DNA of 64,000 bases from a bacterium (lineage in GTDB: Bacteria; Patescibacteriota; Minisyncoccia; Phycocordibacterales; UBA918). Every line of letters begins with the position of its first letter. The stretch's first letter is position 1. Location: assembly GCA_043719295.1 (NCBI GenBank), contig JAYSUD010000012.1, positions 26,790 to 90,789 on the forward strand, written 5' to 3'. The notes beneath the pieces are model-generated. The model was not told the DNA's origin. It searched no databases and was given only the letters and a program-made list of their open reading frames with translations. The position numbers and the translations under genes are program-made. Positions 1-64,000 of this stretch are shown here, in pieces.

Positions 1-1094
1 ACTAGAAATGCAATACCCATACCCACCCAAGGAACCCAAACGTATCGCTCGGTCACCCTACTCTCTTCATTGTCACAGACGTCTCCAATACCATCACCAT
101 CTTCATCTTGTTGGTTCATGTTTGGATTATTTACGCAGTTGTCAACATTGTTTAATATTGCGTCCCGATCAAAATCATCACAAGCATCGCCTACACCATT
201 TTTATCTACATCTTCTTGTCCTGGATTTGATTCTGCGGGACAATTATCTCTGACATCTTTAACCCCATCATAATCAACATCAGCTTCAACATATAAGGTA
301 TTTTTCTCAATCTTTGAAGCCTGCACTATGCGCACGTTAGTATCATTGCGCAAATCACCACTTTCACCCGTTACTGCAGTGAATGCCTGATCGGGGTTAA
401 AAAATATATTGTATGACATGCCCTTTTGTGCGAGGAAGCGTAATGATTGTACTGCTTGTGTAGCCCTATCCTCTTGAACAAGATCTAATTCTGCAATGCG
501 TAATGGCTGGTTATATTCAAATGTCACATTCCAAAAACGTGCTGTTGTTTCTGGGAAAAGAATGGTATTAGACGTAACAGGTCTTCTTGCAACGACAGTT
601 TGATTACTACCTGAAATATACGCAGTAATTTGTACACTTAAGGGTAATGTCACATTTTTACCTAACTCTAATACCAACTTCGAAGAGGTTATTGTATTCT
701 GACTTGATAGCTCGATATCGATACTTTCTATTTCACCACCATTCTGTAAAGGAACAGATACCATGGTCGTAGAATTATTGTCTGCTAGTGACTGTGTTCT
801 TGAACCAAGAATACTTTGTGCAAATACTGGTTCTTCAGATTCAATACGGGATTCTTTAAAATATGAAGGAAGTAAATTCCCTGTTTGAATCTCTTGTACC
901 AGAAACCCAACACGGTCAATTGGTATTGAAGCAAAAGGCACCTCTACAACAGTTGGTACAGCAATTGCAGTATTTAAGACAGTGGCTTTTGATCTGAATA
1001 CTGAGAATGCCGCATCTTCAAACGCTTCTGTGTAAAGAGTGCAACTAGTAATCAGTACGAGAAAGAATATTGTTTTATAGATAGATATATTCAT
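1..1094 (-). CDS. Partial (C-terminus off window) secreted protein with thrombospondin type-3-like Ca-binding Asp-rich repeats
   Basis: Minus-strand ORF starts with ATG (revcomp of cat at 1092-1094) and translates MNISIYKTIFFLVLITSCTLY... (hydrophobic signal-like N-terminus). It stays open to the window edge. Its C-terminal part (coords ~1-300) has repeated DxDxDG / DNCP motifs (DVDYDGVKDVRDNCP, DVDKNGVGDACDD, DNCVNNPN). It is not in the ORF track because it runs off the edge. Confidence 0.5.
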   Translation of the reverse strand, partial: MNISIYKTIFFLVLITSCTLYTEAFEDAAFSVFRSKATVLNTAIAVPTVVEVPFASIPIDRVGFLVQEIQTGNLLPSYFKESRIESEEPVFAQSILGSRTQSLADNNSTTMVSVPLQNGGEIESIDIELSSQNTITSSKLVLELGKNVTLPLSVQITAYISGSNQTVVARRPVTSNTILFPETTARFWNVTFEYNQPLRIAELDLVQEDRATQAVQSLRFLAQKGMSYNIFFNPDQAFTAVTGESGDLRNDTNVRIVQASKIEKNTLYVEADVDYDGVKDVRDNCPAESNPGQEDVDKNGVGDACDDFDRDAILNNVDNCVNNPNMNQQDEDGDGIGDVCDNEESRVTERYVWVPWVGMGIAFL

Positions 1095-1107
1095 ATGTAT
1101 TAGAGAA

Positions 1108-2937
1108 TTATGAAACAGATTCATTCAAAGGAGTTTTTTGTGGTGGCTTAATAAACGCTGTTGAGATAAGAAGTGTGCCTATTGCTCCAAATGTGATAAT
1201 CCTTCCTGCAAGTTCCATTTGCCACACATCGATAATAAGCAAGTGCAACACAACAAATCCAAGGAGAACTCCTCCAACAATATTCATAATCTTTTGTGCT
1301 TGTACTCTGCCAATGATAAATAACGTAATTCCGATAATGGTGAAAGAAAAAAGTGAAAACATTGTTGCTACATCATCACTGTACAGCGAATGTAATACGA
1401 GCCAAATGATTGCGAGCATGTATACCGTACCAGAGATGGCAAGAGCATGAGCAATAGTTGCAAAATCTTTTCCCTGTCTTTCGACTTTTTCAAACAGTAA
1501 ACCACTCAGACCAAAAAGGGCTAACGCGAGTACTGAAAGAACAAAAAAGTCTCCATGTAAGAATCCGTTTTGCCATGATGGTGCGAAAAGACTTTCTAAA
1601 GAAAGTATCATAGGAATGAGCATCAGTGCATGGATACTTTTTGAGATTTGTTCTTCTACTACTAGTTTATGAGCGAGTGCGATTACAAGAGCAGCTTCTA
1701 TGGTATAGGCAATAGCAAGTACAGGACCTTCAAGCTCTGCTGCAGTAGCAGCACCAAGCAAACCAATACTCACTGCACTGTATATATAAAATGGAATACG
1801 GTTTGAAGAAGATCGATACACTACAAAGGTACCGAGTCCAAACACAAGCATCCACATTGCACATAAGAGACTTTGGAACACATCAGGTGCAGCAGCAAAG
1901 ATCCAGACTACAAGATACAAACCAGTACCAACTGCGACGCTCACATGCACCTGTGCGAGATTTTCATTTTTGGGGTGCACAATACTTATGATATTGGTGA
2001 CAAAGAAAATGGCAGTAAATATGAAGGAGAACAAAAGTGCAATATCACTCTCTCTTGAGGAAAGTGTATCAACTAAGAACGGGAGGCCGTAGAAAAAAGC
2101 TATAACCAATGCAGCAAATGTAAGAGCTCGAGCACCGGTTACATGAACAACCCAAAGTGTCCCAAGAATCACAACAAGTAAGTACGAGAAAAGCACAACG
2201 ATGTCTGGGTTTGGTGAGTTAGTCAGAAATGGTGCAATACTTGCAAGACACAAACTCGCAAATGCGAGTGCTGTGTTTTTGTATACGACACTTACATATG
2301 CAACAAATGAAACTGCCAAGAACATAATGAGAAGAGAGGTAGCAGGAGTAAAGAAGTCATAGATTTCACGAGCTCCAAATACAGTTAAAAGTACAATGGT
2401 TAAACCAAGTACGATGAAGACACTTCCCTGATGCAGATAGGTACGGATTCGATATGTACCAAAAATCATGATTCCTAAACCGGAAAGTAGTCCAAGTGTG
2501 ATGCGTCCAATGGGACCAATCCATTGATGTGCAAATGCATAACTCACAAACCAACCAAAACCAATAAGCAAAAGAAGTGCCCCGAGCTTTACAAAAAAAT
2601 CCTCTTTAATCCATTTTTCAAATGCACTCTCTTGCGGTGGCTGGTAGAGCATTTGGCGTGCAGGCACTGCATTAAGTATCTGGTCTTGTTGTGGCACCAT
2701 TACTGCTGAATGAAGAACACTCGGTGCTTCTGTTGAAGTTGTAACAAGACTGTCTTGTGACAAAGGTGTAGGTGCAGTTGACACAAACTTACCTCCTTTA
2801 AGTAATTCTATTTCCCGAGCTAAATTTGTAATTTTAGAAGAGAGAACAAAAAAGACGATGATTGCTGCAATAATGCCCATACATTTATGATAATTAAGTA
2901 ATACACTAAGTATACAGGCAAACAATATCCTCAGCAT
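1108..2937 (-). CDS. Multi-pass integral membrane protein, DUF2339-like
   Basis: 609-aa ORF with more than 12 hydrophobic helices. It has a coiled-coil N-terminus followed by FEKWIKEDFFVKLGALLLLIGFGWF, resembling the FE.WIG motif of DUF2339. Confidence 0.5.
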   Translation of the reverse strand: MLRILFACILSVLLNYHKCMGIIAAIIVFFVLSSKITNLAREIELLKGGKFVSTAPTPLSQDSLVTTSTEAPSVLHSAVMVPQQDQILNAVPARQMLYQPPQESAFEKWIKEDFFVKLGALLLLIGFGWFVSYAFAHQWIGPIGRITLGLLSGLGIMIFGTYRIRTYLHQGSVFIVLGLTIVLLTVFGAREIYDFFTPATSLLIMFLAVSFVAYVSVVYKNTALAFASLCLASIAPFLTNSPNPDIVVLFSYLLVVILGTLWVVHVTGARALTFAALVIAFFYGLPFLVDTLSSRESDIALLFSFIFTAIFFVTNIISIVHPKNENLAQVHVSVAVGTGLYLVVWIFAAAPDVFQSLLCAMWMLVFGLGTFVVYRSSSNRIPFYIYSAVSIGLLGAATAAELEGPVLAIAYTIEAALVIALAHKLVVEEQISKSIHALMLIPMILSLESLFAPSWQNGFLHGDFFVLSVLALALFGLSGLLFEKVERQGKDFATIAHALAISGTVYMLAIIWLVLHSLYSDDVATMFSLFSFTIIGITLFIIGRVQAQKIMNIVGGVLLGFVVLHLLIIDVWQMELAGRIITFGAIGTLLISTAFIKPPQKTPLNESVS

Positions 2938-2970
2938 TTGACATGTTTACAGCTAGTACGTTTTGAATAC

Positions 2971-3840
2971 TTAGATCTTGTATACCCTCCTCACATTTTC
3001 AAGCAATTGCATTCTGACTTTTTCTTCGTCTTCACCTTTAATCTCAGCTATCTTCTTGTAGACTTCCTGTACCATCCACGGTTCACAACGTTGTCCACGA
3101 TAGGGTTTTGGGGCGACATAGGGACAGTCAGTCTCTCCATGAATAAGATCTAAGGGTGCATTGCGGACAATCTCTTCATAATCCTTTGCAAACGTAATGA
3201 CTCCCGTAAAAGAAATAGTTCCTCCAATATCAAAAAAAGACTCTGCTTCTTCGTAGGTACCTGCATAGAAGTGCACATTAAACGGTACCTTTGCATATTG
3301 TTTTAAAACTGCCAGAACATCAGCATATACACTTCGTCCAGTAGGACTCTCCTTATCTTTTTGCGGACCTCGAGTGTGAATCATTAGTGGCAATCCTAAC
3401 TCGTTTGCCAATTCAATTTGCGCAATAAATGCTCTCTCTTGTACTTCATAGCTATCAGCGTTTGTGTGATAGTAATCAAATCCACATTCTCCAATACCAA
3501 CCACTTTTGGATTCAGTGCAAGCGCACGATAAAAGTCAGTGTCGAACACCTCACCTTTTGACTCAAAACCTTTACTCCCTTCCCCAATTTCGTCTTCGTC
3601 ATGAGTAGCAGGTACGGTCTGTATTGGATGTAACCCGACAATCGCATAGAGATGATCATGCTCTTGTGCGAGTTCAACTGCCTTGGCACTTGTTGATTGT
3701 TTAGTACCAATATTTATAACCGACACACTCTCATTCTTGCAACGCGCAATAACCTCTTTCACATCGTCATTGAAGGCGCTGAGGTTTAAGTGTGCATGTG
3801 TATCAATATAGTTTGTATCCATTATGCACGAGTATACCAT
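2971..3840 (-). CDS. tatD: TatD-family metal-dependent hydrolase / DNase
   Basis: Typical TatD N-terminus (M)DTNYIDTHAHL and later GECGFDYY...H.R motifs. The start is probably the internal Met at 3822. Confidence 0.8.
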   Translation of the reverse strand: MVYSCIMDTNYIDTHAHLNLSAFNDDVKEVIARCKNESVSVINIGTKQSTSAKAVELAQEHDHLYAIVGLHPIQTVPATHDEDEIGEGSKGFESKGEVFDTDFYRALALNPKVVGIGECGFDYYHTNADSYEVQERAFIAQIELANELGLPLMIHTRGPQKDKESPTGRSVYADVLAVLKQYAKVPFNVHFYAGTYEEAESFFDIGGTISFTGVITFAKDYEEIVRNAPLDLIHGETDCPYVAPKPYRGQRCEPWMVQEVYKKIAEIKGEDEEKVRMQLLENVRRVYKI

Positions 3841-3918
3841 GCTCGTTTTTTATTCAAATTTGTGTTCTAATACATTTTCAAACGAGCAAATATTTCTTAT
3901 AAACCTTACCTATATACC

Positions 3919-4644
3919 ATGGAAAATAGCATTACCGTTAGCAAACATGCAGGAATCACAAGCTGGATTGTAGGCGGTATTGAAGTACTCTATACAGAAC
4001 GGCAAGTAAAAGAAGAAATGCGCGGAGGAGCGCCGTTATGTGCTCCCTTGTTTAGTGTGCAACCACGACCTGTTCTTGGATCGCATCTTCCGATGCACGG
4101 GCTCACGCAAACACATATTGCAGATTTGCATGCGTTCAGTAATGAAACTAATTCTTGGTATACAGAAAGTCACTTCAAAGCGAACGAGGTATTTGCATGG
4201 GACTGGACACTTATTACTACAACTACCGTGACGGGAGGCACACTTGAACACACCATGACTATTACGCGCGAAGAGAAATGTACAAACCCTGATGAAATGC
4301 CACTGTCACTTTGTTTTCATCCTTACTTCAATACATTTGGAAATGATTTTTCTTTTTCAATTGGTGATGTTACTTACACAAAAGAAACACTCCCTTCAAA
4401 CATTATTGACTCTGCATTCGCACCACTACGTGAGGGTCAATCAGCAATTCTTACTACAGACAAGGGAGTGTTAACCATTACCCCAAAGAGATATGATGAA
4501 TATTGTTTGTGGAGTGATGACATACACAACTACTTCTGTATTGAACCAATCTACCAATACCGTGAGTTTGGCCTACCCAATACCGGCCTACAAAAAGGCG
4601 AAGTTCACAAATCTTCCTGCACATTAGTATTTGAACCTACTTAG
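3919..4644 (+). CDS. Aldose 1-epimerase / D-hexose-6-phosphate mutarotase-like protein
   Basis: RGGAPLCAPLFS resembles RGG(I/V)P.CFPWFG of glucose-6-phosphate 1-epimerase (YeaD) family. The size of 241 aa fits. Confidence 0.5.
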   Translation: MENSITVSKHAGITSWIVGGIEVLYTERQVKEEMRGGAPLCAPLFSVQPRPVLGSHLPMHGLTQTHIADLHAFSNETNSWYTESHFKANEVFAWDWTLITTTTVTGGTLEHTMTITREEKCTNPDEMPLSLCFHPYFNTFGNDFSFSIGDVTYTKETLPSNIIDSAFAPLREGQSAILTTDKGVLTITPKRYDEYCLWSDDIHNYFCIEPIYQYREFGLPNTGLQKGEVHKSSCTLVFEPT

Positions 4645-4748
4645 CATTTTTCTGTATCCACCAACGCTTGATAACGGGGAGACTGTCATCTACGATTATT
4701 AAATAAACTACTCTTACATACGTAATATCCGCAATAATACCATCCTTT

Positions 4749-4772
4749 AAGCTTTCGGTTAACCGAAAGCTT
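4749..4772. promoter_or_regulatory. Perfect 24-bp palindrome AAGCTTTCGGTTAACCGAAAGCTT, 16 bp upstream of the TrpR-like gene start; candidate operator
   Basis: Seen directly. It shares an 18-bp core, CTTTCGGTTAACCGAAAG, with the palindrome at 5189-5222. The GTTAAC centre resembles trp-operator half-site architecture. It is followed by a tgatatcataataatATG promoter-like stretch. Confidence 0.45.
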
Positions 4773-4787
4773 TGATATCATAATAAT

Positions 4788-5195
4788 ATGACGAATGTTT
4801 CAAAAATATCCCTTCCTCCCGAACAGCTCAATGCACTTTTTCACCAGCTAAGTTGTAGTTTGGGTGCACTTGAACCAAAACATATTAATTCCTTTCTCTC
4901 AGACTTACTCGGTACCGAGGAACGTATTATGATTGCAAAGCGACTTGCTGTAATCATAATGCTCATACAAGGACAATCTTTATATAAGATAGCAACAGTA
5001 CTTCAACTAAGTACTTCAACTGTAGACTCAATTCAAAAAAAGCTTAAGCTAGGTGAATACGATTTTATTGTTCGCACATTTAAAAAAGAGAGGAAGAAAT
5101 TTACAGGAATTCTGGATGTTATTGAAAATATACTCAGTGTTGGTGGGATAATGCCAAGTCGGGTTGGTCTAGATCGATATAAAGCACTGCGGTAA
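4788..5195 (+). CDS. TrpR/YerC-family small DNA-binding regulator
   Basis: LLGTEERIMIAKRLAVIIMLIQGQSLYKIATVLQLSTSTVDSIQKKLK matches the YerC/TrpR-related family (DLL.p.ER..la.R......L..g.s.reIa..lgvS.aTvtR). Confidence 0.6.
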   Translation: MTNVSKISLPPEQLNALFHQLSCSLGALEPKHINSFLSDLLGTEERIMIAKRLAVIIMLIQGQSLYKIATVLQLSTSTVDSIQKKLKLGEYDFIVRTFKKERKKFTGILDVIENILSVGGIMPSRVGLDRYKALR

Positions 5196-5222
5196 CCTTT
5201 CGGTTAACCGAAAGGTTACCGC
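5189..5222. promoter_or_regulatory. Perfect 34-bp palindrome GCGGTAACCTTTCGGTTAACCGAAAGGTTACCGC overlapping the stop codon of the TrpR-like gene
   Basis: Seen directly. It has the same 18-bp core as 4749-4772. No T-run follows, so it is not a canonical intrinsic terminator. It may be an operator or an RNA hairpin. Confidence 0.4.
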
Positions 5223-5261
5223 ATTAAAAACGTGAGGTTATTCTTTAGTTAAACTCAACCA

Positions 5262-5507
5262 CTACTTTTTGAAGTGTATAAACCACATCTTTTTGACTGT
5301 AGGAAGTGAAAGTGTTGAAAGAAAATATCCGCCAACAGGCACAAGCCCATTAATTAGTGGTGCTTCATTACTAATTAGTTTCAAAAAAGTTACTGCCGTA
5401 AGATATGTAATGCCCATAATGAAAAACCCTCGGGTGTAACTTGTTTCCCAAGCTTTATCAAGTTCAACGCGATTGTTCCTTTGTAAAATTTCTTCAATGC
5501 TTTGCAT
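5262..5507 (-). CDS. Small hypothetical membrane protein
   Basis: 81-aa ORF with two hydrophobic segments (FFIMGITYLTAVTFLKLI, LVPVGGYFLSTLSL). It lies directly upstream of the GDSL hydrolase on the same strand. Confidence 0.3.
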   Translation of the reverse strand: MQSIEEILQRNNRVELDKAWETSYTRGFFIMGITYLTAVTFLKLISNEAPLINGLVPVGGYFLSTLSLPTVKKMWFIHFKK

Positions 5508-5511
5508 ATAT

Positions 5512-6156
5512 TTATAATATTTTATTTTCTTCTAACATGCTCTTAATTTTCAGATACATATATTCATGACCGAGCTCATTTGGATGTATCCCGTCTGGAA
5601 GGCAAACTGATTCTTTCCCTTGGTATACATCTTGAATATTAAAGAATAATTGTCCGTGCGCTATTGCAAATTTTTGGAGAACAGCATTATATCTTGAAAT
5701 TTCTTTATTGCTATATCCATGTGTTGTTTTCCATGTCATTGGTTGAACCCTTTTATCAAAAACTGGTGCAATACCAACAATAATAATTTTTTTGAATAAA
5801 TCTGATATAGACTGATAAATCGATTCAAGATTTTTATTCATTTCTGCTACAGAAACACGATTCTGTCCTGTACCCATTTCATACTGAGAATCATTTACCC
5901 CAATAGCCAAAATCGCTACGTCAAAGTCTTCTGGAGGATATTTCAAGATACGTGCTTCCGATTCTGCTCTCACACGCTTCAGTAAATCGGAAGTATTATC
6001 TCCTGAAACTCCCAAGTTAAAAATAGTTCTATTATATTGATAATCCGAGACAACTTCCCTTTCAAAACATTCTTTAATAAGCCGATTACACCAACCGCCT
6101 CCAGACATGTCACAAAAACCTTGAGTGATACTATCTCCAAATACTAAAATACGCAT
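5512..6156 (-). CDS. SGNH/GDSL-family hydrolase (lipase/esterase-like)
   Basis: N-terminal ILVFGDSIT (GDS block) and C-terminal DGIHPN (catalytic D..H) are hallmarks of the SGNH fold. Confidence 0.8.
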   Translation of the reverse strand: MRILVFGDSITQGFCDMSGGGWCNRLIKECFEREVVSDYQYNRTIFNLGVSGDNTSDLLKRVRAESEARILKYPPEDFDVAILAIGVNDSQYEMGTGQNRVSVAEMNKNLESIYQSISDLFKKIIIVGIAPVFDKRVQPMTWKTTHGYSNKEISRYNAVLQKFAIAHGQLFFNIQDVYQGKESVCLPDGIHPNELGHEYMYLKIKSMLEENKIL

Positions 6157-6157
6157 T

Positions 6158-7600
6158 TTATGATTCTAACCTCTTAAACAAATTTTCAGGTTTTTTGTTG
6201 GAAAGGATTGCTTCTTTTATAATTACATTAGTTTCGGGCATAATTGGGTAGAGCAACCGAGCGATAGTATAGAGTTCAGTTACAAGTTCAATAATTATTT
6301 TTCGTGCAGCAGGCTTATCAACTTTTACCAACTTAAACGGCTCAGTCACAGCAATTTTTTCATCAAGCTCCCCCACCTTTTTCCATATATAATCACATGC
6401 CCCTTGGAAGTTGTATGTTTCAAGTGCATCACTATACTCTTTGGGAAAATCAGCTGATGCAGGTTTTAGAATTGGTTCATCAAGATGTGTCTCTGCCATC
6501 TGCATGATACGCGCAACTAAGTTCCCTAAACCGTTAACTAAGTTTGCGGTGTAGTACTCATCCATTTTTTCCCAAGTTAAATCGGAGTCGTCAAATGGAT
6601 GTACATGACGGAGAAATATGTAGCGCGTTGCGTCAGTGCCATATTTTGCCACAAGCGCATATGGTGAAATAACATTTCCTAACGACTTACTCATCTTGTG
6701 TCCATCACTATTGATGAAGCCGTGATATATCACTTTGTCTGTTGCTTTAATTTGCGCACTTTTCAACATCGCCTGCCACATCACTGACTGAAAACGCACT
6801 TGGTCTTTACCAGCAACCTGGAGTGTCTCTCCATCAACCCAGAACTTTTGAAAATTACCTTCGGTGTCCTCTGGCCAACCAAGTGCTGAGATGTAGCTTG
6901 TTAATGCGTCAAACCATACATACATTATTTGCTCGTCATCCCCAGGTACAGGAACACCCCAGTCCATCCGTGATTTTTCGCGTGAGATTGAAAAGTCTTC
7001 AAGTCCTGCCTGCACAAAATTGAGTGCCTCTTGTCGTCGCCACTCTGGTGCAATAACGTTTTCATTTGAGAGATACAACTCAAGGTAACTTTGGTACTTT
7101 GAAAGTCGGAAGAAATAATTTTCTTCTTCAACTTCTTCTGCATTTGTTAGATGGATGGCACACATCTTCCCTCCTTCAAGTTCCGATTCTTTATAAAATA
7201 ATTCGCACCCTACACAATACAACCCAGTATATTTCTTTTTGTAGATGTCACCTGCATTTACACACTTCTCCCAAATTGCTTGCGCCGCTTTCTTGTGTGC
7301 TTCATCAGTGGTGCGAATAAACTTATTGTATGACAAGTTAAATGCCCCTTTGAGCTTTTGAAACTCTGCCGCATAGTGGTCTACATACGCCTGTCGCGAC
7401 TGCCCTTTTTCATCAGCTTTTTGCGCAATCTTCTGTCCATGCTCATCAGTCCCCGTATTAAAAAACACCTCGTGACCCATGAGCCGCCAGTAGCGAGCGA
7501 GTGTATCTGCCTGTATAAAATCAAGCCCATGCCCCATGTGTGGGTCAGCGTTTACGTACGGAAGTGTAGTTGTTATGTAGCGTGCTTTTTTGTCAGACAT
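6158..7600 (-). CDS. metG: Methionyl-tRNA synthetase (short form)
   Basis: TTLPYVNADPHMGHG (HIGH region) and KMSKSLGN motifs. 480 aa, with no C-terminal dimerisation domain. Confidence 0.95.
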   Translation of the reverse strand: MSDKKARYITTTLPYVNADPHMGHGLDFIQADTLARYWRLMGHEVFFNTGTDEHGQKIAQKADEKGQSRQAYVDHYAAEFQKLKGAFNLSYNKFIRTTDEAHKKAAQAIWEKCVNAGDIYKKKYTGLYCVGCELFYKESELEGGKMCAIHLTNAEEVEEENYFFRLSKYQSYLELYLSNENVIAPEWRRQEALNFVQAGLEDFSISREKSRMDWGVPVPGDDEQIMYVWFDALTSYISALGWPEDTEGNFQKFWVDGETLQVAGKDQVRFQSVMWQAMLKSAQIKATDKVIYHGFINSDGHKMSKSLGNVISPYALVAKYGTDATRYIFLRHVHPFDDSDLTWEKMDEYYTANLVNGLGNLVARIMQMAETHLDEPILKPASADFPKEYSDALETYNFQGACDYIWKKVGELDEKIAVTEPFKLVKVDKPAARKIIIELVTELYTIARLLYPIMPETNVIIKEAILSNKKPENLFKRLES

Positions 7601-7669
7601 AATCTAAATACAGTACCATAGCCCTTAAATAAAAAAAGTGGCCGGTCCCATTAAGGACCGGATCCATCT

Positions 7670-8161
7670 TTACAACAACGAGCTGAAACGACTTGTCATA
7701 TCAGATTCCAGAGGAGGTTCTTTCATGAGCACATTTGCTAGCGCCGTCCTCATATTCGTGACCGACTTTTGGTTGCGCGTCTTTCCAATATCTTTTGGCC
7801 ACTCATTGCGAGAAAGTCTATGATACCAGAAGTATCCTGGGCCAAAGGGTTTAGCTTGAATAAGAACTGGGCCTCTGGATACTATTCCAATTGGCTTCAA
7901 ATCAAGTATCCAGCCGCTTTTCAGAGCAATCCAGGAGTGTTCGTTATCACAAACTTTTCCATCTTCGAAAAGAGTTATAAACGACCCCGATACAACACGA
8001 GCTTGAATCAATGGGGCAACAGCTCGAGCAATAATATGGCAGGTGCGTGGCTCCCCAAAGTAATCTTCCCGCAACAGAAGTTCCATAAGATATTCAGCGT
8101 ACACAAAACGATATCGATCTTTCGGGCTAATATCGTTTACCTGGTGATAGAACATCTCCAC
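7670..8161 (-). CDS. Hypothetical protein
   Basis: 163-aa ORF co-oriented with the flanking metG and glyQS. The overlapping plus-strand ORF 7769-8314 is judged spurious. No motif recognised. Confidence 0.35.
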   Translation of the reverse strand: MEMFYHQVNDISPKDRYRFVYAEYLMELLLREDYFGEPRTCHIIARAVAPLIQARVVSGSFITLFEDGKVCDNEHSWIALKSGWILDLKPIGIVSRGPVLIQAKPFGPGYFWYHRLSRNEWPKDIGKTRNQKSVTNMRTALANVLMKEPPLESDMTSRFSSLL

Positions 8162-8211
8162 ATCCTCCCCTGTCTGTCGGTTTCTGTATTCAGTCCGAGA
8201 GTACGGTACCT

Positions 8212-9606
8212 CTATTTCAAGAAAGAAACAAGGTCAGCGATTGCTACGCGCTCTTGCACTCCAGTATCACGGTTACGGACGGTGACGGTGTCTTTCAAAG
8301 AGGGGTCTTCTTGACCTAAGGTTTCAAAGTCAATGGTGACACATGCAGGGGTTCCAATTTCGTCTTGTCGGCGGTAGCGTTTTCCGACGTTGCCGTTGTC
8401 ATCAAATTCAGCGCGCATTTCTTTTGAGAGAAGAGCAAATACTTCTTCTGCTTTAGCAACCAGTTCTGGTTTGTTTTTAAGGAGTGGAAATACTGCTACT
8501 TTGATTGGTGCAAGATTCTTGGGGAGTCGTAACACAGTACGTGTTTCGCCACCAAGTTCATCTTCATCATAAAACTCAGTCATGACCGCTAAGAAAGTCC
8601 GGTCGAGTCCAGCAGAAGTTTCTACTACATGGGGAATATATTTCTCGTTGGTATATGGATCAGTGTATTCCATTGAAACTCCTGAAAATGTTTGATGTTG
8701 GGTAAGGTCATAGTTACCTCGTGCATGAATACCTTCAAGCTCTTTAAAACCAAATGGGAAATTGTATTCAATATCAAATGCTGCTTTTGCATAAAAGACC
8801 AGGTTTTCATGTTCATGAAAACGGAGGTTTTCTGGTTTGAAACCCATATCAATGTAGTACTGCATTCGTTTTGCTTTCCACACTTCGTAGATAGTCATTT
8901 CGTCAACCGGAGAAACGAACATCTGCATTTCCATTTGTTCAAACTCTCGCTTACGGAAGATGTACTGTCGTGGTGCAATTTCATTTCGGAATGCTTTACC
9001 AATTTGCGCAATTCCAAAAGGGACTTTAACCCGCGTACTATCGAGGACATTTTTAAAGTTTATATAGATACCCTGGCACGTTTCTCCTCGTAAGTACGCA
9101 GGTTCTTTTGTCCAATCTTCAGAGAAGTTTCCGAGGTTTGTTTGTGCGAGCAAGTTAAACTGTCGCACTTCACCAAAATTCTTTTGCCCGCACTTTGGAC
9201 ACACAAGCTTTTCACGATTAGCATCAAAAAGTTCATTAATTTCTTCAACTGACATTTTTTCGTCAGCAAATACATCAAGTTCTTCAAGTAAGTGGTCGGC
9301 TCGTGATCGAGTGTTACATTCTTTACATAAAACCATCGGGTCTGAAAAACCGCCAACGTGACCTGATGCTTCCCATACTTTTGGATGTGTCACAATTGCT
9401 GAATCAAGACCTACAATATTTCGCTCTCCTTGCACCATCGCCTTCCACCATGATGCTTTAATATTATTTGCGAGTTCAACACCATAGGGACCATAATCAA
9501 ACGACCCCACAAACCCGCCATAAATTTCACTGCCCTGAAACACAAATCCTCTTCGCTTACACAACGATACAATTTTCTCCATCTTTTCGGAATTATTTTC
9601 TGCCAT
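8212..9606 (-). CDS. glyQS: Glycyl-tRNA synthetase, dimeric alpha2 (class II) type
   Basis: MEKIVSLCKRRGFVFQGSEIYGGFVGSFDYGPYGVELANNIK is the canonical alpha2-GlyRS N-terminus. Class II motifs follow. Confidence 0.95.
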   Translation of the reverse strand: MAENNSEKMEKIVSLCKRRGFVFQGSEIYGGFVGSFDYGPYGVELANNIKASWWKAMVQGERNIVGLDSAIVTHPKVWEASGHVGGFSDPMVLCKECNTRSRADHLLEELDVFADEKMSVEEINELFDANREKLVCPKCGQKNFGEVRQFNLLAQTNLGNFSEDWTKEPAYLRGETCQGIYINFKNVLDSTRVKVPFGIAQIGKAFRNEIAPRQYIFRKREFEQMEMQMFVSPVDEMTIYEVWKAKRMQYYIDMGFKPENLRFHEHENLVFYAKAAFDIEYNFPFGFKELEGIHARGNYDLTQHQTFSGVSMEYTDPYTNEKYIPHVVETSAGLDRTFLAVMTEFYDEDELGGETRTVLRLPKNLAPIKVAVFPLLKNKPELVAKAEEVFALLSKEMRAEFDDNGNVGKRYRRQDEIGTPACVTIDFETLGQEDPSLKDTVTVRNRDTGVQERVAIADLVSFLK

Positions 9607-9630
9607 AATTTTCGTACAATATCATTAATT

Positions 9631-11583
9631 TCATTCTTTAGCACGGACTACCCCTGAAGCATCGTTATTTCCACTTTCAGATGGAATCTTTGTCGTAATC
9701 GCGGGACTGGTATCACGCACGGTGGTACTGGTGAATCGGTCTGTTGCTTCAATGCGTTGTTCACTAATAAGTGTTGGAGTGGTGCCGATTTGAAGTGAAC
9801 GAGGTAAGAGTGAGACTTGGAAAGAGGTGTATGTTTCTTTGTTAGATTCAATGTTGCCTGCTTTCCACGTGATAGCTCTTGTTGTCGGATTGTATGTCAC
9901 AGCTCCATTACCTTCAACAATATTAAGCCATGATATATACGCTGGTAAGCTTGCTGTAACTACAGCATTCGTGACATTGTTTGAACCATTTTGTACTACA
10001 AGCGAAACAGTATATGTTGTTGCCTTGTCTGATACAGGAGGTACAGGACCCGTATCTTTGAAAATGCCGTTGTTGTAACTCACAACACCTACCAAGTTTG
10101 GCGCACTGACGACTTTGATAACACTTGCGGCAGTTCCTGTTAACTGTTCGGCAACTTGGTTTTCAGATACACGTCGTGCTTTTGCATTGACGTTAATGTT
10201 GACCTGTGGAGTTTGTGACACTTCTCCTGTTGGTTCGATACTAAAAGAAAGTCGTTCTGATTCTCCTGGAGTCACCTGCTCTAAACCTTGCGTATTTGAA
10301 ACATCCCACACGATAGTATTTTTCGCTTCATCAAAATAACCTCCTGAAGGACTCACTTCAGAAACTGAAAAAGCGTTACCTCCAAGTTTTACTTCAACGA
10401 TAATATCGTAGAGTGTATCGTCAAGGGAATTAGTTAAAGCAAGCTGTACGTTTGCTCGTTTACCAGGAGCTATTGCAACTTCAGACTTATCTGAATTATC
10501 AATTTTCATATCGATGTCTAAAAATGGTTGCTCGATTTTAAACTCAGTTTGTGCGGTTGCGAAAATTGAAGCAAGACTTTGCGGATCTTTTTCATTTGGT
10601 ACACCGACGGTAAAGTTAATGGCGTTGTCGTCACTCTCTTTTCCAACGACAATTCCCGCTATAGTGATTTTTGTTTCTTTTTCGGGTTCAAGATTTTTAA
10701 TAAGCCACATACTTTCGGTATGTGTTGGTGGTGGAGTTGCTTTTGTGAAATCAAACCCTTCTGGATATTCCGCTTTAACCAATATCTCAGAAAGAGCTGT
10801 TGGTGAGTTTGAAATAATAGTGAGAGTAACCTCAGTCTCTTGCCCTGAAGAGATTTTCTTTAACGTGTCAGCTCTGACAATAATGGGTGATGAACTAATT
10901 TTAAATCGCAACGGTTCTGCTTCTTTAAAAAAAGTAGCATTTGAACCTTGGACGCGATATTCGATTTCTACTTTCACAATCTTCTCTTCATTCTCTTCGC
11001 CAAAAACCAGCGCACGCATGGGGATGTTGACGGTCTCACCTTGTTTAATTGTTTGTAAGGGTAAACGTTCAGTGAATAACTCTTTACCTTCCTCAGTTAC
11101 TGACTTGGTTCCTTTAGGGTACTCAACGATAAGTACTGCTGATTCAATCGAGACTGAGTTGTCATTTGTGATACCAATCTGCATTTGAAGTTCCGATCCT
11201 CCCCCTACGGTAAAAGGTCCTGTAGCTGAAAGGGTGATGTTTTCTCCAGAAATACTTTTACCGCCAAACAGTAAGAAGAGACTTGAAACCACAATCGCTA
11301 GCATGAAAAAACCTAAGCCTGCAAATAAAATTTTAGATCGATATCCTTTTTTTCTTTTTTGCATACCTATGTCTTCTCTAAAACTTTGTGTGCTTTCCTC
11401 TGTAGTATAAACCTCTTGTACAGGAGGTAATACAATAGGTTTAGGCGGTTCTTGCCAAGAAGTAGGAGCCGTATGTACGACATCACTAAGCGGGTGACTG
11501 ACTGAAGACACTTTTTTTGTTCCCCGCTCATAAAGCCGTTTTCGCACTTCTTCAATACTTTCTTGATCTTTAATACCACTCAT
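9631..11583 (-). CDS. Large membrane-anchored extracellular protein (single N-terminal TM helix, beta-rich Ser/Thr/Val ectodomain)
   Basis: 650 aa with a cytoplasmic basic N-terminus, a TM segment ILFAGLGFFMLAIVVSSLFLLF, then long low-hydrophobicity repeats of T/S/V/N-rich beta-strand-like sequence. This is typical of CPR surface proteins. No catalytic motif found. Confidence 0.6.
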   Translation of the reverse strand: MSGIKDQESIEEVRKRLYERGTKKVSSVSHPLSDVVHTAPTSWQEPPKPIVLPPVQEVYTTEESTQSFREDIGMQKRKKGYRSKILFAGLGFFMLAIVVSSLFLLFGGKSISGENITLSATGPFTVGGGSELQMQIGITNDNSVSIESAVLIVEYPKGTKSVTEEGKELFTERLPLQTIKQGETVNIPMRALVFGEENEEKIVKVEIEYRVQGSNATFFKEAEPLRFKISSSPIIVRADTLKKISSGQETEVTLTIISNSPTALSEILVKAEYPEGFDFTKATPPPTHTESMWLIKNLEPEKETKITIAGIVVGKESDDNAINFTVGVPNEKDPQSLASIFATAQTEFKIEQPFLDIDMKIDNSDKSEVAIAPGKRANVQLALTNSLDDTLYDIIVEVKLGGNAFSVSEVSPSGGYFDEAKNTIVWDVSNTQGLEQVTPGESERLSFSIEPTGEVSQTPQVNINVNAKARRVSENQVAEQLTGTAASVIKVVSAPNLVGVVSYNNGIFKDTGPVPPVSDKATTYTVSLVVQNGSNNVTNAVVTASLPAYISWLNIVEGNGAVTYNPTTRAITWKAGNIESNKETYTSFQVSLLPRSLQIGTTPTLISEQRIEATDRFTSTTVRDTSPAITTKIPSESGNNDASGVVRAKE

Positions 11584-11727
11584 ACATTATTTGATTGTAT
11601 CTAGTATACCGCACAAAGAGACCGTGGAGAACGATGGATTCTGTGTACTTTAGAACCCCTCCATTATCTCGTGGTACCCGTATTAAAAAGTCATATGTTT
11701 AATACGGGGAAGATTGTGGATGGGTTC

Positions 11728-12309
11728 TTATAGCTGACTTACGGTCACCCCTTCCTTAATTGCTTGGGTAATTGAAGATGACATATCAGTTGTATACGAA
11801 GAAAGAGCCTCTTCAATTGAAGGGGCATATATAACAGAAACCCAAGCAGGTGAAGGCGCCACATAGCCGAGCTCAGAGAGAAGTCGCAGAAGAAATAACT
11901 CACGTGCAAGCAAGGCAATCTCGGTATGTTTTTCCTCTAACGCAAGTAATTCAAAAGTATCGTCATATACTTTCGAAAGCTGCATTTCTCCATGTACATA
12001 TCGACGCAATTGGGTCACTACAAAATTTACCGTACCCCGCTTCTGCCGAGTATCTGCACTCATGAAGGGATTTCCAAGCGCTTCAACACTTCCAATGCGC
12101 CACCCACTTTTCCCTTTGATTAACGAAACACGTATGTGTGAAAAGTCTTGTAGTGCCGAACGTTGTTTACTTCGTTCTTCGCGAACCGACCGTGCGGTAC
12201 CCCACAGCATCCCTGCCTCTTTAGAAAAGAGTAAATAGTTTTTGTCAGAAGTGTTGTTATTAGTGCTGCCGCAAACCAAAGCTTCAGTGATGTACGTTTT
12301 ATAGCTCAC
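11728..12309 (-). CDS. recO: DNA repair protein RecO-like (short form)
   Basis: The N-terminal OB-fold pattern YITEALVCGS...DKNYLLFSKEAGMLWGTARSVRE..SKQRSALQDFSHIRVSLIKGKSGWRIGSVEAL parallels the RecO consensus (aiVL...ge.D.i..llT...G......A.Ga....s......LqpfsllelelyrGr...l.l.saE). Confidence 0.5.
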   Translation of the reverse strand: MSYKTYITEALVCGSTNNNTSDKNYLLFSKEAGMLWGTARSVREERSKQRSALQDFSHIRVSLIKGKSGWRIGSVEALGNPFMSADTRQKRGTVNFVVTQLRRYVHGEMQLSKVYDDTFELLALEEKHTEIALLARELFLLRLLSELGYVAPSPAWVSVIYAPSIEEALSSYTTDMSSSITQAIKEGVTVSQL

Positions 12310-12310
12310 A

Positions 12311-15300
12311 TTATTTCTTTATGATTTGTACTGTGAATGAATAATCTCCTGCTTTTATTTCTGAACCTTCTGCATTGCCAAAGTCGAGAGCATCTGCACC
12401 GACTACTTTCATAATCTCTGTTTTGAATTGAGATACGATTGCCTCCCCACCATCTGAGGTTTGAACAGTTAGCGTAATTCTATCTTTTGCCTCAAGCCCT
12501 GTTTGCTTTCGCAGGTCTTGTACTGCTCGAATAAATTCCCGCACATCCCCTTCAGCTTTAAGTTCTGGGGTGATATCAGTATTAAGGTCAAAAGTCAGAC
12601 CAAATTTATCATCATCAAATTTTTTATACTGAATTTTTTTAACATTTAGCTCATCAGCTAAAATCGGTTCAAGCTCTGACCAGTAACGTGACGCCTCTGC
12701 GCTATCAGAAATAGAAAACCCACTCAACGGCTGACGGACAGGAATTTTTTCTTTCGTTCGAATATTTAAGCCAAAAGTTGCAAAGCTTCTAATATTTGAC
12801 ATTCCTACAATTAAATCAGTATCAACTTCCCCTCCCTTTGGCCAATCTGCGAGATGCACACTTTCTGCATCAACCTCTCCTTTAACCCTCTGCCACAGAT
12901 ACTCAGCGTAAAACGGCATTGATGGGGCCATCACAAGCGCAAGTGTTCGAAGTGTGTGACGAAGTGTGCCGAGCGCGAGCGCCTTGTCTCTAGCATCGTC
13001 CGCTTTAAAGCGTTCACGTGAGCGTCGCAAATACCACACCGAAACATCGTCGATAAAATCAGTAATTGGACGGGTTGCTTTATCAAGTTCATAGTTTCTA
13101 AAGCCTGAAGTAGTTTCGGCCACCAGTTCATAAAGTCGTGCAACTATCCATCGATCAAGTACGTTCATCGACTCTCCACTCGCTTCTGTACCGTCAGCGA
13201 ACATCTCGTACATTGCAAGTACATTATGAAGTCGTCCAATATTTTTTCGCTCAAGTTCTTTAACTCCTTTCTCTGAAAAGTTTAAATCTTCACCTCTAAT
13301 AATTGACGAGGAGAGTAGGTAAAAGCGCATAGAATCGGCACCAATAGTGTTCGCAATCAACATAGGGTCAGGATAGTTTTGGAGTGACTTACTCATCTTC
13401 TTCCCGTCTTCAGCGAGCACCAGACCATTGGTAATAACATGTTCAAACGGTGACTTACCAAAGAGTGCTACACCTAACACCATCATTGAATAGAACCATC
13501 CACGTGTTTGATCAACACTCTCAGCAATAAACTGTGCCGGAAAACCAACATTATTTTTTCCATCAAAGATGTCGAGGTTTTCAAATGGATAGTGATTCTG
13601 TGCATAGGGCATTGCTCCTGATTCAAACCAGCAGTCAAACACATCTTTTACACGTTCAAGTTTTGTACCATCATTGTCATAGAGTTCCACGTCATCAATG
13701 TACGGTCTATGGAAATCAAGTGCATAGAAATCATTGTGAGGCATTTTAGTAAACGGAATTTGAAGTACCTCGGCATTGTCCATGTACCCTTCCTTTTTAA
13801 TCTCTAGTGACCGTTCAAGGTCAGCCCCTTCTGCTACACACCGTAACGCATACGTAGAACTTGCATGTCCCACAATCAAAATTGTTTTCCCTTTGTGTTT
13901 TCCATCAATGTCATACAAGAAACTCCCAACACGTGTTGCAACGTTGAATCGATTTTCTACATCGGGAACGTCTTTAGTAAATCGTTCCCGTTGACTTGCA
14001 TACAATGCTTCGTATTCATCCCACGTCTTTCCTTCTAAACTTGGACCTGTCTGAAGTTCGGTAATGCGATTGTCTTCAAGAACACAATTGGCATCAAGCC
14101 CAAGAACTCCTGCAACAGTCTCTGCGGTTTGTCGGGTGCGTTGCATCCCTGAATGGATAATAAGATCAATCCCTTTGTCTTTAAGTTTTAAAGCCGACGC
14201 TTCGCATTGCGCCTTACCATCTGTAGTTAATGGATTATGCTCATCTTTGATTGCATCAATTGATCCAGAAAGGTTACTCTCTGCTTCACCATGACGCATA
14301 ACAAAATACGTGTTCCCACTTTTTGGAACATACTCTTGGAGTTCTTTTAACGATGAAAAGACTTTATATTCTTTGGTTACTGGGTTACGCCAAATTGGAA
14401 GTGGGGCTCCCCAGTACCGTTGCCGTGACACCGCCCAGTCGCGCGCACCTTCAAGCCACTTACCGAAACGATTGGTTCCAATGTGTTCGGGTACCCATTT
14501 TACTTTGTTGTTCTCTGCCACAAGCTGATCTTTTATTTTAGTTACTTCAACAAACCATGAGGTAGTAGCGTAATTTAAAAGCGGCGTATCACAACGCCAA
14601 CAGTGCGGATAACTGTGGGTTATGTTTTCTTTTGCAAAAATTCGTGCTCCGTGATCATCTCTATTTGTTTGCAGTTTTTTCAACACTTCAATATCAGTAT
14701 CAAGGTGTGTTACTCCTGCTTTGTCGTCATCTTTTGGTTTTACCAACAGTCCTTTGAAGTCAGTAACAAAGTCCATGAAGTGTCCTGTATTATCTACATG
14801 ATGCACAATCGGGATGTTGTTTGCTTGTGCGAGCTTCATATCGTCATCTCCATACGCTGGTGCAATATGAACTGCTCCCGTTCCATCTTCACCTACTTCA
14901 ACATAGTCAGCATGCCAAATCTTCCACGCATTTGTTTTATCTATGTCTTGGCTTTCAAGATAGTTAAACGGCGGAAGATACGATTTCCCTACAAGGTCAG
15001 ACCCTTTCATTTCTTCAACTATTTCATAGGCAACGTCACCTAGTTGTGAGAGTCGTGCTTTTGCAAGAATCACAAATTCTTCTTTTGTACTTTCATCATT
15101 CTTGATTTTCGCCCGCACGTATTCAATATCATTATGGACCGCGGCAGCCATATTTCCTGGCAACGTCCACGGAGTTGTTGTCCAAACCAAAAGTGAGGTG
15201 TCGGACACCTTACTCTCATTATCAAGAAGTGGCAGTTTAACCGTAACCGCAATATCTTTAATATCCTTGTATCCTTGATTTACCTCAAAGTTTGAGAGCG

Positions 15301-15883
15301 TTGTTCCACAGCGTGGACACAGGTGCATGGTTTTAAATCCCTCATAGACGAGTCCCTTTTTATGAAGCTCCGCAAAGACCCACCACACACTTTCCGTGTA
15401 CGTTGAGTCCATAGTCTTATAGTCATCCTCCATATCAGCCCATCGTCCCATGCGAGGAATGATTCTCTTCCAATCGTCAGCGTATTCTAAAACAGCATCA
15501 CGAGCTTGTTCGTTAAAATTCTGTACTCCATATTCTTCAATGTCACGTTTGGTTGCAAGGCCAAGCTTTTTTTCAATGAGGTTTTCAAGCGGTAAGCCGT
15601 GACAGTCCCATCCCCACTTTCTAGGTACGCTATATCCATTCATTGTCCAAAAACGCGGAATCGCATCTTTGATTGATCCGGCTAAGATGTGCCCATAGTG
15701 TGGAAGCCCCGTTGCAAACGGAGGTCCATCGTAAAAAATAAATTCACCATTTGGTGCTTCTTTTTGTACACTTTTATTAAAAATATCATTCTCCTTCCAA
15801 AAGGCTAACATTGCTTCTTCTCGCAGTGCCACTTCACTTTTTGGCACTCCTTCTTCATCGTTTTTGTGTGTATGTGTATTCAT
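12311..15883 (-). CDS. ileS: Isoleucyl-tRNA synthetase, type 2 (eukaryote-like), with an inserted histidine-phosphatase (PGAM-like) domain
   Basis: PPFATGLPHYGHIL (HIGH region), KMSKS and DCWFESGAMPYAQNHYPFEN identify type-2 IleRS. The ORF is 1190 aa. About 180 aa (aa ~525-700, nt ~13784-14311) between 'WGAPLPIW' and 'HRPYID...DCWFESG' carry YFVMRHGEAESN ... ILIVGHASS, the RHG...H catalytic signature of the histidine phosphatase superfamily. Confidence 0.95.
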   Translation of the reverse strand: MNTHTHKNDEEGVPKSEVALREEAMLAFWKENDIFNKSVQKEAPNGEFIFYDGPPFATGLPHYGHILAGSIKDAIPRFWTMNGYSVPRKWGWDCHGLPLENLIEKKLGLATKRDIEEYGVQNFNEQARDAVLEYADDWKRIIPRMGRWADMEDDYKTMDSTYTESVWWVFAELHKKGLVYEGFKTMHLCPRCGTTLSNFEVNQGYKDIKDIAVTVKLPLLDNESKVSDTSLLVWTTTPWTLPGNMAAAVHNDIEYVRAKIKNDESTKEEFVILAKARLSQLGDVAYEIVEEMKGSDLVGKSYLPPFNYLESQDIDKTNAWKIWHADYVEVGEDGTGAVHIAPAYGDDDMKLAQANNIPIVHHVDNTGHFMDFVTDFKGLLVKPKDDDKAGVTHLDTDIEVLKKLQTNRDDHGARIFAKENITHSYPHCWRCDTPLLNYATTSWFVEVTKIKDQLVAENNKVKWVPEHIGTNRFGKWLEGARDWAVSRQRYWGAPLPIWRNPVTKEYKVFSSLKELQEYVPKSGNTYFVMRHGEAESNLSGSIDAIKDEHNPLTTDGKAQCEASALKLKDKGIDLIIHSGMQRTRQTAETVAGVLGLDANCVLEDNRITELQTGPSLEGKTWDEYEALYASQRERFTKDVPDVENRFNVATRVGSFLYDIDGKHKGKTILIVGHASSTYALRCVAEGADLERSLEIKKEGYMDNAEVLQIPFTKMPHNDFYALDFHRPYIDDVELYDNDGTKLERVKDVFDCWFESGAMPYAQNHYPFENLDIFDGKNNVGFPAQFIAESVDQTRGWFYSMMVLGVALFGKSPFEHVITNGLVLAEDGKKMSKSLQNYPDPMLIANTIGADSMRFYLLSSSIIRGEDLNFSEKGVKELERKNIGRLHNVLAMYEMFADGTEASGESMNVLDRWIVARLYELVAETTSGFRNYELDKATRPITDFIDDVSVWYLRRSRERFKADDARDKALALGTLRHTLRTLALVMAPSMPFYAEYLWQRVKGEVDAESVHLADWPKGGEVDTDLIVGMSNIRSFATFGLNIRTKEKIPVRQPLSGFSISDSAEASRYWSELEPILADELNVKKIQYKKFDDDKFGLTFDLNTDITPELKAEGDVREFIRAVQDLRKQTGLEAKDRITLTVQTSDGGEAIVSQFKTEIMKVVGADALDFGNAEGSEIKAGDYSFTVQIIKK

Positions 15884-16786
15884 AACAAGTGTTCTTATGT
15901 ATATCAGACATAAATAATAAAAGCATGTGTATCAGACATGCCCATGCATAGTACCACGATTTTTAAAAGCTAACAGATGTCTCGGTTGGGCCCATGCGTT
16001 TCCCTGCAGGGGCCCAATTGAATTTATCGAAACGCTACCACAACACTTGGTCCCACATGAATGTGGCGATTCGGTTGAGGTTTTAAAGTCACAACCTCTG
16101 CATCTTTGGGGCATAGAACCTCAGCCCAAAAGGCACAAGATGCGGCAAGTAATGCGAAGTATTGCTCCGGGAACATCGATGCCTCCTTTCGGTCATTGAT
16201 ACTTTTAGAATACTCCTTTCTTCTTGGGTCACAAGTACCTAAAGAGGAAAACACAAAAACAGCAAAACCGTGATTCCAAAAAGATGAATCACGGCTGTCC
16301 TCAGCATGGCACGCCCTCGCGCCATGGGTATTATTTATTGGGATGCATTTATGCAAATGGCAACCAACTTTTGAAAAAGTCAGATCGACATTCCCGCGCA
16401 GACTTGACTCCATCCCCCTTAACAAATGGGCGAACAGGTACCCAAATCAGTCTATCGATTAAGTTTCTGTCTTGCGCATCAACACGCACAACAAAAAAAT
16501 AAAAGAACAGACAAAATGGCACAACAGTAAGAGAACAAATCGCACCATACACAAACAAGCGCTCGAGATCCAAAGATTTTCCTCCCTCTTAAATTACATC
16601 CCGAATTCTTGGAGCATCTTACGATACTCCACTTCTTCTTTTTGGATATTTTGTTGATGTAACTGCTGGCGACGAACCCGTCTCCATACGCTAAACCAAC
16701 GATGAACATGATCTGATGACATTTCTTACCTCGCTTAAAAGCCCTCTACCCAAGAAAACTATATAACGAATAAACGTTACTGTCAA

Positions 16787-18478
16787 TTACAACCTTTCAG
16801 GTGCTTCCGTTCCTAAAACCCACAATCCATTTTTGATTGTTTGTTGTACCACCCCTGCTAGAAGTACTTTGTATGGCGCGAACTCATCTGCAGTATCAGC
16901 AATTTTTTCTTGCGCATAAAAGCCGTTAAACGCTCCTGCAAGTTCTGTAATGAAGGTAACGATATGATGAGGTGCTCGTTCTTCAAGTGAAGTAACAACA
17001 ACTTCAGGGAATCGATAGACCAACCGTTCAATCAAGTAGGGTGATAGAGGAACAGCAGTCGCACCTGCGTGTATACCAAGCTCTTGCGCTTTCATAATTG
17101 CTGAGCCAATACGTGCAGACGTATATTGTAAATAGGGTCCTGAGTCACCTTCAAACGAAAGAGCTTTTTCTTTGTCAAATACAATATTTGATCCAACGCC
17201 ACTTCTAAGTATCTGGTACTTAAGTGCAGCTACCGCAATCTGGTCTGTTAGTTCGTCTATATTCTCTGAACGTGTTTCAAGCGCTCTTACATGTGCAGCT
17301 TCTTTCATCTCTTCAAGGAGTGATTCTCCCGTGAGTACATTACCTTTTCGTGAAGACATCTTACCGGTAGTGAGTGTCAAAAAGCCCGTAGCAATATGTT
17401 CGAGACTTTTATTTGCGACCTCAGGGAATAGTTCCTCAATTGCAGTAAAGACTACTTTGAAATATTCAGACTGCTCGTTTGCTGTAACAATAAGCGACTG
17501 TGTCCAGTTTGGCGTGGTTGCTACTTTTAATGTAAAGTGCCCAATGTCTTTTGCTTCGTATGTAGGGAGGCCTTTTGAACTTATGAAAACTCGAGTGTGT
17601 AAACCAACTTTCACTCCTTTGTATACTGTTGCACCTTCACTTTCTTCAAACACATCTCCTACATGCTCTTTTACAATCTGTAATCCAGGAATACTTGCTT
17701 CACTTTCAAAAATTTCAACATCAAATTCTGTTCCAAGCATCAGACATAGATCTCGGAGGCGCGCTCTTGATGTAGCAATTCCTGCATTGCGAAGTGCCAT
17801 CAATGTGTCGTCCGTACCCGCATACAGGGCTTGATTGATTTTAATTATTTCTTCTTTCTCTTCTCCCTCTTTCTCGTATGCATCGTTTCCATTTCTATAG
17901 GCAAGACCGAGGTCTTGAATATCGTCTGGGTTTAAATTATTTTTCTGTAAACCCCACACGCCTTTTGCTACCGTAAGACCAATATCAGAGGGATAGTTAC
18001 ACCGGACAACCTTGGCACCTGAAAACACAAAAAGACGACTGATTGATTCGCCAATAATGTTTCCAACAAGGTTTCCAATATGGAGCGGTTTAAATAAATT
18101 GGGACTCGTATATTCAATGAGAACAACTTCATCTGTTTGCATCTTATTACTCCCCCATTGTGTCCCTTGTTTTTCTGCTCGTAAAATCTCTTGGGTGAAA
18201 AAATCTCGAACGAGATAAAAGTTTAAAAATCCTGGACCTGCAATCTCAATTTTTTCTACGTATTCAATTTGATCAGCAATTGTTGTCAGTATGAGTTCAG
18301 CAACTTCCCGCGGGGACTTTCCCGCTTCCTTTGCTACCACCATCGCCACGTTACACGCATAGTCTCCGTGCGACAGATCACTTGGATGCTCTACAGTAAA
18401 ATCAACCACAGGTAGCCCCAAGGTTTCAAGTGCATCACTAATTGCAGTTTTTAATACTTCTTCCATATACGCATACAA
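16787..18478 (-). CDS. argS: Arginyl-tRNA synthetase
   Basis: Class I HIGH variant (LHIGNLVGNIIGES) and KMSSRKG (KMSK-like) motif. 563 aa. Confidence 0.95.
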   Translation of the reverse strand: MYAYMEEVLKTAISDALETLGLPVVDFTVEHPSDLSHGDYACNVAMVVAKEAGKSPREVAELILTTIADQIEYVEKIEIAGPGFLNFYLVRDFFTQEILRAEKQGTQWGSNKMQTDEVVLIEYTSPNLFKPLHIGNLVGNIIGESISRLFVFSGAKVVRCNYPSDIGLTVAKGVWGLQKNNLNPDDIQDLGLAYRNGNDAYEKEGEEKEEIIKINQALYAGTDDTLMALRNAGIATSRARLRDLCLMLGTEFDVEIFESEASIPGLQIVKEHVGDVFEESEGATVYKGVKVGLHTRVFISSKGLPTYEAKDIGHFTLKVATTPNWTQSLIVTANEQSEYFKVVFTAIEELFPEVANKSLEHIATGFLTLTTGKMSSRKGNVLTGESLLEEMKEAAHVRALETRSENIDELTDQIAVAALKYQILRSGVGSNIVFDKEKALSFEGDSGPYLQYTSARIGSAIMKAQELGIHAGATAVPLSPYLIERLVYRFPEVVVTSLEERAPHHIVTFITELAGAFNGFYAQEKIADTADEFAPYKVLLAGVVQQTIKNGLWVLGTEAPERL

Positions 18479-18512
18479 TACACAAATAATCCAAATTCTG
18501 CGAACTTCTGCA

Positions 18513-19601
18513 CTATTCTCTTCGAGTGGTCATGGTCCCAGCCTTTGAACTGGTATCAATTGTAAAGTTTTCTCTTCCCAAAACCTGACCGCGCTCTGTC
18601 TCTACCGTACAGCGCCACTGTCCAGCTTTTGAACCTTGAATATACGTATATCCTCGATACCCTCCATCACGTCCTCCAACAATTGTGTATGACAAATGTG
18701 CATGCTCTGTCCATTTTTTTTCAGTTGGGTTGTAGTATTCCCACGTGTGGTAGATGTCAGTTTCAATTGAGGTTGGAGCAAACACTTTTGCGAAACAGAA
18801 CACGGTCGACCCTGAAGTACCATGGAAAACATCATCTGACTTTTTATAAAATTGCCACCCAGTTCCATCTTCATAACTCAACTGGTACGAACCGTCTTCG
18901 AATCGAACTACACTGTGAAAGATACCGACCTCTTTAAGTGACAAAGGAATTGGAGGGATGATGTTTGTGAAATATAGGAAATTAAAACCCGCGAAAATAA
19001 GCCCTACAACCAAAAAAATTGATCGTTGGTGTATGTAGATAAAACGAGGAACAATCCACGCAAGCACGCGGATGAACATCAGTATGATAATAAGTGCCAG
19101 AATACCGCTTCCGACAAATACCAATGCACCCATCTCTCCAAGTACAACCGGCACAATAAGTACAACGTATGAAAATAATCCAACAAACAACATGCCAATG
19201 TTGTAGAGCAACCGCTGGACACGGTCACGTATAGTTTCGTTGCCGTAGATAATGAGAAGAATCAAAAGAAGAAATGGCCAGCTTGATACCCAAGAACCAC
19301 TTCGTCCATAGAAAATAAGCATCCCCGAAAAAAGTCCTCCAAGCGCGTACTGCGTCACAAGCGGAGAAAAGTCACGTAAAGAAGCGTTGATGCGTTCAGG
19401 GAACTTTTCTGCTGTAGCTGCATAGAGCACCAACAAACTCAGCATCGCCAACGTGAGGTACGTTAAGATGACAATATTATCAAAAAGTTGATCAACCCGA
19501 TTGAGCGTGAAGTTATCTACAACAAAACCCAAGATAAAAGAGACGGTAAGAAAGTGCTCTTTGTTGCGAAGTATTTTTTCTTTAAAGGAGCGAGCTGACA
19601 T
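18513..19601 (-). CDS. Polytopic membrane protein with C-terminal extracytoplasmic domain (hypothetical)
   Basis: 362 aa. It has about 6 hydrophobic helices and then a soluble Trp/Tyr-rich domain. Confidence 0.5.
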   Translation of the reverse strand: MSARSFKEKILRNKEHFLTVSFILGFVVDNFTLNRVDQLFDNIVILTYLTLAMLSLLVLYAATAEKFPERINASLRDFSPLVTQYALGGLFSGMLIFYGRSGSWVSSWPFLLLILLIIYGNETIRDRVQRLLYNIGMLFVGLFSYVVLIVPVVLGEMGALVFVGSGILALIIILMFIRVLAWIVPRFIYIHQRSIFLVVGLIFAGFNFLYFTNIIPPIPLSLKEVGIFHSVVRFEDGSYQLSYEDGTGWQFYKKSDDVFHGTSGSTVFCFAKVFAPTSIETDIYHTWEYYNPTEKKWTEHAHLSYTIVGGRDGGYRGYTYIQGSKAGQWRCTVETERGQVLGRENFTIDTSSKAGTMTTRRE

Positions 19602-19842
19602 TGATTCTATTGTACCGTATATAGAAATATAAAAAAAAGAGGGAGATGTCCATCTTATTTATTAGCGGCTGCTCTAGAAGTTTTTTACCTCCTTTCTTGC
19701 GCTAACAAATATGACGATACATCTCCCCAGTGGGCGGAACCGGAATTTCAGGCAATCGATTCCGCCGGCAGTGCGCGAGAAGCTAGGACTAACTCAACTC
19801 ACGCAACACTATTATATCATGATTTTAAGGCTTTAGCAACAA

Positions 19843-19875
19843 AAAAACGAGAGGCCTGGACCTGCTCGTTTTTTT
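19843..19875 (-). terminator. Intrinsic terminator downstream of glyA (hairpin ACGAG..CTCGT flanked by A7/T7 runs; bidirectional)
   Basis: aaaaaaacgagaggcctggacctgctcgttttttt seen directly. It lies 20 nt after the glyA stop. Confidence 0.6.
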
Positions 19876-19894
19876 ATAACCTGTCCGTAGGTTA

Positions 19895-21163
19895 CTACAT
19901 AAATGATTCTGGCACAGGGAATCGTTCACAAAGTTCCTGTACTACTTTCTGAAGCTCTGCCTTTTTTGCTGTGTCGTCTTTATGTCGCATTGTTTCAATC
20001 ATGAGCTTTGCAAGCTGTGTTGCCTCCCCTTCTTTCATGCCTCTTGTTGTCATTGCCGGAGTTCCAAAGCGAATACCTGACGGATCCATTGCAGTACGTT
20101 TTTCGTCAGCAATCATGTTTTTATTAAGCGTAATCCCAACTTCATCAAGCACTCGTTCTGCATCACTTCCTGTGATACCAAGTGAACCGTATACGTCAGC
20201 AAGGAGCATATGGTTATCTGTCCCGCCACACAAAAGTCGAACGCCCTCTTCTTTGAACACAACTTCCATAGCTTTTGCATTCTTTAAAATCTGGGCTGCA
20301 TAGACTTTAAATTGCGGTGTAAGTGCCTCACCAAACGCAACTGCCTTAGCTGCAATCTGATGCATGTGTGGACCTCCTTGCATACCCGGGAAAACTGCCT
20401 TATTTATTTTCTTCGCAATTTCTTCATTATCTTTAACCAAAATCATCCCCCCTCGTGGCCCACGAAGTGACTTGTGAGTTGTCATAGTCATCACATCAAA
20501 CCCGAAGTCGAACGGATTTTTTGCAACCCCTCCTGCGATAAGTCCCGTGATGTGCGCAATGTCTGCTACTGCGTACGCACCAACCTCACGTGCAATTTCT
20601 ACAAACTTTGCATAATCAAGTTCACGTGTGTATGCAGAAAAACCAGCAAGGATAATTTTTGGCTTGTGTTCAAGTGCAGTTTGTCGGAGTGCCTCATAAT
20701 CAATTTCGCCAGTTTCCACATCCTTCATCTTGTACCGCACAAAGTTAAATACTTTGTTAATAGCGGTAGTTGGGTGCCCATGGGTTAAGTGCCCTCCGTG
20801 AGAAAGATCCATTCCAAGTACTGTGTCCCCTGGTTCCATCAACGCAAAGTACATCGCGACGTTTGCTGCCGCTCCTCCAAGTGGTTGCACATTCGCAAAC
20901 TTACAGTTAAACAATTCTTTTGCACGTTCTATTGCAAGTGTTTCAACAATGTCCGTGTACTCCTGCCCTCCATAATATCGCTTGCCTGGATATCCTTCTG
21001 AGTACTTGTTGGTAAAGATTGAACCATTTGCTTCTAAGACCGCCTTTGAAACATAGTTCTCACTTGGAATCAGTTCTATCCCCCGTGCTTCGCGTGCTTC
21101 TTCCCCAAGAAGCGCATCATACACTTCTTTGTCTTGATTCTTGATGTAGGTATATTCATTCAT
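19895..21163 (-). CDS. glyA: Serine hydroxymethyltransferase
   Basis: SENYVS, TNKYSEGYPGKRYYGG and TTHKSLRGPRGG (PLP-lysine region) motifs. Confidence 0.95.
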   Translation of the reverse strand: MNEYTYIKNQDKEVYDALLGEEAREARGIELIPSENYVSKAVLEANGSIFTNKYSEGYPGKRYYGGQEYTDIVETLAIERAKELFNCKFANVQPLGGAAANVAMYFALMEPGDTVLGMDLSHGGHLTHGHPTTAINKVFNFVRYKMKDVETGEIDYEALRQTALEHKPKIILAGFSAYTRELDYAKFVEIAREVGAYAVADIAHITGLIAGGVAKNPFDFGFDVMTMTTHKSLRGPRGGMILVKDNEEIAKKINKAVFPGMQGGPHMHQIAAKAVAFGEALTPQFKVYAAQILKNAKAMEVVFKEEGVRLLCGGTDNHMLLADVYGSLGITGSDAERVLDEVGITLNKNMIADEKRTAMDPSGIRFGTPAMTTRGMKEGEATQLAKLMIETMRHKDDTAKKAELQKVVQELCERFPVPESFM

Positions 21164-21239
21164 ATCTAAAAATAGTTACGTAATATATTTTGGTGTAATA
21201 AAATCAACTCAATTCTGAAAAAGGATTAGATCATAGGAA

Positions 21240-21641
21240 TTATCGATTATCTCCGCTTCCTCCTAGTTTAGCACGGTCCATTCTTGAGTACAGTTTTTCG
21301 ATATTCATCGTTGCCACCTCCTCTAACGTGAACCCAAGTTCTGTTGCTAGTTGCGAGATATACCAAAGGACGTCACCAAGTTCAACAGCAACTGGCATTT
21401 TTTGCTCAGAAGTTAAATCGGAAACCGACGTAAATTCAGTATCACGAATAAACTTCTTAATTTTATCTGCAACTTCTCCTGACTCCCCCGCAATCCCAAG
21501 TCCTAAGTACGGCAAGTTGTCGCCAACATTCGGATACTTTGCAGTCACGCGCGACTTTTTCTGATACTCATTAAAATCCATATAGAAAGAGTATAGCATT
21601 TCCAATTTTTGAAGGAAAAAGAGAGCTATTGCAAAGAGCAA
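21240..21641 (-). CDS. MazG-like nucleoside triphosphate pyrophosphohydrolase
   Basis: ELGDVLWYISQLATELGFTLEEVATMNIEKL matches the MazG/NTP-PPase EExxE...D core. The likely true start is the internal Met at 21581 (MDFNEYQKK). Confidence 0.7.
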   Translation of the reverse strand: MLFAIALFFLQKLEMLYSFYMDFNEYQKKSRVTAKYPNVGDNLPYLGLGIAGESGEVADKIKKFIRDTEFTSVSDLTSEQKMPVAVELGDVLWYISQLATELGFTLEEVATMNIEKLYSRMDRAKLGGSGDNR

Positions 21642-21715
21642 ATATATATGGTCTTATTATCGCAGACTAGCAGATCCCCGACCAATCCGAAACCCCTGCT
21701 TTGAAGGAGCATGAC

Positions 21716-22258
21716 ATGAAGGTGGTACGCAAGGGCGATGGTGGTATTCGTGAAGCGACGCCAGAGGAAGAGTTCTGCTCTACCCTCCCGTTTGACTTCG
21801 AATACTACTGCAAGCTTCGCACGAGTATTGAGGCTGAAGAGAACGACTTCGTGATTCTCGATCCAGTCCTCAATCCAATCCTGTTTCAGAACAAGTATTG
21901 GAAGCTGACTCCAAACAGATTTGCAAACACCCGTCCTTGCTCGGTGATGCTTTTGATCATCTCGAAAGAACCATGGCGCAGTCTCGGGGACGTCGACGAA
22001 AATGCCTGGCGGGCGTTTTGGAGGATGATGAAGTGGGTTAAAAGCCGCTATGATCTGCCAGGAGGTATACTTTTCGTACGTTTTGGCGACATGCGCCTGA
22101 ACGCTGGAACAATCATGCATCTTCACTGGAATCTCTGGGTTCCAAGTGGCGCAGGCCCCTTGTCCGTCCCCATCTTCAAGAGCAAAGCAGAGCGCGACAT
22201 CGACAATGCACGGGCTGAAGCCTTTGCATTGCGCTACGAAGCTGGCGAACGCGCCTGA
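21716..22258 (+). CDS. HIT-like superfamily protein (putative nucleotide transferase/phosphorylase), GC-rich gene
   Basis: Good SD (gaaggag) 6 nt before the ATG at 21716. The protein carries a MHLHWNLWVP His-phi-His motif. GC content is visibly higher than neighbouring genes. The overlapping minus ORF 21626-22273 is judged spurious. Confidence 0.4.
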   Translation: MKVVRKGDGGIREATPEEEFCSTLPFDFEYYCKLRTSIEAEENDFVILDPVLNPILFQNKYWKLTPNRFANTRPCSVMLLIISKEPWRSLGDVDENAWRAFWRMMKWVKSRYDLPGGILFVRFGDMRLNAGTIMHLHWNLWVPSGAGPLSVPIFKSKAERDIDNARAEAFALRYEAGERA

Positions 22259-22397
22259 ATCGCAGAAAACCACACCAATGAAAGGGGCACGCCATACGGC
22301 CTGCCCCTTTTCCTATTTTCCCTTTGTATTGTGTAATTTTCTTTCCCCTCCTTCTCTTCTATCCACTTTGTTATACTAGAGACATATTCAGCTTAAT

Positions 22398-23297
22398 TTG
22401 TTTCTCATGAAAGCATACGCAGATCGAACTGTAGACACGCAATACCACGACCTCCTTACCCGAATCCTTGAACAAGGACGTGACGTCCATCCTATTCAAG
22501 GAGAAAAGACACGAATGGTCATGGGGCACCAAATGCGATTTGATATGCGTAATGGATTTCCGCTCATTACTGAGCGAGACATGTCAGGACCATTTTTAAA
22601 AGCAGCACTTGGTGAACACATCGCATTCTTAAATGGTGCACGCACACAAGAACAACTGGAATCATTTGGTTGCAAGTTCTGGGACCGATGGGTTACTAAA
22701 GAAAAGTGTGACATTTTTGGATTACCCGAAGGTGACTTAGGAAACGGTTCGTATGGTGCCGCATGGACGAGCTTCCCAACGCTCGAAGGAACGCACTTCA
22801 ATCAAGTTGAACACCTTGTAAAACAAATCAAAGAACGACCCTACTTGCGTACCCACGTCATGACGCCGTGGATACCGCAGTACGTACTCCAACACAGTGA
22901 ACTCAAGCGAAGTACGGTAGTGGCTCCCTGCCACGGATGGATTCACGTTCTTTGTTTTCCTGAGACAAAAGAAATTGCCATTCACCACTTTCAACGAAGT
23001 GCTGACGCTCCCGTTGGACTACCCTTTAACATGGTGCAGTATGCCGCCTTTGGAATGATGGTTGGACAACTAATTGGCTACGAAATGGTTGAATACGTAC
23101 ACACGCTTTCTGACGCACACATCTACGAGAGTCAAATTGAAAAAGTAAAAGAACTTCTCACACGAGAACCCAAGAAACTTCCAACTATGAAACTTGTAGC
23201 GCCGGGAATTGAAAATATTACCGACTTCCGCCCAGAGCACTTTGTGATTGAGGATTATGAGCCTCATGCAAAAATGCTAATCCCAACCCCTGTCTAA
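22398..23297 (+). CDS. thyA: Thymidylate synthase (ThyA family)
   Basis: VAPCHG (catalytic Cys), FQRSAD, GLPFN (Asn of dUMP-specific type), DAHIY, REPKKLP, and DF....F.IEDYEPH all align with ThyA. Confidence 0.8.
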   Translation: MFLMKAYADRTVDTQYHDLLTRILEQGRDVHPIQGEKTRMVMGHQMRFDMRNGFPLITERDMSGPFLKAALGEHIAFLNGARTQEQLESFGCKFWDRWVTKEKCDIFGLPEGDLGNGSYGAAWTSFPTLEGTHFNQVEHLVKQIKERPYLRTHVMTPWIPQYVLQHSELKRSTVVAPCHGWIHVLCFPETKEIAIHHFQRSADAPVGLPFNMVQYAAFGMMVGQLIGYEMVEYVHTLSDAHIYESQIEKVKELLTREPKKLPTMKLVAPGIENITDFRPEHFVIEDYEPHAKMLIPTPV

Positions 23298-23314
23298 TTT
23301 TCTATACTCATTTT

Positions 23315-23752
23315 ATGGCTGATGAGCAACTACTCAACTTCGACAACGCACGCGACCCTGTCCAAGTTGCTAATATGAAAAAAATTGAGGCAGAGGGATT
23401 CTGTCCATTTTGTCCCGAACACATGAAGAAATATCACACACCGCCAATTCTAAAGACTGGTGCGTATTGGTATGTAACTCCAAACATGTACCCCTATGAA
23501 CACTCTCTTCATCACTTCCTCATTATCACCAACGAGCACGTGTCAAATTCTAAAGACCTTTCAAAAGAAGCGTGGTTAGAACTCCAAGAGCTCACCAATT
23601 GGATAATAGAAGAACACAAAATTGAAGCAGGTACATTTCTAATGCGTTCAGGTGACATGAGCAAAACAGGATCAAGTGTCCTCCATTTACACGGACAATT
23701 AGTTGTTGGTCCGGGGGATAATCAAAGACCCGTAATGACCCGAGTCGGATAG
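23315..23752 (+). CDS. HIT-family protein (GalT-like branch, HLHGQ motif)
   Basis: CPFCPE near the N-terminus and VLHLHGQLVVG near the C-terminus (H-phi-H-phi-Q) match the HIT superfamily. 145 aa. Confidence 0.6.
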   Translation: MADEQLLNFDNARDPVQVANMKKIEAEGFCPFCPEHMKKYHTPPILKTGAYWYVTPNMYPYEHSLHHFLIITNEHVSNSKDLSKEAWLELQELTNWIIEEHKIEAGTFLMRSGDMSKTGSSVLHLHGQLVVGPGDNQRPVMTRVG

Positions 23753-23894
23753 TAAAATCCAAAAACGGCACACTTCTTCGTTGTACTACGTAAAATATTC
23801 CTCACTGTACTAAAAGTACACCTCGTCTTATTTTACTTGCACGCCTCGAATTGCACTCGTTTATTGAATTTTGCATGCTTGAGCAAGAAAAAAA

Positions 23895-23931
23895 CAAAAA
23901 ATGTGCGACTTTGTAAGTCGCACATTTTTTA
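23895..23931. terminator. Bidirectional intrinsic terminator between convergent genes
   Basis: aaaaaatgtgcgactttgtaagtcgcacatttttt forms a perfect 11-bp stem with A- and T-runs. Confidence 0.7.
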
Positions 23932-24771
23932 TTCTCCTAGTTTCTCTTTAACGAGGATTATCTCAACTCCCGAACCTTTGAGAATCTCTTCTGCATCTAA
24001 AAGTGAGTAGCCTTTCTTGTAGAACACTCGTGCGACCCCTGCCTCTACAAGTGATCGGGCACACGTAGGACACGGAAACGTAGTGACAAATACATCAGCG
24101 CCTAAAACTGCAATACCTAATCGTGCTGCTTTTGCTAATACCGATGCTTCAGCATGAATAGAAGTATAGATTCCCGCTCCTTGTCCTGCATCAAAGTTAC
24201 TTCGCGGATCACCATTGATAGTAAGTGCATGTTGACTTGGAAAATGTGCGTTGTATGAAAGCGCCACAATCTCCCCTTCTTTCACAATTGCAGCTCCAAT
24301 CTGACGCCACCAATCAGGGCTTTTTTCTGCCTCTTTTTCAAGTAACGCAAGCGTTGTATTTTCAAAATCTCCATGTGAAACAGTTCTATCTTCAGGAACT
24401 GTATATTCTGTGGCTGAAAGTTTCTGAGTCCAACGTAAAAATGTATTTATTTTTTCTATTTGTACCTCTGGAGCATATCTCTCCAAGAAAAAATCTGTAA
24501 TCTCGTCTTCAGGAACAATGAGCGATTCGTACGATGAAAATGCTTCCACCATTTCTACTGGCTTCACGACAGTCACGTCTGTGTACCCATGCACCGCTAA
24601 TTCTTTCTGTATAAGATGCGCGTTAAGTGCGCGAGCATCACGTTCAAGGTACGCATTCTCTTTTTTAGCTTCTTCATTATCTAAAAGTAAAATCGGGAGA
24701 TCTTTATACGACTCCAGGAATGTGAGTGTATTTGAGTGTATGACTGGGATATATGCAAAAACCGCTTTCAT
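23929..24771 (-). CDS. dCMP/cytidine deaminase-domain protein with ~140-aa uncharacterised N-terminal extension
   Basis: C-terminal HAEASVLAKAARLG ... TTFPCPTCARSL is the zinc-binding H(A/C)E...PCxxC deaminase signature. The N-terminal half has no recognised motif. Confidence 0.75.
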   Translation of the reverse strand: MKAVFAYIPVIHSNTLTFLESYKDLPILLLDNEEAKKENAYLERDARALNAHLIQKELAVHGYTDVTVVKPVEMVEAFSSYESLIVPEDEITDFFLERYAPEVQIEKINTFLRWTQKLSATEYTVPEDRTVSHGDFENTTLALLEKEAEKSPDWWRQIGAAIVKEGEIVALSYNAHFPSQHALTINGDPRSNFDAGQGAGIYTSIHAEASVLAKAARLGIAVLGADVFVTTFPCPTCARSLVEAGVARVFYKKGYSLLDAEEILKGSGVEIILVKEKLGE

Positions 24772-24777
24772 ACCTTC

Positions 24778-25350
24778 TTACTTCGACTTAATTTTGTTAA
24801 GTACGTTTTTTACAATTTCTGGAATAGCGCTTGCGAGTTCATTTGCAAGCTGATCAGCGCCAAGCATACTCACCTCGTGTACTCGAGCGGTTGTTGAAGT
24901 AGTCGATTGTGGAGGTAATACCGTCACTTCCCCACAGTATGCTGCAAGTTCGGTACTTACCGCAAAGTCCTTGGTTGATTCAGACGCAATGTATACATCA
25001 GGCTCAATTGACTGAATAAGAGCTTCAAGTTCTTTATCAACATCGCGCAATACGACGTAATCAACGTGCCGTAAGTGCAATAACATTTTTATACGCTCGT
25101 CTTGTGGCACTACAGGACGTCCGTCTCCTTTACGCTTCCGCGTTAACGCATCAGAATCAACTCCGACAATTAAAACGTCTCCATGTTCTTTTGCTTTTTC
25201 TAAGTACTGTGCGTGTCCTACATGAAGCAGGTCGTACACCCCTTGGGTGAGTACAATTTTTTTGCCATCTCTTCGAAGCACATCCGCATGTACACGTAAC
25301 GCACTAAAATCTTTAAAATAACGCGGGTCTTTTTCTAGGTCAGTAATCAT
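24778..25350 (-). CDS. Cytidylyltransferase-like nucleotidyltransferase (TagD/RfaE-domain-II-like, HxGH)
   Basis: VLTQGVYDLLHVGHAQYLEKAKEHGDVLIVGVDSD matches the G.FD..H.GH nucleotidyltransferase core. Confidence 0.7.
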   Translation of the reverse strand: MITDLEKDPRYFKDFSALRVHADVLRRDGKKIVLTQGVYDLLHVGHAQYLEKAKEHGDVLIVGVDSDALTRKRKGDGRPVVPQDERIKMLLHLRHVDYVVLRDVDKELEALIQSIEPDVYIASESTKDFAVSTELAAYCGEVTVLPPQSTTSTTARVHEVSMLGADQLANELASAIPEIVKNVLNKIKSK

Positions 25351-25503
25351 TGAAATATCATTAGGACTTACAGAAACAAGTGCAATTCAAGACGTACAAG
25401 TAAAATATGACGAAGTGTACGCATAGTACAGTGAGGAATATTTTATGTGGCACAACGATGAAGTGTGCTGTTTATGTATGTCCTATAGTATACTGCATGA
25501 ACT

Positions 25504-26013
25504 ATGACAGACAAAATTCCGTTAGTAATTGTTGCTGCAATAAGCAGAAAAACGCGAGCCCTTGGTAACAAGAACGAGCTTTTGTGGCATATACCTGAGG
25601 ATTTGAAACGTTTTAAAGAAAAGACATTGGGACATCCCGTTATTATGGGACGCAAAACGTTTGAATCTATTGTCACCATACTTGGGAAACCGCTTCCAAA
25701 CCGAACCAATATTGTCGTAACTCGTAACCCAAACTTTACTTACGAGGGAGTACTCATTGCTTCTTCGCTTGAAGACGCCCTCACAAAAGCTCGAGCACTT
25801 TCCCCTTCACAAATACATATCGGTGGAGGAGCCGAATTATACAAACAAGCACTTCCTTATGTTGACGAACTCTATCTCACGTTAGTTGATGATGAAAAAG
25901 ATGCAGATACTTTTTTCCCAGAGTTTGAAAATTTATTCAAAAAAAAATCAGAGCATGAACTACAAACTCATAACGGCATCACCTACCAGTTTGTAGACTA
26001 CATACTAAAATAA
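25504..26013 (+). CDS. folA: Dihydrofolate reductase
   Basis: IPLVIVAAISRKTRALGNKNELLWHIPEDLKRFKEKTLGHPVIMGRKTFESI matches the DHFR N-terminal consensus. 169 aa. Confidence 0.9.
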   Translation: MTDKIPLVIVAAISRKTRALGNKNELLWHIPEDLKRFKEKTLGHPVIMGRKTFESIVTILGKPLPNRTNIVVTRNPNFTYEGVLIASSLEDALTKARALSPSQIHIGGGAELYKQALPYVDELYLTLVDDEKDADTFFPEFENLFKKKSEHELQTHNGITYQFVDYILK

Positions 26014-26070
26014 AACTAACGATGAGGGCGAATCGCTTTCGCAATCGCCCTCATTTCCATTCCCCTCCAA

Positions 26071-26586
26071 CTATATCTTCCACTTCTTGAGCTTTGCGAG
26101 CTTTCGAAGTGCTGCAACATAAAACTTACGCGAGACAAGCGGAGTGTCAACATGTCCTTCTATATAAGCAATTGCATCAGCAATCTGGCGCACTTGAAAA
26201 TCATAATGACTCACATCTTTTTCTGTTACCTCGTGCAATTCTTTTAGATATACAGCGAGGACATACACGCGTTTACCTTTCCAGAAAGGTTTAGTTGTAG
26301 GAAGTATGCCGATTTTTAGTATAGGTGATTCGCGTACCTTTCGGACTTTGAGCACTACGCCATGGAGTTCCTCACACACCTCCCTTACAAATGCCTCATG
26401 CAGTTTTTCATCTTCATCAACACCACCACCAGGGAGAGATGCTCTTCCTTCACGATGGAAAAAGAAGATTTCTCGTTTCTTATTATAGAAGAATCCTTTG
26501 ATAGTAACCCTAAGGTTTTTCCGCTGTGAATCTTTAATTTCTGAACGTGTAATGTTGCTTGGTCTTTTCATCTGCCCCTCCCTCAC
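26071..26586 (-). CDS. Nudix hydrolase
   Basis: Nudix box GGGVDEDEKLHEAFVREVCEELHG (GX5EX7REUXEEXGU). Confidence 0.8.
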   Translation of the reverse strand: MREGQMKRPSNITRSEIKDSQRKNLRVTIKGFFYNKKREIFFFHREGRASLPGGGVDEDEKLHEAFVREVCEELHGVVLKVRKVRESPILKIGILPTTKPFWKGKRVYVLAVYLKELHEVTEKDVSHYDFQVRQIADAIAYIEGHVDTPLVSRKFYVAALRKLAKLKKWKI

Positions 26587-26719
26587 TATCTGTTCTCTTG
26601 CTTCAGGAATTCCATGACTGTTATAGCATAAGCTACTTAAAAAACAAAAACCCCCATATCGACTTTCGATACGAAGGGAGTCATAGGAGGGCGCAACGCG
26701 CCCTCCATATTGTTATTGA

Positions 26720-27166
26720 TTAAATTAATCCGATTACCTGTAGCTGAAGCAACACATGACGAGGATCATTCTCAAGAACCTTCTTGAGAGCTTGTTTGAC
26801 CTCTCTTTGCTGTGGAGCATCACTCAAGGGCTGTAGCCATGGGCCATTCATCTTTTCTGGAATGCTCATATCTTGAGGTATCACAACATAGAAGACATGA
26901 AGGTCTTTGTATTCAGAACCTCCTTTGAGCTTAAATTTTTTCAGATAGATAAGCTCCAGTCCAGACTCTAGCCTAAGACAACTTCCTAGTCTTAGTGCTG
27001 TATTTGTTAGACCTCTTTTAGAGAGTTGATCTTCTCCTGGGCAGTATTTTTTGAAGTAATCCGGAGAAAGCAGGAGTGGTCCGTTTTCATCGATGAAAAC
27101 AACCCATACTCGATTCCGACGCGCTTCACGTACACTACGCAGTTTTTGTACAAACTTTTTAATCAT
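26720..27166 (-). CDS. Hypothetical protein
   Basis: 148-aa ORF, basic N-terminus, no motif recognised. It lies last in the nucleotide-metabolism neighbourhood. Confidence 0.4.
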   Translation of the reverse strand: MIKKFVQKLRSVREARRNRVWVVFIDENGPLLLSPDYFKKYCPGEDQLSKRGLTNTALRLGSCLRLESGLELIYLKKFKLKGGSEYKDLHVFYVVIPQDMSIPEKMNGPWLQPLSDAPQQREVKQALKKVLENDPRHVLLQLQVIGLI

Positions 27167-27565
27167 TTGAAGGTTCCTTTGGTTGTTTTGTTATTACAAT
27201 AAACCGTGCGCCTCAGGCACATATACTCGTAAAGATCTTGAACTATTCCCTAAGACGACTGAACTCGTCTTTTCTTACCAAAAGAGCGATATATACAAAA
27301 AGCAGGCATATGCCTGCTTTTTGTATATCTTAGTCTAAATGTACTCAGACGTTAATTTACTTCACTCTAAAAACTTACAGTTTCAGTACACCTTGTCAGG
27401 ATTCTGTCCGACATTCGTCTCTAGAATCCTAGGCAAGGTCGGTAAGAGTGATATTAAATCACTCTTACCTCATACAGAGGCTGTATACCTTTTGGCTATT
27501 CTATTTCGGTTTCACCTCATAGAATTGCTCAAAAGCTCGGTGAAAGTGCATCAAAGCACCTTCAC

Positions 27566-27593
27566 TCCTTACAGGAGCAGTACACCTTTTGGA
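27566..27593. repeat. Copy of dispersed motif CTCCTTACAGGAGC(A/T)GTACACCTTT(T/C)G (also at 57336-57360; a related gtacaccttttgg motif lies at 59324-59338)
   Basis: Seen directly. It contains the CTCCTtacAGGAG mini-palindrome. It lies in the 475-bp non-coding gap after rplK. Confidence 0.5.
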
Positions 27594-27645
27594 TAGATTA
27601 TTTCGCAAAGCTCATAATCTACCTCAAAAGCTTCGTTAAAGTAAT

Positions 27646-28071
27646 TTAGATTACTTTAACGCCCATGCTTCGACAAGTACCCTCGATGATCTTCATAGCA
27701 GCTTCGATTGTCGCTGCGTTGAGGTCGGGCATTTTTATTTCTGCGATAGCTCGGATTTGGTCTTGTGTGATGTCCCCTACTTTAGAAGTAGCATTCTTTC
27801 CTGACCCTTTCTCCTTTCCAATAGCCTTAAGAATAAGACGTGATGCTGGAGAAGTCTTAAGGATAAATGAGAATGATCGGTCGTCAAATACAGTCAGTTC
27901 AACTGGCACCACCTCACCCATACGAGACTCACGAGTTTGCTCGTTGAATTGATTTACGAACTCACCAATGTTGATTCCCGCTTGTCCGAGTACTGGCCCT
28001 AACGGTGGAGCTGGTGTAGCTTTACCTCCTGTTGCCTGTACTTTAATCTTTTTTAATATCTTTTTTGCCAT
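27646..28071 (-). CDS. rplK: 50S ribosomal protein L11
   Basis: [35 protein letters not shown]... is the canonical L11 sequence. Confidence 0.95.
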
Positions 28072-28335
28072 GTTTTTTAATTATTTTTGTTGGTACACCA
28101 TTGCTCCATATGCAATGTTAACGTATACCTTGAAGCGTCGCTATACTACATAATATAAGGGCTTTTAGCAAGGATACGCGAATTTAGAATGTCTAATATT
28201 GGAATGAGGATGCTTAAAACTTTTTAAATTGGATGAATCGCGCGAAGCCTAGGTATTTTGAGAAAGAGCCGTAGTAGCCTACGGTGATTGAGCAAAATGC
28301 CGTAGCGACAAAGCGAGTCGCCGATTTTAAGAGCT

Positions 28336-28881
28336 TTACACCTTTCGGATTTGAAGAAAGTCTAATTCAACGGGTGTCTCCCTCCCAAAAATAGAAACCA
28401 GCACTTTAACTCGTCCACTTGCTTCATCAACTTCTCCTACCTTCCCTTCTACATCCTTAAACGGACCATCTGTAATAATGACTACATCATCTTGTGCAAA
28501 GTCGAGCTGATGTTTAACCAAACCATCGTTCATTCGTTTCATGAGTGCTTCGTACTCGGATTGAGCTAGCGGCACTGGTTGCGTTCCACTTCCAACGAAC
28601 CCTGTAACACGAGGAGTGTTTCGAACAATGTACCAAGACTCGTCATTTACAATCATGTCTACAAGTACGTATCCTGGATAGATTCGTTCTTCTTCAGTAA
28701 TACGCTTTCCTCCTTTAACGCGAATCTTTTTTTCAGTTGGAACAACTACGTCAAAAATCTGTGTCTCCATTCCAAGAGAATCAATACGTTGCTTGAGGTT
28801 ACGTGCAACTGCATTTTCGTACCCTGAGTAGGTGTGAATTGCATACCAGTGACGCTCACCGTCTGTTTGTTGTTTAGCCAT
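28336..28881 (-). CDS. nusG: Transcription termination/antitermination factor NusG
   Basis: NGN domain (HWYAIHTYSGYENAV) and C-terminal KOW (FKDVEGKVGEVDEASGRVKVLVSIFGRETPVEL). Confidence 0.95.
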   Translation of the reverse strand: MAKQQTDGERHWYAIHTYSGYENAVARNLKQRIDSLGMETQIFDVVVPTEKKIRVKGGKRITEEERIYPGYVLVDMIVNDESWYIVRNTPRVTGFVGSGTQPVPLAQSEYEALMKRMNDGLVKHQLDFAQDDVVIITDGPFKDVEGKVGEVDEASGRVKVLVSIFGRETPVELDFLQIRKV

Positions 28882-28892
28882 ACGGTATTAAA

Positions 28893-29075
28893 TTAACGAA
28901 CAATGTAGTTTAGAAGTTGTGTAAAAAGGTGATCAAATCCACCCAAGAAAAGAGCAGTGAATGCTGATACACCGATAACCAGTACCGTGTACGTAATTGC
29001 CTGCATTTGTGTTGGCCATGTTACGTGCTTCATTTCTGCTGCAGTATCACGGAGATAGTTTCCTAGTCGACTCAT
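28893..29075 (-). CDS. secE: Preprotein translocase subunit SecE
   Basis: 60 aa with a single TM helix. It lies immediately upstream of nusG-rplK in the universal gene order. Confidence 0.8.
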   Translation of the reverse strand: MSRLGNYLRDTAAEMKHVTWPTQMQAITYTVLVIGVSAFTALFLGGFDHLFTQLLNYIVR

Positions 29076-29228
29076 GAAATTGTAATTAATTGAATAAAAT
29101 TGTTGGTTTAAAAAAACACCCTTTCGGGAGATTTATTCTATTATACCATGCATTATAAAAATACACAAAGGGCGACATGTTGTCGCCCTTTGGGGTTTTT
29201 ATAGTCGCTTCAGATGTGTGGAGTTAAC

Positions 29229-38239: not shown

Positions 38240-38419
38240 AACGTTCGAGAGTTTGCTGTGTCGATATAAACTGAGTTAACAGAGCGTTCGGGACGTCCAG
38301 CAGTTTTTGTTGAACATAATGTTGCACACGGCTAGCGCCGAGGTGCAACATTATGTTCTTGGTCAGCAGCAGAAACTGGGAACGAAATTCGCCATTGTCG
38401 CTACGCTCTGTGGCTCATT
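38240..38419 (-). ncRNA. Structured intergenic element copy E2 (directly abuts the TGA stop of nrdB)
   Basis: Outer arms are the same as E1 (ACGTCCAGCAGTTT...GAAACTGGGAACG). The inner 16-bp perfect stem GAACATAATGTTGCAC/GTGCAACATTATGTTC surrounds loop ACGGCTAGCGCCGAG. It ends ...GTCGCTACGCTCTGTGGCTCATT-TCA(stop). It has a 38-nt partial duplication at its 5' side. Confidence 0.45.
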
Positions 38420-39427
38420 TCACCACTCAAGTGACCCTCCAGTCTTATACTCCGTCACTTTTGTTTCGAAGAAGTTTTTTTCTTTTGGCATATCGATTAC
38501 TTCGGCCATCCATGGGAATGGGGATGCGGTGTTGTATTGCAATGGCAATCCAAGTCGTTCAAAACGACGATCTGCGATGTACTCAATGTACTCTTTTACA
38601 CTCTTTGGATTAAGACCTAAGATTCCCTTTGGCATTGCGTCATCAACGTATGTTTGTTCAAGTACCACAGCCTGCATAATCTTGGCAGTAATGTCAGCTT
38701 TGAATTCTTCAGACCAAATTTCAGGATTCTCTGCTTTGATTGTATTAATGAGGTCAATTCCAAACGCCAAGTGAATGGATTCATCTCGCAAGATGTACTG
38801 GAACTGGTCTGAGATACCTGGCATTTTGTTTTGACGCTTAAGTGACAGCATCATTGCAAAACCAGCATAGAAGAAGATTCCTTCCATGATGACATAGAAT
38901 CCAATGAGATCGTGGACAAACTTCTGAATATTTTCTGCAGAGTCAGTCTTGAAATTTGGATCAAATACTGACTTCGTGAAATCAACTACAAAATCGTCTT
39001 TTGCTTTAATTGATGGAATAGTCTCATACATGTTGTATATCTCATCTGGGTCAAGACCAAGTGAATCACAACAATAAATGAACGTATCTGTATGGATTGC
39101 TTCTTCGTATGCTTGTCGCAATAAAAACTGTCGTGATTCTGGGTTGGTTACATGACTGTATACTGCAAGCACTAAGTTGTTTGCCGTGAGTGATTCTGCA
39201 GTTGAGAAGAATCCCAAGTTCCACAAAATCATTCGTCGTTCGTCTTCTGAGAGTCCATCAGGACCTTGTTTCTTCCAGAGTTCGATATCAAGTTGCATTG
39301 AAATCTCATCGGGAGTCCAGTTGTTTGCAACTCCTGCTTTATAGTGTTCACGTGCCCACTTGTACTTCATGGGAAGTATTTTGTTCGGGTCGGTTGATGA
39401 ATTATTGATGATTCCTTTTTTTTCCAT
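38420..39427 (-). CDS. nrdB: Ribonucleotide reductase class Ia small subunit (R2)
   Basis: EEAIHTD...ESIHLAFG iron ligands and the overall R2 pattern. 335 aa. Confidence 0.9.
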   Translation of the reverse strand: MEKKGIINNSSTDPNKILPMKYKWAREHYKAGVANNWTPDEISMQLDIELWKKQGPDGLSEDERRMILWNLGFFSTAESLTANNLVLAVYSHVTNPESRQFLLRQAYEEAIHTDTFIYCCDSLGLDPDEIYNMYETIPSIKAKDDFVVDFTKSVFDPNFKTDSAENIQKFVHDLIGFYVIMEGIFFYAGFAMMLSLKRQNKMPGISDQFQYILRDESIHLAFGIDLINTIKAENPEIWSEEFKADITAKIMQAVVLEQTYVDDAMPKGILGLNPKSVKEYIEYIADRRFERLGLPLQYNTASPFPWMAEVIDMPKEKNFFETKVTEYKTGGSLEW

Positions 39428-39842
39428 GGTAATACTTTAATTTAGTGATTTTGCTAATTATACGTTGAATAGTTTTATAATCCAGTGGTCAAAAAACACA
39501 CGCGCGAGATATCACAAGCGTGTATGTTAATTGAATTGTCACTGCTGCATAGGCACCGCACAAAGCGGGTAAGGGGCGTCGTGCGGGGACTGCATATCGC
39601 GTTACACAATCCCGGCACGGCGCCTCTTCTCTATGACTTACAGTATACCCCACCCTTCTCTTTGTTCACATCTTTCCCCTGTAGATTGCTCGTCGTCATC
39701 GTTGTTTCTACCCAACAGGGAGGGGCTTTCAGAAACGAGTAAGATTCGCGAAGCACAAGGAATTTTTTGCGAGCCCTACATGGCGTAGGGTGAGTAAAAA
39801 ATTCTGCAGTGCGACAAAGAAGCTTGCCGTTTATGGAAGTCC

Positions 39843-42725
39843 CTATTGGCAGGCTTCGCAGGTGGCATCCTCAGCCACATGCAACCTAATCTCTCCTTTA
39901 AACGTTGGCTTTTTTTCTATACTTACCTTAGCTGCGTCTAATTCTGCATGCTGAATTGGTGAGACTGTTGCAAGTGGAGATAAAATTGGTTCTGCTGTAG
40001 GTACAACAACTTCAGGAGCTATCACATCAACTGGTCCTTCGCCATTTCCTTCTTGCTTCTTTCGAATCTGAGTTCCCGCTGCATTAATTGATGATTTTTC
40101 AACCTGTGATGCACCAAGTGACCGGAGGTAATAGGTTGTTTTTACTCCCATCTCCCATGCGTATATATAGAGGTCACTTACCTCTTTTCCTGATGTACCA
40201 GAATAGAAAATGTTCAATGACTGCGCTTGGTCAATCCACTTCCCTCGTTGAGCTGCAGCTTTAACAAGCCACTTCATATCAATCTCAAACGTCTCTTTGT
40301 ATTTGTCTTTCAAATCTTGCGGTACATTGTCAAGATACTGAATTGACCCATCGTTGTACTTAATAGCATCAAGCATCTCTTTGCTCCATAGCCCTAGTTT
40401 TTTTAAGTCAGCCACAAGAGCGTTGTTAACAATAATGAAGTCTCCTGAAATATTACTTTTTACATAAATATTTTTGTAGATTGGTTCAATACCTGGAATA
40501 GAACCTGCAATATTTGAGATTGTTGCCGTTGGCGCAATTGCCATACAGTTACTATTTCGCATACCATACTTCGCGATTGATTCTCGAACGGGTGCCCAAT
40601 TGAGACTTTCAGTTGCATCAACACCTGTACTTAAGCCTCTGTTTTCTTCAAGGATTTTAATCGTATCTACCGGCAAGATTCCTCTGTCCCACTTACTACC
40701 TGCAAAACTTTCATAAGCTCCTCGCTCTCGTGCTAACTCACTTGAAGCAGCTATTGCAGCATGTGACACCACTTCCATTGAAGTATCGGCAAATGCAACA
40801 CATCGGTCTGATGCGAATGGAATACCAAGCTCATATAACGCATCTTGGAATCCCATCACCCCAAGTCCAACCGGTCGATGCTTCATGTTTGAATGCTGTG
40901 CTTCTTTTGTAGGATAGAAGTTAAGGTCAATCACGTTATCAAGCATTCGCATTGCAGTAGTTACTGTTGCAGTTACTTTAGCTCCGTCAAACTCGCCCTT
41001 AGTTATGTGTTCTGCAAAGTTTACTGATCCCAGGTTACAAACCGCTGTCTCTGTAGCAGACGTATTAAGTGTGATTTCAGTACAAAGGTTTGAGTTGTGA
41101 ACAACCCCTGCATGGTCTTGCGGCGAACGAAGGTTTGACGGATCTTTAAACGTAACCCATGGATGCCCTGTTTCGAAAAGCGAACTAATGTGTTTCTTCC
41201 ACAGGTCACGAGCCTTCATTTTCTTAAAGAGATGAATCTCTCCATTGTCCGCCATTTTTTCATACTTAATGTATAGCGTTTCAAATTCTTTTCCGTATGT
41301 CTCCGTTAAGTCGACAGCTTCATCAGGCGACAAGAGTGTCCAGTCTCCATCTTCTTTTACTCGCTTCATAAAGAGGTCTGATACCCATGAGGCAGTGTTC
41401 ATGTCGTGAGCTCTGCGTCGTTCGTCTCCCGTATTTTTCTTAAGCTCCATGAAATCCAAAAAGTCATAGTGCCAGTTCTCCATATACACACACGTCGCAC
41501 CACGCCGACGTCCTGAACGGTTAATAGCAACCGTTACATCATTTGCAATTTTTAAGAACGGGATAGTTCCTTGTGAGGTAATCCCTGCAGTTTTAATTAA
41601 CGCACCCGTTGCACGAAGCTTTGTCCATGCGGTACCAATTCCTCCCGCCCACTTTGAAAGTTGGGCATTGTCTCCAAATACTTTAAAGATATGATTGAGG
41701 TCATCTTCTACCACATTGAGGTAACAAGAAGAGAGCTGCGGATGGGGTGTTCCTGCATGGAACAAGGTTGGTGTTGAAGGTACAAACCGTAGCGTTGACA
41801 TCACTTCATAAAACTCTATTGCCTTTGCTTCTTTTTCTTTTTCTCCAAGTGCAAGACCCATCGCAACGCGCATCCACATGAACTGTGGTGTCTCAAGGAT
41901 ATGACCATCTGAGGCGCGAATAAAATATCGGTCATTAAGTGTTTCAACACCAAGATAACGGAACAAATCGTCTCGTTCTGGCATAATTGCATCGGCAATT
42001 TTCTTGAAGTCAAACTCAAGCATGTTTGAAGCCAACTTTTTATCAGCTACTGCGATAGTGATGTTGCGAGAAAATGCATCACGGTACTTCTGTACAAAAT
42101 CGGCATTAGTAATTGCAATATCATCTGCAATTGCTTCTTCATACAGGCGTGCACAGAGTTGTCGCGCTGCAATTTGTGAGTACGCAGGATCAAGTTCAAT
42201 TTTCGCACGCAACACTAACGTTACAAGTTTAGAAAGTTCTTTGGTTGAAATACCATCGTACACTTCTCTTTCTAGTTGCGTAATGATGCTATCAAGATCA
42301 ATTTCTGCTTCAATTCCCTTTGTAAATTGTGCTATGTATGCACGCATTGATTCACGAGAAAACTGTTCTTCACCCTGCCCTGTTGTAATCATCAACCTGT
42401 TTTCTTCGATAGCTTCAATGACTTCGTCCTTTCGAACTTCCGTCTGCATGAACCGGTACAAAATGTAGTGTTTTGCAACCACAAAGTACCCTCGCTCCAT
42501 AAGGGTCTGTTCTACCAAGTCCTGAACATGCTCAACAGTTGGTATTTCTTCTTTTCCTTCAAACAACGCTTGTAGTTTTGTAACTACACGATCTGCCATC
42601 TGACGGAGTGTTCCATCATCTACAGGTGTGTTTTCTGCAGCAAATGCTTTGCGCATTGCAATAACAATTTTTTCTGAGTTAAAAGGAACTTTTTCCCCAT
42701 TTCTTTTTGTGACTTCGGTAAACAT
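39843..42725 (-). CDS. nrdA: Ribonucleotide reductase class Ia large subunit with N-terminal ATP-cone
   Basis: ATP-cone (VTKRNGEKVPFNSEKIV), NLCTEITL active-site loop, and a C-terminal CEACQ Cys pair. 960 aa, longer than E. coli NrdA. Confidence 0.95.
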   Translation of the reverse strand: MFTEVTKRNGEKVPFNSEKIVIAMRKAFAAENTPVDDGTLRQMADRVVTKLQALFEGKEEIPTVEHVQDLVEQTLMERGYFVVAKHYILYRFMQTEVRKDEVIEAIEENRLMITTGQGEEQFSRESMRAYIAQFTKGIEAEIDLDSIITQLEREVYDGISTKELSKLVTLVLRAKIELDPAYSQIAARQLCARLYEEAIADDIAITNADFVQKYRDAFSRNITIAVADKKLASNMLEFDFKKIADAIMPERDDLFRYLGVETLNDRYFIRASDGHILETPQFMWMRVAMGLALGEKEKEAKAIEFYEVMSTLRFVPSTPTLFHAGTPHPQLSSCYLNVVEDDLNHIFKVFGDNAQLSKWAGGIGTAWTKLRATGALIKTAGITSQGTIPFLKIANDVTVAINRSGRRRGATCVYMENWHYDFLDFMELKKNTGDERRRAHDMNTASWVSDLFMKRVKEDGDWTLLSPDEAVDLTETYGKEFETLYIKYEKMADNGEIHLFKKMKARDLWKKHISSLFETGHPWVTFKDPSNLRSPQDHAGVVHNSNLCTEITLNTSATETAVCNLGSVNFAEHITKGEFDGAKVTATVTTAMRMLDNVIDLNFYPTKEAQHSNMKHRPVGLGVMGFQDALYELGIPFASDRCVAFADTSMEVVSHAAIAASSELARERGAYESFAGSKWDRGILPVDTIKILEENRGLSTGVDATESLNWAPVRESIAKYGMRNSNCMAIAPTATISNIAGSIPGIEPIYKNIYVKSNISGDFIIVNNALVADLKKLGLWSKEMLDAIKYNDGSIQYLDNVPQDLKDKYKETFEIDMKWLVKAAAQRGKWIDQAQSLNIFYSGTSGKEVSDLYIYAWEMGVKTTYYLRSLGASQVEKSSINAAGTQIRKKQEGNGEGPVDVIAPEVVVPTAEPILSPLATVSPIQHAELDAAKVSIEKKPTFKGEIRLHVAEDATCEACQ

Positions 42726-43247
42726 GATGAATTGGTGAGGGTTAGTAAAGTGCTTCTGGGGTTATACAGAAGCTGTATGGGTGATCTCTCACAAAAATAA
42801 TTGGTGGTGTTGTATAACGTGCACATTTGGAGATGTATGCACGCCCAATTATTTTTAAGAAAGATCCATTTTTAGAGAGTTAAAGACAACCCCATGTGGC
42901 TATACATGGTGTGTGCAAGCGTGTGACTTGCATAGTTGCGTGTCGTACCTCTCTTTTGACACACTCGGTTTGGAGACCCGAAGTGGTTACCTATGATAAT
43001 AAGTCACTCGTAAACAATTGCCAAATATGCCTACAAACATATGTATTGTGTATAAAAAAATATACTCAAAAAATTATCTGTTGCAAAATATACACGCTTT
43101 GGCGAAGCAATTTAGTTTTGAGATTGAAGCCCTTGTGGATAACAATTAAAGTCTGTATTGCGCAAGTAGAAGTGTGTGTGTTGTGATATTTTTTGACATT
43201 AAAAAGTGGAGCAAATGCTCCACTTTTTACTTCATCTTGTATCTCTT

Positions 43248-43634
43248 TTATCTATTTCGCAATGAATCACGAATTTCTCGCAACAAGAGCACATCTTCTG
43301 GAGTTGGTTTAGGTACTTCAGGTTTTAGATCTTCTTTTGGACCCTTCATGTGGTTAATACCTTTTACCACTAAGAAAATAACAAACGCTACAATCGCAAA
43401 ATCAACCATACTTTGAATAAAGACACCGTATCCAATGGTTGCCTCTCCAATTTTGAAGCCCATAGTACTAAAGTTGATACCTCCAAGTAAAATTCCGATA
43501 GCGGGCATAATCACACTATCTACAAGTGAGGAAACAATCTTCCCAAACGCGGTACCAATAACTACCGCTACTGCTAAATCAACTACGTTTCCCTTAATTG
43601 CAAAAGCCTTAAATTCTTCAACAGTCTTGTTCAT
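43248..43634 (-). CDS. mscL: Large-conductance mechanosensitive channel
   Basis: FKAFAIKGNVVDLAVAVVIGTAFGKIVSSLVDSVIMP is the canonical MscL TM1. Confidence 0.9.
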   Translation of the reverse strand: MNKTVEEFKAFAIKGNVVDLAVAVVIGTAFGKIVSSLVDSVIMPAIGILLGGINFSTMGFKIGEATIGYGVFIQSMVDFAIVAFVIFLVVKGINHMKGPKEDLKPEVPKPTPEDVLLLREIRDSLRNR

Positions 43635-43689
43635 ACAAATTAATTACCGTCATATTAAACTAATAGTACCTCTAGTATACCCTTTATTA

Positions 43690-44862
43690 TTACGGGTGGG
43701 TGTGCCCATGGTCGTGCACGTGTATATCTTTCTTACCCACACCATGCTTCCCAAAGTACCAAGCTGCAACCAAGGTTGTTAACGGTACCGCTAAAATGAG
43801 GCCAATGCTACCGACAATAATACGTACAAGCTCTGAGGCAACCACCTCTTGGTTGAGGGTTAATCCAATTCCTGCATCTGCATTCGCAAACAAAAGTACC
43901 AATGGCAACGACACTCCCACATACGCAAGCGCAAGTGTATTCACGAGTGATCCAATATGGTCTTTCCCAACAATAATCGCCCGTTTATAGAGTTCTAAAC
44001 GACCAAACGAAGTGTTTGCGTGTTTAAGTTGTTGCACTACCGAAACTTGTGTAATGGACACATCATCGAGTATTCCTAAGATACCAATAATAATACTCCC
44101 AAGGAGTAACCCGGCAAAATCAAGGGTGCCACGTGTTGCAAAGTTAAGTGATACCGAAGCATCACTTCCAAAACCAGTTAATCGCATTGAAGACACGCAA
44201 AGCCACGCAATTATGCATGTGACTAAGACAGCTCCAAACGTCCCACAAAACGCAATTGCGGAGCGGGCATTCCATCCGTGGGTGAGAAAAAGTACAAAGC
44301 CTAAAATTAATGCAGAGACACCCAAACTTACCAAGACAGGATCGTACCCCTTAAGCATCAGTGGTACCAATATAAAAATAATAGCTCCAACACTTAATCC
44401 AAGTGATACTAGCGCCCGCGCGCCGTGCCATCCTGAAAACAGAAGTAGCAATACAACAAAAAAACCTACCAGTAATAACAACTGCGTATGGCGCTTAAAG
44501 TCTTTAAATACAAAATATTCAGTATCATCAATCAAGACGACGTGATTAAGGTAAATACTATCCCCTGCCTTAAGGAGCACCATTTCGTTCTCAAACATCA
44601 CCACTTTACCAACAGTTTTTCCTGAAGTAAGGGTTGCCTTAATCTGTTGTACGGTAGCAAATGTGTCAGTCCCCACAATCTCACGTTCTTCTACACTCAT
44701 GACCTCTGTTACCTCTGCAGTAACAATTTCTTTAAGGTCTTGATACACCTCTTGAGCGTTTGCTACACCAAAACTACCGCAAAAAACAAAAGCTAGTACT
44801 AGTAGTCCATAATATTTCATCACAACAGTATAAAGGCTATGTACACTTTGTACATGTACCAT
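43690..44862 (-). CDS. YibE/F-family integral membrane protein
   Basis: N-terminal signal/anchor, a soluble domain, then multiple TM helices with the Gly-rich pattern typical of YibE/F. The likely start is the internal Met (MKYYGLLVLAF). Confidence 0.65.
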   Translation of the reverse strand: MVHVQSVHSLYTVVMKYYGLLVLAFVFCGSFGVANAQEVYQDLKEIVTAEVTEVMSVEEREIVGTDTFATVQQIKATLTSGKTVGKVVMFENEMVLLKAGDSIYLNHVVLIDDTEYFVFKDFKRHTQLLLLVGFFVVLLLLFSGWHGARALVSLGLSVGAIIFILVPLMLKGYDPVLVSLGVSALILGFVLFLTHGWNARSAIAFCGTFGAVLVTCIIAWLCVSSMRLTGFGSDASVSLNFATRGTLDFAGLLLGSIIIGILGILDDVSITQVSVVQQLKHANTSFGRLELYKRAIIVGKDHIGSLVNTLALAYVGVSLPLVLLFANADAGIGLTLNQEVVASELVRIIVGSIGLILAVPLTTLVAAWYFGKHGVGKKDIHVHDHGHTHP

Positions 44863-45235
44863 AATAGGTCAACTCATGGGAATTAATAGAAGTGAATCCT
44901 GGAACATGCACTTGTTTAGTTGGCTCAACATCACACGGCAAGTGCACCAAAAGATTGCAAGAAACACAGACTACATGATGATGGTGCCCATGCGAAATTT
45001 CATATCGAGAAGCTTCCCCTTGCGTTGTGACCTCTTCAATCAACTGTTCATTTTTAAGCATTGCGATAGTCCGGTACACACTCACTGTGTCAACAGTAAC
45101 TGCCTCAGTGATAGCTTGAATACTTAATGGTGCATGCGTCTTTGCGAGCGTCTCAAGAACTTCTATGCGCGCCTTTGTAATACGGTATCCACGTGTAGTT
45201 AATTCTTCAATAATTTTTTTGCTTGCGTCTTTCAT
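44837..45235 (-). CDS. zur: Fur-family metalloregulator (likely Zur)
   Basis: DNA-binding helix (LSIQAITEAV...DTVSVYRTIAMLKNEQLI) and metal-site HHHHVVCVSC...C. The ORF-track start at 45355 would overlap the divergent ZIP gene, so Met at 45235 (MKDASKK) is preferred. Confidence 0.8.
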   Translation of the reverse strand: MKDASKKIIEELTTRGYRITKARIEVLETLAKTHAPLSIQAITEAVTVDTVSVYRTIAMLKNEQLIEEVTTQGEASRYEISHGHHHHVVCVSCNLLVHLPCDVEPTKQVHVPGFTSINSHELTYYGTCTKCT

Positions 45236-45249
45236 AAGCACATGATACC

Positions 45250-45272
45250 TTATTGCAACAAGTTTGCAATAA
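45250..45272. promoter_or_regulatory. Palindromic operator TTATTGCAA-n5-TTGCAATAA between divergent zur and ZIP-transporter genes (candidate Zur box)
   Basis: 9-bp inverted repeat seen directly, 22 bp upstream of the ZIP ATG. Confidence 0.5.
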
Positions 45273-45293
45273 TAAATAATCAACAATATCAAT

Positions 45294-46100
45294 ATGTTTG
45301 AAGCAAGTATCGCCGCAGCCCTCATCGCCCTTCTCTCTTTTTCAGGAGTTCTCATCTTCGGGAAAAAAGGTCACCTCCATGGAGCACACGGCTTTATTGT
45401 TCCAGTAGCTATTGGTGTGTTTCTTGGAGTTGTATTCTTCGAGCTTATTCCTGAAACACTTGAGGGATCAGAGTTTTATGGAGCAATTGCAATCGCAATT
45501 GGATTTTTAAGTTTTTATGCACTCTCCCACTACCTCCGCACGTACCACTATCACCACGAAGATGAAGACAAAGACGATGCTTGTCAAAATAAAAAAGGAG
45601 CATCAATGCTTTTAATTGGGGATGCCATACACAACATTGCGGATGGTGTTGTCATCGCATCTGCATTTTTACTTAATCCGGTAGTTGGAATTGCAACAAC
45701 AGTCGGAATTGCGCTTCACGAAATTCCCCAAGAAATTGCTGAGTATGGGGTACTTATAAAAGCTGGCTATACAAAACAAAAAGCACTGTTTTACAATTTC
45801 CTTTCTGCATCATCGATATTCATTGGAGTCTTACTAAGCGCACTTTTCATAAGTCTCGGTAATTTTATTTGGATACTTACGGGACTTGCAGCAGGAAACC
45901 TTCTCTATATTGCTGCTTCAGACATGATTCCAGAACTCAATCATCATAACCACGGTGACCACTTTATGAAGACGTTCCTGTCGACTGTTTTTGGATTGGT
46001 ACTTATTGTCTCATTACTCACCTGGTCACATGAGCGTTTTGGTCTTCATGGAGAAGAAACATACCACGACGAAGCTGAAGCTACAGCTACAGGAGTATAG
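45294..46100 (+). CDS. zupT: ZIP-family zinc transporter
   Basis: HEIPQEIAEYGVLIKAGYTKQKAL and HxxxDG motifs, plus a His-rich cytoplasmic loop (YHYHHEDEDKDD). Confidence 0.85.
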   Translation: MFEASIAAALIALLSFSGVLIFGKKGHLHGAHGFIVPVAIGVFLGVVFFELIPETLEGSEFYGAIAIAIGFLSFYALSHYLRTYHYHHEDEDKDDACQNKKGASMLLIGDAIHNIADGVVIASAFLLNPVVGIATTVGIALHEIPQEIAEYGVLIKAGYTKQKALFYNFLSASSIFIGVLLSALFISLGNFIWILTGLAAGNLLYIAASDMIPELNHHNHGDHFMKTFLSTVFGLVLIVSLLTWSHERFGLHGEETYHDEAEATATGV

Positions 46101-46453
46101 ATGATTTCTATAGGATCTACGCAAATGAGTGCAATTCGAGGCACACAAACAAAATAGTGCGAAGCGTACATTGAGTACGGTGAGTATTATTTTGTGCAGT
46201 GTAACGAAGAAGTGTGCCGTTTTCGTAGATTCTATTCTAAAAAAGAAACCGAGCGAGCACGAATCCTAATCCTGCTCCCAGAAAAAAAATAAAGAATACA
46301 GCAACTTGAAGTGGTTCTTTTCCCATATCAGGTATAGTAATGGAAAACATGAGGAAAATACAGCAATGGAGCTGTACATAGAGCGTCTTTACTTGGTAAT
46401 GTACTCACATACCACAAAACTATCTGTCACCTTTTCTGGTATACTGTTTTGAT

Positions 46454-46947
46454 ATGGTCGAAGTTACTTGCAAACAGTGCTCAAAGTTATTTAATGCTAA
46501 ACCATCTTGGATTAAAAATGGGTATGGTAAATTTTGTTCTCGTGAGTGTGGCCATAAAGCAAATCGTACAGGTAAAGTAGTGACCTGTTTTATCTGCAGT
46601 AAGGAGGTTTATAAACAAGGTAAAGCCTTAAAAGGTTCTAAGAGTGGTAAATTTTTTGTTCAAAATCATGTCAGACAAAATGGAGAAATACTGAGTTTAT
46701 TGCAGAAAAACATGCTAATTGGAAAGGTGGTTTGCACGCATATCGAAGAATAAAAACGCAAAGTGGTGACATACAAATTTGTACCATATGCAAAATTACC
46801 GACAAGAGAGTGCTCGCTGTACACCACATCGATCAGAATAGAAAAAACAATACCATTGAAAATCTTGCCTGGTTGTGCCACAATTGCCACCACCTTGTCC
46901 ATCACTACAAAGAAGGGCAAGATTCACTTATGGCGGCTATGGTATAA
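46454..46947 (+). pseudogene. HNH endonuclease disrupted by a frameshift in a T6 homopolymer (46652-46657); 3' end overlaps tRNA-His
   Basis: Frame A (46454-46753) encodes FCSRECGHKANRTGK zinc-ribbon-like repeats. Frame B, from ~46651 to the TAA at 46945-46947, encodes FCSKSCQTKWRNTEFIAEKHANWKGG...AVHHIDQNRKNN...LCHNCHHLVH (HNH motif). The two frames join if the T6 run were T7. Confidence 0.6.
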
Positions 46948-47004
46948 TGGCTATTACTGGAGCTTGTGGAGCTCTCAATCCGAGTTCAATCCTCGGTAGC
47001 CGCC
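46931..47004 (+). tRNA. tRNA-His (GTG) with encoded G-1 and C73
   Basis: Cloverleaf folds. Acceptor gGCGGCTA/TAGCCGCc, anticodon stem GGAGC/GCTCT with loop TTGTGGA, T-arm CCGAG-TTCAATC-CTCGG. Confidence 0.85.
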
Positions 47005-47008
47005 CACG

Positions 47009-47035
47009 AGAAAAAGTCCCTTCGGGGATTTTTTT
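47009..47035 (+). terminator. Intrinsic terminator after tRNA-His (AAAAAGTCCCTTCGGGGATTTTTTT)
   Basis: Seen directly. Confidence 0.7.
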
Positions 47036-47036
47036 G

Positions 47037-47196
47037 TGGGCGGTTAAGAAACTGCCCTACGGCAGTTTCGTCCGGGAATTGAAAGGCGGAGTCATGTCGC
47101 TTGCGACAGACGAGTCAGGGTCGTGAGCGATATTGAAACAAGGAGACTTGCGACTATGTTTCAAATCGACTCCTGACCAATTCCCGGTAGCCGCCC
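47037..47196 (+). ncRNA. ~160-nt structured element closed by an acceptor-like helix GGGCGG/CCGCCC and ending with a 13-nt copy of the tRNA-His 3' end (CGGTAGCCGCCCA); candidate small RNA or att-site scar
   Basis: Nested helices are seen directly: CCGGGAATTG(47071-80)/CAATTCCCGG(47177-86), AAACTGCC/GGCAGTTT, GGAGTC/GACTCC, TTGAAACA/TGTTTCAA. A T-rich run follows at 47197-47215. Confidence 0.3.
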
Positions 47197-47341
47197 AATT
47201 TTTTGAGATTTTTTTACAGCGCATTTTAGATCTCTTTTTTGTATCTATTGTACTCAGTTGAACCCTGTGCAATTTCTATAAATAACCAGTGACCGTGATC
47301 TTCCTGTCATACGCATAAAGCTATTTACAATACTTGTGTTG

Positions 47342-47359
47342 ATACCCCCCTAGGGGTAT
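47342..47359. promoter_or_regulatory. GC-rich inverted repeat ATACCCCCCTAGGGGTAT overlapping the -10 (TATAAT) of the csoR promoter; candidate CsoR operator
   Basis: Seen directly. It resembles known CsoR operators (TACCC-n-GGGTA type). Confidence 0.5.
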
Positions 47360-47370
47360 AATAATTAGCG

Positions 47371-47634
47371 ATGATACAAGATACAAAAAAAATAATTCGT
47401 CGATTAAAAATAATTGAGGGGCAGGTACGTGGTCTACAGACAATGGTTGAAAATAAAACTTACTGTATCGACGTAATCACCCAAACCTCTGCTATCAAAC
47501 AGGCGCTTTCTAATGTGGAAGACATTTTGCTTGAAGAGCACTTAAAAGGCTGTGTTGTTAACCAAATTAAAGCAGGTAAAACTACCAAAGCAACTGCAGA
47601 AATTTTGCAGGTTTACCAACTTAAACGAAAATAG
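47371..47634 (+). CDS. csoR: CsoR/RcnR-family metal-sensing repressor
   Basis: RLKIIEGQVRGLQTMVENKTYCIDVITQTSAIKQAL...EEHLKGCV shows the conserved C..H..C metal-ligand arrangement of DUF156. Confidence 0.8.
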   Translation: MIQDTKKIIRRLKIIEGQVRGLQTMVENKTYCIDVITQTSAIKQALSNVEDILLEEHLKGCVVNQIKAGKTTKATAEILQVYQLKRK

Positions 47635-48184
47635 TATGGAGCATTCATCCCCAACTCACCACGAAGTTCACGTACACAACTCGAGTAAAGTGACAGTCTG
47701 GTCATACTGGCCGATTGCTGGCATCTATCTTTTGTCTTTACTATTCGCACTCTACACGATTCAATTTCATGTATACCCTGACTATATGTCGCACCTCATG
47801 GGATTTGTTTTGGTATTGTTTGGGATTATCAAAATATCAGATATCGCAGGTTTTGCAAAAGGATTTGCTCTGTATGATCCACTTGCTAAGCGAAGTGATA
47901 CGTACGCGCAAGTGTATCCATTTCTCGAAATCGCCCTAGGCATACTATTTATCTTACAGCTTCTTATTATACCCGCCACACTCATCACTCTCTTTATATA
48001 CAGCGCGAGCTTATATGGAGCACTCCAGTCACTTCGTAAAAAGGAGGCTCTCCATTGCGTCTGTCTAGGTACATATTTTAAACTCCCGCTCTCTACGGTA
48101 ACCATTCTCGAAGCTGGCTTTATGATTGCAATGTGTGCGTGGATGCTCTTAATGATTAACACGATGGCTGGAATGGCCATGTAA
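47552..48184 (+). CDS. DoxX/MauE-like 4-TM membrane protein (start probably at 47636)
   Basis: The Met at 47636 follows the csoR stop. There are four hydrophobic helices and an HCVCLG Cys pair. Confidence 0.45.
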   Translation: MLLTKLKQVKLPKQLQKFCRFTNLNENSMEHSSPTHHEVHVHNSSKVTVWSYWPIAGIYLLSLLFALYTIQFHVYPDYMSHLMGFVLVLFGIIKISDIAGFAKGFALYDPLAKRSDTYAQVYPFLEIALGILFILQLLIIPATLITLFIYSASLYGALQSLRKKEALHCVCLGTYFKLPLSTVTILEAGFMIAMCAWMLLMINTMAGMAM

Positions 48185-48196
48185 TAAAAAATATTT

Positions 48197-48859
48197 ATGA
48201 AAAATCAATCAATTATCACAATTTGTTTTCTCGCTGTGGGGATTGGATTAGCTATCGGCTACGCTCTATGGGGAGGAGCTGATGGAAAGTATACATTCTC
48301 AAGCCGAACCGATACAACAAGCGTCCCTGCAGGAATGCACAAAATGCCCGATGGCTCAATGATGGATAATGGAAATACCCAAAGTGAAATGGGTATGATG
48401 AATGGAATGGATCACAGTATAATGATGGTTAAAAGTGAGCGTGAGTTTTTAGATGGTATGATCCCCCACCACCAAGAAGCGGTAGACACAGCAAAAGAAG
48501 TAATCGAACGAGGGGGTTCAACTCCAGAAATTAAAAAGTTGGCACAAGATATTGTCGTAGCACAAGAGAAAGAAATTGGCATGATGAAAGAGTGGTATCA
48601 ACGTTGGTATGGTGAAGTGTATGTAACTAACGCTAAAGTCTACAAGCCAATGATGCGCGAACTGTCATCACTTAGCGGGGCTTCACTTGATACAATATTT
48701 TTAGAAGATATGGTTATGCACCACATGGGAGCGATTATGATGGCGCAAAGCGTTCAACCGTATGTAAAACACCAAGAAATAACTGACCTAACCAAAGCAA
48801 TCGTTGAAACTCAAATGGAAGAGATGCAACTAATGCGTCGTATAATTAATGATCTGTAA
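48197..48859 (+). CDS. DUF305-family protein (copper-resistance-associated)
   Basis: EREFLDGMIPHHQEAVDTAK and a second MVMHHMGAIMMAQ repeat are characteristic of DUF305. There is an N-terminal TM anchor and a Met-rich linker. Confidence 0.7.
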   Translation: MKNQSIITICFLAVGIGLAIGYALWGGADGKYTFSSRTDTTSVPAGMHKMPDGSMMDNGNTQSEMGMMNGMDHSIMMVKSEREFLDGMIPHHQEAVDTAKEVIERGGSTPEIKKLAQDIVVAQEKEIGMMKEWYQRWYGEVYVTNAKVYKPMMRELSSLSGASLDTIFLEDMVMHHMGAIMMAQSVQPYVKHQEITDLTKAIVETQMEEMQLMRRIINDL

Positions 48860-49098
48860 TGGTAGGAGTAAGGAACGACATACACACTTTTACCAAAGAA
48901 CACTGAGCTGAAGCCAAATGATCCAAAATTTCTAAACTGAATCCAGTCGACGGATGGTCGTGCCGAGAGTAAAAAGACACCTTTGGGAGTTTTTCTAAAT
49001 ACGCTTTTAAACTTACCTTTGACACTTTTACTATTCCCTAACTTGACAAGTTATTGATTATGTAGCATTTTAGTGGATGGGAAACACGGGAGGTTCCA

Positions 49099-49770
49099 AT
49101 GACGAATAATGATGAATCGGTACAGTACCGTGATACAGTTTTTTGGCAAGAAATATTGGCCCACAAAAAGTACCTTATGGCAGAAGCTGTGACACTCACA
49201 CACGATGTTGATACAGCTAAGGATCTTGTACAGACCACGATGGTACATGCATTCAACCGAAAGAATGAGTTCTCGGTTGGAGCAAATGCAAGTGGATGGC
49301 TTTCGACAATCATGAGAAATCACTTTTACAGTGGTTGGAGAAAAATCCATTCAACAGCGGCCTACTTGCAATTCCAAAATATGCTGCAAGATACAGGTTG
49401 CAATACATTTATGGAGTACTACAACAAAGTCTGTCATGATTTTGAAATAGTTTTGTTCGCTCTAGCGGCTTTACCCTATCGTGAATGCTCTTCACTTATT
49501 ATGTGTCATTTTGGAGGTTATACTTATGAGGAAGTTGCCGAAGAAATGAGTCTGATAGTGGGTACTGCTAAAGCCTGTATCAACAGAGCAATCACTATTG
49601 TTGCTACTCAGATTTCAAACGGTGACATTGTTATCTGTGACATCAACCTGTGGATTAAGGAAAAAATTGTTTTCGCTCAGGGAGAAAAACAAATGCTTCT
49701 GGCTCAGTCGTACCAAGAGCTTTTGTCCTCATACAATGCAATTAGAACCCAGTCACTATCAATTGCATGA
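49099..49770 (+). CDS. ECF-type sigma-70 family RNA polymerase sigma factor with ~50-aa C-terminal extension
   Basis: Region 2 (DLVQTTMVHAF...WLSTIMRNHFYSGWRK) and region 4 HTH (LPYRECSSLIMCHFGGYTYEEVAEEMSLIVGTAKACINRA). Confidence 0.7.
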   Translation: MTNNDESVQYRDTVFWQEILAHKKYLMAEAVTLTHDVDTAKDLVQTTMVHAFNRKNEFSVGANASGWLSTIMRNHFYSGWRKIHSTAAYLQFQNMLQDTGCNTFMEYYNKVCHDFEIVLFALAALPYRECSSLIMCHFGGYTYEEVAEEMSLIVGTAKACINRAITIVATQISNGDIVICDINLWIKEKIVFAQGEKQMLLAQSYQELLSSYNAIRTQSLSIA

Positions 49771-49938
49771 AACTTGAAAAAAAGAAATGCCTATTTGAGA
49801 AGTAACGAGTTGACCAGGTAATCATTAGTCTTCAAGAAGGCAACTTGAACCAAGCATGTGCTTGGTTCTTTTTTATATTAGTGACGGTATAGCTTCAAAA
49901 AATAAAGTTGCTATTCATTTCCAAAAAAAATCCTTGGC

Positions 49939-51402
49939 TTAGCTTCCCTCTAAATACGTTTTTGCGAGAGATTCGTATGAAGCTTTTTTATCTGGGTCCA
50001 TTTTCGCAAGAAGTCTTGGCATCATTGATAGACGGTGATTTTTTAAGAAAAAGATTTGATGGGTTGCAATAAAATTCCAATACAAAGCTGTCCAAACTTC
50101 TTCCCATTCCCCTTTAGGGTACGACGACATTTTTTTAATATAATTACTTCCTGAGATGTATGGTTTAGTAGCAAACAGTCCCCCATCGGCAAATTGACTC
50201 ATACCATATACATTGGGGACCATTACCCAGTCATATGCATCAACGTACATGGCCATAAACCATGTATACACTTCGTTTGGGTCAATTTGTGAAAGGAGCA
50301 TGACATTTCCAAGTACCATCAGTCGTTCAATATGGTGATTGTACCCATAGGCAAGAGCACTTTTAATTGCCGTATCAACAGGAAGTAATCCTGTCTTTCC
50401 TGTCCAAAACTTTTTTGGTAAAGGTTTTGTATGATTCCAAAAATTCTTCGTGCGCATTGTATTCCCATCACACTCGTAAGAAGCTCTAATGAACTCGCGC
50501 CATCCAAGAATCTGTCGAATAAAACCTTCAAGAGAATTAAACGGAATTTTATGAAGCTTGGCATATGCAATTGTTTCATCAATAACATACTGTGGGGTAA
50601 GTAAGCCAATATTGAGTAACGGCGAAAGTGCTGAATGGAATAAGAGCGTGTGTGACGTTGAGAGTGCATCCTCATAGGTTCCGAAATTTTGAAATCGCTC
50701 GGTAAGAAAGGTTTTAAACCAAACTACAGATGCTTCGTGTGTATAGGGTAACCACTGTGTTACTTCACCATACATTTCTCCAGAAAGTGTACTAAGCCAT
50801 TTTTTTGCATCACGTACTTCATCATTCTCAAGTGAACAAGGGTCCGATGGCAGGACAATATCTTTTGGTAACTTTTGTCGATTTTCAGCATCAAAACTCC
50901 ACTGTCCTCCTATGGGTTCTTTAGTTTTCGTGACTAAAATATTTTTATCAACCCGAAGTTTTTGATAGAACTTGGTGAGATATTTTTTTGAAGCTTTGTA
51001 GCGTTCAACAGATTCTGCTTTAGGTAAAAGAAAAAGTCCCGACTCGTACCAATGCATAGTGATGCCCTCCTTTGCACAGTTTTCTTGTATACGTTTATAA
51101 AGCCAATAATCGGTAACATCAGCTATGTGCACTGACGTTATTTTGTTTTTAGTAAGTTGTTTAAAAACACCTGCGGTTGATGTAACTTTAGTAACTTCTA
51201 GATACGTCACGTTGTATCCAGCTTTTTTGAGGCTTTTACAATACGCCTGCATTGAGAGCCTGTGGAGCAGCAACTTTTGTCGATGCATAGGAAATTCAAC
51301 AAAAAACAAAGGTTCTTCTACGAGATAGACAGGACGATCTGTAGTAAGCGCTTGGTGTGCAGTATACAGTTGATGCGGATAGATAAGGGTAGCTTCTTTC
51401 AT
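49939..51402 (-). CDS. Cryptochrome/photolyase-family protein, DPRP (deoxyribodipyrimidine photolyase-related) type
   Basis: N-terminal alpha/beta domain (IYPHQLY...PVYLVEE), then a C-terminal FAD-binding-like helical region. 487 aa. Confidence 0.65.
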   Translation of the reverse strand: MKEATLIYPHQLYTAHQALTTDRPVYLVEEPLFFVEFPMHRQKLLLHRLSMQAYCKSLKKAGYNVTYLEVTKVTSTAGVFKQLTKNKITSVHIADVTDYWLYKRIQENCAKEGITMHWYESGLFLLPKAESVERYKASKKYLTKFYQKLRVDKNILVTKTKEPIGGQWSFDAENRQKLPKDIVLPSDPCSLENDEVRDAKKWLSTLSGEMYGEVTQWLPYTHEASVVWFKTFLTERFQNFGTYEDALSTSHTLLFHSALSPLLNIGLLTPQYVIDETIAYAKLHKIPFNSLEGFIRQILGWREFIRASYECDGNTMRTKNFWNHTKPLPKKFWTGKTGLLPVDTAIKSALAYGYNHHIERLMVLGNVMLLSQIDPNEVYTWFMAMYVDAYDWVMVPNVYGMSQFADGGLFATKPYISGSNYIKKMSSYPKGEWEEVWTALYWNFIATHQIFFLKNHRLSMMPRLLAKMDPDKKASYESLAKTYLEGS

Positions 51403-51471
51403 GTGCTTGAGTATACTATTATTTCATGAAGATAAAAGAATCCAAAATATGTCCTTTCTGCAAGCGTTCGT

Positions 51472-52644
51472 TTGATAATCGTAAGCGATGGTCATCGCGA
51501 GGTATTTGGAGCGAAATTGTCTACTGTTCTGACCGTTGTCGAAAAAAAACTACTCATGAATCCTAATTTGTCGTACGAAGAAATCATAAAGCTTGTCGAC
51601 GCATTTGACGTGCGTTCCTATGCAAAGACACGTAACCACCTTGAAGGTACCGTTTCTTTCCTGTCGCCATACGTTACCCATGGAGTGATTGATCTACCAA
51701 CTATCAGAAACCATGTTCTTCAAAAATATTCCCCAAAAGAGGCAGAGAAGTTTATTCAAGAGCTCGCTTGGCGTGAATATTTCCAAAAAGTTTGGTATGC
51801 AAAAAAAGATGCAATTTTTTCTGACCTTCGATTTCCACGTACCCATTGGGAACACCAGGAACTAGTAACATCAATTGTTGAAGCACAAACAGGTATAGAA
51901 TCCATTGATGCCGAATTAGCCACACTCTATCAAACTGGCTATATGCACAATCATGCGCGTATGTGGACTGCCATGCTTGCGTGTAATGTTGCTAAAGCTC
52001 ACTGGTACAATATGGGACGTTTTCTCTATTATCACTTGCTTGATGGTGACCTCGCCTCTAACTTTCTTTCCTGGCAGTGGGTTTCGGGAACAAGCGCAAG
52101 CAAAGAGTACGTAGCAAATCAAAGTCTTATAAATGGTTGTTCAAAAGAACAACAGCGCGACACGTACCTTTCTATTCCAATTGAACAAATTGGTATTGGG
52201 GTAATTCCGTCTGTACTTACTCCGTACTCACCGTTTACTGCTACAACAAAATATCCAGAAAGTGATGTCATTTTGAATCTTAAGGGTGAAAAAGTATTTT
52301 TATACCATCCTTGGAGTATTGATCCGTTATGGCGAAAAAATGAACCTGGTGTCCGTATACTCGTAATTGAGCCAAAATGGTTTGACCGTTTCCCGGTCTC
52401 TCCAAAGGTTCTCGACTTTATTATTTCTCTTGCACACACACATATTCCTCATTGCAAAATCTTTGTAGGAAATGTTGAGATGCTTACAGATTTAGAACAT
52501 GCAACTGAAGTCTACAGTAAACGCTACCCTGCAACTCTCCATTGGCCAGGAACAATCGATTCCTCAACTGAACTGTTTCCATCTGTACAAGGATATTTCC
52601 CAAGCTTCTTCAAGTTCTGGCAAGAGTGCCTCAAGAAAAACTAG
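51472..52644 (+). CDS. Photolyase FAD-binding-domain protein with atypical order (FAD domain N-terminal, alpha/beta-like region C-terminal)
   Basis: ELAWREYFQ, TGYMHNHARMW and LLDGDLASNFLSWQWVSG are FAD_binding_7 signatures. They occur in the first 230 aa, which is unusual. Confidence 0.6.
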   Translation: MIIVSDGHREVFGAKLSTVLTVVEKKLLMNPNLSYEEIIKLVDAFDVRSYAKTRNHLEGTVSFLSPYVTHGVIDLPTIRNHVLQKYSPKEAEKFIQELAWREYFQKVWYAKKDAIFSDLRFPRTHWEHQELVTSIVEAQTGIESIDAELATLYQTGYMHNHARMWTAMLACNVAKAHWYNMGRFLYYHLLDGDLASNFLSWQWVSGTSASKEYVANQSLINGCSKEQQRDTYLSIPIEQIGIGVIPSVLTPYSPFTATTKYPESDVILNLKGEKVFLYHPWSIDPLWRKNEPGVRILVIEPKWFDRFPVSPKVLDFIISLAHTHIPHCKIFVGNVEMLTDLEHATEVYSKRYPATLHWPGTIDSSTELFPSVQGYFPSFFKFWQECLKKN

Positions 52645-52877
52645 TATTTCACACGTGCAGACGAGAGAATTTTAAGAGATTCATGTTTCCCTTCTCTTCC
52701 GTGCACTCTTTTTCGCCAACGAATAAATGTCTTTTCTGTTTGATGTGCACGCATGAGTTTTTTTACTTCACCTTCATTTAAACCATACTCACGCATAATA
52801 ACTTCAAAAGGAATGGTGTCTGCCCACGCCATCAAAATAATCTGTTCGATATCAATTAAACTGAGTTCTTTTTTCAT
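52641..52877 (-). CDS. Small DUF2805/TIGR03643-like protein (family commonly adjacent to photolyase genes)
   Basis: 78 aa, LIDIEQIILMAWADTIPFEVIMREYGLNEGEVKKLMR. The family assignment is from memory of the photolyase-neighbour family and is unverified. Confidence 0.4.
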   Translation of the reverse strand: MKKELSLIDIEQIILMAWADTIPFEVIMREYGLNEGEVKKLMRAHQTEKTFIRWRKRVHGREGKHESLKILSSARVKY

Positions 52878-52956
52878 ACACTATTTCGGATAGATTGGAT
52901 ATGTATAGAGTATATATCGTAGTGCTACTAAGTGGAAAGCAAAAAATTTAAAAAAG

Positions 52957-53748
52957 TTAGTATTCACCAAAGGGATAAAAGTGTGTATCTTTATTTGTTA
53001 TTTTTCCTTGAGTTAAAAGTTGTGCCATTATCAGTGGATGTTTGAAAATCCACAAATAACCATATTTTTGGTATCTACGTGTAGATACTTTAATGGGGAC
53101 GCTGAAGATTTTGGACTTTCCTTTCTTTGAAGCACGTTTTGAATAATCTACATCTTCACTGATACGGAGACTTTCATCAAAACCTCCAATGCCATTAAAG
53201 ACTTTTTTTGTTGTGAGCATATAGGCACCACCAAAGTAATACCTCCTGGCTTGAGCAAGTATTTTTTGTACAGCATACGCAACACGGTGTAAGAGTATGG
53301 AGCGTATTGTTTTTTCAAGTGGAACAATTTTTGAAGTAGCTACAGCATATTCATTTTTAAAAAACTCAGAAACTATATACTCATGCTCTAAAGCAGAGGG
53401 TGCGATGATATCGGCATCGCAAAATAATAAAATTTCATTTGTGGCGTAAGTCACTCCTATATTTCTTTGTAAACCAATTCCCTTTTTCTGTACTGAGATA
53501 AACTGTAGTCTTGTGTCTCCTGAAAAAAGTTGTTTTGCTCTTTCTACAGCTTTTGCAGTACCATCAGTTGATCCGCCATCAACAACAATAATTTCAAGTG
53601 GGGAGTTAATTTTACTTAGCGACTTAAGGAGTATCGGCAAATACCTCTCTTCGTTTAGAGTTGGAATAATAACACTTACCGATGGTATCTTTTTCATCAA
53701 GCTTAATGGTACCTCACAGAGACACTTTGTATACCAAAACTGACACAA
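52957..53748 (-). CDS. Family 2 glycosyltransferase
   Basis: VSVIIPTLNEERYLP and VVDGGSTDGT (DxD-type) motifs. The probable start is the Met at ~53697. Confidence 0.8.
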   Translation of the reverse strand: MCQFWYTKCLCEVPLSLMKKIPSVSVIIPTLNEERYLPILLKSLSKINSPLEIIVVDGGSTDGTAKAVERAKQLFSGDTRLQFISVQKKGIGLQRNIGVTYATNEILLFCDADIIAPSALEHEYIVSEFFKNEYAVATSKIVPLEKTIRSILLHRVAYAVQKILAQARRYYFGGAYMLTTKKVFNGIGGFDESLRISEDVDYSKRASKKGKSKIFSVPIKVSTRRYQKYGYLWIFKHPLIMAQLLTQGKITNKDTHFYPFGEY

Positions 53749-53781
53749 TCTGTACGTCCCTCTCTGATATACTTCTCCACT

Positions 53782-54780
53782 ATGAAATCAAAAACATTTG
53801 GACACTATTTTTTATGGCCGACTATAACTGCACTTATTCTCTTTTTTGCTGTCTGGTATCAAGCTGGTGTATCTGCATTTTTTTTAGTTATTATCCTTTC
53901 AATTCTTGAAGTAACTTTGTCATTTGACAATGCTGTAGTAAACGCACGTATTTTAAAAAAGATGACTCCCCTATGGCAACAGCGTTTCCTTACCTGGGGT
54001 ATTTTACTCGCTGTTTTTGGAACAAGGTTTCTACTTCCAATTATTATTGTCAGTGTCGCAGTACTTGCCTCACCCATGTACATCACTAAACTTGCATTTT
54101 CTGATCCACTGGCATACAGCCACCTACTTGAGGGTGTACACGGTTCAATTACCGCTTTTGGAGGAATGTTTCTCTTAATGGTTTCACTAAAATATTTTTT
54201 TGATAAAGGAAAAGATTTCCACTGGATACAAAGTATTGAACGGCACTTAGTTAAGTGGGGGCATATTGAGGCAATTGAAATAGCACTGGCACTACTTTTA
54301 CTTATTCTCGTTTCCTTTATGACCACCTATGCACAAGCGGAAATTTTAGTTGCAGGTCTTATTGGGCTTCTTCTCTTTATCATCATGGAGGGGGTTGCCG
54401 GATCACTCTCTATTGAGTCAGAACAGATTACAGGTGCGGGACTTACATTGTTCATTTACCTCAATATCCTTGATTCTGCATTTTCACTTGATGGTGTTAT
54501 CGGTGCATTTGCACTGACAACCAACCTCCTTATCATTATGGTTGGTTTAGGTATTGGTGCCTATTTTGTGCGTTCGATGACCATCTATTTTGTGCGAGAA
54601 AATACACTTGCTGAACTTGTATACCTTGAACATGGTGCTCATTGGGCAATTTTTGGACTGTCTATTGCTATGCTCCTGAATCTTGTGGTGCATATACCTG
54701 AAACGATTACAGGCCTAATAGGGTTAGTATTTGTGCTCTTTGCGTACGTTTCGTCACGTCGTGCACGACATAAAAACTAA
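53782..54780 (+). CDS. TerC/DUF475-like integral membrane protein
   Basis: EVTLSFDNAVVNA resembles the E.sLS.DN motif of the TerC family. It has about 8 TM helices. Confidence 0.5.
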   Translation: MKSKTFGHYFLWPTITALILFFAVWYQAGVSAFFLVIILSILEVTLSFDNAVVNARILKKMTPLWQQRFLTWGILLAVFGTRFLLPIIIVSVAVLASPMYITKLAFSDPLAYSHLLEGVHGSITAFGGMFLLMVSLKYFFDKGKDFHWIQSIERHLVKWGHIEAIEIALALLLLILVSFMTTYAQAEILVAGLIGLLLFIIMEGVAGSLSIESEQITGAGLTLFIYLNILDSAFSLDGVIGAFALTTNLLIIMVGLGIGAYFVRSMTIYFVRENTLAELVYLEHGAHWAIFGLSIAMLLNLVVHIPETITGLIGLVFVLFAYVSSRRARHKN

Positions 54781-54822
54781 TCACCCCTACTCAAATACAC
54801 ACTTCAGTGATATGCTTTTTTT

Positions 54823-55437
54823 ATGAAATACGTAAAAATGACATACATTGTCCCATTGCTGCTTGGACTCATTATCGGCTCACTTGCAACTTTTTCAGCT
54901 AGCACGCTTTCTGTACCCACCGATGAAGACCGAATTGCTGAATTCTATAAGACTGAAACTGCAGTGCATGTGAGCCCGCACTCACTTCGTAAGCATATGG
55001 CTAAAGGAGAAATGGACGAATTTATACTTGTTGATCTTCGAAGTAGTGAGGAGTATGAAAAAGAACACATCATTTCTGCCATCAATATTCCTACATACTC
55101 TGACGCAAACACTTCAGCATATGGAGACGTTGAGCGAATCGTTGAAGCTTTTGAAGTGCTCATAAGAGAGAACCCGTCAAAAGATATTATCGTCTATTGT
55201 TACAGTACTCCTTGCATGACGGGACGTAAGATTGGAAATCTACTTGTTGAACATGACATTTACGTACAGCATCTCGGCATCGGATGGAATGAATGGCGGT
55301 ATGACTGGAACATGTGGAATCATGATGGTGAACTACCAAGTGTGGTTGAAGATTATGTCTTTAGTGGAAAGGAACCAGGTGTACCAAAGAAACAAGAACT
55401 CATCTCTCCTTGTAGTGAAGGAAGTTTGAGTTGCTAA
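54823..55437 (+). CDS. Rhodanese-domain protein with N-terminal signal/anchor
   Basis: FILVDLRSSEEYEKEHIISAINIP and active-site loop YCYSTPCMTGRKIG. Confidence 0.75.
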   Translation: MKYVKMTYIVPLLLGLIIGSLATFSASTLSVPTDEDRIAEFYKTETAVHVSPHSLRKHMAKGEMDEFILVDLRSSEEYEKEHIISAINIPTYSDANTSAYGDVERIVEAFEVLIRENPSKDIIVYCYSTPCMTGRKIGNLLVEHDIYVQHLGIGWNEWRYDWNMWNHDGELPSVVEDYVFSGKEPGVPKKQELISPCSEGSLSC

Positions 55438-55460
55438 ATTATACTTTTGTACTTTATACA

Positions 55461-55490
55461 AAAAATCCCCCAAGTCTTGGGGGATTTTTT
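55461..55490. terminator. Bidirectional intrinsic terminator (AAAAAATCCCCCAAGTCTTGGGGGATTTTTT)
   Basis: Seen directly between convergent genes. Confidence 0.75.
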
Positions 55491-55506
55491 ATGTATAGGT
55501 GTCTAC

Positions 55507-56649
55507 CTAATTTGTACATGAACCTTGTGTATATGAATCTACATTACCTTGTCCACATGCAGTACATCCATTACTAAACGTCTCAGGTATCGGGGGACAG
55601 GGGGCTTTAATACATTGCACGACAACTTGCCCACATACCGGTGCATACTCTTTTGTGCATGCTTGCATCTTTTTCTCTATAGGGGTACAGATGTGTTCTT
55701 TTGGATTTGTAGAGATGGTTGGGCATGGTGCAAAGGCACAACTTGGACCACTTCTCCCGACATAACTTCCATCAGGACACAATTTTGCATCCATCGTACA
55801 CATGACCATGTCATCACTAACTGGTGGCGTAGTATCAGTTGGAGATAGCGGCACTGGTAGTACTTCCTCATTCACCTCTTCTTCTTGCGGGTACAAAACC
55901 AAAGCTTCCATAATTTCAGTGAGTGTTCCCTCTTTAGTGAGATCAACATTTAGACGCACAGCAACATTTGAAAGGAGTGTATCTAATCCTCTATCAGTAA
56001 TTGCTTGTGCAGCACTATGGATAAGTTTGGAATCATCAGTTTTATGAACAAGCTTTCCGTCTTCAATTGTATAAAATCCGATACTTGCCTCTACCCCCTC
56101 AAAGTCAGTCACTGCTAAACCTTTAAAGGCCTTTAAAAACATTGATGGTTCAAATCCTTCAATGGGTACTCCTTGTGTGTTTTGTACTTCGGTTTTTAAG
56201 GTTGTTTTAAATGCGTACAACACAGAAAGAGGAATCTCCGTACTCACATCAAACGCAACCGGGTCAGCACTAAACGGAAGCAATCGACTTATAGCGTCTT
56301 TTGTCTCTACTATAGTTAAAGCTAGGGCAACAAGTACTGCACAAACCCATAGTGCCAAGATGAAAAATACTTGTCTTTTTGTTGCGTACTTTTTTTGAGT
56401 AAAAAGATGTGCCCCATACAGCACAAGTCCTACTAGTGGAAGTGCAATAGCAATAAAGATTGCATACATAACAACTATCCCTTCTGCGATCGAAAAGAGT
56501 ATTCTGAAGATATCGTACAAGGGTTGTAATCCTGGCCATTTTTCTGAGAAAAGTACTACCGTATAGAAAAAGAGTAAACCCGCAATGAGAAACGAACCTA
56601 TCGTCATAAGCACCAAACCAATACTTTTCTGTATATTCATATAATTCAT
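55507..56649 (-). CDS. Membrane protein with C-terminal Cys-rich extracellular domain (hypothetical)
   Basis: Four or five N-terminal TM helices. The C-terminal ~90 aa contain 14 Cys residues in a C..C / CP..P pattern. Confidence 0.45.
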   Translation of the reverse strand: MNYMNIQKSIGLVLMTIGSFLIAGLLFFYTVVLFSEKWPGLQPLYDIFRILFSIAEGIVVMYAIFIAIALPLVGLVLYGAHLFTQKKYATKRQVFFILALWVCAVLVALALTIVETKDAISRLLPFSADPVAFDVSTEIPLSVLYAFKTTLKTEVQNTQGVPIEGFEPSMFLKAFKGLAVTDFEGVEASIGFYTIEDGKLVHKTDDSKLIHSAAQAITDRGLDTLLSNVAVRLNVDLTKEGTLTEIMEALVLYPQEEEVNEEVLPVPLSPTDTTPPVSDDMVMCTMDAKLCPDGSYVGRSGPSCAFAPCPTISTNPKEHICTPIEKKMQACTKEYAPVCGQVVVQCIKAPCPPIPETFSNGCTACGQGNVDSYTQGSCTN

Positions 56650-56733
56650 ACTAATACACCTATTCTAGCTTGAATTTGCGGAAGATGTAATAGGAACAGA
56701 AAGCTCACAAGCCCTTACTTTATTTCAGAGATT

Positions 56734-57165
56734 CTACTCAATATCTGACTGTACTTGTAATAACATCGCTTTTGCCCTGTCGTGCGACAGACGTTCAGAA
56801 GCCTCTCTAAAAGTAAACCACCCTGCTTCTTTAACTTCTTCTTCTTGAATGACAAAGTTCGCGTCAGTAATTATCCCAATATAGTAAAGAACTTTTTTAT
56901 GAATTATTGTCCCTTCATAGGGAAATGTATATTCTTGGGTATACACAACGTCAGTTTTAAGTTCTTTTGGTACCAAACCTGTTTCTTCAAATAATTCCCG
57001 CAAAGCCCCCTCTTCTTGTGTCTCCCCTACTTCAGGATGACCCTTAGGGAAGGTCCAATATATATCGTTAGCAAGACCGTGTTGATGAATTAGAAAAACT
57101 TTCCATTGAACTTGGTCTTTTAAAAGCGGAATGACTCCGAAAGAAATATCCTCTTTGTGTTCCAT
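56734..57165 (-). CDS. Nudix hydrolase
   Basis: Nudix box GHPEVGETQEEGALRELFEETGL. Confidence 0.8.
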   Translation of the reverse strand: MEHKEDISFGVIPLLKDQVQWKVFLIHQHGLANDIYWTFPKGHPEVGETQEEGALRELFEETGLVPKELKTDVVYTQEYTFPYEGTIIHKKVLYYIGIITDANFVIQEEEVKEAGWFTFREASERLSHDRAKAMLLQVQSDIE

Positions 57166-57232
57166 TAGTATGCAGTATACAGGTTAGAATAGTTTAGACT
57201 ATAGGACTCACATAAACGGCACACTTCTTCCA

Positions 57233-57314
57233 TACAGGAACTGTTCAGGTTGTAAGATATTTCTACAAAATATCGACAACCTTTTAAACAATGACACTGC
57301 GTCATTGTTTAACG
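57233..57314. repeat. Hairpin repeat family A, copy 1 (ACAGGAACTGTTCAGGTTGTAAGATATTT-loop-AAAATATCGACAACCT plus a TTAAACAATGAC/GTCATTGTTTAA hairpin)
   Basis: Seen directly. It has 14-16-bp inverted arms, AGGTTGT(a/c)(a/g)GATATTT / AAATATC(g/a)ACAACCT. Confidence 0.55.
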
Positions 57315-57452
57315 TTGTGCTACACAAAAATACTCCTCCTTACAGGAGCTGTACACCTTTCGCATAGACATGCTCAAGGTCTTGCGAAACTCCAAGTATT
57401 CGTTTCTCACACCGTACTATGCGTACGACTCGTCCTATTTTGTTTGCCTTTC

Positions 57453-57538
57453 TTACAGGAACTGTTCAGGTTGTATGATATTTTTCCAAAAAATCGACAA
57501 CCTCTTGAACAGTGACATCAAGTCACCGTTCAACCTTG
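57453..57538. repeat. Hairpin repeat family A, copy 2
   Basis: ttacaggaactgttcaggttgtatgatatttttccaaaaaatcgacaacctcttgaacagtgacatcaagtcaccgttcaaccttg. Confidence 0.55.
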
Positions 57539-57584
57539 AATTGCACTCGATTATGTGAGCCCTATGCAGCGTGAGTGATATACT

Positions 57585-58313
57585 TTGACTATGAAAAAGA
57601 AGCGTCCAAAAATGCATCCGTTTGTAGATGCTCTTGAAAACCCAAAGTCAAAATACTTTGTCCTTTCAAACGACGTACTTGCACTCGCTACAGTAGTTTC
57701 AGTATTTGCTATTGTGCTTGAGACCGTGCCCTCACTCTCTTCGTATCACACTGTCTACATCACCATTGAATATATTGCGACCGTTCTGTTTACTCTAGAA
57801 TACAGCGCCCGTTTTATTGGTGCCAAGCATAAACTCAAGTATATTTTCAGTTTCTTTGGACTCATTGATCTTCTCGCAATTGCGCCTACATACCTTGGTT
57901 TTGGAAATTACACATTCTTAAAAACAGTTCGTTCATTACGCATCGTTCGGCTTCTTCGAATCATTCGACTCACCCGAATGTCTAAGCTTAAAAAGAAAGA
58001 AGGAACTTCTTCTCTGTACGCACTTAACATCCAAATATATGCAATTACCCTCGGTACTGCTGTGCTGATTCTTGGAACACTGTTTTACATCTTTGAGGGT
58101 GATTACTCTTATGCACAGGACATCCCTTCAGGTATGTATTGGGTATTTAAAGCAATTATCGGTGGGGTCTCTTACCCACAACCAATAACAACGGGGGGTA
58201 CGGTAGTACTTATCCTCGCACGCTTCTCAAGCATGATTCTCTTAGGACTTATGATGAGCCTCGTTGCAACTATGATGCGCAAAATATTAATTGGTTCAGA
58301 GAAGGATTCTTAG
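57585..58313 (+). CDS. Voltage-gated-like ion channel family protein (ion_trans fold)
   Basis: S4-like segment RSLRIVRLLRIIRLTRMSKL with Arg at every third position. A pore-like region follows. Confidence 0.65.
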   Translation: MTMKKKRPKMHPFVDALENPKSKYFVLSNDVLALATVVSVFAIVLETVPSLSSYHTVYITIEYIATVLFTLEYSARFIGAKHKLKYIFSFFGLIDLLAIAPTYLGFGNYTFLKTVRSLRIVRLLRIIRLTRMSKLKKKEGTSSLYALNIQIYAITLGTAVLILGTLFYIFEGDYSYAQDIPSGMYWVFKAIIGGVSYPQPITTGGTVVLILARFSSMILLGLMMSLVATMMRKILIGSEKDS

Positions 58314-58493
58314 AAAACAACAATCACATCCGTACAGATGCGATTGTTATTTTTGTGCCCCTAGTCGGTACCGAAAAAATACCCAGAAAGCCCCACAAGG
58401 GTTTCCGAGTGACTCAGGTCGCTCTTTCTTGACCCCTCTTGGTAGTGTATAGATTTCCTCAATTAGCATATTTAGAATGGTATTATTAATAGG

Positions 58494-59291
58494 ATGGAAA
58501 CAGAATCTGACACCACAGAATTAGAACAAGAAAAGCAAAGGAATTTTGCAATTTTATATAAAAGCACACGATTTTCGAAATATCTCGCAATAGTATTATT
58601 TATCTCATCGCCATTTGCTGGTGGGTGGATTGGGTATACCTACGCACCAGAGAGAGTGATGGAGATAGGGAGGGCTGTTGAGCAGGCAGTGGAGACAGAT
58701 CTGAGCAGTGATGAAAGAAATAAGATTCTGATTAGAGAGAATTTGGCTAATGATTTAAAAATTAATCAAGGACAGGAACAATTTCCTCGTGTACTTGATG
58801 AACCTAATGGGTTTGACCCCTATGCTAATGACCCCAAAGCCAGAAACTTGAATATAAACGGCCTCTCATTTACCAATATTAGCAGAAGTCGTGCACTCAC
58901 GACTATCGATTTTGGTCTAAATAGATTTACAGACGAACAAGTTAATGTATCTGGAAACTTTGAATTATGGTTTGATCAGATGTTTGGAAAACTGGTTTTA
59001 CGATTTCTGCCAGATGATGAAACGCAGAGAATATTGCCTTGGCCTAGTACAAATTCTGACCCCTACGACAAGTATTTAGTCGTTATTAATGACACAGATT
59101 ATTCACTTGCAGACCTATGCGACAGTACTTGCGAGATTGAATTATCCAATTCTGAGGATCAAAGATTGATAACATATTCTGGGTCAGCAATGATTGAGTC
59201 TGTTACCCTAGAAATTCAGAATATAGGTGTAGATTCTTTTGGCTCAAGCATCAAGTTATACGAGATGGTTTTGGTTAAGAAGGAGATATAG
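58494..59291 (+). CDS. Hypothetical membrane-anchored protein
   Basis: N-terminal TM (YLAIVLFISSPFAGGWIGYTY) followed by a soluble domain. No motif recognised. Confidence 0.45.
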   Translation: METESDTTELEQEKQRNFAILYKSTRFSKYLAIVLFISSPFAGGWIGYTYAPERVMEIGRAVEQAVETDLSSDERNKILIRENLANDLKINQGQEQFPRVLDEPNGFDPYANDPKARNLNINGLSFTNISRSRALTTIDFGLNRFTDEQVNVSGNFELWFDQMFGKLVLRFLPDDETQRILPWPSTNSDPYDKYLVVINDTDYSLADLCDSTCEIELSNSEDQRLITYSGSAMIESVTLEIQNIGVDSFGSSIKLYEMVLVKKEI

Positions 59292-59369
59292 TGCCCTCGT
59301 TAGGACTTGAACATTACATGTTCAGTACACCTTTTGGATATTTTTCCTTCGTCAAAATATCTCAAAAGG

Positions 59370-59420
59370 TTTTCAAGTCCTGACGTAAAGCATAGAAATG
59401 CTTTACTTCCCGGGACAGGA
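59370..59420. repeat. Repeat B copy 1: inverted tRNA-Leu 3'-end-derived motif (TTCAAGTCCTG-[hairpin insert]-CCCGGGACAGG)
   Basis: On the plus strand it reads like the tRNA-Leu T-arm/acceptor 3' side with a 26-nt hairpin inserted. The second copy is at 59483-59530. Confidence 0.45.
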
Positions 59421-59435
59421 ATCTTTTTCTCTACG

Positions 59436-59484
59436 AGAACTGTACAGGTTGTCGATATTTTCTTTAAAAATATCAGACAACCTT
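59436..59484. repeat. Hairpin repeat family A, copy 3
   Basis: gagaactgtacaggttgtcgatattttctttaaaaatatcagacaacctt. Confidence 0.55.
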
Positions 59485-59530
59485 TTCAAGTCCTGACGTG
59501 ATGTGTCCCACACATCACTTCCCGGGCACA
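59483..59530. repeat. Repeat B copy 2
   Basis: ttttcaagtcctgacgtgatgtgtcccacacatcacttcccgggcaca. Confidence 0.45.
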
Positions 59531-59556
59531 AAAAAATCCCCGTAGGGATTTTATTT
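59530..59556 (-). terminator. Intrinsic terminator immediately after tRNA-Leu (minus strand)
   Basis: AAAAAAATCCCCGTAGGGATTTTATTT on plus. The minus-strand reading gives a hairpin and then a T-run. Confidence 0.55.
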
Positions 59557-59557
59557 G

Positions 59558-59639
59558 TGCCCGGGACAGGACTTGAACCTGCACACCTTTCGGCTTATCC
59601 ACCTCAAGGATAAATGTCTACCAATTTCAACACCCGGGC
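59558..59639 (-). tRNA. tRNA-Leu (GAG), long variable arm
   Basis: The revcomp gives GCCCGGGTGTTGAAATTGGTAGACA-TTTATCC-TTGAGGT-GGATAAG-(long var arm)-GCAGGTTCAAGTCCTGT-CCCGGGCA. The anticodon loop TTGAGGT gives GAG. 82 nt. Confidence 0.85.
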
Positions 59640-59695
59640 AATTACTCTTACGAGTTGAGCTATTATGCATTAAACTCTTCCAGTATTCAAGGAAA

Positions 59696-59728
59696 AGAAA
59701 AAATCCCCTTTCGGGGATTTTTCTTGTG
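59696..59728 (-). terminator. Intrinsic terminator after rplS (AAAAAATCCCCTTTCGGGGATTTTTC)
   Basis: Seen directly. Confidence 0.65.
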
Positions 59729-59745
59729 CTTTTTAAATTGTAGTA

Positions 59746-60381
59746 TTACGCTTCTTTCTTTTCATCTACTGCTTCAGTAACTTCTGCAACTTCACTTACT
59801 ACTTCTCCTTCTGGAGTTGCTTCCGTGACTTCTGCTTCTGTAGGAGCTTCTACAACTTCTGATTCAGCTACACTCACCTCAGCCTCTGCAATAGCCTTCT
59901 CAGCTTGAACTTTTGCTTCGAGCTCAGCTTGAATTGTTGCCTCAACTTCAGCTGCAATTTTTGCTTCTTCTGCAGCCTTAACTGCCTCTTCAGCTTGTGA
60001 CGTTGTAGAAAGTGAAACCAAACTCATTCGTCGCATTTGTCGCTTGATTTCTCGAGCCACCTTCTCTCGGATGTAATAGAGTTTTGCTCGACGTACCTTT
60101 GCTCGCTTAACAATTTCAATCTTGTCGATGTTTGGAGAATAGAGTGGATAGATTTTTTCAACTCCAACACCACTTGCCATCTTTCGAACCGTGAATGTAG
60201 CTCCGGGCTCGCTCCCGTGTTTACGAGCCAAAACTACTCCTTCAAAAATCTGAATACGAGTTTTACCCTTATCTTGAATCTTCTGGTGCACTTTAACCGT
60301 ATCTCCAGCTCTGATGCCAAGATTCTTTCGGTCGTCCATGTTTACTGGAGATATAACAATCCCCGTTAGTGTTGTGTTCAT
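59746..60381 (-). CDS. rplS: 50S ribosomal protein L19 with ~85-aa acidic Ala/Glu-rich C-terminal tail
   Basis: GDTVKVHQKIQDKGKTRIQIFEGVVLARKHG...PLYSPNIDKIEIV is the L19 core. The tail is EAVKAAEEAKIAAEVEATIQAELEAKVQAEKAIAEAEV... low complexity. Confidence 0.9.
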   Translation of the reverse strand: MNTTLTGIVISPVNMDDRKNLGIRAGDTVKVHQKIQDKGKTRIQIFEGVVLARKHGSEPGATFTVRKMASGVGVEKIYPLYSPNIDKIEIVKRAKVRRAKLYYIREKVAREIKRQMRRMSLVSLSTTSQAEEAVKAAEEAKIAAEVEATIQAELEAKVQAEKAIAEAEVSVAESEVVEAPTEAEVTEATPEGEVVSEVAEVTEAVDEKKEA

Positions 60382-60427
60382 ATAATTAAAAATAGCCCTT
60401 TAAAGCTCGGGTACTTTACCATAGGTA

Positions 60428-61168
60428 TCATCCCTCTGCAATACGTTCAGCAGCCTCTTCAAACGATTGTGGCAATGGCGCTATAAAACGCTCTGTCTGC
60501 CCTTCTCTAACTTCAAGCTCGAGTACATGGGCATGGAGCGCAAGTCTTTTAAATCCAAGATTATTTGAGCCCTCTACTTCATGTTTTGCGTAAAAGCTGT
60601 CCCCCACAATAGGTCGTCCTATCGCTTGTAAGTGGACACGAATCTGATGAGTACGGCCTGTTTGTGGCATGAGCTTCATGTACGAAAACGCTTCATCTTC
60701 ATAGCGACCTTCTCCAATACATTCCCAAAGCGTTATTGAGGGACGTAAAAGGCCTCGAGCACCATGTTGTGCTGAACGCATCCGATAGTCTTTTTTACTC
60801 CTCCCAATTGCTCTATCAATGGTTCCCCATCGTTCTCGAACCGCTCCATATACAAAAGCTCGATACTCTTTTTTTGCTAACCGATCGTGAAATTGCTTTT
60901 TAAGATGGGTAAATGAATCTTGATTCTTTGCCATGAGCATAATTCCTGAAGTATCTTTATCAAGTCGATGCACAACCCCCGACCGCTCAAGTTGCTCCCC
61001 TTTTTGTGAAAGCTGTACTTCTCCAACTCCTTTTGCTTCTGGAAGATACTGTAAAAACCAATCAACGACTGTTGGCTCAACTATGTGTCCCGTATTATGC
61101 ACCATCAAACCTTCTGGTTTGTTGATAACCAATACGTCCTTATCTTCAAAGAGAATTTCTATATCCAT
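60428..61168 (-). CDS. RluA-family pseudouridine synthase
   Basis: VLVINKPEGLMVH and catalytic HRLDKDTSGIMLMAK motifs. Confidence 0.85.
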   Translation of the reverse strand: MDIEILFEDKDVLVINKPEGLMVHNTGHIVEPTVVDWFLQYLPEAKGVGEVQLSQKGEQLERSGVVHRLDKDTSGIMLMAKNQDSFTHLKKQFHDRLAKKEYRAFVYGAVRERWGTIDRAIGRSKKDYRMRSAQHGARGLLRPSITLWECIGEGRYEDEAFSYMKLMPQTGRTHQIRVHLQAIGRPIVGDSFYAKHEVEGSNNLGFKRLALHAHVLELEVREGQTERFIAPLPQSFEEAAERIAEG

Positions 61169-61181
61169 ATATATTTACGTA

Positions 61182-61454
61182 TTAAAACTTGATTGAAAAA
61201 TCATCACCTATTTTCTTTGTGGTACGCCAGTCTACCGACACTCCTTCAACTTTTGCCTGTAATGAACCTTCACAGAGATATTCAACAAAGTCTTTAAGTT
61301 GATCTGGCAGTCCTTGTGCACACACTGCAACAGTCCCATCAGGTAGGTTTTGTACGTACCCAGTGATACCAAGAGTTGTGGCCGAAACTTGTACATAATC
61401 TCGATATCGAACATTCTGCACTTTCCCAGTCACAATGCAATAGATTTCAGTCAT
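61182..61454 (-). CDS. acyP: Acylphosphatase
   Basis: IVTGKVQNVRYRDYV and GYVQNLPDGTVAV motifs. 90 aa. Confidence 0.8.
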   Translation of the reverse strand: MTEIYCIVTGKVQNVRYRDYVQVSATTLGITGYVQNLPDGTVAVCAQGLPDQLKDFVEYLCEGSLQAKVEGVSVDWRTTKKIGDDFSIKF

Positions 61455-62113
61455 ATATTTTGTATTTCTTTTACTTTATCAAGCCAACCCATAAGTCGAA
61501 AGAAAAATTTTGTGTCATGAACATATATTTGTACAGTGCCATTGGGTAATGTATTCCTCTTATTTTTACTTGCACTACTTTTTTTCGAGTATGTCTTATA
61601 AAAATAATTTCTTGATATGCCAGATACCCCAGACCAATATGCTTCTGCTTTTTCGATATTACGATGCGAAAAAGTATGTACCTGACCACGAAATTTTTCT
61701 TCTGTTATTCCACCACATTCTCTAAAGAAACGCATCATCGTAGTAATTACTGCAGGATCACTGTTAGACAAACGAGCAGTCTGTTGAGTTTTTCCTCCTT
61801 CACCCCAATACAAAGCAACACCTATGCACCATAACATATTTTGTGAAAGCAGGGGCACTTCCAAAGAAGCTTCAGTCATTATTTTTTCTCTGCGCTTCTG
61901 CGTATTTGCAACTTTTGAAATTCGGCGTTTTTCAATAGCATCTATACTATGTCCATTTTTATTAAGTTTTGTGCGTTGTTTAGAAGTAAGTACAACATCA
62001 CGAACCCAACAACTAACACTACTTTTCGCAACACCTAAAATAGATGCAATCTCACCCATAGATTTACCACTCTTACGTAACATAATCGCATCATGTTGTT
62101 CTTTTGTCTTCAT
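61451..62113 (-). CDS. HTH-domain protein with C-terminal LAGLIDADG-like endonuclease-like region; 92 bp upstream of tRNA-Val
   Basis: N-terminal KSGKSMGEIASILGVAKSSVSCWVRDV (HTH). The central LWCIGVALYWGEGGKT resembles a single LAGLIDADG motif (L.G...GDG). The C-terminal Lys-rich region is typical of that fold's DNA-binding saddle. Confidence 0.4.
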   Translation of the reverse strand: MKTKEQHDAIMLRKSGKSMGEIASILGVAKSSVSCWVRDVVLTSKQRTKLNKNGHSIDAIEKRRISKVANTQKRREKIMTEASLEVPLLSQNMLWCIGVALYWGEGGKTQQTARLSNSDPAVITTMMRFFRECGGITEEKFRGQVHTFSHRNIEKAEAYWSGVSGISRNYFYKTYSKKSSASKNKRNTLPNGTVQIYVHDTKFFFRLMGWLDKVKEIQNI

Positions 62114-62205
62114 AACAGAAATTGTACTGTATATGTATTATATAGTCGTTCTGTTTTATAGACAACAGAGCACAAAGTGTATATACTGTCGGTCACAGAA
62201 GTTAC

Positions 62206-62278
62206 GCGCGATTAGCTCAGTTGGTAGAGCAATTCGTTTACACCGAAAAGGTCGGGGGTTCAAGTCCCTCATCGCGCA
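62206..62278 (+). tRNA. tRNA-Val (TAC)
   Basis: GCGCGAT-TA-GCTCAGTTGGTAGAGC-A-ATTCG-TTTACAC-CGAAA-AGGTC-GGGGGTTCAAGTCCCTC-ATCGCGC-A. Anticodon TAC. Confidence 0.85.
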
Positions 62279-62286
62279 CTTTTATG

Positions 62287-62317
62287 AAAAAGCTAAGCCT
62301 CGTGCTTAGTTTTTTTA
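62287..62317 (+). terminator. Intrinsic terminator after tRNA-Val (AAAAAGCTAAGCCTCGTGCTTAGTTTTTTT)
   Basis: Seen directly. A second terminator-like hairpin lies at 62446-62472 (AAAAACAGTCCCTGCGGACTGTTTTTT). Confidence 0.65.
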
Positions 62318-62410
62318 TAAACAGTCGCAAGAGACTTGAAAAGCTTTTGTGGAATTTTATGAGTGAAGCGAAATAAAATACCCAAAAGGTATACCGATTC
62401 AGTATGAATC

Positions 62411-62430
62411 AAGTCCCTCATCGCGCACAA
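62411..62430 (+). repeat. 20-nt direct copy of the tRNA-Val 3' end (TCAAGTCCCTCATCGCGCAC), 133 bp downstream of the tRNA
   Basis: Identical to 62260-62279, seen directly. A terminator-like hairpin follows it, as one follows the tRNA. Confidence 0.6.
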
Positions 62431-62661
62431 AACGTCAAGAAAAACAGTCCCTGCGGACTGTTTTTTAGTTTTGTGAAGCGGAGACATGTTTTGCTCTTTT
62501 CCAGAGCAAAACAGTCGAGCTGGGGCAGCTAAGTTCTTATGAACGTAGTGAATTAGAAACTTGCGCCAAAAGAAAATACTTTCGGTTCTTACCGAAGGTT
62601 TTTTTATGTAAGCAGAGAGGCGAGAAAAGGTTGACTGATACTTTCTGGATTTTACAAACAG

Positions 62662-62700
62662 AAATATCGACAACCTGTACTGAACATGTAATGTTCAGCT
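62662..62700. repeat. Hairpin repeat family A, partial copy 4, fused to the GTACTGAACATGTAATGTTCAGC hairpin (inverse copy at 59308-59334)
   Basis: aaatatcgacaacctgtactgaacatgtaatgttcagc. Plus-strand 59308-59336 reads gaacattacatgttcagtacacctttt. Confidence 0.5.
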
Positions 62701-62730
62701 CCCCTGTCCAATACATAAATCTTATACAAA

Positions 62731-63507
62731 TCACCCTCCCCCATTTACCAGCTTCGCAAAGTTCTTTAAAATTTTATTAGCTTCGAAACTTTCTTCAAAT
62801 ACATCTTGAGCCGAAACTCCTTCTGGTAAATACCCTGGAAATAATTCTGTACGTTCTGCTAAATCAGACAAGTTTAGCTCGGGGTGAAATTGGGTGCTGT
62901 AAATATTATTTTTGTATCGTAATGCTGATATGCAACAAGAATCTCCTCCTTCAACTAGAAGTACCGCACCCTTAGGGACTGAACTTAAGACATCTTTATG
63001 TACGTATTGTGCCTTGAATGTTTGAGGCACGTCATTAAAAAGGGGTGAGTTACATGCTTCCTCACAAAGCAATACTTCATGCGACTTTATTTTTTTCTGT
63101 TTACTATCACTGTGTACAACAACTCCAGCAAAAGCACCTAAAATTTGATGTCCAAAACAGATACCAAGCGTTGGCACATCATGAGTAAATATATAAAAAA
63201 AAAGTGGTCGTAATTGCTCAAGCAACACATACGAAGCATCACGAGCAGGATCATCTTTTGTACGACTCCCATCAAAATCAAAATCGCCCGAACCACCTAA
63301 AATAACTCCTCGATAAGGTGTCATAAGTTCTTCAGGCCTACCCCACTCTAGTGTTGTATCAAGAGCACTTACAAAAACTACTGCGACTTTAGTTCCAATT
63401 TCACGTGTGATACTCTTTTGCTCTAGCAAAGATGCGGTATTGCTCTTACGAAACTGTATACAGAGAATAGAAACCTTCATATTCTTGCAGTATACAATAG
63501 AACCCAC
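62731..63507 (-). CDS. Class I glutamine amidotransferase-like protein
   Basis: GICFGHQ (nucleophile Cys elbow) and FHPE (His/Glu) motifs. The likely start is the internal Met near 63480 (MKVSILCIQF). Confidence 0.7.
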   Translation of the reverse strand: MGSIVYCKNMKVSILCIQFRKSNTASLLEQKSITREIGTKVAVVFVSALDTTLEWGRPEELMTPYRGVILGGSGDFDFDGSRTKDDPARDASYVLLEQLRPLFFYIFTHDVPTLGICFGHQILGAFAGVVVHSDSKQKKIKSHEVLLCEEACNSPLFNDVPQTFKAQYVHKDVLSSVPKGAVLLVEGGDSCCISALRYKNNIYSTQFHPELNLSDLAERTELFPGYLPEGVSAQDVFEESFEANKILKNFAKLVNGGG

Positions 63508-63617
63508 ATAATCGTATCTGTGCTTTGCTTCAAACTAACGCTTCTACATACGGCATGTCTTGTTCCCACTTGTGGCTTTTTTTGCTATGCTACAGCACAA
63601 ATGAGAGCGCTCATTTT

Positions 63618-63689
63618 GCTTCGATAGTTAAATGGATATAACTGCGGACTTCTAAGCCGTTATTCTAGGTTCGATTCCTAGTCGAAGCA
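63618..63689 (+). tRNA. tRNA-Arg (TCT), probable
   Basis: GCTTCGA-TA-GTTAAATGGATATAAC-T-GCGGA-CTTCTAA-GCCGT-TATT-CTAGGTTCGATTCCTAG-TCGAAGC-A. The anticodon loop CTTCTAA is identical to canonical tRNA-Arg(UCU). There is one A31/G39 mismatch in the anticodon stem. Confidence 0.8.
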
Positions 63690-63702
63690 CAACATAATTA
63701 AA

Positions 63703-63993
63703 CTAATTTGCAAGTTGCGTTCCTTGTCCATTGAAATCAATCTTTGTAGTTGTAGCTTTATCAGTAACTTCATCAAGGATTAAGGTGCTATTGAGTGTTG
63801 ACGACGAGACGTCAAACACTACTGGCACACTCGTACTTTCGGTATTTTTAAGTGTAGTAAATGCCTCATTGCGAGACTGGTACAGTTTCAGCGCTTTTAG
63901 CACCAAGACTTGATTATAGAGTACATGCGTTTGACTAGCATTTGCTTCTTGTACAACAATGTTGGTGTATCGCAAAAATGTATACGTGCTCAA
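63703..63993 (-). CDS. Hypothetical protein (N-terminus may extend beyond the window edge)
   Basis: 96-aa Thr/Ser/Val-rich ORF. No motif recognised. Confidence 0.3.
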   Translation of the reverse strand: MSTYTFLRYTNIVVQEANASQTHVLYNQVLVLKALKLYQSRNEAFTTLKNTESTSVPVVFDVSSSTLNSTLILDEVTDKATTTKIDFNGQGTQLAN

Positions 63994-64000
63994 AGCTCCA

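What the first reader, a model, noticed from the sequence alone, without database searches (positions are those of the whole stretch)
62206..62475. tRNA-Val 3' end plus terminator is duplicated 133 bp downstream; the same pattern recurs at tRNA-Leu and tRNA-His
The 20 nt TCAAGTCCCTCATCGCGCAC (the tRNA-Val T-arm/acceptor 3' side) reappears at 62411-62430. As with the tRNA itself, a terminator hairpin follows immediately. tRNA-Leu on the minus strand has its 3' end CCTGTCCCGGG echoed 140 nt downstream (plus-strand CCCGGGACAGG at 59410-59420) and again at 59521-59528. tRNA-His shows the same at 47184-47196. Three of four tRNAs in the window carry short downstream 3'-end duplicates at 130-190 bp. 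This is the geometry expected for tRNA-targeting integrative elements that have collapsed to tiny remnants, or for a recurrent tRNA-primed duplication process.
Basis: seen in the sequence. Interest (0 to 1): 0.55.

Follow-up and report, generated by a model that had tools for sequence, protein, structure and literature searches.

The report
Structured repeat modules capping tRNA genes
The repeated tRNA tails are real, but they are not scars of integrated islands: each is the outer strand of a small, strongly folded repeat module, apparently undescribed, that sits behind tRNA genes and some protein genes in many ultra-small (CPR/Patescibacteria) bacteria.

Summary
tRNA-Val's last 20 nt recur exactly at 62409-62428. 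tRNA-His recurs over 13 nt and tRNA-Leu over 11 nt.

These repeats are one part of a larger unit: tRNA 3' end (T-loop to discriminator), terminator hairpin, inverted copy of that 3' end, a conserved folded core, then the direct copy.

Two core types occur. Type A (74 nt) has 10 copies in this window. Four lie at tRNA-Leu/Val, three directly after the rplK stop codon, and three in another intergenic region. Type B lies at tRNA-His and tRNA-Val.

Type A was found more than 120 times in metagenome contigs and in CPR MAGs of several lineages. It almost always lies 3' of a same-strand gene, and in half the cases that gene is a tRNA. All 17 of its base pairs covary. G.U pairs outnumber A.C pairs two to one. 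Rfam 15 has no match.

No integrase or transposase was found in the window. Orthologous loci carry the same small units, not islands.

Best reading: an uncatalogued, CPR-specific family of structured 3'-trailer repeat modules. Their closing helix is copied locally from the upstream gene's end. Function is unresolved.

The parts
62206..62279 (+). tRNA-Val(tac). Its last 20 nt (62260-62279, from T-loop position 55, i.e. one base after T54, to the discriminator plus 1) are repeat copy 1.
   Evidence: ARAGORN; Rfam 69.7 bits; D6
62286..62316 (+). Terminator hairpin 1 (GCTAAGC-CTCGT-GCTTAG plus T7).
   Evidence: Sequence; fold. One search lists this stem on the minus strand only.
62320..62340 (+). 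Degenerate 5' arm of unit V1: the remnant of the Pa hairpin 3' half plus CGCAAGA, then T' (GAGACTTGAA), the complement of the T-loop. Relative to the orthologous L001 unit, about 28 nt (S' plus the Pa 5' half) are deleted.
   Evidence: Pairwise alignment
62339..62412 (+). Type A core, unit V1 (P3 long stem plus Pb hairpin).
   Evidence: CM R1, 85.1 bits, E 7e-17
62409..62428 (+). Direct copy 2 of the tRNA-Val 3' end (20/20). It is the 3' strand of the unit's outer helix.
62439..62475 (+). Terminator hairpin 2. It is not homologous in sequence to terminator 1.
62473..62572 (+). Type B core (GCGGAGAC-hairpin-GTCGAGCTGGGG...AACTTGCGCC), unit V2.
   Evidence: Same arrangement in L001.
62578..62606 (+). 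Terminator hairpin 3.
62625..62698 (+). Type A core, unit V3. It is a mosaic. Its P3 shares a 19-nt exact stretch with Leu unit U1. Over its Pb region it shows a 41-nt, 85% complementary inverted match to Leu unit U2.
   Evidence: CM, 45.6 bits; I1 and I7
59557..59639 (-). tRNA-Leu(gag).
59521..59566 (-). Long hairpin: tRNA 3' end plus trailer (CCCGGGCACAAA), terminator, then the inverted copy S' (TTTGTGCCCGGG).
   Evidence: I9
59409..59517 (-). Unit U1: Pa hairpin (59517-59499), T' CGTCAGGACTTGAA (59498-59485), type A core (59486-59424), and a decayed direct copy CCTGTCCCGGG (59419-59409).
   Evidence: CM, 51.1 bits
59291..59405 (-). Unit U2: Pa hairpin (59405-59386), T' (59385-59372), type A core (59373-59307), and a diverged T-loop plus 3'-end copy TTCAAGTCCTAACGAGGGCAC (59311-59291).
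   Evidence: CM, 73.1 bits; D7
46933..47005 (+). tRNA-His(gtg).
47036..47197 (+). Unit H1: S' GTGGGCGGTTA (47036-47046, with a U.G wobble to the tRNA end), Pa hairpin (47048-47069), T' GTCCGGGAATTGAA (47070-47083), type B core, then CAATTCCCGG plus TAGCCGCCCA (47178-47197).
   Evidence: fold z = -8.7
27368..27660 (-). Three tandem type A units directly after rplK. The last codons GTTAAAGTAAT (27660-27650) pair with ATTACTTTAAC (27645-27635), with the stop codon in the loop. Cores lie at 27562-27635, 27465-27540 and 27368-27442.
57225..57506 (-). Three tandem type A units in the intergenic region between the NUDIX gene (56734-57165, -) and the gene at 57585 (+).

Best explanation
What it is. 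The duplicated tRNA tails are the distal strands of the closing helices of a family of modular, strongly folded repeat units. The family is specific to CPR/Patescibacteria and has no match in Rfam 15.

Layout. A unit lies in the sense orientation behind a gene, as a chain:
- X0, the last nucleotides of the upstream gene. For tRNAs this runs from T54 of the T-loop to the discriminator, plus the next 1-3 genomic bases.
- A hairpin or intrinsic terminator.
- X0', the inverted copy of X0, often split by a small 'Pa' hairpin.
- A conserved core. Type A is 74 nt: a long P3 stem with a GUGAG...CGAAA apical loop, a UGUAC linker, and a Pb hairpin. Type B is about 100 nt.
- X1, a direct copy of X0.
- The pattern can then repeat.

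Shown:
- the layout;
- the conserved, covarying core;
- the sense-strand bias;
- the wide distribution;
- turnover of units between orthologous loci;
- exact tandem unit duplications.

Inferred, origin. The flanks are made by local copying of the neighbouring sequence. First comes an inverted copy across the terminator hairpin. Then comes a direct copy across the core hairpin. The likely mechanism is hairpin-templated strand switching (palindrome extension and correction). Arrays then grow by unequal recombination between the direct repeats. I give this mechanism about 0.35.

Inferred, role. The units are transcribed as part of 3' trailers or read-through transcripts and fold as RNA. They act in cis as stable 3'-end or insulator structures, in the manner of REP/BIME elements. 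X' can pair either with the upstream gene end or with the downstream copy. I give a host function of this kind about 0.35. Persistence as essentially selfish DNA is about as likely.
For: Layout. The same order recurs at three window tRNAs and behind tRNAs in CPR MAGs from four named lineages (Minisyncoccia, Kaiserbacteria, Saccharibacteria, Paceibacterota). In the metagenome loci it follows tRNAs with 25 different anticodons. The modal direct copy is 21 nt and starts at the first T-loop base. T' tracks each tRNA's own T-loop sequence.

Structure.
- Folds of the three loci give z = -7.8, -12.7 and -8.7.
- In type A, 96.4% of cells are paired and 17 of 17 pairs change on both sides (332 cells). 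None of 500 shuffles reaches this. The covariation score is 0.475, against at most 0.08 for slid partners.
- The Pb stem has 42, 35, 24 and 12 compensatory sequences on an unfitted MAFFT alignment.

RNA level and strand.
- G.U pairs number 50 and A.C pairs 24, p = 0.003.
- 49 of 55 units lie 3' of a same-strand gene: 28 tRNAs and 21 ORFs. Only 4 lie behind an opposite-strand gene.
- Window units follow their tRNA's strand even where that strand is opposite to most neighbouring genes.

Not tRNA-specific.
- The window has 10 type A copies, 6 of them away from tRNAs.
- Units directly after the rplK stop codon were read in at least 6 divergent genomes. In each, the inverted arm covaries with the last codons.

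Local copying.
- The inverted copy runs on into the 3' trailer.
- The direct copy follows each genome's own T-stem: CCCTC in the window and CTCTC in L001.
- Flank copies are far above control: 30% are >=10 nt, against 1%.
- Exact tandem unit duplications that include the terminator occur in L105 and L024.

No catalogued match. Rfam 15 returns only tRNAs at gathering threshold and nothing credible at E<=10.
Against: Expression is untested. Most tRNA-linked units lie after an intrinsic terminator, so they would be transcribed only by read-through or from an unseen promoter.

The P3 sequence, and not only its pairing, is very conserved across lineages. That fits recognition by a protein such as a transposase, or recent horizontal spread, at least as well as a passive stabiliser does.

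The sharp, recurrent T54 boundary looks like a site-specific event rather than random template switching.

Loci such as L094, L074 and L013 show the core inside or after a partial tRNA 5' copy. Simple palindrome extension does not predict this.

Method caveats:
- The covariation alignment A4 was fitted to the model.
- The search pattern fixed 19 nt of P3.
- The fetched loci were selected for containing the element.
- The G.U versus A.C count could be inflated by model-based alignment.
Confidence: 0.6

Rival explanations
1. The units are non-autonomous mobile DNA of the MITE, REPIN or PATE kind. A transposase encoded elsewhere in the genome moves them and targets the T-arm region of tRNA genes and similar 'GGG|' sites. 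The Pa and Pb hairpins would be its subterminal recognition structures.
For: - Copy number is high: 10 per 64 kb.
- The core is nearly identical across distant CPR lineages.
- Type A is nested inside type B cores, right after ...CGAGCYCGGG (L132, L118, L122).
- Type A is inserted into partial tRNA-Gly copies just 5' of the T-loop (L094, L074).
- V3 is a mosaic of U1 and U2, which implies exchange between loci within the genome.
- The short-read contig L157 ends within about 120-140 nt of both tRNA/repeat loci, as expected where assembly breaks at repeats.
Against: - The outer inverted repeats are not conserved between copies. They are copies of the local upstream sequence, unlike the terminal inverted repeats of a transposon.
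- There is no constant target-site duplication.
- No transposase domain was found in the ORFs flanking the tRNAs and arrays, nor in 20 of the 30 window ORFs of >=230 aa.
- The strong sense-strand G.U bias and the orientation with the upstream gene point to RNA.
- The rplK-linked units are positionally conserved across deep divergence.
Confidence: 0.15
2. The units are genes for trans-acting tRNA-mimic RNAs. RNase P and RNase Z would excise each unit at its acceptor-like closing helix. The product would carry the cognate tRNA's acceptor and T-arm 3' strand, might receive CCA, and would act as a decoy or regulator for tRNA-binding enzymes.
For: - The generic unit has cloverleaf topology: P1, Pa, P3, a 5-nt linker, and a Pb hairpin followed directly by the P1 3' strand.
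- In young copies the P1 3' strand equals the tRNA's own 3' end, including the discriminator.
- Each unit has its own terminator.
Against: - No tRNA model or ARAGORN hit.
- P1 continues through the discriminator and trailer, so there is no free NCCA-type end.
- Only about a third of tRNA-linked copies keep >=16 nt of identity. That looks like decay after birth rather than selection for mimicry.
- The same core is closed by rplK codons or arbitrary sequence elsewhere.
Confidence: 0.1
3. The repeats are attL and attR of tRNA-targeting integrative elements that decayed to 130-190 bp remnants.
For: - The direct repeat runs from the T-loop to the tRNA 3' end. From my own knowledge, this is the identity block typical of integrases that cross over in the T-loop (Williams 2002, Nucleic Acids Res).
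- The repeat lies downstream of an intact tRNA.
Against: - The intervening DNA is a conserved, covarying module, not variable cargo or debris.
- The same modules occur after rplK and in non-tRNA sites.
- No integrase was found in the window ORFs tested.
- Orthologous loci in L001 and L024, and 44 tRNAs in other contigs, have their copies within 400 nt.
- The core pattern is essentially absent from viral contigs: one hit, judged by eye to be a chance match.
- An inverted copy of the tRNA end is also present.
Confidence: 0.05
4. The units are decayed tandem duplicates of the tRNA gene whose middle was replaced by an inserted hairpin element.
For: - L094, L074 and L013 contain partial tRNA copies. 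These comprise the 5' 28-50 nt, in one case with a D-loop insertion, followed by a type A core and a T-loop, next to the intact tRNA.
- S' resembles the acceptor 5' strand.
Against: - In the window and L001, S' matches the reverse complement of the 3' end plus trailer. In L001 the match is 11/11, against 9/11 for the tRNA 5' end. In the window's Leu unit, TTTGTGCCCGGG extends into the complement of the trailer.
- No D-arm or anticodon-arm remnants are present.
- The same architecture is built on rplK codons.
Confidence: 0.05

Closest known systems
REP/BIME elements of enterobacteria, and similar structured intergenic repeats (BOX, Correia/NEMIS, Rickettsia palindromic elements)
   Same: - Short, abundant and intergenic.
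- Strongly hairpin-forming.
- Mostly at the 3' ends of transcription units.
- Modular or mosaic clusters.
- Transcribed with the upstream gene (known for REP, inferred here).
- Lineage-restricted.
   Different: - The conserved part here is a 74-100 nt multi-helix core with compensatory covariation across several CPR lineages, not a species-specific 35-nt palindrome.
- The outer helix is copied from the upstream gene's last nucleotides.
- Enrichment at tRNA genes is strong: about half of the copies.
- No RAYT-type transposase is known or was tested for.
att sites of tRNA-targeting integrative elements (T-loop crossover class)
   Same: A direct repeat of the tRNA from the T-loop to the 3' end lies downstream of an intact tRNA gene.
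   Different: - Only 130-190 bp lie between the repeats.
- That DNA is a conserved structured core.
- There is an extra inverted copy of the tRNA end.
- No integrase is present.
- The same units occur at rplK and other non-tRNA sites.
t-elements and tRNA-like processing signals (plant mitochondrial t-elements, the MALAT1 mascRNA precursor)
   Same: - A cloverleaf-like fold placed at transcript 3' ends.
- An acceptor-like closing helix next to a small T-arm-like hairpin.
   Different: - No T-loop consensus in Pb.
- The closing helix extends through the discriminator.
- No evidence of RNase P or RNase Z cleavage.
- Many copies per genome, arranged in tandem.
Quasipalindrome correction by intramolecular template switching (Ripley model)
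   Same: It explains perfect inverted copies next to hairpins, and how the non-coding arm can follow changes in the coding arm (the tRNA end, or the rplK codons).
   Different: The known process yields point or short templated mutations. It is not known to build 20-nt flanks recurrently at a fixed tRNA position. Here it is only inferred.

Membership tests
Integrase att remnant (tRNA-targeting genomic island) | Direct repeat identical to the tRNA 3' segment, flanking the insert | tested here: met
   20/20 at Val, 13 nt at His, 11 nt at Leu
Integrase att remnant (tRNA-targeting genomic island) | Tyrosine or serine integrase gene at one end, here or in sister genomes, with variable cargo between the repeats | tested here: not met
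   No integrase domain in the ORFs flanking the tRNAs and arrays, nor in 20 of the 30 window ORFs of >=230 aa. L001 and L024 carry the same small conserved units. The content between the repeats is a conserved covarying core.
MITE / non-autonomous transposon | Terminal inverted repeats conserved between copies, and a fixed-length target-site duplication | tested here: not met
   The outer inverted arms differ from copy to copy and equal the local upstream sequence. Flank copies range from 0 to 33 nt.
MITE / non-autonomous transposon | A cognate transposase encoded somewhere in the same genome | not testable with these tools
   Only 64 kb of this genome is available, and none was found in it.
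REP/BIME-like structured intergenic repeat | High-copy intergenic palindromic units, clustered, co-oriented with and 3' of genes | tested here: met
   10 type A copies per 64 kb, in 4 clusters. 49 of 55 lie 3' of a same-strand gene.
REP/BIME-like structured intergenic repeat | Association with a RAYT (Y1 transposase), or a demonstrated effect on mRNA stability or termination | not tested
   Needs complete genomes and experiments.
tRNA gene or pseudogene | Match to tRNA covariance models, with D, anticodon and T arms | tested here: not met
   ARAGORN and Rfam tRNA hit only the 4 true tRNAs, even at E<=10.
Any Rfam 15 family | Score at or above the family's gathering threshold | tested here: not met
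   Window and 12 related loci return only tRNA. E<=10 scans of the three regions give only noise.
Structured RNA (generic) | Compensatory base-pair changes across homologues, with G.U tolerated on one strand | tested here: met
   Caveats: alignment A4 is fitted to the model, and 19 nt of P3 were fixed by the search pattern.

The most novel reading that the evidence does not exclude
The units would be a new kind of protein-independent, self-propagating RNA or DNA module that copies the 3' end of whatever gene lies upstream. Behind tRNAs they would be cut out of read-through transcripts as a genome-wide set of isoacceptor-specific mimics of the tRNA acceptor and T-arm. These mimics would regulate or decoy tRNA-processing or tRNA-targeting enzymes in CPR bacteria.
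Probability: 0.12. Interest if true: 0.85.

Novelty: new variant of a known kind. Interest (0 to 1): 0.62.

Why it matters
CPR/Patescibacteria have tiny, streamlined genomes. Yet this window spends about 1.5 kb of its 64 kb on these units, and they shadow half or more of the tRNA genes seen here.

- **For RNA biology.** The family is widespread, covarying and apparently uncatalogued. A calibrated model (R1) now exists to census it.
- **For annotation.** Short tRNA 3'-end repeats in these genomes should not be read as island att sites. The units also probably break short-read assemblies, as contig L157 suggests.
- **For mechanism.** The chain of gene end, inverted copy, core and direct copy is a clean natural case for studying how hairpins template local duplication. 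It could also show how 3' trailers are processed in organisms with reduced RNase sets.

Tried and rejected
- **Rfam.** A gathering scan of the window, E<=10 scans of the three regions, and a gathering scan of 12 related loci returned only tRNAs and noise.
- **Ribozymes and other known RNAs, by eye.** I compared the cores with hammerhead, twister, HDV-like and pistol ribozymes, T-box, the L1, L10 and L11 rRNA-mimic leaders, retron msr/msd, TnpB and IscB omega RNA, IS110 bridge RNA and integron attC. The core motifs do not fit, and none has tool support.
- **PBS-like priming by mature tRNA.** Rejected. The complement follows the genomic trailer rather than CCA.
- **Viral origin.** One hit in IMG/VR, judged by eye to be a chance match.
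- **Literature.** Six full-text searches and three papers examined. Nakagawa et al. 2026 (PMC13011429) describe group I introns at position 35/36 of Patescibacteria tRNAs, which is unrelated. Weinberg 2017 (PMC5737381) and the 50-genome ncRNA survey (PMC11109978) do not mention these motifs.
- **Wobble test on the S' arm.** Uninformative: 5 against 5, with most mismatches at the ends.
- **Ungapped palindrome scan for S-terminator-S'.** Too strict. It missed the window's own bulged hairpins, so 10 of 120 against 0 of 360 is only a lower bound.
- **Exact-protein look-up for near-identical strains.** It returned only a 2.6-kb contig that ends near both repeat loci, so no strain polymorphism could be read.
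- **Type B.** The regex was noisy and no covariance model was built for this core.
Full report
**1. The observation**

ARAGORN and Rfam agree on four tRNAs: His 46933-47005 (+), Leu 59557-59639 (-), Val 62206-62279 (+) and Arg 63618-63690 (+).

- **Val.** The 20-mer TCAAGTCCCTCATCGCGCAC is exact at 62260-62279 and 62409-62428. It occurs nowhere else in the window. A 12-pair terminator-like hairpin follows at 62439-62466.
- **His.** The tRNA repeats 13 nt, at 46994 and 47185.
- **Leu.** The tRNA repeats 11 nt, at 59419-59409 on its own strand.
- **Arg.** Nothing lies downstream.

**2. What lies between the repeats**

The three regions fold far better than shuffles, with z = -7.8, -12.7 and -8.7. 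Reading them side by side shows one layout:

1. The tRNA 3' end. T is the T-loop. S is the T-stem 3' strand, the acceptor 3' strand and the discriminator.
2. A terminator hairpin.
3. S', the inverted copy of S, which continues into the trailer.
4. A small hairpin, Pa.
5. T', the complement of the T-loop.
6. A conserved core.
7. T plus S again.

There are two core types.

- **Type A.** Its consensus is AAGACCTTTTGAGATATTTT, a loop of the form GTGAGC...GCGAAAC, AAAATATCCAAAAGG, TGTAC, and a hairpin NNNNC-TGTAA-GNNNN. It occurs twice behind tRNA-Leu (U1, U2) and twice behind tRNA-Val (V1, V3).
- **Type B.** Its consensus is GAAAGGCGGAGNC, a hairpin, GNCGAGCYGGGG..., a hairpin, and ...TGACC. It occurs behind tRNA-His and as the middle unit behind tRNA-Val.

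The terminators after copy 1 and copy 2 at Val share no sequence. The 'duplicated terminator' is therefore an analogous part of a repeating module, not a duplication by descent.

**3. Distribution**

*Genome collection.* A degenerate pattern from the type A 5' arm hit 35 genome contigs. I took nine hits in CPR MAGs as candidate elements. Eight lay 60-200 nt downstream of a same-strand tRNA. The ninth, L010, has no tRNA and looks like a chance match. The MAGs are Minisyncoccia, Kaiserbacteria, Saccharibacteria and Paceibacterota. The other hits looked like chance. L001 and L024 are syntenic with the window.

It hit one viral contig, which I judged by eye to be a chance match.

*Association with tRNAs.* Among the 124 pattern matches (about a dozen later judged chance hits), 41 follow a tRNA, with 25 different anticodons. 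The core starts 90-330 nt after the tRNA end. Another 59 have no tRNA within 700 nt.

*Orientation.* With at least 450 nt of context on both sides, 49 of 55 units lie 3' of a same-strand gene. Of these, 28 are tRNAs and 21 are ORFs. Only 4 lie behind an opposite-strand gene.

*tRNA 3'-end copies.* Of 113 tRNAs in these contigs, 44 have a >=13/16 copy of their 3' end 40-400 nt downstream. None of 565 shuffles does.

**4. The structure is conserved**

On a MAFFT alignment of 76 cores, RNAalifold finds the long stem P3 and the hairpin Pb. Pb shows 42, 35, 24 and 12 compensatory sequences.

A covariance model (R1) finds 120 copies in 0.6 Mb of related contigs. On that alignment:

| Measure | Observed | Control |
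|---|---|---|
| Cells paired | 96.4% | 76.6% (shuffle mean) |
| Pairs changed on both sides | 17 of 17 | 9.9 (shuffle mean) |
| Shuffles reaching the observed values | 0 of 500 | n/a |
| Covariation score | 0.475 | <=0.08 (partners slid 1-3 columns) |

G.U pairs (50) outnumber A.C pairs (24), p = 0.003. That points to an RNA read in the sense of the upstream gene.

Two caveats apply. Alignment A4 is fitted to the model. The search pattern fixed 19 nt of P3.

**5.

With filters off, R1 finds 10 type A units:

- V1, V3, U1 and U2 at the tRNA-Val and tRNA-Leu loci.
- Three in tandem at 27368-27635 (-).
- Three in tandem at 57225-57506 (-).

The first tandem array starts at the rplK stop codon. 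The last codons, GTTAAAGTAAT, pair with ATTACTTTAAC, and TAA sits in the loop. Three units follow, and then a terminator.

The same arrangement of rplK end, inverted copy and type A core occurs in L049, L088, L089, L113 and L135. In each, the non-coding arm matches that genome's own codons.

In arrays the Pa hairpin is simply the 3' arm of one unit paired with the 5' arm of the next. This gives the chain X0-loop-X0'-core-X1-loop-X1'-core-X2.

**6. Dynamics**

- Window and L001 share the Val-proximal type A unit. The window has lost about 28 nt, namely S' and half of Pa. Each genome's direct copy carries its own T-stem variant, CCCTC or CTCTC.
- L024's tRNA-Val carries two type B units as a near-exact tandem duplication that includes the terminator. 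L105 has an exact 171-nt tandem unit.
- V3 combines the P3 of U1 (19 nt exact) with a Pb region matching that of U2 (41-nt inverted match, 85% complementary).
- Only about a third of tRNA-linked copies keep >=16 nt of identity to the tRNA. The rest grade down to none. The flanks therefore look born perfect and then decay.
- Type A is nested inside type B (L132, L118, L122). It also occurs inside partial tRNA copies, just 5' of the T-loop and next to the intact tRNA (L094, L074, L013).

**7. What it is not**

- **A catalogued RNA.** There is no Rfam 15 family.
- **A tRNA.** No tRNA model matches the units.
- **An island remnant.** No integrase, transposase or reverse transcriptase domain was found in the ORFs flanking the tRNAs and arrays, nor in 20 of the 30 window ORFs of >=230 aa. 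The genes are ordinary housekeeping genes.
- **A product of priming by mature tRNA.** The inverted copy follows the genomic trailer. It includes CCA only where CCA is encoded, as in L104.
- **A plain tandem tRNA pseudogene.** S' matches the reverse complement of S plus trailer better than it matches the tRNA 5' end.

**8. Interpretation**

*Shown.* This is a CPR-restricted, abundant, modular family of structured units. The units sit in the 3' trailers of genes, with a strong preference for tRNAs. Their outer helix is a copy of the upstream gene's end.

*Inferred, origin.* I favour local hairpin-templated copying, with about 0.35 confidence. An inverted copy forms across the terminator, and then a direct copy forms across the core hairpin. 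Array growth follows by unequal recombination between the direct repeats. This explains four things:

- the gene-specific flanks;
- the continuation of the inverted copy into the trailer;
- the way the non-coding arm tracks the tRNA or the rplK codons;
- the exact tandem duplications.

It does not easily explain the sharp T54 boundary or the partial 5' tRNA copies.

*Inferred, role.* The sense-strand G.U bias, the orientation, and the deep positional conservation after rplK argue for an RNA that is transcribed with the upstream gene. The most likely role is a REP-like element that stabilises or insulates the 3' end. A largely selfish element is about as likely. Expression is untested.

**9. 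Comparison with known systems**

The repeat geometry alone matches the T-loop class of integrase att sites (my own knowledge of Williams 2002). Every other defining feature of an island fails.

The nearest functional analogues are REP/BIME and other structured intergenic repeats. The fold also resembles tRNA-like t-elements.

Three features appear to be new:

- the multi-helix core conserved across several CPR lineages;
- the borrowing of the upstream gene's last nucleotides for the closing helix;
- the tRNA preference.

I found no description in six full-text searches and three papers examined.

**10. Verdict**

- The island-remnant reading is not supported.
- The idea of a recurrent duplication process is right in spirit.
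- What is there is more interesting than what was proposed: an apparently undescribed structured repeat or RNA family of CPR bacteria.
- I rate it a new variant of a known kind, with interest 0.62.

Noticed in passing
window 27368-27660 (-): Three tandem type A units start at the rplK (L11) stop codon, which sits in the loop of a hairpin made from the last codons and their inverted copy. nusG-rplK is not followed by rplA here or in L049 and L089. This fits the reported frequent loss of L1 in CPR bacteria.
   Followed up: partly
window 57225-57506 (-): Three more type A units of a variant form (GGTTGTCGAT...ACAACC) lie in the intergenic region between a NUDIX gene and a putative channel gene. 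No tRNA is nearby.
   Followed up: partly
L013 3287-3470; L094 and L074 (metagenome contigs): Type A cores lie UPSTREAM of intact tRNAs. They are preceded by exact copies of the tRNA's 5' 28-50 nt. In L074 the partial copy also has a hairpin inserted in its D-loop. These are partial tRNA copies interrupted just 5' of the T-loop.
   Followed up: partly
L132 6378-6560; L118, L122, L085, L090: Type A units are nested inside type B cores, always right after ...CGAGCYCGGG. This suggests a preferred junction or insertion point.
   Followed up: no
L157 (Logan contig, 2623 bp) = window ~59610-62230: The only public contig with the identical L19 protein ends within about 120-140 nt of both the tRNA-Leu and tRNA-Val repeat loci. 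This is what would be expected if these repeats break short-read assemblies.
   Followed up: no
window 61451-62113 (-): A 220-aa ORF is divergent from tRNA-Val. It has only a weak, sub-threshold N-terminal HTH match (HTH_23, 21 bits). It is conserved in L157. Its function is unknown, and there is no recombinase domain.
   Followed up: partly
window 59746-60381 (-): Ribosomal protein L19 carries a C-terminal Ala/Glu-rich extension of about 90 residues. The underlying DNA contains 24-nt tandem repeats (D3).
   Followed up: no
L024 7597-7900: Downstream of tRNA-Ser(tga) a different repeat (CGCCATAGCTTTAGCGTCGGCGGGATTCGCCTAGTAAAGCATGTCGGGCTACGG) occurs at least twice around a masked N run. It is unrelated to types A and B.
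   Followed up: no
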